IMG/VR virus record: IMGVR_UViG_3300037510_000305 | Location: 1-28,509 of that record | Direction: 5' to 3' (one strand) | From: a virus | Taxonomy: Duplodnaviria; Caudoviricetes | Length of the DNA: 28,509 nucleotides | Part shown: piece after piece, positions 1 to 28,509 of the stretch | Layout: every line of letters begins with the position of its first letter | How positions within the stretch are numbered: position 1 is the first letter of the stretch | Notes under the pieces: generated by a model | What the model was told of the DNA's origin: nothing | Database searches by the model: none | The model's input: the letters and a program-made list of their open reading frames with translations, nothing else | Translations under genes and position numbers: made by a program

Positions 1-126
1 ATTTGCACCAGAGGAGTTGAAACGACAGTTTCTAACCTCATTAAACGCTTGTGGCGCAATAGCGTACTCAGCTACGTCTTTAACGAAGCCTGGAATACCG
101 AACTTCGAGACGGTTAAGCGAGCCAT
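1..126 (-). CDS. Tail nozzle / head-stabilisation protein, 5' part (runs off window)
   Basis: ATG overlaps the TAA of the upstream gene. My translation MARLTVSKFGIPGFVKDVAEYAIAPQAFNEVRNCRFNSSGAN resembles the 'G..KD.....LP..A.....N.RF' N-terminus of podophage nozzle/stabilisation proteins. It follows the adaptor and fibre genes. Confidence 0.65.
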   Translation of the reverse strand, partial: MARLTVSKFGIPGFVKDVAEYAIAPQAFNEVRNCRFNSSGAN

Positions 127-854
127 TATGGCATCACAAAGTCTACGACCTTTACGATAAAGGCCGCAGCGTAGTATGGTGGACGAACGTCAGACACTGT
201 ATGTTGGTGATCCGGAACTGCATCTGCTCCGTGCGTGTGTGGAGTGCCAGAACCAGAACTTTCCGTAAAGGCACCAGACAGAAAACTGTTCCCCTGCGGA
301 ACAAACTGCTGTGTGAGAACCAAAGGACCAGGAAATCCGTTATCGTCTCCAGATCCCTGAACCGTAATACCTGTATGGATGTGAGGTCCGTTTTCAGCTG
401 CCGTCAGTGCGTGGCTTTGGATCGCGGGCGTGTGCGCACCTCCAGGAGTCGTCGTTTTCGACAAACTACCCCCCGTTCCACCATAGGGATAGCTGGCTCC
501 TGCCATAAGCACGAACCTATCCCGCATATCTGGCACAGTTCCGTACCCTGCTACGACTTGTCCATCACATAATACCCATCCAGCAGGAATTGGCTGGTTG
601 AGAATGTCCCACGCCTTGATAGTTCCCTTTTTTTCAAGGTGATTTTGCAGTTCTATCAAAAAAGCGGCGAAGTTGTCAGGGAGCTGGTTAAGCGCTGCAG
701 CCGTTTTGGTCATCGGAGCAGTCAGATTCGGCAACGTCGTCTTGATCGACTTTTTCAAGTTGCGAATGTGACCAGCACCCTGACGAATTTTGTCAGTTTG
801 CAGCGGCCAGGTTTCAACTAGCTCGTTGATTGTATTTGCTGTTTCCAATCCCAC
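126..854 (-). CDS. Short tail fibre / tail collar domain protein
   Basis: Collar motif 'GTIKAW....IPAGWVLCDGQ......VPDMRDRFV', HxH repeats (HTH, HQH) and 'RPPYYAAAFIVK' end. The N-terminus 'MGLETANTINELVETWP...D....GAGHIRNLK' is typical of podophage fibre anchors. Confidence 0.85.
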   Translation of the reverse strand: MGLETANTINELVETWPLQTDKIRQGAGHIRNLKKSIKTTLPNLTAPMTKTAAALNQLPDNFAAFLIELQNHLEKKGTIKAWDILNQPIPAGWVLCDGQVVAGYGTVPDMRDRFVLMAGASYPYGGTGGSLSKTTTPGGAHTPAIQSHALTAAENGPHIHTGITVQGSGDDNGFPGPLVLTQQFVPQGNSFLSGAFTESSGSGTPHTHGADAVPDHQHTVSDVRPPYYAAAFIVKVVDFVMP

Positions 855-856
855 GG

Positions 857-1501
857 CTAATTCTCCTCATTATCGAGCAAGTACTCACGACCAGCGTGAA
901 GGCGTCCTTCAATCGCCTTCCACATCAAGCCATAAGCATCTTTAAGTGGTACTGAAACCATATCTATGAGCTTCTGGTCTCGAGTATGTGTTCTGGCCAC
1001 CAAATCTATCGTCGAAAGGGTGATGAAATTGAAGAAATTCAGCAACCATTTATTCGTGATTGTTGAAGTTGTGTCAGCGACTTCTCCCGTTCGCTTAAAA
1101 TAGGGCAAACGAAAGGTATAACTAGCATCAGGCGTTGGCCCGAGATAGACTTTTTCTCCGTAAATCGCAAATCCTTCAGGAACAGCAGCAGTCGCATTTG
1201 CATACGTTGCGCGAAGGTTGTTATAGCCGTCCTTCACAGCTCTTTTGTAACCACTTGTGAAGCTGAACTCCGGATATCCCTCATCATCATCACGAATGTA
1301 GTCAGAAGGTAAATCCAAATAGTCTACATTTGCTGCTGTAGACGTTATCCAGATATCTTCCATAAACCAGGGAAGGATGTCGCCTTGTTCGTGCTGACGA
1401 ATTTTCTCGTTCAGCTCTTTGACGACAGTCGCACGCAGCGTAGTGGACGAACGATTGCCAAACCGCTGCATGATCAGATCGAACATTTCCTTGTTAGTCA
1501 T
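857..1501 (-). CDS. Head-to-tail adaptor (tail tubular A / gp4-like)
   Basis: 214 aa with 'YLDLPSDY', 'PEGFAIYGEKVYLGPTPDASYT' and 'NKWLL' motifs seen in podophage adaptors. GGAG RBS upstream. Confidence 0.75.
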   Translation of the reverse strand: MTNKEMFDLIMQRFGNRSSTTLRATVVKELNEKIRQHEQGDILPWFMEDIWITSTAANVDYLDLPSDYIRDDDEGYPEFSFTSGYKRAVKDGYNNLRATYANATAAVPEGFAIYGEKVYLGPTPDASYTFRLPYFKRTGEVADTTSTITNKWLLNFFNFITLSTIDLVARTHTRDQKLIDMVSVPLKDAYGLMWKAIEGRLHAGREYLLDNEEN

Positions 1502-1513
1502 GGATGGTCTCCA

Positions 1514-1529
1514 GGATTATAGCATTATA
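1514..1529 (-). promoter_or_regulatory. Candidate late promoter (tandem TATAAT; GCTATAATCC motif)
   Basis: Minus strand reads GGTATAATGCTATAATCCTGGAG just upstream of the adaptor gene. The same 10-mer occurs at 16365-16374. Confidence 0.5.
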
Positions 1530-1542
1530 CCGTACGAAAATG

Positions 1543-1962
1543 CTATTTTTTATGAACACCAGTTTTCTTCTCATAAGTCCTGAGACTGCCAAGTCCAAGG
1601 ATACCACCAAGGATCGTCATCAGGTCTCCCATGTCCAACTGTGGAGGTTCCATCCAACCAAGCCAATTGCCAAAAATATACCCTGCGATGACGCGAACGA
1701 TAAACTCGTAGGCCAAAGCAAACCCACAAACCCAGCCGATGAACGGCCGCCAGCCTGCTTTGAAGATACTTTCGCTCGAAGCCTCGATCTTGTTCACTTC
1801 GATCTGACCCAGGCGAGTTTGCAATTCAGCATTCAACTCCGCCAGCTCTCCATTCTGCTGCAGTTCCATCAACTTCTGCTGGGCAGCGATCCTAGCTGCA
1901 GGATCAGGCAGTACACGATCCAGTATCTTTGACCCTACCGTCAGGATGTCAAGCAAATTCAT
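1543..1962 (-). CDS. Holin, 3TM (GTA-holin-like) family
   Basis: Signature 'IFKAGWRPFIGWVCG...LGGILGLGSLRTYEK', adjacent to the endolysin. Start placed at MNLLDILTVG. Confidence 0.85.
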   Translation of the reverse strand: MNLLDILTVGSKILDRVLPDPAARIAAQQKLMELQQNGELAELNAELQTRLGQIEVNKIEASSESIFKAGWRPFIGWVCGFALAYEFIVRVIAGYIFGNWLGWMEPPQLDMGDLMTILGGILGLGSLRTYEKKTGVHKK

Positions 1963-2419
1963 ATTCTGTCTTCCCATTAGACCCATGTTTGGCTCTGAGG
2001 TACTGCCCGCGCGGATGTGCGCCTACGCGAGCGATACCGAAGTGAATCCAGCCTTCTGGCAAAAATTCAGCAATGATCTGATCAACTGGCAAGTTATGTC
2101 CAGTAAAATCATGCAAGTGTCCAAACACATAGCTGTTGTCGAAGTCCAGAAACTCTACATCAGCAGCGCAGCCGTAGATATGAGCAGAACTCTGACTTCC
2201 ACCTACCATATTGTTCAGCCAGGTTGGACGTAAGCCAGATGTAATCTGCATCCTTCCATACAAGTCTCTTACTGGCTGAAGAACCTCGACGCACAGCCGA
2301 CGAAGATTTTCAAGCTCCGCTTCGCTAGGCACAACAACCATACCCTTACGTGTAGCTTCTTGACTAACGAGAAACTCTCGTAGCTTGAAATTCTTACTCA
2401 GCCGTACATCGAGGTCCAT
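1949..2419 (-). CDS. Endolysin, peptidase M15 family
   Basis: 'LSKNFKLREF', 'ITSGLR...LN..VGG...SAHIYGCAAD' and 'WIH' Zn-binding motifs. Confidence 0.9.
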   Translation of the reverse strand: MDLDVRLSKNFKLREFLVSQEATRKGMVVVPSEAELENLRRLCVEVLQPVRDLYGRMQITSGLRPTWLNNMVGGSQSSAHIYGCAADVEFLDFDNSYVFGHLHDFTGHNLPVDQIIAEFLPEGWIHFGIARVGAHPRGQYLRAKHGSNGKTEYEFA

Positions 2420-2420
2420 C

Positions 2421-2810
2421 TTATACCTCGTCGCATCCAGGTACGCGTGGATACGTTTGAGTAATTCTGCGATACTTGTTGATCAACTCGTTCAGTCGAT
2501 CACCATACTGTCGCTTTTGCTCTTCTGTCCCGATCTTAATCGCTTCGCACTGCTGTCGCCGAGCAGAGAAGATGTCTGCTTCCAGCCTATCAATGCGATC
2601 CGCCTGCAATCCATCTACAATAGACTTCACGTCTGTCTGCAGCGCAACCACAGTACCCACCCGCGCGAAGGGTTGTGGCAGACCAATGGGTTCTAAAAAT
2701 CCCCAAATCCACAAGGCTTGTGATAGGATTATCAGTCTCCAGCTCATCATTATGGCTCCTTTAACTTGTTCGCGCGACATCCCCTGAGTAAGCACCTGCC
2801 ACCAATCCAT
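2421..2810 (-). CDS. Membrane protein in lysis cassette (holin/antiholin/spanin-like)
   Basis: One N-terminal hydrophobic segment, then a coiled coil with two Cys. Directly upstream of the endolysin. Confidence 0.55.
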   Translation of the reverse strand: MDWWQVLTQGMSREQVKGAIMMSWRLIILSQALWIWGFLEPIGLPQPFARVGTVVALQTDVKSIVDGLQADRIDRLEADIFSARRQQCEAIKIGTEEQKRQYGDRLNELINKYRRITQTYPRVPGCDEV

Positions 2811-2812
2811 AA

Positions 2813-3295
2813 TTATCTCTCTCCGACTGGCTCGATGTCTAAGTCGTAGCTAAGCAGTTCCCATGGTGGCTGTCCCATAGAAGTAAAACGAACTGCGATG
2901 TGAGTGCCAGAAACGAGAAAGTCTTGAAACTTATCAATACCTACACGAAAATCTCTAGGCCCTTCCCACGTGATCGGGTCTTCAGTCGACTCTTGCGCAC
3001 CAACCCAAATCTGAACAACTGTTCCCGCAGGTGCACGAAATACAGGCCACATACCTGTGACTAGTTTCTCTACTCCCGGATCAACCATCCACTGACCAAA
3101 ACGATCCTGCCCTACAATAGTCAGGCCGGTCCGGCCGAGTGTTACCTCAACCGGACCGACCGCGAAGTTGACTCCGGCATCGAACTGGTAGAACCGATCG
3201 CCTATGATAGCGACAGGGCGCGATTCAGAATAAATCGCACTCGCATCACCCCACGCGCGGTCAGTTTCGTCCCAGGTCAGATCGCCTAGAGCCAT
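2813..3295 (-). CDS. Virion protein resembling the C-terminal domain of podophage nozzle/stabilisation proteins
   Basis: 'VQIWVG......PITWEGP..F.VG......F.VSG.HIAVRF.S.G..PWELLSYDLDIEP.GER' pattern. AAGGAG RBS right after the MCP stop. Confidence 0.6.
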   Translation of the reverse strand: MALGDLTWDETDRAWGDASAIYSESRPVAIIGDRFYQFDAGVNFAVGPVEVTLGRTGLTIVGQDRFGQWMVDPGVEKLVTGMWPVFRAPAGTVVQIWVGAQESTEDPITWEGPRDFRVGIDKFQDFLVSGTHIAVRFTSMGQPPWELLSYDLDIEPVGER

Positions 3296-3307
3296 CGCAG
3301 AACTCCT

Positions 3308-4525
3308 TTAGAAGTTCTTGAACCCACCGATGTAGGCGAAGGTGCGTTCGAAATGGAACTCGAACCCACACTCCGTCAGCCACTGGTCCTTGATGTAGTC
3401 CGCGTCATTCGGCTGAATATCCTTTTCCAACTTCGTGTCGCGGCCACCGAGCGGACGGTACTTGATGCCTGCCGCATTGATGACGAACATCGAGTTCTGG
3501 AAAACCGGATGCACGTTCAGCAACGGGTGAGACTTCAGGTACAGCGTACCCTGCGGGATGGTCCACTTCTGCAGATCCATGCCGAAGAACTTGATGTCGC
3601 CGTTGTACTGGATGTACGTGTTGGCGTTGTTCTTGCGAAGCAGGTTCAGCCAGTTCAGCGCACCGTTACCGCAGAAGACAAGTCGCTCGTTGCCAGCCTC
3701 ACCCGCCTCGTAGTCGAACACGGGATAGACAGCATTGAGGAAATCATCTTCCGTCGGGTCAGCCGAAAACACCTTGACATGCGACTGAATGAACGATCGC
3801 AGGCCCATGGTGTACCGCAGGGGCAGGTTGTTGTTCGTCGGGTCCGTGGTCTCGTACTTCTTGCCCCAGAACAGAGCCTGCTCGATCTTCTCAGCATGCT
3901 GGAAGGTCTTGCGCTTCTGCTCATTCTTCCGAGGATCGCCAGTGCGCTTCTTCGTCTCCAGATCCGACTTGGTGATTGTGTAAGGAGTCTTGAAGATCTG
4001 GCAGAAGTTGTTGTACTTGACCGGGTTCGTGGAAGAGGTCGAGATCGACAGGTTGCCTTCCGACTGCGCGTTACCGACTCGCAGGAGGTAGGCGTCGTCC
4101 GCGAGTACGTCTGCCGTCGTGCCAGCAACGCCACGAGTCACGACAATTACCGTGTCGCTCGTGACGCTGGTGACGCGCAGCAGCTCGTTATCGTACGCCT
4201 CAGTCTCCGTCGGCTTTTCGTAGAGAAGGATATCGCCAGGAATCAGCTCACGCCCACCGCTGTCGATCGTCAGGGTGACAGCTGCGTTGTTGTAGCCGCC
4301 TCCGTTGTTGATGCGAACGCGACAGATATTCTGAACTTCTTCCCACCAGTTGAACTCAGGATCATCCACCTTCTCCGTCTTCGCCTTCGAGGTAAGCGCA
4401 AAGAGCGGCGCGTTACCGTTCGGGCTCATCCAGAGAATCATCTCGCGGAAGTTCTTCGGGCGTTCGTCTGTACCGTACGACCCGGTCCCCCGCAGACCAG
4501 CAAAATAACCGTTATTATCAGCCAT
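3308..4525 (-). CDS. Major capsid protein (SU10 / DUF5309-like)
   Basis: 405 aa with 'FNWWEE', 'NFCQIFKTPYTIT', 'IEQALFWG', 'TMGLRSFI', 'DQWLTECGFE'. Strong codon bias; follows scaffold and portal. Confidence 0.9.
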   Translation of the reverse strand: MADNNGYFAGLRGTGSYGTDERPKNFREMILWMSPNGNAPLFALTSKAKTEKVDDPEFNWWEEVQNICRVRINNGGGYNNAAVTLTIDSGGRELIPGDILLYEKPTETEAYDNELLRVTSVTSDTVIVVTRGVAGTTADVLADDAYLLRVGNAQSEGNLSISTSSTNPVKYNNFCQIFKTPYTITKSDLETKKRTGDPRKNEQKRKTFQHAEKIEQALFWGKKYETTDPTNNNLPLRYTMGLRSFIQSHVKVFSADPTEDDFLNAVYPVFDYEAGEAGNERLVFCGNGALNWLNLLRKNNANTYIQYNGDIKFFGMDLQKWTIPQGTLYLKSHPLLNVHPVFQNSMFVINAAGIKYRPLGGRDTKLEKDIQPNDADYIKDQWLTECGFEFHFERTFAYIGGFKNF

Positions 4526-4551
4526 GAATGCAAAAACCTTTTAAAGGGAGT

Positions 4552-5610
4552 TTAGCCCCCTCGCAAGTGCTCCTCTGCCATTTGAGCCCAGATGTTGCCC
4601 TCATCGCCACCACCAGGCGGCAAAAGCGGAGAGGACGAAGCACCAATGCCAGGCGGTCGTGCAATCGGCGGTGCCGGAGGGGCTGCAGGAGTCGGAGGTA
4701 TAGGCGCCGCTGGCGCAGTTGACTGTGTACTTCCACCTGGTGCCGTTACTGGCAATCCAAGCGAAATCAACGCCAACACACCTGCCTGCTTCAGTACTTC
4801 CTTCATCGGCAGCTTCGGGTTCACCGCACGGACTGATCTGATCGCCTGCTCAGCAGCAGCTTCATACTCAGGCTTTTCGTGCAACGCTGGCCACATTGTC
4901 CTGAATTCACTCGTCAGCTTATCAACCTGCGCTCTCTGTTCCAGAATAGGACTCAAGAGCTGAGGTAACTGCTGAACGAGCGACTGAAACGTGGACAGCT
5001 GGATCTCATAGTGCAGCTTCGCAGCAAGTTTGGGGAGTGCTGTTTCAGGAGCGGTCCTGAGTTCCTCAACCTCGGCCTCAGGAATCGTATACATCTGCTG
5101 CAGTTGCGGCAGAAATTGCTTCCTGTGGTTCTCAAAGGCTTGCGCAATCGCCTCCGGTGTCAGGTTTGCACCCGGCTGGTCGGTCGGATTTTGCGGCTGA
5201 GGCGCAGCTACAGGAGGTTGACCCTGTGACTGCCCTTGTGGTGCTGCGGGGGGCGCAGCTGGGGTTGGAGCGGCGGCAGCCGGGGCCGGCGTAGCGGGGG
5301 CTGCAGGCGCGGGCGAGGGAGACGCCGGCGTTGCAGGAGTAGCCACGGGGGTTGTCGGCGCCGCCGCTCCAGACGAAGGGGCACTTGGCTGGATACTGAC
5401 AGCGGGGGTGGGTGGTGTGGCCTGTTCGCCTCCGTCCCCCGTATCCAGCGCAAGTGCCGCGAAATCAAAATCGCCCGAAGACGATTCAGTGCTCGAAGAA
5501 GCAGGCGCCGGAGTGCTAGGGGCGCTTGAAGGCGTCGGCGTCGAAGGCGTCGAGGTCGAGCCTCCCGTCCCCGGTGTTGCTTCCATCAGCTTGAACTTCA
5601 GAATCTTCAT
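4552..5610 (-). CDS. Capsid scaffolding protein
   Basis: Pro/Ala-rich disordered N-terminus, helical core, position immediately before the MCP. Confidence 0.75.
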   Translation of the reverse strand: MKILKFKLMEATPGTGGSTSTPSTPTPSSAPSTPAPASSSTESSSGDFDFAALALDTGDGGEQATPPTPAVSIQPSAPSSGAAAPTTPVATPATPASPSPAPAAPATPAPAAAAPTPAAPPAAPQGQSQGQPPVAAPQPQNPTDQPGANLTPEAIAQAFENHRKQFLPQLQQMYTIPEAEVEELRTAPETALPKLAAKLHYEIQLSTFQSLVQQLPQLLSPILEQRAQVDKLTSEFRTMWPALHEKPEYEAAAEQAIRSVRAVNPKLPMKEVLKQAGVLALISLGLPVTAPGGSTQSTAPAAPIPPTPAAPPAPPIARPPGIGASSSPLLPPGGGDEGNIWAQMAEEHLRGG

Positions 5611-5929
5611 TTTCAGTCTCCTTCAATGCAGCTTGGATTTGATCTTGCAAATCAGCGATTCGAGTCTCAACAATATGTCTCGCATGGTGCAACCCAGCGA
5701 TCTCACCTTTAAAGTACTCTTGACCCAAAACCTCGTCCATGGCGGTAAGCGGCGTAAGGAAGACCTGCTGCTTCCGTAGTTCGCATTGGGTGTCGAGGTA
5801 GGCAAGGTAGACCTGGAATTCAGCACTTGCGTTTAACCGTCTAAGATTAGACAGTTCCTCCTGCAGTTCCCTTAGGGTGACCCCCGACTCCTGAGGCTTG
5901 GGGGATACGACCTGGTCCTGGAACGACAT
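5516..5929 (-). CDS. Small coiled-coil protein between portal and scaffold (Bbp19-like position)
   Basis: AAGGAG RBS before MSFQDQVV; helical with 'QEYFKGEIAGL'; conserved podophage gene position. Confidence 0.65.
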   Translation of the reverse strand: MSFQDQVVSPKPQESGVTLRELQEELSNLRRLNASAEFQVYLAYLDTQCELRKQQVFLTPLTAMDEVLGQEYFKGEIAGLHHARHIVETRIADLQDQIQAALKETENEDSEVQADGSNTGDGRLDLDAFDADAFKRP

Positions 5930-7763
5930 TCTGAGCTCCTTGTGGTAGTGGAACCATACCAGGAGACGGGCCGGCACCAGGCGGCATGACCTGAATCCTG
6001 AATCTGTCGAAGTTACGTTCGCCCTGCAGCTGCATCGTGTGGCCGATCATGCCTACGATGTCGAGCTGCATAGCAACTTGGGGAACGCGAGCGATTTGTA
6101 CAAGTAATTCTTTCCAGAAGTTTGCTTGAGCAAGTCGATCGATTGGCTGCGTCCCATCAACAGGCACAAAATCGTAGTTCCCTGCGATGATGTCTGGTGT
6201 CGCCATGAGGAAGTTTTGCGCGTTCTGCAAGGTGTTCCCTGCGACACGATACTTTCTCTGCTGGGACATCAGCTGCTGTGTGTTAGCGATCATCATGTTC
6301 GCGAGCGGGTCCATGCCGAGATAAGAGTTATACTCGATTGGCGTACGCAAGCGAGACACAGATCCATTCGCACCGATGCGCGCTTCAGTTGCACTCCTTC
6401 TCCCACCCTGGTCGACAATGCCCATCACCTGATCAACGACAGCGGAGGTGCGCTGGATCATCTGCTCGATGTATTGCGCGTCTCGCAGGTTGTTTTGCGT
6501 GGCGTCGTACATCTGAAGCTGATGAATTGCAAGGCGCGGGTCCGTCCCATACGCGGCAGGTTTAAGTCGAATAAGCCGTTGACCGGACTTTGTGAGATCC
6601 TTAACAGTGACACGCGAAGGATCGAACACAAGTTGATTATTGAGGACCCTTCGCACATTATAGAAATGCGAGTTGACCAGCCATGTAAGGATGTCTGTGA
6701 GGGGTCGGATGACCTCGACCATGCCGTACTTGGCAAACTCATCTGAACCGAAGTTCCCTTCCATGAGGAAGAACGGGAACTTGTTGTGATAGAGGCCGAG
6801 CGGCTTTGCGGAGATAAGGAGTTCATCTTCCACCAACTGAAAACACCAGATCTCTACACGCTTCGAGTCGCTGAGTCCCCACATGGAGGGAATGAGCTTA
6901 ACATAGGCGTCAGTAACCTTGAAGAATCCAGGTCCTGGAGCATTTCCCTCACCGGGCTGTGTGGGTAGCTCAACACGTGAGGATCCAACTGTAAAAGCAT
7001 TTCCAGATTTTCTGGCCGCCATTTCGGGCAGCTTATTAATGTTGAGATAGTATCCGGGATACTGGTGTTCCATCGCGATGATGTCATAGTAGCCCTCACT
7101 CGTCTCTCTGATGCAGAACTCACCGTCTTGGAACTTCCACAGTGGCACGCGCGGATCAGGATAGAAGTCGTAAGGTCTAACGTTGTAGATCCTATTTCCT
7201 TCATACCCCTGTACAATCTCCTGTGTCATGACAGGAGTCGAGCCAGCAAACTGTACTCCCCCAACAACAGTTGGCTGATTCTGATACTTCGAGACAACGA
7301 TCTGCTCGCTATCCCAGTAAATTCCGCCAATTCCCAACGAATACTTGGCGAGGTCGAACAGCAGATTATACAACACCGGCATCATGTAGCCATTTTTCAG
7401 CTGATAATCACATACAGCCTCCACTGCCATGATGCTGTCTTGGCTCTCGCCATGACGGCCAGTGAACTGGAACACTGGGGTACGTCCCAGCAACACGGAC
7501 GAGAAATACGTATGCGCTGTCATCGCAATTGCATAGGTATAAGGGACTTCGAGCGTTACGTAGTCTACCTCTCCGTCATAGCGCTTTTTGTCCTTACGCT
7601 TCTTATCCGTATCGCGCTCCTTAATATAAGCGCGCATCGAATCGTCGGCATCGTCCCACTGCTTATGAAACTGCTTCATCTTCTGATCTGAGAACCTCTT
7701 CCGTTCGCAGATCATGTTTTTGATCTTGTCCTGCAGTGCCTGTGGCACTTTGACGCTTAGCAT
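5847..7763 (-). CDS. Portal protein
   Basis: 638 aa after the terminase; 'VRPYDFYPDP', 'RRSATEA', Gln/Pro-rich C-terminal barrel and tail. Confidence 0.9.
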   Translation of the reverse strand: MLSVKVPQALQDKIKNMICERKRFSDQKMKQFHKQWDDADDSMRAYIKERDTDKKRKDKKRYDGEVDYVTLEVPYTYAIAMTAHTYFSSVLLGRTPVFQFTGRHGESQDSIMAVEAVCDYQLKNGYMMPVLYNLLFDLAKYSLGIGGIYWDSEQIVVSKYQNQPTVVGGVQFAGSTPVMTQEIVQGYEGNRIYNVRPYDFYPDPRVPLWKFQDGEFCIRETSEGYYDIIAMEHQYPGYYLNINKLPEMAARKSGNAFTVGSSRVELPTQPGEGNAPGPGFFKVTDAYVKLIPSMWGLSDSKRVEIWCFQLVEDELLISAKPLGLYHNKFPFFLMEGNFGSDEFAKYGMVEVIRPLTDILTWLVNSHFYNVRRVLNNQLVFDPSRVTVKDLTKSGQRLIRLKPAAYGTDPRLAIHQLQMYDATQNNLRDAQYIEQMIQRTSAVVDQVMGIVDQGGRRSATEARIGANGSVSRLRTPIEYNSYLGMDPLANMMIANTQQLMSQQRKYRVAGNTLQNAQNFLMATPDIIAGNYDFVPVDGTQPIDRLAQANFWKELLVQIARVPQVAMQLDIVGMIGHTMQLQGERNFDRFRIQVMPPGAGPSPGMVPLPQGAQNVVPGPGRIPQASGVGGHPKGTAGGTV

Positions 7764-7765
7764 GT

Positions 7766-8164
7766 TTAGCTCACCGCAGGGGCTGCGCCCGTAAGGCCAA
7801 GCGAACCAGTGCCTGGCGTAACATTATGCGCCTGACGTACAATGGGCGTCTGTCCTGTTAGCGCAAGAGCCGCGACAGCAGGTCTACGAATCATGACTTG
7901 GACGACTGTTGGAGAATAGCCAGTCAGCGACAAGCGTCCAACATCCGGCACAGGAATATCCTGATATCGAACTTTTACTGCGCCATTCGTGTGATACAAC
8001 ATCCCTTTCGTCACACCGTTTTTCGCAGCAGTCAGCTCATCTGCATAGTTCCGATCGCTGCAGTAGAGGTCACCGAAATTATCTTCAACGTTTTGCCGAA
8101 GTTCCAAGTCCTCCGCATCGTTGAGCTTGCTGCCACCGTAGAGATTCAAATTCCTGCGAGCCAT
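7766..8164 (-). CDS. Virion protein with small N-terminal domain and three ~22-aa P..G.L.LTG..P.V repeats
   Basis: 'NYADELTAAKNGVTKGMLYHTNGAVKVR' motif, then three repeats matching those in 11030..12604. Translationally coupled to TerL. Confidence 0.7.
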   Translation of the reverse strand: MARRNLNLYGGSKLNDAEDLELRQNVEDNFGDLYCSDRNYADELTAAKNGVTKGMLYHTNGAVKVRYQDIPVPDVGRLSLTGYSPTVVQVMIRRPAVAALALTGQTPIVRQAHNVTPGTGSLGLTGAAPAVS

Positions 8165-9714
8165 TATGGCGCACCTTCTGTAAATACGAGGTCAGGGATC
8201 GCAGCTTCTTCCTGCGCGATCATGTCGTCAGCAGCTGCTTCGGGATCAGTGCCATCTGTTGGTACAAACATCCAGGGATTCATCGCACAAATCCCCATCG
8301 CTCCAGCGTCACCCAAGTCCCAATCAACGTTGTCCTGATAATCTGTGAATCCAGTCACAAACTCAGTGTGATTCTCATGCACCCAGATCTTGCCGTTTGA
8401 GGCGAGGTCCGTATACGCCTGACGAATGCGGTCAGGCTTCGAGCGCTTGTCATTGAACTCTCGAATCGTGAAGTAGAAGTTGTTCTCCTGCATCTTCGTT
8501 TTGAAGTACCAGGCGAGCATCTTTTGGAAGGCGACTGTTTCTACAGCAAACTCGCGTGGGCGATACGTGCGCTTGATACGATAGATCCAGTTCCACATTT
8601 CCTCAGGATTCTTTCCACGATCCGCAAAGTACTCGATTAGGTATATGTCACCAGTTCGACGGTGGAACCCCCAAACGACAATTGCCGTCTTATGAGCCTG
8701 CTTCCTTTTGGAATCTGACGCAGGATCGAGACCGACCCAGTATTCGAGATCGACAGGTAAAGAGGTCCAGTACCTGAGCCAGCCTGCGTCGAACGCGCTC
8801 GTCTCTTTCGAGATGATTTTACACCCATACTCCCTGAGCCAGATGTGATACTGTCTTCGTCGGATGTAGTTTTCACGTTCAGCCAAAACCTCTTCTAGCG
8901 GGTACCTTTCTTCCCACGCGCTTAGCGGCGCACCCGTGATCTTATCATATACCAGCTTCGGATATTTCACCGTGAAGAAGGTAGGATCTTTGTGCGCCTT
9001 GTTGATAATGTCATCCTTGTGCAGCCCGGTTTGCAGCAACACAAGTTTTCGGCCTGGAGCTTCACTCTTCGCAGCCATCGCAGGGACAATGGTTCCGAAG
9101 AATGTCGTTTCCTGTTTCTCTAGCTGTTCAGGCGTGCCGCAAGTTTCCTCATTACTAATGTCGTCAGCGATTATAAAGTCTGGCCGCCAGTCATCGAAGT
9201 TCAAACCTCGAATACCCGAGGTCATACCCAGCGCGACAATGTTGATCTTTATGTCGTACGCTGCATTGATCACTTCGATCCAGGTATCTGTCCACTTATC
9301 ACCTTTCCTGATATCGAAGAGTTCGGCCCAGTAGGTTCTGGCTTCGACCTGTCGCTTGATCCATCTAACCGTATGCGAAGCCATCGTCTCATTGATCGCA
9401 ACTGCGAGTGTGTTGCGCGTGAGCCCGAACCCGATTCGCTTGGAGAGACCAGCTCGTGTGAGGGTCGTCTTAGCGCCTCCTCTAAACACTTCCGCGCCAA
9501 AGAAGTCTCTTTCCGGATTGTTGAAGTGATACCAGTAGTCACGATGCCACTCCGGACTTTTTTGCCTGAAAGTTTTTGGAAACATCTGCCGGCAGTAGAA
9601 AAGGTCGTCCACCGCGCAGAGTTTCAGTACCTCTGCACGGGAAAGGACCATTCTATCTGGCGCGGCGACGACTGCGTTCATCTTAGTTCCATTTAATCCC
9701 AGGAACGGCGACAC
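8164..9714 (-). CDS. terL: Terminase large subunit
   Basis: Walker A-like 'FRGGAKTT', Walker B 'FIIADD', RNase H-like 'VGLDPA', 'VETVAFQ', 'KPDRI', 'DLGDA'. Confidence 0.92.
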   Translation of the reverse strand: MSPFLGLNGTKMNAVVAAPDRMVLSRAEVLKLCAVDDLFYCRQMFPKTFRQKSPEWHRDYWYHFNNPERDFFGAEVFRGGAKTTLTRAGLSKRIGFGLTRNTLAVAINETMASHTVRWIKRQVEARTYWAELFDIRKGDKWTDTWIEVINAAYDIKINIVALGMTSGIRGLNFDDWRPDFIIADDISNEETCGTPEQLEKQETTFFGTIVPAMAAKSEAPGRKLVLLQTGLHKDDIINKAHKDPTFFTVKYPKLVYDKITGAPLSAWEERYPLEEVLAERENYIRRRQYHIWLREYGCKIISKETSAFDAGWLRYWTSLPVDLEYWVGLDPASDSKRKQAHKTAIVVWGFHRRTGDIYLIEYFADRGKNPEEMWNWIYRIKRTYRPREFAVETVAFQKMLAWYFKTKMQENNFYFTIREFNDKRSKPDRIRQAYTDLASNGKIWVHENHTEFVTGFTDYQDNVDWDLGDAGAMGICAMNPWMFVPTDGTDPEAAADDMIAQEEAAIPDLVFTEGAP

Positions 9715-10090
9715 GTTTTGTAGCGCTTGGCGGCGGTGGCGGTGTTGCCTTGCAGCTGCTTGGACTCTTGTCGCTCAACGTACTCTTTCCATCTGGACCG
9801 ATCAGGACCCTGTTGTTCGTCAGATCGTACACTCCAGCTCTCGCATAGATACAAGTCACGCCATCGGGAATGTCGGTCCTCATTCCCGCAAGATTGAAGG
9901 TACTGAACAATTGCTTGTCGTCGCTCACACTGTAGACGATGTAGACGAGTTGTTCTGTCCCAAAGGCTGTTCCATCCTCGTAGCCCGTCGGTTTCGTGAT
10001 GCTGTAGCTCATCGTCTGAGCTGCGAAAGCTGTAGAGATCAGTAGGAGTGGCCATAAAACCTTACCAATGCTTCGGAAGGATGTGAACAT
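9683..10090 (-). CDS. Secreted/periplasmic protein with signal peptide (FN3/Ig-like)
   Basis: 'KVLWPLLLISTAFA|AQ' signal peptidase I-like site, 'TKPTGYEDGT' FN3-like start, two Cys. Confidence 0.6.
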   Translation of the reverse strand: MFTSFRSIGKVLWPLLLISTAFAAQTMSYSITKPTGYEDGTAFGTEQLVYIVYSVSDDKQLFSTFNLAGMRTDIPDGVTCIYARAGVYDLTNNRVLIGPDGKSTLSDKSPSSCKATPPPPPSATKRVAVPGIKWN

Positions 10091-10577
10091 TGAATCTATC
10101 CTCTCTTACTAAATCCAGGTTCTCAATGAAATTGCACTGAGTCGGGAACGACGTGTGCGGGTCGCACCAGCGGACAATTTCGCAGACACTGAGCGACCAG
10201 AATCTTTGGTCAGTGAGCCAAGCTCGCACGACCGGCAAGTACAGATTTTCCGTTTGCCAGTAAGCCTCTGGCGTATGTCGGAGCTTGCATTCAACAACCA
10301 CAAGGTTGCGTCTTTTGTGATCTGCAAGAAGACCGTCAAGCTGACAGTATCTTGTCCCGCTGGATCCATCCCCATAAGCAAACCACATCCCCGCGAAGTA
10401 TGAAAGCTCGTAGAGCTCAGTGAGGTACTCAGCGACCTGTCGCTCATGCTTGATCCCCTTCTTCTGCAGGTGTCCCTTCGCTTCCAGTGGCTTGAAGGGG
10501 AGTTCCTTTGGCAAGATACTCCTGACCCAAGTCGGTCTGACTCGGTGCTGGTAGCGCTGGCTGCTTTCCGCTCTCAT
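10062..10577 (-). CDS. PD-(D/E)XK nuclease (resolvase-like)
   Basis: 'G.KHE', 'QLDGLL', 'VVVECK' and 'AYWQ' motif order. Lies between TerS and TerL. Confidence 0.7.
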   Translation of the reverse strand: MRAESSQRYQHRVRPTWVRSILPKELPFKPLEAKGHLQKKGIKHERQVAEYLTELYELSYFAGMWFAYGDGSSGTRYCQLDGLLADHKRRNLVVVECKLRHTPEAYWQTENLYLPVVRAWLTDQRFWSLSVCEIVRWCDPHTSFPTQCNFIENLDLVREDRFNVHILPKHW

Positions 10578-11037
10578 CTATCGTGACTCCGATTTGAGGG
10601 CGCTCTGCTCGGCCCAGCAGTGCCTTGGCCTCATCCAACTCACTTCGCAGCGTGTTCACCTGCGTGTTGTTTGTCTGGTTCATGATGAAGGTGTTTCCAC
10701 CCTTTGAACCGAACCCAAGTCTATCCAGCACACCTTCGGCTGTCTTCGACAGTGTGCTAAGATCACCTTCAACCTGAACCTTCTCGATCATCCGATCCAG
10801 CGCAAGCGACGCGACACCAAGCATCTTTTCCCTGATCGGCATCACAGTGTTGTGAAAAATCACACCCTGTTTATCCCGCAGCATCGCCTGAAACGCGTCA
10901 CTATGGATGATCTGACTCAACCAGCCCTGCGTGTAGTTAAAGGCCTTTGCAATCTCTCCAAGCGACACACCTGGATTCGCCAGCATGTAGTCCATGATCG
11001 AGTTGTGCGTATGGGAAACTCGCTGAATCTCAGCCAC
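10444..11037 (-). CDS. Putative terminase small subunit (HTH)
   Basis: N-terminal HTH 'NPGVSLGEIAKAFNYTQGWLSQII', helical middle, 'VLDRLGFG'. Upstream of TerL. Confidence 0.65.
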   Translation of the reverse strand: MAEIQRVSHTHNSIMDYMLANPGVSLGEIAKAFNYTQGWLSQIIHSDAFQAMLRDKQGVIFHNTVMPIREKMLGVASLALDRMIEKVQVEGDLSTLSKTAEGVLDRLGFGSKGGNTFIMNQTNNTQVNTLRSELDEAKALLGRAERPQIGVTIDESGKQPALPAPSQTDLGQEYLAKGTPLQATGSEGTPAEEGDQA

Positions 11038-12604
11038 GATAGTACCTCAAAGGATTTCTAACAGGGCGACGCAAGGACCGTCGTGCAGCCTGTCGAACAA
11101 CTAGCCCACTTCCACCATCTGTACCATCGCCACCACCAGTCCCGCCGCCGACAGCCAACTGACCAGAGAATACGAGCTCGCCTGTAGGTGGCTGAATGAT
11201 GATCGGGACACGGACGCTCGGCGCTACGCCAGTTAGCCCCAGCGTTCCACTCGCAGGCTGAATAATCACGCCTCGACGAACGACAGGCGCGATGCCTGTA
11301 AGTGCAAGGCTCGCTGCCGCTGGTCGCGTGACGTTTACGCCAGAGATAATTGGCGCTGCGCCTGTCAATCCCAGCGTTGCCGTACCCGGCCGAATAAACA
11401 GCACGCCCTGCACAAAGGGTGTCTGGCCTGTCGTGGTTAACGCACCTGTTGCTGGGCGGATGATAATTCCGCCAGGCATCTGCGGCGCATTTCCAGTAAT
11501 CGTCAGGCTTCCTGCCGAGGGGCGAATGACAAACCCCTGACGAACAGACGGTGCGTAGCCCTGCAGCGTTAGCGAGGCGCTGGTCGGCGTCTTGATAAAC
11601 TGCTGGGTAACAACAGGCGCGGAACCTGCAAGCGCAACACTTCCTGTCTGCGGAGCCTGGACAGTGAGAGTCTGAACTGCAACTGCGCCCGTTATCGTCA
11701 GCGAGCCAGTCGGCGGCCGAATCGTAGCAGGAGACTGAATCTGCGGCGTCAGTCCTGTAATGCTCAGCGATCCCGTTCCAGGGATTCGCACATGCGCGAG
11801 CATGACAACAGGCGTCTGACCGACAAGGGCTAATGCGCCTGTGTTCGGTCGCACAGTGCCAGTGATCTGCACCTGTGGCGCTTGACCAGAGAACGCGAGC
11901 GAGCCAGCAGCAGGCGTTCTATTGAACTGCTGGGTAAGCTGCGGTGCTGCGCCAGCAATTACCAACGCCCCTGTTAGTGGCTTGATGACGCGCAGTTGGA
12001 CTGTCGGCGCATAGCCCTGCAGTGCCAGTGTGCCAACTGCTGGCGTGATTGTCAGGCCCGACGAAAGGTCTCCACCACTCCAGTTATCCATCCGGGTGGT
12101 GTCATTGCCAAACCCAGAGATACCCGGGTTGCCGCTTGAATACGTCGCATCGCTTGCGTTAAGCGCGCTGATCAACGTATACGTGCCAGACCCACTAGCC
12201 TTACGGTACACACGCAGGTTAGTGCCAGTCACTTCCAGGCGACAAACATCTCCTACCGCCCACGTGACTGTAGAGTTTGTTACCTGCGCAAGTGTGCTGA
12301 AAGACCCGCTCGTCAGCTTGGCAAGATACGTTTCCGTATCATTCAGCTCAATAATATAACCCGTGTTGCTTCCACTGCAACGAACAGCGGGTCCAACGTA
12401 CGAGCTGCCGAGGACAACGATCTCGATTTCAGAATACTGCGTCGCATTGAACGTGCCGCTGTACCAAGCGCAAACGTCATTGCTAGTGTTGACATAACAC
12501 TGCGATGCATTGGTCTGAAAGTCCCCCGTCGTACCAACATTCCACAGCGGGTTGTATGCTTCGAGGTTCTGGCTACTGCCGGCTTCAAAATTATCTGATG
12601 CCAT
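11030..12604 (-). CDS. Virion fibre-like protein: ConA-like/lectin N-domain, 14 x ~22-aa repeats, Gly linker and Arg-rich C-terminal peptide
   Basis: N-domain 'ASDNF...GPAVR...GDVCRLEVTGTNLRVY...DATYSSGNPGI...DNWSGG' is a beta-sandwich pattern; repeats counted directly. Start placed at MASDNF. Confidence 0.75.
   Translation of the reverse strand: MASDNFEAGSSQNLEAYNPLWNVGTTGDFQTNASQCYVNTSNDVCAWYSGTFNATQYSEIEIVVLGSSYVGPAVRCSGSNTGYIIELNDTETYLAKLTSGSFSTLAQVTNSTVTWAVGDVCRLEVTGTNLRVYRKASGSGTYTLISALNASDATYSSGNPGISGFGNDTTRMDNWSGGDLSSGLTITPAVGTLALQGYAPTVQLRVIKPLTGALVIAGAAPQLTQQFNRTPAAGSLAFSGQAPQVQITGTVRPNTGALALVGQTPVVMLAHVRIPGTGSLSITGLTPQIQSPATIRPPTGSLTITGAVAVQTLTVQAPQTGSVALAGSAPVVTQQFIKTPTSASLTLQGYAPSVRQGFVIRPSAGSLTITGNAPQMPGGIIIRPATGALTTTGQTPFVQGVLFIRPGTATLGLTGAAPIISGVNVTRPAAASLALTGIAPVVRRGVIIQPASGTLGLTGVAPSVRVPIIIQPPTGELVFSGQLAVGGGTGGGDGTDGGSGLVVRQAARRSLRRPVRNPLRYYRG
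11150..12058 (-). repeat. 14 tandem ~22-codon protein repeats, consensus xxxRPxxGxLxLTGxAPxV
   Basis: Examples: TITPAVGTLALQGYAPTV, VIRPSAGSLTITGNAPQM, FIRPGTATLGLTGAAPII. Diverged at DNA level. Confidence 0.9.
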
Positions 12605-12605
12605 G

Positions 12606-13724
12606 TTATGCAGCCACAAACTGCCCAATACGCAGGTCGGAACCGTTGTTCTTAATCACGTAGAGATACTTCCCTGTAAATGAGGGAAGTGCGCCCTGCC
12701 TGACGTAGAATGAAATGGCATTGGTTGCCCATGCGGTCGGGATCTGAATCTCAAGCGCGCGAGTTGAGGCGGTGCTCCACGTAGGAGCATCTGACACCAT
12801 AACTCTGGACAAGGAGTCGTCTACGTAGATGCAATCGTAGTACAAGTGCATGGACGAGGTTCCGTCCAAGCCTTCAAACTGATGCGCGAAAAGCTGATCG
12901 AATGCGTCCGGCCAGCCTGATGTACGCCCTGCCCCCGTGTATGTCGTGACAAGTTGCCCTTGCTCGTACACTTTCGTACTGGTATTGTTCCCGTTAACCG
13001 TGCCTTGAAACAGGTGGTATTCCTGCGTCAACCACACGTTCTTGGGGAGGCCCATCCCCCAGCCATCATGGTTGGAGCCTCCATCCGTAAACTCGTAGAA
13101 AAGAACTGGATTGTCGTTGTTTTGACCGGCCTCTAAATCGCCGTATCCAGTCTTGAGGTCGTGTCCGGAACCACCGACACCACCACCCCAGACTCGCCAA
13201 CCTTTCAGGTTCCACGAAAGCCCATCGGACGCATTCGCCTCTACGTAGTTGAAGTCCGTCCGCCACTTCGCGAACAGATACATGTCCGTAAAGGTCAGCG
13301 GCATACCATCGATGACAGCAGCCTGTCCTGCGTTTGGCGCGGTGACTCGATAGTTAGCTACAGAGTTTGTAGCTAACACATCAGTTTGTATCGACCCAAA
13401 CTGCGGGCCGTTACCAGTGTTAGTCTGCCAAGACGTATTACGGCTTAGCGGATCGAGCGAAGTCGATCCGGTCCTTCCTACATCCCAATACCAGGCAGGC
13501 TTAACGCCATTCGGCTTTACGTCAAAGGCGTTTAAAGCTGAGGTGATCGTTACGATCTGTCCATTGCTAAACGTACCAGATGCTCCGTAGTTTGCGTCTG
13601 GTACAAAAGCAACCGCGCCCCCACCACCTGCTTGCGCAGGGTCGCGAGTCATCGAGATGTTCCATCCCCCACGCTGTCGGAACCTGCGAGGAAGATAGAG
13701 ATTGCGCTTGGGGACGAGGATCAT
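12606..13724 (-). CDS. Polysaccharide lyase-like / carbohydrate-binding beta-sandwich virion protein
   Basis: GGAGA RBS before MILVPKRN; basic leader and Gly linker; 'YLFAKWR', 'NLKGWRVW', 'WLTQEY', 'LYYDCIYVD' and an Ig-like C-terminal part. Confidence 0.55.
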   Translation of the reverse strand: MILVPKRNLYLPRRFRQRGGWNISMTRDPAQAGGGGAVAFVPDANYGASGTFSNGQIVTITSALNAFDVKPNGVKPAWYWDVGRTGSTSLDPLSRNTSWQTNTGNGPQFGSIQTDVLATNSVANYRVTAPNAGQAAVIDGMPLTFTDMYLFAKWRTDFNYVEANASDGLSWNLKGWRVWGGGVGGSGHDLKTGYGDLEAGQNNDNPVLFYEFTDGGSNHDGWGMGLPKNVWLTQEYHLFQGTVNGNNTSTKVYEQGQLVTTYTGAGRTSGWPDAFDQLFAHQFEGLDGTSSMHLYYDCIYVDDSLSRVMVSDAPTWSTASTRALEIQIPTAWATNAISFYVRQGALPSFTGKYLYVIKNNGSDLRIGQFVAA

Positions 13725-13730
13725 ACTTTC

Positions 13731-13763
13731 TCCAGGCTGGGGGCGACGGCCACCCCCGCTGGA
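13731..13763. promoter_or_regulatory. GC-rich intergenic hairpin overlapping the RBS of 12606..13724
   Basis: Minus strand TCCAG-CGGGGG-TGGCCGTCG-CCCCC-AGC-CTGGA then GAAAGTATG. On the plus strand it is followed by TTTTCCTTT. Confidence 0.6.
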
Positions 13764-13773
13764 TTTTCCTTTC

Positions 13774-14241
13774 TCACGCCAGCGTAAATACGCCAGTCGT
13801 CGCCGGACCAACCGTCAGCGTGTTGCCCGACGCAACCGTAAACGCTGCCGTCGAAAGGCTGCAGAAGCACAGCACCTTGCCCGCACCAGCACCGGTCGAG
13901 TTCCGGATAAGCGCGTACTTGATGTTGTTCAAGCTGGCGCCCGATCCCGTAAACACAAGTCCGGCCGTGGTGTACGTGAACTTGTACTGCTTCGCAGAGG
14001 CACCAACCGTCCACTGCGCAGTAGCTGGGACAAGATTTCGACCGCCGGCAGCATATCCGCCGGTAGCTGAAATCTCACCTGGGATCGAAGTGTTAGTGCT
14101 TCGGGTGGAGAGGACAAGAATTGCAGCTGAAGCGGATGCTCGATGCAGCTGCATCTTGAACACGCCGGCACCAAGGGTGATGGTGCCGTTGCCAATATAT
14201 TTCTTGGCTTTGGCATAGATTTTCCAAGGGCCAGCGGCCAT
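13774..14241 (-). CDS. 155-aa beta-rich virion structural protein (putative fibre subunit)
   Basis: 'WKIYAKAKKYIGNGTITL....FKMQL', 'EISATGGYAAGG..L', 'YALI', 'TVASGNTLTV...GVFTLA', a pattern common in phage structural modules. AGGAG RBS. Confidence 0.75.
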   Translation of the reverse strand: MAAGPWKIYAKAKKYIGNGTITLGAGVFKMQLHRASASAAILVLSTRSTNTSIPGEISATGGYAAGGRNLVPATAQWTVGASAKQYKFTYTTAGLVFTGSGASLNNIKYALIRNSTGAGAGKVLCFCSLSTAAFTVASGNTLTVGPATTGVFTLA

Positions 14242-14252
14242 TTGGGTTTCTC

Positions 14253-15896
14253 CTAAGCGAGAGTCATGATCTCCTCATCCGCCGCTTCAGCCCCGGCTTC
14301 GAGGATGGCTGCAAGGAGACCAGGCCCCTTGACATCCAGCTCGATGACGTGACCGTAGAGGCGAATGAGGTCCATAAACTCCTGTGCCTGCGAAATCATC
14401 CAGGGATGGCACTTGAATACCTTCCCCCGAACGGTTACAGGAATCACAGGAGCGTTGTCATTCTCCGGCTGGAGATATGCATGATGTTCGTCAGTCATAC
14501 CATGAACAGTAGCTTCTACTTCTGCCGGCAGGAGGCATGAATCACACCCAATGAGGTGGAACTTCCTAAATCCCATCATTGTCAGCACGCAAATCGCACG
14601 CAGAAGTACTGTACTTCCACCACTCGCATCGAAGTACAAGCCCCGATGCTTGTGTAGAAGATCCTCAATACTCTTAACCGCAACATGGAACAGAAAGGTC
14701 CGATTCTTCGGCAGATTTTCCAGCACACTTGGATGAACCTGCGAAGCGCAGAAGTAAAGGTTATTCTCGCTAATCGGCTCAACAAACCGCTTGTTGAACT
14801 CCCGCGCATCGACGAGGAACTGATTCACAGGCGTGTTGGGCATCCATTCGCGAAGCCAGTTGCCTGCACCATTCAGCGTGACGACCTTACACCCCGCGCC
14901 AATGAGCTGACGAATCTCGTCCTTCGAGTCCTTGAGGCTTGGCCCGCCGCCGAGGATCAGCACTTCCGTATCATTCGTCTGGTGCGGGCCGATGTCCGTC
15001 CACGGACCCTGTAGATTCACCTCAACATTCTTCCTGATCTGCTCCATCGTCTCCGTCAGTTCAAACGGCTGCTCCTGCACTTTCTTCCCTGTATCCCAGG
15101 CAGTGCAGAAGATCATGCAGTGCGTGCCAAAGTCCCTTGACCATGTAATCCTCGCACCGCACTTCTGCAGCCTCTCCACCCACCACGCGTAGGGCTGAAC
15201 TGTGAGATGGAGTTTCTCCCCTATCAACTTCCCACACTGGTCTTCTTCACACGAGATCTGGAAGAACACGTGCTGCGCGGAGTGTAAGATGTTAACTAAT
15301 ACGGTGGTGACCCACTCAGGAGGAATGTGCTCCATCACATCCGTGCAATAGCCGTACTCAGCGTGGTGGGGGATCGGCTTAATGAGGTTGCAGGTTTCAA
15401 AGCTCAAAAGCGGCTGAGTCTTCAGCGCCTCTCGCACAAAGTCATCCAGGCAGTTCGAGGCGAAGTCCAGCATCTTCACCTTAAGCCCACCGAGTGCCGC
15501 GAGCATCACAGCGCCTCGCCCAGTCCCTGTGCCGAAGTCGATTACTTGCGCTCCTTCGCGGGGCCTCACGACGTCCATGAACATCGTAGCGCAGGTTTCT
15601 CCCGGCGCGACCTGGCGGTATTCCTCTTTCCCCCACATTTCCTCGTAAATCGCTTGGTGGCTTTTCTCCACCTTAACAACGGGGGGATGCCCTACGTAGC
15701 CGGCGAAGCCCGTGGTGCTTTCCAGCCCCTGCAACTCCGCCTGGCTCTTCTCCGCATCCGCATTAAGCGCCTGGACTTCCGCCTGCGCTGGTGTTGGCTG
15801 AAACGTCGGGCTTGTGTCGAGCGTCGGCGTCGTGTCGAGCAAATTATCGTGCATCTCTATATCCTCATAATAAGTGTATTGTGGTTCAGTCTGCAT
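14253..15896 (-). CDS. Fusion of class I SAM methyltransferase and Maf/DUF115-like (glycosyltransferase-like) domain
   Basis: MTase motifs 'VIDFGTGTGRG' and 'YGYCTDVMEHIP'; Maf-like motifs 'VLILGGGPSL', 'VVTLNGA', 'GGSTVLLRA...GFRKFHLIGCDSC'. Confidence 0.8.
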   Translation of the reverse strand: MQTEPQYTYYEDIEMHDNLLDTTPTLDTSPTFQPTPAQAEVQALNADAEKSQAELQGLESTTGFAGYVGHPPVVKVEKSHQAIYEEMWGKEEYRQVAPGETCATMFMDVVRPREGAQVIDFGTGTGRGAVMLAALGGLKVKMLDFASNCLDDFVREALKTQPLLSFETCNLIKPIPHHAEYGYCTDVMEHIPPEWVTTVLVNILHSAQHVFFQISCEEDQCGKLIGEKLHLTVQPYAWWVERLQKCGARITWSRDFGTHCMIFCTAWDTGKKVQEQPFELTETMEQIRKNVEVNLQGPWTDIGPHQTNDTEVLILGGGPSLKDSKDEIRQLIGAGCKVVTLNGAGNWLREWMPNTPVNQFLVDAREFNKRFVEPISENNLYFCASQVHPSVLENLPKNRTFLFHVAVKSIEDLLHKHRGLYFDASGGSTVLLRAICVLTMMGFRKFHLIGCDSCLLPAEVEATVHGMTDEHHAYLQPENDNAPVIPVTVRGKVFKCHPWMISQAQEFMDLIRLYGHVIELDVKGPGLLAAILEAGAEAADEEIMTLA

Positions 15897-15922
15897 ATCT
15901 GTTGCACGGCCAGACGGCCGCG

Positions 15923-16282
15923 CTAATCCATGCTTCCGTAGAGCTCGAACCCCGCCGCCGTCGCGCCCTTCTGCACGAACTTCAACGCTCTATACTGCCC
16001 GAAGAAGTAATAGAGCCTGTTCGCGCTGGCGGTTGCGACGAACGTTCCTTGCACCTCTGTCACGTTGTCTGAGGCGTCGACGGCGGGCTCGAGGCTCAGC
16101 ACAAGGGGCGCCGTCGGGTAGTTCGTCCCGTCCAGGCTCGCGAAGACCCTGATCGTTCCGGCCGTCCGCCGCAGCACGAACCGCCGCAGGTGGCGAATCT
16201 GCCCCTCTTTGACGACTAAAAGCGTGGCCCCGTCGACAGTCCCGCCGGCCGCTATGGTCTTCACAAGGTCGATGGCGCTCAT
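15923..16282 (-). CDS. Small beta-rich protein, possible capsid vertex decoration / spike base
   Basis: GGAGG RBS; first gene of the late arm; 'GTIRVFASLDGTNY' and 'YRALKFV' jelly-roll-like motifs. Confidence 0.6.
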   Translation of the reverse strand: MSAIDLVKTIAAGGTVDGATLLVVKEGQIRHLRRFVLRRTAGTIRVFASLDGTNYPTAPLVLSLEPAVDASDNVTEVQGTFVATASANRLYYFFGQYRALKFVQKGATAAGFELYGSMD

Positions 16283-16364
16283 CAGTCTATCCTCCAGGCG
16301 TCCGGCGGCGCCCCGTGCGCGCGATCTTACGCAAGGCGGCCTTCTCCCGCAATGGGGGTCGTGC

Positions 16365-16443
16365 GGATTATAGCCTTTATCTTCTTATAAAATCTATAAT
16401 TTCCCTTCGTCAGTTCGCTGTCTTGCGGGTTAAGGATTATAGA
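16365..16443 (-). promoter_or_regulatory. AT-rich candidate late promoter region (CTATAATCC x2)
   Basis: GGATTATAGC at 16365-16374 and GGATTATAGA at 16434-16443, upstream of the first late gene. Confidence 0.5.
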
Positions 16444-16542
16444 GTGATTGTGGGTGAAGATGCTATAATGTATGGAAAATGGAAAACTGCCGCGCGGGGA
16501 GGGAAAACCAGGCCACCGCCCGCCCCTTGTGGGGGGAGCCGA

Positions 16543-16583
16543 CCCCCTTCGTTAACGTTAACGGGGGATTCAGTAACAGTTAC
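16543..16583. repeat. Palindrome CGTTAACGTTAACG flanked by C5/G5 runs, plus GTAAC-A-GTTAC
   Basis: Perfect 14-bp palindrome at 16550-16563 and a second dyad at 16573-16583, at the junction of the divergent arms. Confidence 0.7.
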
Positions 16584-16663
16584 GATGTTGACGGTTGAAG
16601 CGGATTCGTGTGAGATGGTGGCCGAAGGTGATACGGCAATGGGTTACAACGAAGGAGACGACA

Positions 16664-16915
16664 ATGGGTAAAGTCCCGACCTTGATGTGTGATGGATGTC
16701 AATGGAAGCTTGGCGATGATGGAGCCTTGCTCTTCCGCGACGAACGCTTTGTCGTGAACGACTTCCAAGGATGGGAGACGGCGGACCCGTCCCACGCTTT
16801 GACGTTGACGATCCGCAACGCGTTGATGTCCATAACCATCGTCAAGGAATTGATCGAAACGGCCGCTACGGACCGGGAGAGAGCTCGGCAAGAGATTACG
16901 CGGTTGCGACGGTGA
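16664..16915 (+). CDS. Hypothetical protein (83 aa)
   Basis: AAGGAG RBS before MGKVPTL; first ORF of the plus arm. Confidence 0.55.
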   Translation: MGKVPTLMCDGCQWKLGDDGALLFRDERFVVNDFQGWETADPSHALTLTIRNALMSITIVKELIETAATDRERARQEITRLRR

Positions 16916-17041
16916 CCACACGGCGGACGTAGGCAACGTTCCATCGGTGGCCGGTATTGACACGAATTTGTGTTGACTCCGGCCACCCGTAGAGCGACCA
17001 TACGTAACCCCGCCATTCCGGCGGCATGACTGGAGACGACA

Positions 17042-17617
17042 ATGACGACGAAGAAGGTCGAAACCGACACCGAAGGCAAGCTCACGGGCCGTGTTCTGTT
17101 CCTGTTCGATGACCACAAACCGGCGAAGGATAACGAACCGGGCGTGGATTCGTTCGAGGTGTTCGAGCTGACCAAGGTGCCCGGCGCGGAGACGTTGGAC
17201 CCCAACACCATGGCCGGGCGCTTGGCCATCCACGGGGCGAGCCAGAAGATCGGCGATTCGTATGCCGGTGTGGCGAAAGAGACCGATCCCCTCGCCATGG
17301 CAAAGGCGAATGTCAAGGACACCATCGCGCAGCTTTACGCTGGCACGTGGCGCGTCAATGCCGGTGGCGGTCCACGCGTGAACGACTTGGCCGTGGCCAT
17401 CTCCCGCGTCACTGGCGAGCCGCTCGAGGGCGAAGACGGTTGCATCGCCTACGTTGCGGCCATGTCGGAAGACGACAAAAAGGCCGAACGGGCGAAGCCG
17501 AAGATCAAGGCCGCGCTCGCCGCCATCGCCGCCGAAAAGGCAATCGAACGTGCGAAGAAGGCTGCAGAGGCGGCTGCGGCTGCCGAGGCTGCGGAAGCGC
17601 CGCCCGCCACCGCCTAA
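17042..17617 (+). CDS. Conserved-looking phage hypothetical protein with Ala/Lys/Glu-rich tail
   Basis: GGAG RBS, strong codon bias, 'LAIHGASQKIGDSYAG' motif, followed by its own terminator. Confidence 0.85.
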   Translation: MTTKKVETDTEGKLTGRVLFLFDDHKPAKDNEPGVDSFEVFELTKVPGAETLDPNTMAGRLAIHGASQKIGDSYAGVAKETDPLAMAKANVKDTIAQLYAGTWRVNAGGGPRVNDLAVAISRVTGEPLEGEDGCIAYVAAMSEDDKKAERAKPKIKAALAAIAAEKAIERAKKAAEAAAAAEAAEAPPATA

Positions 17618-17642
17618 CGCCCACCGGGCCCCGCCCAACGTC

Positions 17643-17674
17643 AGCCCAGGTGCCCGTGGCCTGGGCTTTCGTTT
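17643..17674 (+). terminator. Rho-independent terminator
   Basis: AGCCCAGG-tgcccgtgg-CCTGGGCT followed by TTCGTTT, just after the 17617 stop. Confidence 0.8.
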
Positions 17675-17755
17675 GCCCCGAAGAAACCGCTGGGCGCTGC
17701 CCAAGCCCTTCAGCCATATCATGGGATCGATTTACAGGAATGTTTAGGCTTGTTC

Positions 17756-18054
17756 AGATACCTGCAAAAGCCTACAAAAGCCTATGCCTATAGTGCCTAA
17801 AAAAGCGTAAACAAGCCTATAGTGCCTATTTCGTACCCCCCCATCTCCCCACACCCATAACGCTATGATCATCCCCACCTTAACGCGTACAACGGCTCTT
17901 CTTTTTTTTTTTTATTTTTTTTAGAAGAGAGAAGGGAGAGTGGATCGAGGTGGGGAGAGATCGATGGGGGGGTATGCAAAATAGGCACTACAGGCTTTGT
18001 TAGGCTTTTTTAGGCACTATAGGACTAGGTATTTATAGGCTTTTGTAGGTATCT
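17756..18054. repeat. ~300-bp imperfect inverted repeat with internal (A)GCCTA repeats around a poly-T core; candidate replication origin
   Basis: Left arm ~17756-17852 matches the reverse complement of ~17950-18054. The centre has CTCTTCT-(T-tract)-AGAAGAG. Confidence 0.85.
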
Positions 18055-18096
18055 AACGAGAGCTATAAGAACCTGAAAAAAGAATTATAGAATCTA

Positions 18097-18126
18097 TTGA
18101 CAGGGGGAAAGAAAGTGTGATACGCT
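18097..18126 (+). promoter_or_regulatory. Sigma70-type early promoter
   Basis: TTGACA, 18-nt spacer, TACGCT with TG extension, upstream of the early gene run. Confidence 0.65.
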
Positions 18127-18169
18127 GCGCGGGTTCGGACCAAAAAGACAAAACACTGGAGAAACGAAA

Positions 18170-18334
18170 ATGAACACTTCGCTTATCGCTCGTGCATTGC
18201 CCACAACTGTAGGCGGCTATCGCGCCGTCGTGCAAGAAGCTGGGCTTATCAAGCTCGTCTCTGTCGTCAGGTACAAGAACCGCAACGCTGCCACATTCGT
18301 CGCCATGCAGCTGAAGAAGGCCATGCAAGCATGA
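18170..18334 (+). CDS. Hypothetical protein (54 aa, MNTSLIARAL...)
   Basis: GGAG RBS; ATGA overlap with the next ORF. Translated by me (below the ORF-track cutoff). Confidence 0.6.
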   Translation: MNTSLIARALPTTVGGYRAVVQEAGLIKLVSVVRYKNRNAATFVAMQLKKAMQA

Positions 18335-18429
18335 AGAAGAAAGAAAAGGCTTACATCTACACCCGCGTCGGGATCATCCTCTTCGCCGTGGGCCTTTGGA
18401 TCACGCTCGTCGTGAGGGCCAGCGTATGA
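18331..18429 (+). CDS. 32-aa single-TM peptide
   Basis: MKKKEKAYIYTRVGIILFAVGLWITLVVRASV, coupled by ATGA overlaps on both sides. Confidence 0.55.
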   Translation: MKKKEKAYIYTRVGIILFAVGLWITLVVRASV

Positions 18430-18578
18430 AGCCAGAAACCCAAGTCTTCGGTGGCGTGGCGGAAGGGCAGGACCAGCCGCATGCCCATTACTGGGGCCAC
18501 AAGGGCTGGTATCATGCCTGGTTTGGGAGAGGGAATTGGAACTGGTTTTTCGGGCAGAGGAGCACGAACAATGGCTAA
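18426..18578 (+). CDS. 50-aa Trp/His/Gly-rich hypothetical protein
   Basis: ATGA overlap; MKPETQVFGG...HYWGHKGWYHAWFGRGNWNWFFG. Confidence 0.5.
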   Translation: MKPETQVFGGVAEGQDQPHAHYWGHKGWYHAWFGRGNWNWFFGQRSTNNG

Positions 18579-18906
18579 AGCCAAGAAGCTGAAGGGCAAG
18601 CGGACGTACACGAAGCGGGCACCACGCTGGGCAGACAGGTCGAAACGCGTAACCAAGGCGGAAGTCGAAGCGCAGACGCAGGCGCAAAGCGGATCGCAAG
18701 CTTCGCCGCAGGCTTGGTACACGCCTGACATCCTCGCGCACCACAACGGCCGCACGTGGCAGGCTGAAGCCTACGCCAGCGAATCAGCCAAGCGCATGGA
18801 GCTGGAAGCTCGCGTGAAAGAGCTGGAGAAAACCGCGAAGCAGAACGAGCTATGGTTCGACATGTTGAACAGACTGATCGAAGTTCTTTTCAAGGGAGTT
18901 CGCTGA
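18571..18906 (+). CDS. Hypothetical protein, basic N-terminus and coiled coil
   Basis: GAGGAG RBS before MAKAKKLK. Confidence 0.7.
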   Translation: MAKAKKLKGKRTYTKRAPRWADRSKRVTKAEVEAQTQAQSGSQASPQAWYTPDILAHHNGRTWQAEAYASESAKRMELEARVKELEKTAKQNELWFDMLNRLIEVLFKGVR

Positions 18907-18907
18907 C

Positions 18908-19060
18908 ATGAGCTCCCTGCAGCTCAGGTATCTGGAAGCCCTACGACACACGGGAGGGATTTTGTCGCCTGAACACGAACAGGCTTGTATCGCAGAGATC
19001 AAACATATGAATGCTGCAGAGCTTCGGCAAGCAATCGCGGCAAGTGTGGGAGAAAACTAA
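18908..19060 (+). CDS. Hypothetical protein (50 aa, MSSLQLRYLE...)
   Basis: GGGAG RBS; fills the gap between neighbouring genes exactly. Confidence 0.55.
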   Translation: MSSLQLRYLEALRHTGGILSPEHEQACIAEIKHMNAAELRQAIAASVGEN

Positions 19061-19061
19061 C

Positions 19062-19301
19062 ATGAGCAGAGAGTTCATTCTGACAAGCGGCGCACATGCA
19101 CTCAACATCGGGCCTGATCAGAACATGGGCCCTACGTACAACGACCGAGGGGAAGTAGACACGAAGTACGGGAAGTACATCCTGATGCAGATGTTGCCCA
19201 TCGTACCACAGACCCTCGTCTTCGTTCACACGAGCAACATCCTGCGCGAAGTGACAAAGGCTGTCAGACCCACACCAAAGGTCACAGCCGAGGCTGCCTG
19301 A
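19062..19301 (+). CDS. Hypothetical protein
   Basis: GGGAG RBS before MSREFIL; tight packing. Confidence 0.6.
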   Translation: MSREFILTSGAHALNIGPDQNMGPTYNDRGEVDTKYGKYILMQMLPIVPQTLVFVHTSNILREVTKAVRPTPKVTAEAA

Positions 19302-19305
19302 ATCC

Positions 19306-19545
19306 ATGAACATCACTGCGCACCTGACGTTTGAAGACGCGGACCATGACCAGGCTGTGGTCCGCGTCACAACGTCACGCTGTTTTTACAGCGTATCCAT
19401 CGAGGGCCTACGATGCACAGTCGTAGGCCCTGGGGTTGAGCGTGAGTTCAGCTTCGAGGGAGGTGGAGACATGCTTATGTTTGAGGACATAAGCTACAAA
19501 GGCCTCGCCATCATCGCCGTCACACTGTTAGAGGAGGAAGAATAA
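19306..19545 (+). CDS. Hypothetical protein
   Basis: In-operon ORF with GAGG upstream. Confidence 0.6.
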   Translation: MNITAHLTFEDADHDQAVVRVTTSRCFYSVSIEGLRCTVVGPGVEREFSFEGGGDMLMFEDISYKGLAIIAVTLLEEEE

Positions 19546-19546
19546 A

Positions 19547-19765
19547 ATGGCTGAAGAAAGCGAAAGCGCAAGCACGCGCAAGCCCAAAGTCGATCGCCTG
19601 AAGGCAAAAGACATGATCGTCGTAGTGAATGCCATTGCGGACCCGAACTACAGGCCGTATTGCCTCCGCTGCACGTCACTCATTCGCATGAAGCTCGAGG
19701 AGCCGTTTCTGTGGACGCACGACTGCGGCGCAATCCACGACGAGCGACAGGTGCTGGAGGAGTAA
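19547..19765 (+). CDS. Hypothetical Zn-finger-like protein
   Basis: CLRC...HDC motif; GAGGAGG RBS. Confidence 0.65.
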   Translation: MAEESESASTRKPKVDRLKAKDMIVVVNAIADPNYRPYCLRCTSLIRMKLEEPFLWTHDCGAIHDERQVLEE

Positions 19766-19768
19766 AGC

Positions 19769-19996
19769 ATGAAGCATTTCCTCACAGACATGGCTTTCCC
19801 TATTACGACAGCCGAAGCACCCAACAACTCAGCGCAATTTGGCCTGACCAAGCGTGAGTGGATGGCTGGTATGATTGCCTGCGGTTACGTGGCAAACAAG
19901 GAGCGGCCGCAACATTACGAGCCAGAAGCTGATTCTGACTGGATTCTCAGGTTGACTGATTTGATCCTCGAAAAAGCACAAACCTATAAGGAGTAA
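19769..19996 (+). CDS. Conserved phage early protein ('AFP...GLTKRE..A' family)
   Basis: 'MAFP...FGLTKREWMAGM' matches a widespread small phage protein pattern; GGAGGAG RBS. Confidence 0.75.
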   Translation: MKHFLTDMAFPITTAEAPNNSAQFGLTKREWMAGMIACGYVANKERPQHYEPEADSDWILRLTDLILEKAQTYKE

Positions 19997-20002
19997 GTGC
20001 TT

Positions 20003-20212
20003 ATGCCCCGTCGAACATCACTTGATCTATCCATCGCGCGTGCAAAGGTCATCGCGGCGCGCGCGAACCCCGCTAACGCTCGCTATTACGCCCTCGTTCG
20101 CAACGCAGTCCATTGCTCCCGCTGCGGTCGCGAGCTCACTGACGAGGAGAGCAAACGTCTGGGCATCGGACCAGAGTGCGCGCAGAAGGCACAAGAGGAG
20201 GACGAGGTATGA
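20003..20212 (+). CDS. DUF6011-like Zn-binding protein
   Basis: 'CSRCGRELTDEESKRLGIGPEC' signature. Confidence 0.8.
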   Translation: MPRRTSLDLSIARAKVIAARANPANARYYALVRNAVHCSRCGRELTDEESKRLGIGPECAQKAQEEDEV

Positions 20213-20415
20213 AGATCATGAAGATCAGCCCCGTCACAGGCAATCCTAACACTCGTGACATCAACGTCACGCACGAGCAACTCAATCAGTGGCGTAATGG
20301 CGAGCTGATTCAAAACGTCATGCCCCACCTCACAGCTGACGAAAGAGAGTTTCTAATCTCCGGCTGCACGCCAGAAGATTGGGAGAAGCTCTACGGCAAG
20401 GACACGCCAACATGA
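20209..20415 (+). CDS. Conserved phage hypothetical protein
   Basis: 'SPVTG...LIQNVMPHLTADEREFLISGCTPEDW', a widespread phage motif. Confidence 0.8.
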   Translation: MKIMKISPVTGNPNTRDINVTHEQLNQWRNGELIQNVMPHLTADEREFLISGCTPEDWEKLYGKDTPT

Positions 20416-20585
20416 GCCAGCACCTTGACTACCGCCACACACGTCAGCGTGACAACTTCTCCCGCTACATGAACAAGATTCGCATGGCGGGTGCAGGGGA
20501 GAAAACACTCGACCCAACAAAACACCCTCGGCGGATGCGCGCGCTCAAGGCCCGCCGTCTCACAAACCTGGGGGAAACAAAATGA
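20412..20585 (+). CDS. Small basic hypothetical protein
   Basis: ATGA overlaps at both ends. Confidence 0.55.
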   Translation: MSQHLDYRHTRQRDNFSRYMNKIRMAGAGEKTLDPTKHPRRMRALKARRLTNLGETK

Positions 20586-20791
20586 ACTTCCGCTTCCGCT
20601 TCGAGACCCTTGGAGGTCACACGCACGCTGTGCTCTTTGTCGGCAAGGACAAAGACTACACACACGCAAACTCAGGTCGTATCGTTCTCAGCAACGAGGA
20701 ATGGCGCACCTTTCGCGACACCATCGAGGTAAGCACGAAAGACTTGCTAAGTCCCACATTTGAGTTTCTGGAGCACAATCCCCATGGCTGA
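20582..20791 (+). CDS. Hypothetical protein
   Basis: 'GGHTHAVLFVG' motif; RBS and ATGA coupling. Confidence 0.65.
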   Translation: MNFRFRFETLGGHTHAVLFVGKDKDYTHANSGRIVLSNEEWRTFRDTIEVSTKDLLSPTFEFLEHNPHG

Positions 20792-21158
20792 CAAAAGCGA
20801 CTCCATCATCTTCCCCATCGACCACTTCGGTGTGGTCTCAGCTCCCTTATTCAAACAGCTGCTCACGCAGGACGGTGACAAGCGCAAGCGTAAAAGCGCC
20901 TTCAACGCCATAAGGACAATGTGCAAGCAATTCGGGCTCTTGCCAAAGGATGCTCAGGTCTGGCACATATCCCTCGACGTAGACGCTGCAGGCCAAATCG
21001 CATACCGCATCGACTACACGACGGAGCGACCACACGACAAGCTAGAACAGCCGACAGAGGAATACCTCAAAAAGACAGCGCCAAACGACATCTGTCCAGA
21101 ATGTCTCGCTGACTTATTCAATGGAGCTCGACACAAAGAGGGCTGCAAAAGTGGCTGA
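20784..21158 (+). CDS. Hypothetical protein with C-terminal CxxC...HxxxC
   Basis: GGAG RBS before MADKSDS. Confidence 0.65.
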   Translation: MADKSDSIIFPIDHFGVVSAPLFKQLLTQDGDKRKRKSAFNAIRTMCKQFGLLPKDAQVWHISLDVDAAGQIAYRIDYTTERPHDKLEQPTEEYLKKTAPNDICPECLADLFNGARHKEGCKSG

Positions 21159-21357
21159 AGAACTCTTCCAAATGGAGAGGCCTAACAACTGGGCCAAATT
21201 CGGTCATGGTACCCCCTCAACCGGCGAGGGTTTCGCCTACGCAGCCTGGGTGCGTCGCACGTACTACTATTCAACGATATACAGAGATCGCTGGCAAGAC
21301 GGTCTAACTTTCTTTGGTGCTTGGAATGACCTGAAACGAAGGAGGAGGCAGTCTTGA
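21151..21357 (+). CDS. Hypothetical protein
   Basis: In-operon ORF; start uncertain (GTG 21151 or ATG 21121). Confidence 0.5.
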   Translation: MAEELFQMERPNNWAKFGHGTPSTGEGFAYAAWVRRTYYYSTIYRDRWQDGLTFFGAWNDLKRRRRQS

Positions 21358-21674
21358 CTGAAACAAAACCCCTGCGTGATTACAGCGCATTCAAGTACTG
21401 GCTGTGGGAGCGCATATCTCCCACGGCTGTTCGAGTCTGGCGCACAGACTTCTGTGTCGAGTGCAACGTCGAAGGCGTACTGCACTCTTATGGCTTAATG
21501 GAGGAAAACGATCTCGCCCTCGTCGCATCGAAGCTCACGCGCGCGCAGGGCATTTACCACAAGTTTCCCCTCGTGCGCATCCCATTCGCAGGCGGACCGT
21601 GTTTGTGCGACGAGCACTATAACGCATGGCTGCAGGGCAAGGTCCTGCCATCGGCAGAGGCGGAGACAGTATGA
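21354..21674 (+). CDS. Hypothetical Cys/His-containing protein
   Basis: GGAGGAGG RBS, TTG start; CVEC...CLCDEH. Confidence 0.6.
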   Translation: MTETKPLRDYSAFKYWLWERISPTAVRVWRTDFCVECNVEGVLHSYGLMEENDLALVASKLTRAQGIYHKFPLVRIPFAGGPCLCDEHYNAWLQGKVLPSAEAETV

Positions 21675-21928
21675 AGGAGGTACAAACCGTTTTGGAAATG
21701 TTGCAGCGGTTGGATGAAAAGGAACAGCAAGCTGCAGAGCTGGAAGCAGGCATCCGCGAACTCACACAGCTGAAGAAGCAACATCCTTCAGCCAGCGTAG
21801 AGTTTAATGGAAACAGGGAGAGTCAGTTTGTAGTGCTCGAGGGGACATTTACTACCGAGTCACTACAAGAGATTATTGAGGTAATGACGCTTGTTCCACT
21901 GGATATAAGGTCACGCTGGAATAAGTGA
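21671..21928 (+). CDS. Hypothetical coiled-coil protein
   Basis: GGAG RBS; ATGA overlap. Confidence 0.65.
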   Translation: MKEVQTVLEMLQRLDEKEQQAAELEAGIRELTQLKKQHPSASVEFNGNRESQFVVLEGTFTTESLQEIIEVMTLVPLDIRSRWNK

Positions 21929-21937
21929 GGTAGGTTT

Positions 21938-22396
21938 ATGGCATCACGTAAGAGAAAAGTAGCGGACTTCCCTGAAGAAATGTTGCAAGCATGGACGCTT
22001 GCGACTCAGGGGAAGCTTTGGATCGAGTTCGAGTCTGAAGGAAAGGCTCGTAACTTCCGTCAGCAACTTCACATGTTCCGCAAAGCCTGGATGACCGAGA
22101 ACGGTCCAGGCTCTTGCCAACAGTGGTTCGGTGTGGATCTGATCATCGACCCACGAGGAGACAAGTTCACTGTCACCACAGGAAAGCTGGACTGGAAGAA
22201 GCAGGTTCAGGAGCAGGCAGAGAAAGCTGGAATGCCCCATACTTCTGCGCTTCCCTCAGCAAAGATCGAGCATCCATCACCTATTATTCCACCTGGTATT
22301 GTAGGCAATGAAATTCCAGACGAGGTGGAGAGTACACCTGTCGAAGACGCACTGGCGAAGGGCCTAGAGAAGTTAGGCTTCACGAGTAAATCATAG
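21938..22396 (+). CDS. Hypothetical protein
   Basis: GAGG RBS; 152 aa with a Pro/acidic tail. Confidence 0.7.
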   Translation: MASRKRKVADFPEEMLQAWTLATQGKLWIEFESEGKARNFRQQLHMFRKAWMTENGPGSCQQWFGVDLIIDPRGDKFTVTTGKLDWKKQVQEQAEKAGMPHTSALPSAKIEHPSPIIPPGIVGNEIPDEVESTPVEDALAKGLEKLGFTSKS

Positions 22397-22418
22397 CATC
22401 ATCGGGGGGAATTATTCT

Positions 22419-23213
22419 ATGGTCTCTGACAAATTCGCCCGCCTCCGCGCCAAGCTCGCCTCTGTCGAGTCGTCCGACGTGGGCAAGTTTGACCCACTCA
22501 CAAAAACTTACACCACTGCGCTCTCAACAAAAAAGGACCCGTCCATCCATGCGCTTAATCGAAAGGTTGAAGCAAAGCTCACGGAAACCCGTTCCGCTTC
22601 TGACATTGTGGCTGGATTGCAGAGAAAAGAATTTGTGGCAGAGGAATGGATTCCTGATGCTTACGTCCTCTTCACACGACGTTGGAAATGTCAGTGTGGG
22701 GTGGCTGGCACGTGTCTGGATCGACCAGAGCTCTTCTTACGGCATCGTCATATTCGTCGCCCCAAGAACCTCAATGCACTCAAGGATCCTAACGATCCAG
22801 GTCTGCGCTATCTCCCGGTTAAGATTCTGGCTCTTGCATCACTACCCAGACTCCGCGAGGTTAGTTTTCGCTCGCTCGTTGTCTGCGAAAGCTGCTTTGA
22901 CAAAAAGGAAGCCCTGACATCATGGCAACAAAAACAATCGTCCTCACCCCAGGCAGATATCGTTACAGTGCCAGCGGAGCCGGCGCAACCGGACTCTCGC
23001 CCCCGCTCCGAGATACGGGACTTGTTAGAATCCGCATTCCTACGCAAGCGGTCGTGGAATACGGAAGAGCTGGAAGCAGGCTGGTTACAGTTACAATCGA
23101 CGGGATCGACCTGCGAGCCGTCAGACTTCGCAAGCTTAAATTCCGCCACCTCTGCGCCTGCGCAGGATACGACTTCCCCCACAAGAGAGGATCACCAAAG
23201 TGCCTGCAGTTAA
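22419..23213 (+). CDS. Hypothetical protein with CxC...CxxC Zn-ribbon-like motifs
   Basis: 'WKCQCG...VVCESC'; its low-complexity C-terminus overlaps the next gene. Confidence 0.65.
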   Translation: MVSDKFARLRAKLASVESSDVGKFDPLTKTYTTALSTKKDPSIHALNRKVEAKLTETRSASDIVAGLQRKEFVAEEWIPDAYVLFTRRWKCQCGVAGTCLDRPELFLRHRHIRRPKNLNALKDPNDPGLRYLPVKILALASLPRLREVSFRSLVVCESCFDKKEALTSWQQKQSSSPQADIVTVPAEPAQPDSRPRSEIRDLLESAFLRKRSWNTEELEAGWLQLQSTGSTCEPSDFASLNSATSAPAQDTTSPTREDHQSACS

Positions 23214-23224
23214 AGCAGAAGTAA
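22922..23224 (+). CDS. Hypothetical protein with 'CxCxGYxFPHxRGSxxC' motif (overlapping gene)
   Basis: AAGGA upstream; the C-terminal motif recurs in phage proteins. Confidence 0.65.
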   Translation: MATKTIVLTPGRYRYSASGAGATGLSPPLRDTGLVRIRIPTQAVVEYGRAGSRLVTVTIDGIDLRAVRLRKLKFRHLCACAGYDFPHKRGSPKCLQLKQK

Positions 23225-23276
23225 TAGCAGTTGTAAAAGAGATGAAGTTTGCCATCCTTTATGGCAGACAAGTCGC

Positions 23277-23606
23277 ATGGCCAAAAGTCTGGCTGAGGTT
23301 TCTCTAATGCTCGAATCAGACCGTAACTTCCAAACAATCGAACAGGCATGGTTTGCCTTCCGACGCAACTGCATGTCCGACCTCACCCCTACGAAGATTG
23401 CCAAGGGCTTCGAGGGTTCGTTCTACGCCGGTGCTCAGTCCATGTTCATCATACTGACGGAGGCGCTTAATATCGACCCACAGAATTGTCCCGAAAACTT
23501 TGGCAAGTTGTTTGCCGAAATGCAGGCCTGGTTTGCTGTAGCCCAGGCTGACGCTAAGAGCAAGATGGAGGAAAAGGCAAATGCCTCGAAGAAGCGGACC
23601 CGATAA
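23277..23606 (+). CDS. Hypothetical protein
   Basis: 'AWFAFRR...SFYAGAQSMF' resembles the common phage 'AFYAGA' family. Confidence 0.7.
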   Translation: MAKSLAEVSLMLESDRNFQTIEQAWFAFRRNCMSDLTPTKIAKGFEGSFYAGAQSMFIILTEALNIDPQNCPENFGKLFAEMQAWFAVAQADAKSKMEEKANASKKRTR

Positions 23607-23796
23607 GAAGCAGCTGATTATTCTGCTGCGTACAGACCTCTTGGCAGAGCTCTACCTCCTGCGCCCTGAGCTCCAGCGCGCCGATGGTCACACGCGCTAC
23701 GGCGCAATCAGTGGATACTTCGACCGCCTCGTCCGGGAGGACCTGGAGAAGCGGAAGAAGGAGTTGCAGGCTGTGTCGCAGGACGATCCAGTATGA
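23581..23796 (+). CDS. Small DNA-binding protein (ribbon-helix-helix-like)
   Basis: Basic N-terminus, beta strand, helix 'ISGYFDRLVREDL'; GGAGG RBS. Confidence 0.55.
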   Translation: MPRRSGPDKKQLIILLRTDLLAELYLLRPELQRADGHTRYGAISGYFDRLVREDLEKRKKELQAVSQDDPV

Positions 23797-23999
23797 CAGC
23801 CGAAAAAGACTTAAAGCTTCGCGGGGTGGTCACAATTTGCGTAACTGTGATCGACAATTCAGGAAAGAAGGTCGAACGTGAAGAGACGCTTATCTGCACA
23901 GGAAATCTACTGCCTGAGGTTGGAACGGTACTTCAGCGAGAAGTCTACGAACTTCTGGTACAAGCGGCTCGAGCGGTGGAAACGCCCGGAAAAGGTTAG
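23793..23999 (+). CDS. Hypothetical protein
   Basis: ATGA overlap, AGGA upstream. Confidence 0.55.
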   Translation: MTAEKDLKLRGVVTICVTVIDNSGKKVEREETLICTGNLLPEVGTVLQREVYELLVQAARAVETPGKG

Positions 24000-24069
24000 A
24001 GTCTTCTTCTGGCCAGACAATTGGCTGCTTGCACTTACACTTAAACTCAAATACAACAGGACATTGCGT

Positions 24070-24243
24070 ATGCGACCAGACTGGGAAAAGATCCACAAAG
24101 AGGAAGAGGAGCGAAACCGCATCCGTCTCAACAACTATACTGCCGGCGTCTTCCGCGACTACAACCGCGAAATGGCGCGCCCAGATCGTACATACAACAA
24201 GATGGAAGAGGCGCAGAGGCGCGCAGCCCAGCAGAAGAAATAA
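24070..24243 (+). CDS. Small charged hypothetical protein (MRPDWEK...)
   Basis: AGGA upstream; ends just before the next promoter. Confidence 0.5.
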   Translation: MRPDWEKIHKEEEERNRIRLNNYTAGVFRDYNREMARPDRTYNKMEEAQRRAAQQKK

Positions 24244-24246
24244 TGT

Positions 24247-24275
24247 TTGACAACTGAAATAATAAATGCTACAAT
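24247..24275 (+). promoter_or_regulatory. Near-consensus sigma70 promoter
   Basis: TTGACA, 17-nt spacer, TACAAT with TG extension, upstream of the recombination/replication genes. Confidence 0.85.
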
Positions 24276-24303
24276 TTTCGTCCCGTTTGGAGGAATTAAG
24301 CTT

Positions 24304-24594
24304 ATGTCGATGACAATTGAACAAGCCCAGCGCATCACGGACCTTCGTGTTCGCATGGCGGCTAACGTGAGGGATGGCAAGCCCGCACACGAAGGCATCA
24401 CGACTGAGGACTACGCGGAAGTCCTGTCAGCCATTCGTGGCAATCGTGCAGTGGCTGTCGCTGCCGGCATTGCCAAAGCCAGCGGCAAGGGGACGGGCCG
24501 AGGGAAGAAGGCTGTCGAGGCTGCCCTCGCGACTCCGCCCAGCAAGCCTACTGATCCGAAGTTCGACAAGTTCCGCAAGTTCAACTTCGATTAA
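24304..24594 (+). CDS. Basic hypothetical protein
   Basis: GGAGG RBS; first gene after the promoter. Confidence 0.7.
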   Translation: MSMTIEQAQRITDLRVRMAANVRDGKPAHEGITTEDYAEVLSAIRGNRAVAVAAGIAKASGKGTGRGKKAVEAALATPPSKPTDPKFDKFRKFNFD

Positions 24595-24609
24595 CAGGAA
24601 AAAAGGGAG

Positions 24610-24918
24610 GTGAAGTCCGTGTCTGAGCCTCTTTTTATCCCCGGCGAAATCGCTTTGTCCCGCATTACTTGGGAATGTCCCTGCGGTTGTGGGACAGGCA
24701 TTTCTGCCGGGCAGGAAGTCCTTGTCGTTTCCATCATACCAAACAGCGAAAAGCCCCCATTCCCAGAACTTCATGGCGTCTTTTGCTATAAGATCGATGT
24801 AGGAATTTGGAGCCTGCTTGGTGTAGCAGAAGACAACCTGAAAAAGAAACCAGGCAACACTCCATCAGTGTTCGACGACAAGATCTGGAATCCAACAAAG
24901 ATTAAGGAGAAAGTATGA
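24610..24918 (+). CDS. Hypothetical protein (CxCxC...HxxC Zn-binding)
   Basis: GGGAGG RBS; 'ECPCGCG..I..GQ...HGVFC'. Confidence 0.6.
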   Translation: MKSVSEPLFIPGEIALSRITWECPCGCGTGISAGQEVLVVSIIPNSEKPPFPELHGVFCYKIDVGIWSLLGVAEDNLKKKPGNTPSVFDDKIWNPTKIKEKV

Positions 24919-25889
24919 TACCAACGGTTCGTCCCTCTCTTCCAGGCGTAATCGATTCTACGATTCGCTCAGACTTCGTCGCATGTCCGACCAAATTCTA
25001 CTGGTCTTTCATGCGCAAGCTCGGTGGCTTTGAGCCATCAACAGACTTGATCGCGGGAGGCGCCTTTGCAAAGGGTCTGGAAGTTTTTCGCAAGAACTAT
25101 TACGGCGCTGCAAAGCTCGGACTTAAAGAGGCTTATGAAGCAGGCGCTCTGGCCGCCATTGCCGAATACGGAGAACACAACCCACCCGAACACAAGCAGC
25201 AAAAGAGTGTTCAGCGAGTGGTTGAAGCACTTGCCGACTACCTCCAGCAGCCCAAATATCAACCTGACACTGATCACGTCCAGCCCTACTTTCCTGGAGG
25301 CAGCGGTGATCCCGCAGTCGAGTTCACATTCTCGATTCCCTTACCAATTCTCCATCCAGAGTCGGGTGAACCATTCCTATACGCAGGTCGCTTTGACATG
25401 CTCGGAGTGCGGAATCAGCAGCTCGTTGTGGTTGACGAAAAAACTACATCTCAGCTGGGTCCCACCTGGGTTAATAAGTGGAACTTGCGAGGTCAATTCA
25501 CAGGGTATATCTGGGCATGTCAGCAATACGGATATCCTGTCCTCGGAGCAATTGTCCGAGGTATTAGCTTTCTTAAGAACTCTTTCGGACACGCTGAATC
25601 GCTTCAAATGCGAGCGCAGTGGGAAGTTGACCAATGGTACGCCCAACTCCTCGCAGACGTAAAGCGCATGGTCTGGTGCTGGGAGAACAACTGGTTCGAC
25701 CAAGCCTTCGACGAAGCCTGTGCGGACTTCAGCGGCTGTCCATTCCAGGTCCTGTGCAAGTCATCGACGCCTGAACAGTGGACGTCTAAGTACATCATTC
25801 GCGATTGGGACCCCTTGAAAAAGGTGCCCTATCAGCAACCGAGCGACAAGCCAAGTGAAATTATCCAACTACCAGAAGGAGTCGTATGA
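24915..25889 (+). CDS. PD-(D/E)XK exonuclease, Cas4/RecB-like with Fe-S-type Cys pattern
   Basis: N-terminal 'FVACP', 'VEFTF', 'GRFD', 'VDEKT', 'QFTGY' and C-terminal 'ACADFSGCPFQVLC'. Confidence 0.85.
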   Translation: MIPTVRPSLPGVIDSTIRSDFVACPTKFYWSFMRKLGGFEPSTDLIAGGAFAKGLEVFRKNYYGAAKLGLKEAYEAGALAAIAEYGEHNPPEHKQQKSVQRVVEALADYLQQPKYQPDTDHVQPYFPGGSGDPAVEFTFSIPLPILHPESGEPFLYAGRFDMLGVRNQQLVVVDEKTTSQLGPTWVNKWNLRGQFTGYIWACQQYGYPVLGAIVRGISFLKNSFGHAESLQMRAQWEVDQWYAQLLADVKRMVWCWENNWFDQAFDEACADFSGCPFQVLCKSSTPEQWTSKYIIRDWDPLKKVPYQQPSDKPSEIIQLPEGVV

Positions 25890-26266
25890 CTGAAGAACCC
25901 ACGCCAAACATGCCGAACAAGGCTGCGTTGAGCAAGATCGAGGAGAAGCTGAAGACGAATCCGCCGGCGCCACTGCCTACTGCATCTCAGCCACAGTTCG
26001 ACGCCTCGACCATGCTGAACACGCAGGAGAATCTCGCTGCGCAGGGCTCCATCGCTGCACGAGACGCAGCCGAGTCTCACAAAAAGGACTTCGTCTGGTC
26101 TCTTGACGACGAGAAGAAGCTGATCGAAGCCATGCGTCGCTGCGGAAACTTCGATGACCTGGCCAAGATGGTTGGACGGAGCAAGGTTGCAGTCCAGCAG
26201 AAGATTGGCGACATGATGCGAGAGAAAACCTTCTTTGCCGAAGCGAGAAAGGTGTTACTGCGATGA
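25886..26266 (+). CDS. HTH (Myb/GcrA-like) domain protein
   Basis: 'WSLDDEKKL...DDLAKMVGRSKVAVQQKI'. Confidence 0.65.
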   Translation: MTEEPTPNMPNKAALSKIEEKLKTNPPAPLPTASQPQFDASTMLNTQENLAAQGSIAARDAAESHKKDFVWSLDDEKKLIEAMRRCGNFDDLAKMVGRSKVAVQQKIGDMMREKTFFAEARKVLLR

Positions 26267-26505
26267 TCACCTACAACCACGATAGGAGCGTGAAGAATAT
26301 GGAACGAGCGAGACTGAATGCTGACCCAAGCTACGAGGATCCGGAAGCGGACGAGGCTTACGAAGAGGACGAAGACGAGGACGACGAAGCAGAAGTCTGT
26401 CCCTCTTGCGAAGAACCCCTCGACGCTCTCGGCAACTGCGTTAACCAGGACTGCAGTGAGTACGAGGACGAGGAAGAAGAGGACACTGAGGAAGACGAGG
26501 AGTGA
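26263..26505 (+). CDS. Highly acidic small protein with central Zn ribbon
   Basis: D/E runs flanking CPSC...CVNQDC; start uncertain. Confidence 0.65.
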   Translation: MITYNHDRSVKNMERARLNADPSYEDPEADEAYEEDEDEDDEAEVCPSCEEPLDALGNCVNQDCSEYEDEEEEDTEEDEE

Positions 26506-26927
26506 AATCCCAGCTCTTCTATGAAGGGCACTGGATGGGGGAGGTGGATTCCACCTCCTCTATCTCTCACGCCTGGGTCTGCGTCTGCTGTGGCAGGCTC
26601 TTTGCGCAAAGGGTTGTTGAGGAAGAACGTATTCTGCCGGAGGGAGATAGCCCATCAGGCGAAATCCGTTGGACTCACTGGCGAACTTATTGCGCAAGGT
26701 GCTTCAACGCCAACTGCGTTCACCAGCACGAGCTTGAATGCTTATTCCATCGTGGCTTAGGCGCGCATACCGTTGCAACCATAGCTGCGCAGTTCTTATA
26801 CGAGTGGGAGATTTATGAGCGTACCATCAGTGCAAAATCCATCCGGGCTAACACCCTCTTCGCCGACTACGGATTCGACGCAGCCTCAGAACATTCCTGG
26901 CCCCAAAGTACTTCTTATGGGAGATAG
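26502..26927 (+). CDS. Cys-rich hypothetical protein
   Basis: GTGA overlap, GAGGAG RBS; CVCC...CARC. Confidence 0.55.
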   Translation: MKSQLFYEGHWMGEVDSTSSISHAWVCVCCGRLFAQRVVEEERILPEGDSPSGEIRWTHWRTYCARCFNANCVHQHELECLFHRGLGAHTVATIAAQFLYEWEIYERTISAKSIRANTLFADYGFDAASEHSWPQSTSYGR

Positions 26928-27702
26928 CGGAACATGGAAGACCTCAAGCCTCAAGTCTCTAGCCTCGCTCGGTATTACAGTCTTTGCCGTTGCGACGGAA
27001 CAGAACTTCATGCAGATTCTCAAGGAGCAGTTGGGCAAGACAATCCACTACGTGTATATTCCAGCCCAACCGCCTGCGGCGCCGTCACAGATTCTTTCCG
27101 TGCTGAAGCAAATTAATCAGCTGTCTTATGAAAACCTCACCAAGACAGTCGACCCTTTCAAAACCGCCAACAACCGTCTCGTTGACGTTGGGCAGGTTCT
27201 TAATGACTTTAGATGCGACTGCTGCAAAAAATCTTGGGGCAGCCCCACTGCTTGGCGTACTGATAGGGCTTTGGTATTCGATGGGATGTCGGGCCTTTCT
27301 GATATGGCATTTGCTCTTGTGGTTGGAAATAAACCTGTACGGGGCATGCCAGATTATCAAGTTGCTCAGAATGCTCTCCGTATGATCCTCAACATCGCCG
27401 TCAACATGCAGTCGATGTTCGTACTGATCTCTCACCTTGATAAGGAGCAGGACCTCGTGTCCGGCGCATACTATGCGACAGTTCGCACAGTTGGACAAAA
27501 GCTTGGACCCGATCTTCCGCGCCTCTTCAGTGACTGCATCCGTGCGAAGCGGACTGGCGAGAATGTTGTCTGGACAACAGCCGACGCTCAGGCAACAGTC
27601 GTCGGCCGACATGTCCCCAGCTCTGACAAGCTGGATCCTAATTTCAACCTCCTTGTGTCTAATTGGCTCAAGCAGGGGGGAAAGATCGAGCCCACAACCT
27701 AA
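26815..27702 (+). CDS. AAA_24-family P-loop ATPase (Sak4-like recombination protein)
   Basis: 'KVLLMGDSGTWKT', Walker B 'LVFDGMS', 'PDY', 'FVLISH', 'LPRLFSD'. Lies between the exonuclease and SSB genes. Confidence 0.82.
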   Translation: MSVPSVQNPSGLTPSSPTTDSTQPQNIPGPKVLLMGDSGTWKTSSLKSLASLGITVFAVATEQNFMQILKEQLGKTIHYVYIPAQPPAAPSQILSVLKQINQLSYENLTKTVDPFKTANNRLVDVGQVLNDFRCDCCKKSWGSPTAWRTDRALVFDGMSGLSDMAFALVVGNKPVRGMPDYQVAQNALRMILNIAVNMQSMFVLISHLDKEQDLVSGAYYATVRTVGQKLGPDLPRLFSDCIRAKRTGENVVWTTADAQATVVGRHVPSSDKLDPNFNLLVSNWLKQGGKIEPTT

Positions 27703-27717
27703 AGAGAGGAAAGAATA

Positions 27718-28035
27718 ATGTCAGCACCTCGCTATGGCCAAGCAACCGCACCAGCACCGGCAACTCCGGTAGCTTCAGTTGAAGGGGGAGACCTTTCGTT
27801 TTCAACCTTCCTGCATCGACGACTGGACAACATCATCGACCGCAACACCAGCGTCCTGCAAGGAATGAGCATGCATCTGGACACGCTGCTCGGCAGTCTG
27901 CCAAGCAAGGCTGAAGAGAACGTATCGCAGCCTGGACCAAACGGCATCTTCTCAGTTATTGAGATGCAACTCGTAGTCCTTATGCGACAGACTGAATGGT
28001 TGGAAAATCTCGCGCAACGCCTCTACAAAGTTTGA
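27718..28035 (+). CDS. Hypothetical helical protein
   Basis: GAGGA RBS; 105 aa. Confidence 0.65.
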   Translation: MSAPRYGQATAPAPATPVASVEGGDLSFSTFLHRRLDNIIDRNTSVLQGMSMHLDTLLGSLPSKAEENVSQPGPNGIFSVIEMQLVVLMRQTEWLENLAQRLYKV

Positions 28036-28043
28036 GTTTCTAG

Positions 28044-28086
28044 TCGATGATGATGTGATGTGAAGTGAAACGTAACGTAATGTAAC
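28044..28086 (+). repeat. Degenerate short tandem repeats (GAT/GATGT/GTGAA/CGTAA) in the SSB leader
   Basis: gatgatgatgtgatgtgaagtgaaacgtaacgtaatgtaac directly before the GGAG RBS. Confidence 0.7.
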
Positions 28087-28098
28087 TGGAGAATGCAA

Positions 28099-28509
28099 AT
28101 GACTGATCAAATTCCTTCTGGCACCCCGTTCAATGCTGAACTGCTCATGGGTCAGCAGCTCAATGACGCGAACTCCACTGAACTGATCAAGGTTCCCGAG
28201 GGCGAATACACCGCTGTCTCGGAGCCGATCAGTGCGGAGTCGTTCAAGGAGTTCGATATCCGTCGTGGTGAACGGGCTGGCACGAAAGGCCTCAAGCTCA
28301 ACGTCGTCTGGCTGATCAACGATGACAGTGGCGCGTTGAAGGAGATGCTGGGGCGTGCCCCGAAGGTGACGCAGGGCATCATGCTCGACCGTGGTCCGCA
28401 GGGACTTGAGATGGGCAAGGGCAAGAACGTGGGCCTCGGTCGCCTGCGCGAAGCGCTTGGTCAGAACAAGACCGGTATCCCCTGGTCGTTCTCGATGCTC
28501 GGTGGTCAG
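28099..28509 (+). CDS. Putative single-stranded DNA-binding protein (DUF669-like), partial
   Basis: My translation MTDQIPSGTPFNAELLMGQQLNDANSTELIKVPEGEYTAV...KGKNVGLGRLREALGQN. 'VPEGEY' OB-fold start; follows the Sak4-like ATPase; open to the window end. Confidence 0.7.
   Translation, partial: MTDQIPSGTPFNAELLMGQQLNDANSTELIKVPEGEYTAVSEPISAESFKEFDIRRGERAGTKGLKLNVVWLINDDSGALKEMLGRAPKVTQGIMLDRGPQGLEMGKGKNVGLGRLREALGQNKTGIPWSFSMLGGQ

Follow-up and report, generated by a model that had tools for sequence, protein, structure and literature searches.

The phage described here very probably builds a virion fibre of the chain-like type: dimers of a small subunit with a predicted gp80-type fold would be threaded on the repeats of a rope protein. 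Next to the subunit it encodes an enzyme that probably modifies this fibre. Taken as a whole, the account of a bead-on-rope fibre whose subunits receive an acidic host sugar from a Maf-like enzyme is one towards which we lean slightly. It builds on the repeats, on the gp80-like predicted fold of the subunit, on the Maf-like predicted fold of the enzyme with its conserved catalytic residues, and on the linkage of the genes. The window, i.e. the whole stretch of DNA analysed, is the 28,509-nt IMG/VR record IMGVR_UViG_3300037510_000305.

Table 1. Features of the fibre operon and its surroundings in the window.
Feature	Position	Strand	Basis or remark
119-aa predicted jelly-roll protein	15923..16282	-	weakly XepA/F5-F8-like
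533-aa SAM methyltransferase + Maf/PF01973 glycosyltransferase fusion	14253..15854	-	PF01973, structure match 5MU5
155-aa fibre "bead" subunit	13774..14241	-	phrog_644, predicted gp80-like fold
~350-372-aa variable payload protein	12606..13724	-	predicted ConA/polysaccharide-lyase-like jelly roll; start uncertain
Rope N-terminal 184-aa domain, presumed tip	12053..12604	-	two homologues
14 rope repeats, ~22 aa each	11138..12049	-	repeat analysis
Rope Gly-rich linker + basic C-terminal peptide, presumed anchor	11030..11137	-	similar tail in L002
Terminase large subunit	8164-9714		
Second, short rope protein (132 aa), between terminase and portal	7766..8164	-	repeat HMM E 1.7e-16

The phage, which is uncultured, was assigned to the podoviruses based on SU10-type portal, capsid and adaptor matches, and a terminase search recovered only two other close phages. 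All five ORFs of the operon are found on the minus strand (Table 1). Counted from the likely starts, at 15854 for the enzyme (where there is a GAGG site), at 13724 or later for the 372-aa gene and at 12604 for the repeat protein, the gaps between them amount to 1-68 nt, in agreement with the tight packing noted in the preliminary description. The 3' end of the repeat-protein gene overlaps the start of the next gene, and three small genes (10444-11037, 10062-10577 and 9683-10090) separate it from the terminase. The number of sites in a promoter and terminator scan was not above that of shuffled sequences.

The 14 repeats span residues 186-489 of the 524-aa rope protein and follow the consensus I-T-P-x-x-G-[AS]-L-x-L-x-G-x-A-P-x-V, with prolines at the bounds and alternating hydrophobic residues. 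Their number and length of about 22 aa had been described before and are borne out by the lag-22 BLOSUM62 self-score, which has a mean of 1.32 compared to a maximum of -0.22 over 500 shuffles. The repeats are basic and rich in Ser/Thr (15 K/R, 1 D/E). The short basic C-terminal peptide was likewise recovered, with 8 K/R in the last 34 residues; its sequence is like that in one related phage (L002) and unrelated in other loci, the C-termini varying among phage groups. A second, short rope gene lies outside the range covered by the preliminary description and was overlooked there. It has three repeats at its C-terminus (7769-7948), is also present on the L002 contig, and is absent from the related phage L192, where the terminase abuts the portal. 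Among short contigs from four sequencing runs no repeat-number variant was seen.

Whether rope and bead families co-occur had been proposed as a check of the filament model, and they do: repeat proteins with 2-37 repeats, by far most commonly spaced by 22, were found in 68 of the 80 bead loci. In the cultured phage Estave1 a 5-repeat gene (E 4e-7) adjoins a bead gene (E 3e-34). It could be argued that the repeats fold by themselves, as a beta-helix or trimeric fibre, and that the 155-aa protein is an independent dimer of the garland or baseplate type. The fold class does have uses other than on a rope, as in baseplate domains and in the 7-7-1 garland homodimers (the accessible part of the source mentions no rope), and in 12 of the 80 bead loci the DNA stretch examined lacks a repeat protein. 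Yet single repeats act as tags on payload proteins in three loci (L006, L055, L061) and proteins with only 2-3 repeats exist, both of which fall short of the length that a self-folding solenoid needs, and rope and bead genes stand side by side in unrelated phages. We regard independent folding as very improbable.

The bead was assigned to phrog_644 (PHROG E 5e-10). Its monomer model (pLDDT 87.7, pTM 0.85) aligns to gp80 of phage GP4 (8jou_a) in VIA with rmsd 3.3, 125/136 residues aligned and Z 8.4, a value just above the background range. The seven best VIA rows all belong to tail, neck or baseplate chains of phages, with a KP1 baseplate protein in first place (Z 12.3), and the Foldseek matches among viral structures are phage proteins; Foldseek against the PDB gave no match at E<=0.001. 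Judged by its model, the bead shares the predicted fold of the GP4 fibre subunit. As to a pilin with an incomplete Ig fold, the best listed structure matches are gp80-type chains and the 50 VIA rows listed contain no pilin. On the level of sequence, hhalign of bead and gp80 gave a probability of 0.8%, Pfam PF23140 (Gp80) had no bead match at E<=0.05 and stayed below its gathering cut-off, and PHROGs keep the two apart (phrog_644 and phrog_240); one of 125 bead relatives matches Pfam Gp80 (E 9e-4). The bead family profile found no match in the PDB, and single-sequence and profile searches of rope and bead against the PDB returned chance matches or none. The bead holds 13 K/R compared to 1 D/E and 21% Ser/Thr, is unusually conserved (67-95% identity), and has two paralogues in many relatives. 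The record of L192 gave no bead match, which is not informative about gene loss, since this record is only ~72% complete and breaks off just upstream of the small genes.

The repeat-templated architecture is for the most part not new, as rope-and-bead fibres are already published. According to the accessible part of the A1002 report, the fibres of GP4, VP1 and A1002 are structurally solved, and in GP4 and A1002 the subunits thread as dimers on a rope protein (PMC13730344). In A1002 each dimer is bound through beta-sheet augmentation. Rope residues 243-468, together with 3-32 and 96-107, hold 11 dimers, from which we computed 20-24 rope residues per dimer; the terminal domain of the rope lies at the distal end (PMC13730344). 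The solved ropes originate at the tail adaptor or nozzle, and for fibre I of GP4 docking on the capsid is described (PMC13730344).

GP4 fibre I (Ralstonia podophage; PDB 8JOU, PF23140) resembles the present system in the predicted subunit fold (Z 8.4), in belonging to a podovirus and in the gene order, a small subunit gene being followed downstream by a periodic gene rich in Gly/Ala. It differs in carrying five dimers compared to 14 repeats here and in having no significant sequence similarity in its fibre proteins, the 325-aa rope candidate included; no Maf-like gene is annotated in the 17 kb viewed, and tblastn of GP4 was empty. The Gp77 adaptor of Pfam had no match in the 26 window ORFs or in five ORFs of the contig extension. 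The Pseudomonas podophage A1002 (gp39 rope, gp40/gp41 dimers) is closer in geometry, with ~20-24 rope residues per dimer compared to a period of 22, with an N-terminal globular tip and C-terminal anchor as proposed here, and with a gp40/gp41 pair that recalls the two bead paralogues (PMC13730344, as far as accessible). Its rope, however, is fused to nozzle parts where the present rope has a short basic peptide at its end, and the accessible part of the report describes no modifying enzyme (PMC13730344). KPP25 proteins, which have the same length as the A1002 fibre proteins, were used for the sequence comparison; neither the rope with ORF005 nor the bead with ORF006/007 showed similarity.

By analogy to A1002 and GP4, one bead dimer would clamp each 22-aa repeat through beta-sheet augmentation, so that the long rope would carry ~28 subunits and the short rope ~6. 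The N-terminal domain would then form the fibre tip, and the C-terminus may act as the anchor, probably near the head-tail joint. Three earlier proposals thereby become likely: by homology and co-occurrence, that the repeat protein templates the 155-aa subunit and that repeat number sets subunit number, and, with a polarity as in A1002 gp39, that the N-terminal domain sits at the tip.

The mode of assembly originally suggested was a different one, namely pilus-type donor strand complementation with one subunit per repeat and a filament held on the capsid by a base of the 119-aa protein. In chaperone-usher pili the donor strand is the subunit's own N-terminal extension, and chaperone and usher genes are present. 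Here the repeats reside on a separate protein, and the 26 ORFs contain no chaperone or usher Pfam match. The proline-bounded repeats with alternating hydrophobic residues would suit a donor strand, a jelly roll is predicted for the 119-aa protein, and the capsid docking of GP4 fibre I offers a parallel for the base. In three loci (L019, L058, L061) 3-4 repeats are moreover fused to a domain with an SxDGxN motif like that of the 119-aa protein, a resemblance seen by eye for which the HMM comparison was not significant (E 0.28-0.37). Against it, the subunit is modelled confidently alone and matches gp80, a protein with dimeric relatives; the 119-aa gene is missing from nearly all related loci (one other phage, the L002/L082 contig, among 190 loci); and solved ropes start at the tail. 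We consider one-to-one donor strand exchange, and anchoring on the capsid through the 119-aa protein, quite unlikely. Of the proposed docking, the anchoring role of the C-terminus is likely, following gp39 polarity, while the 119-aa base is unsupported. The 119-aa protein, with XepA as its nearest named Atlas cluster (score 0.91, family on 32% of members) and F5/F8-like structure rows (TM 0.51-0.57), is a possible base or decoration protein outside the core of the module.

The presumed tip domain, earlier termed lectin-like, has no Pfam, PHROG, NCBIfam or PDB match; its homologues are P0392 (37%, the only database homologue) and L061, both of which continue into rope-like sequence. For the 372-aa payload the label lyase/lectin-like is less secure. 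The predicted fold is a PL14-like jelly roll, and the Atlas rows (PL14/PL/LamG, TM 0.52-0.55) remain below the bar for naming. One homologue (L020, 44%) occurs among the 80 loci, and an N-terminal WNI-type motif, recognized by eye, is shared with payload genes of relatives.

The earlier label of a methyltransferase/Maf-like fusion was confirmed for the enzyme (residue numbers follow the 547-aa ORF, which extends to 15896). PF01973 scores 46.4 bits compared to a cut-off of 34.6, and the model (pLDDT 85.7) has the Maf protein of M. magneticum (PDB 5MU5) as its top VIA row, covering both domains with Z 20.7, rmsd 11.2 and 338 aligned residues; by Foldseek 5MU5 ranks second. In the profile search Maf 5MU5 is the best hit of PF01973 type (E 1e-4 over 186 positions). 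MptE, considered as the closest solved relative, was rejected, as 8sd5 falls behind Maf with E 0.056 over 71 positions. Like the Maf flagellin O-glycosyltransferases, the enzyme has a methyltransferase-like N-domain followed by a GT42-like central domain. The accessible Maf literature names the catalytic acids E324 and D415 plus a conserved Ser/Thr, and reports that CMP-Kdo is accepted. Counted by hand on the alignment, the counterparts of both acids are invariant Asp (D363, D452), and together with T429 and the DxGxGTG motif they are conserved in 42/42 aligned sequences. Differences to Maf are an intact SAM motif where that of Maf is degenerate, an end soon after the GT domain without the C-terminal helical or TPR domain or the GlfM partner that serve Maf in flagellin binding, and a location in a phage late operon beside a beta-rich fibre subunit instead of flagellin. 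The methyltransferase-domain matches are headed by phosphoethanolamine N-methyltransferases, the model has no evident membrane segment, and a dual-specificity phosphatase domain is added in some homologues.

The enzyme matched 1142 protein clusters, and we estimate that ~1600 stored IMG/VR stretches hold a pattern for it; 50,697 GenBank phage records contained no full-length match. In the literature searched, which comprised papers outside subscription, we found no report of a phage Maf/DUF115 enzyme, and within that scope the enzyme is an undescribed part of the system.

The occurrence of the enzyme is closely tied to the bead. In 79 of 80 related loci its gene precedes that of the bead (within 60 nt in 62/79), and conversely the bead gene follows the enzyme in 57/57 countable viral loci, based on a profile from bead-linked enzymes with the best 80 of 490 used. 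These loci are not independent, many being from one clade and one (L001) being this same phage. The claim that the operon has its own modifying enzyme is strengthened by this linkage. A further hint arises from the charge of the subunits: enzyme-linked beads have a net charge of +6 to +15 (n=60), compared to 0 to -6 (n=29) for the canonical beads encoded upstream in these loci; the contrast is one between two clades. This fits decoration with an acidic sugar, but an affinity for acidic host polysaccharide could explain it instead. A charge of +13 is reached by some distant beads for which enzyme linkage is not established. The enzyme-linked clade also has clade-specific invariant Thr at positions 22 and 91.

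From Maf biochemistry and the linkage, a cytoplasmic enzyme could O-glycosylate Ser/Thr on the bead surface with a 2-keto acid sugar, either Kdo or a nonulosonic acid, that the host supplies in CMP-activated form; the sugar may be methylated by the SAM domain. For this type of donor we see even chances. Glycosylation by phages has a precedent in mycobacteriophages such as Che8, whose transferases presumably belong to other families than the present enzyme. There, phage-encoded transferases glycosylate virion proteins, the difference being that major capsid proteins are the targets and the genes lie near the genome end (PMC11256854, as far as accessible).

A fibre as described could also travel with an enzyme that acts elsewhere and merely shares the late operon, its substrate being nucleic acid, host LPS or capsule (with exclusion as the purpose), or a small molecule, the last as in pyrophosphokinases of the MptE type. 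PF01973 includes the archaeal MptE kinases, rope-bead pairs without enzyme exist, the domain missing relative to Maf is the acceptor-binding one, and the phosphatase fusions would suit other chemistry; among genome contigs a bead gene accompanies 10 of 20 full-length enzymes and is lacking from the other 10. This reading nevertheless appears unlikely to us, since the enzyme-bead pair is kept across very different genome contexts while the neighbours change, Maf ranks above MptE, a second enzyme clade with reversed domain order likewise adjoins a (different) small virion gene, and a membrane segment is not evident. If the virion is the target, the modified protein might be the rope or payload, or the group added might be methylated or phosphorylated and not a keto-acid sugar. 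The rope repeats are basic and Ser/Thr-rich as well, and the phosphoethanolamine N-methyltransferase matches and phosphatase fusions would agree with another product. The gene fixed beside the enzyme, however, is the conserved bead and not the variable rope or payload, and beads would largely cover the rope strands. Such a target or product appears quite unlikely to us.

An N-terminal motif resembling a rope repeat is the best-scoring site in this enzyme with 2.1 bits, true repeats scoring far higher (median 29, 5th percentile 17); the motif ranks first in 21 of 59 enzymes with a half-repeat matrix and in 9 of 59 with the full matrix. This lends weak support to a putative rope-repeat start on the enzyme. 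As a tentative extension, which we hold possible though rather doubtful, enzyme and bead would form a widespread mobile two-gene phage cassette of a Maf-derived O-glycosyltransferase/methyltransferase and a dedicated basic bead. The enzyme would dock via its rope-mimicking N-terminal strand and rope fibres would be coated with methylated host Kdo or nonulosonic acid; the reversed-order sister clade would act likewise on a capsid decoration protein, and flagellin-type glycosylation would have been borrowed to disguise or tune the phage surface.

The analysis assigns a likely role to phrog_644, a family so far of unknown function, and suggests a simple rule by which repeat number sets bead number, for which the cluster F mycobacteriophages provide a cultured test case. 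If the enzyme modifies the fibre, this would be a phage-encoded O-glycosylation system of the flagellin type, common in uncultured phages, and a hitherto undescribed means of coating the phage's own fibres with sugar. It would also represent a compact and testable enzyme-substrate pair, and possibly a new tool for protein sialylation or Kdo transfer.

The five ORFs on the minus strand at 11030..16282 exist and are as tightly packed as the preliminary description had stated. The window represents most of an uncultured podophage, whose minus strand also contains an SU10-type portal, capsid, adaptor, terminase and lysis genes. An identical IMG/VR contig runs beyond it and contributes a gene of nozzle size, further late genes and a conventional fibre bearing an S74 chaperone domain. 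The stretch was detected in five sequencing runs, three of which contain at least half of its words; all three are labelled soil metagenome, and one of them may be its source.

Features of the putative bead-rope locus and its surroundings in the window
Feature	Coordinates	Strand	Remarks
Short second rope gene	7766-8164	-	three repeats of the same type; between terminase and portal
135-aa ORF	9683-10090	-	apparent signal peptide, proline-rich tail; directly upstream of terminase
Rope (524-aa repeat protein)	11030..12604	-	184-aa N-terminal domain, 14 repeats, Gly-rich basic tail
Payload (372-aa protein)	12606..13724	-	starts with W-N/D-I motif (13724-13640)
Bead (155-aa subunit)	13774..14241	-	phrog_644
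Enzyme (533 aa)	14253..15854	-	methyltransferase and PF01973 domains; the ORF extends to 15896 (547 aa, used for residue numbers)
119-aa protein	15923..16282	-	predicted jelly roll

The 14 repeats of the rope were borne out; its period-22 signal of 1.32 lies far beyond the maximum of 500 shuffles (−0.22). A profile built on 388 distinct repeats yields the consensus I-T-P-x-x-G-[AS]-L-x-L-x-G-x-A-P-x-V, and a spacing of 22 is by far the commonest (502 spacings), followed by 44 with 79 cases. The short second rope gene also occurs on the contig of a related locus, L002, and is absent at the matching place in the related phage L192; the 135-aa ORF has neither a family match nor an equivalent in L192. 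Elsewhere the rope gene L072:8529-10496 falls into two ORFs, both with 13 repeats, and the near-identical L073 has a single 25-repeat ORF; the split may stem from an assembly error or a frameshift. In P0392, a homologue of 783 aa, the N-terminal domain of the rope is present twice together with a different Ser/Ile-rich repetitive tract, which suggests payload swapping between rope types.

The bead family, phrog_644, is functionally unannotated and has 1971 related clusters. Sequence methods barely linked the bead to GP4 gp80, and Foldseek returned nothing significant from the PDB. A confident model (pLDDT 87.7) was obtained from 125 sequences, and in a structural scan (VIA) the seven top-ranked rows were all phage virion chains: a KP1 baseplate chain (Z 12.3) and a Bxb1 tail-tip chain (Z 8.8) at the top, GP4 gp80 (Z 8.4, rmsd 3.3, 125 aligned), and chains of the Sf14 neck, HFTV1 tail, phi812 baseplate and 7-7-1 tail fibre. 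This is an argument of moderate strength that the predicted bead belongs to the gp80 fold class. One must keep in mind that this fold has other uses too, as the 7-7-1 paper describes garland homodimers in passages that mention no rope.

To compare the occurrence of both families we considered the best 80 of 152 confirmed viral bead loci (63 distinct bead sequences), one being the window phage and many belonging to one clade. As the preliminary description had expected, the families co-occur: 68 of these 80 loci encode repeat proteins, whose repeats number 2-37 and whose N- and C-termini vary. Bead and repeat matches also adjoin in cluster F mycobacteriophages, and in Estave1, a cultured phage of M. 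smegmatis in which no enzyme of this kind was found, rope and bead are the adjacent genes gp20 and gp21.

Such an architecture is already known. As described for A1002, 11 dimers of gp80-like subunits sit on a rope, each in an augmented beta-sheet with it, and the rope has a globular domain at its end and a C-terminus anchored in the nozzle; in GP4 five dimers occupy a separate rope and the fibre leaves the tail to dock on the capsid, and in VP1 three dimers were resolved (PMC13730344). Dividing the fibre-dock residues of A1002 by 11 gives 20-24 residues per dimer, matching the 22-residue period of the window rope. The templating by repeats proposed earlier is thus a published principle, with dimers in place of the proposed single subunits. 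The KPP25 proteins, equal in length to those of A1002, show no sequence similarity to the window rope or bead, and by eye the KPP25 rope has proline-marked segments 19-23 apart. In GP4, the 325-aa gene is weakly periodic at 20, and the window repeat profile does not match this gene.

The 119-aa gene has a homologue in just one other phage (190 loci searched) and the 372-aa gene in just one other locus (80 searched), so both are accessory to the bead-rope module. Payload genes 3' of the bead share the starting W-N/D-I motif (L002, L004, L005, L006, L055), some together with a single rope repeat (L006, L055). By eye, the start of the 372-aa protein has a basic LxPxRxL motif like the C-terminus of the single-repeat protein L061:11634-12461. 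Regarding an anchor, no Gp77 adaptor match was obtained among the ORFs scanned in the window and contig extension. In L019:4624-5172, L058:1648-2265 and L061:6450-7067, 3-4 rope repeats precede a C-terminal jelly-roll-looking domain, a possible vertex or collar anchor; its resemblance to the 119-aa prediction is non-significant.

In the enzyme a class I methyltransferase, whose DxGxGTG motif is invariant, forms the N-terminal part and is joined to a PF01973 domain (model pLDDT 85.7). The best VIA match of the model is the Maf structure 5MU5 (Z 20.7; 338 residues aligned, spanning both domains; rmsd 11.2 because of a domain shift), followed by methyltransferases at Z 19.9 or less; 5MU5 ranks second in Foldseek, and by profile Maf outranks MptE. 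For Maf, transfer of Kdo and Neu5Ac to Ser/Thr is reported, with E324 and D415 critical, although one passage of the source swaps the residue types (10.1101/2020.06.03.131540). Counted on the alignment these correspond to D363 and D452, both invariant in 42/42 enzymes. The N-domain of Maf is described as methyltransferase-like but degenerate (PMC11339370), and acceptor binding as requiring a TPR or GlfM part (10.1101/2023.12.03.569772); the enzyme lacks the C-terminal domain of Maf. A rope-like motif near its N-terminus (residues about 58-78) scores 2.1 bits, far below true repeats with a median of 29. In some enzymes (L002:3370-5313 and several homologues from the database) the N-terminus bears an additional dual-specificity phosphatase domain (PF00782).

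The enzyme gene precedes the bead gene in 79 of the same 80 loci, the lone exception having only about 200 nt upstream; the distance is below 60 nt in 62 and below 300 nt in 69, and in none of the 79 does it reach 1.8 kb. For the converse search, with the best 80 of 490 retained, the 69 new loci were counted: 63 have a full enzyme, 57 have at least 700 nt downstream, and a bead gene is present in 57/57. This search favours the clade linked to beads and shares loci with the first set. Among genome contigs with a full-length enzyme 10/20 contain a bead gene. Nine of the ten bead-less loci were viewed: the domain order is reversed in 4/4 enzymes scanned with Pfam, and in seven of nine a small gene precedes the enzyme, with 2/2 of the small genes scanned falling into a family of head-associated virion proteins. 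Both clades therefore adjoin a small virion protein. The reversed-order clade (L162:7941-9320, L164:3935-5317, L166:7923-9254, L168, L170, L173, L174, L181) mostly lies directly after the capsid and small head-associated gene (phrog_29386). GenBank phages gave no full-length match to the enzyme, and a literature search did not retrieve an enzyme coupled to a bead-rope fibre.

A further hint arises from charge. The 60 distinct enzyme-linked beads have a net charge of +6 to +15 (median one acidic residue), compared to 0 to −6 in 29 canonical beads whose genes immediately precede the enzyme in the same loci; gp21 of Estave1 and gp80 of GP4 are acidic or near neutral. Thr22 and Thr91 are Ser/Thr in 97-100% of the linked clade versus 2-7% of distant beads. 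This bias fits a neutralisation of basic beads by added acidic sugars. However, just two clades are contrasted, values as high as +13 occur among distant beads, and the proteins encoded beside the reversed-order clade lack a marked basic charge (−6 to +4). In many loci an acidic second phrog_644 gene (L062:6152-6562 and 28 other distinct genes) directly precedes the enzyme, so that a single rope could bear beads of two kinds, as in A1002.

Virion glycosylation is known in other phages (PMC11256854). The 26 window ORFs scanned gave no match to a sugar-pathway gene. CMP-Kdo is general in Gram-negative bacteria. The enzyme could move a host CMP-keto-acid sugar onto bead Ser/Thr and methylate it. 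Bead dimers would load onto each rope repeat in the cytoplasm, so that the long rope would bear approximately 28 beads and the short rope about 6. The 184-aa domain at the rope's N-terminus would end the fibre and, together with the 372-aa payload, may bind surface glycans.
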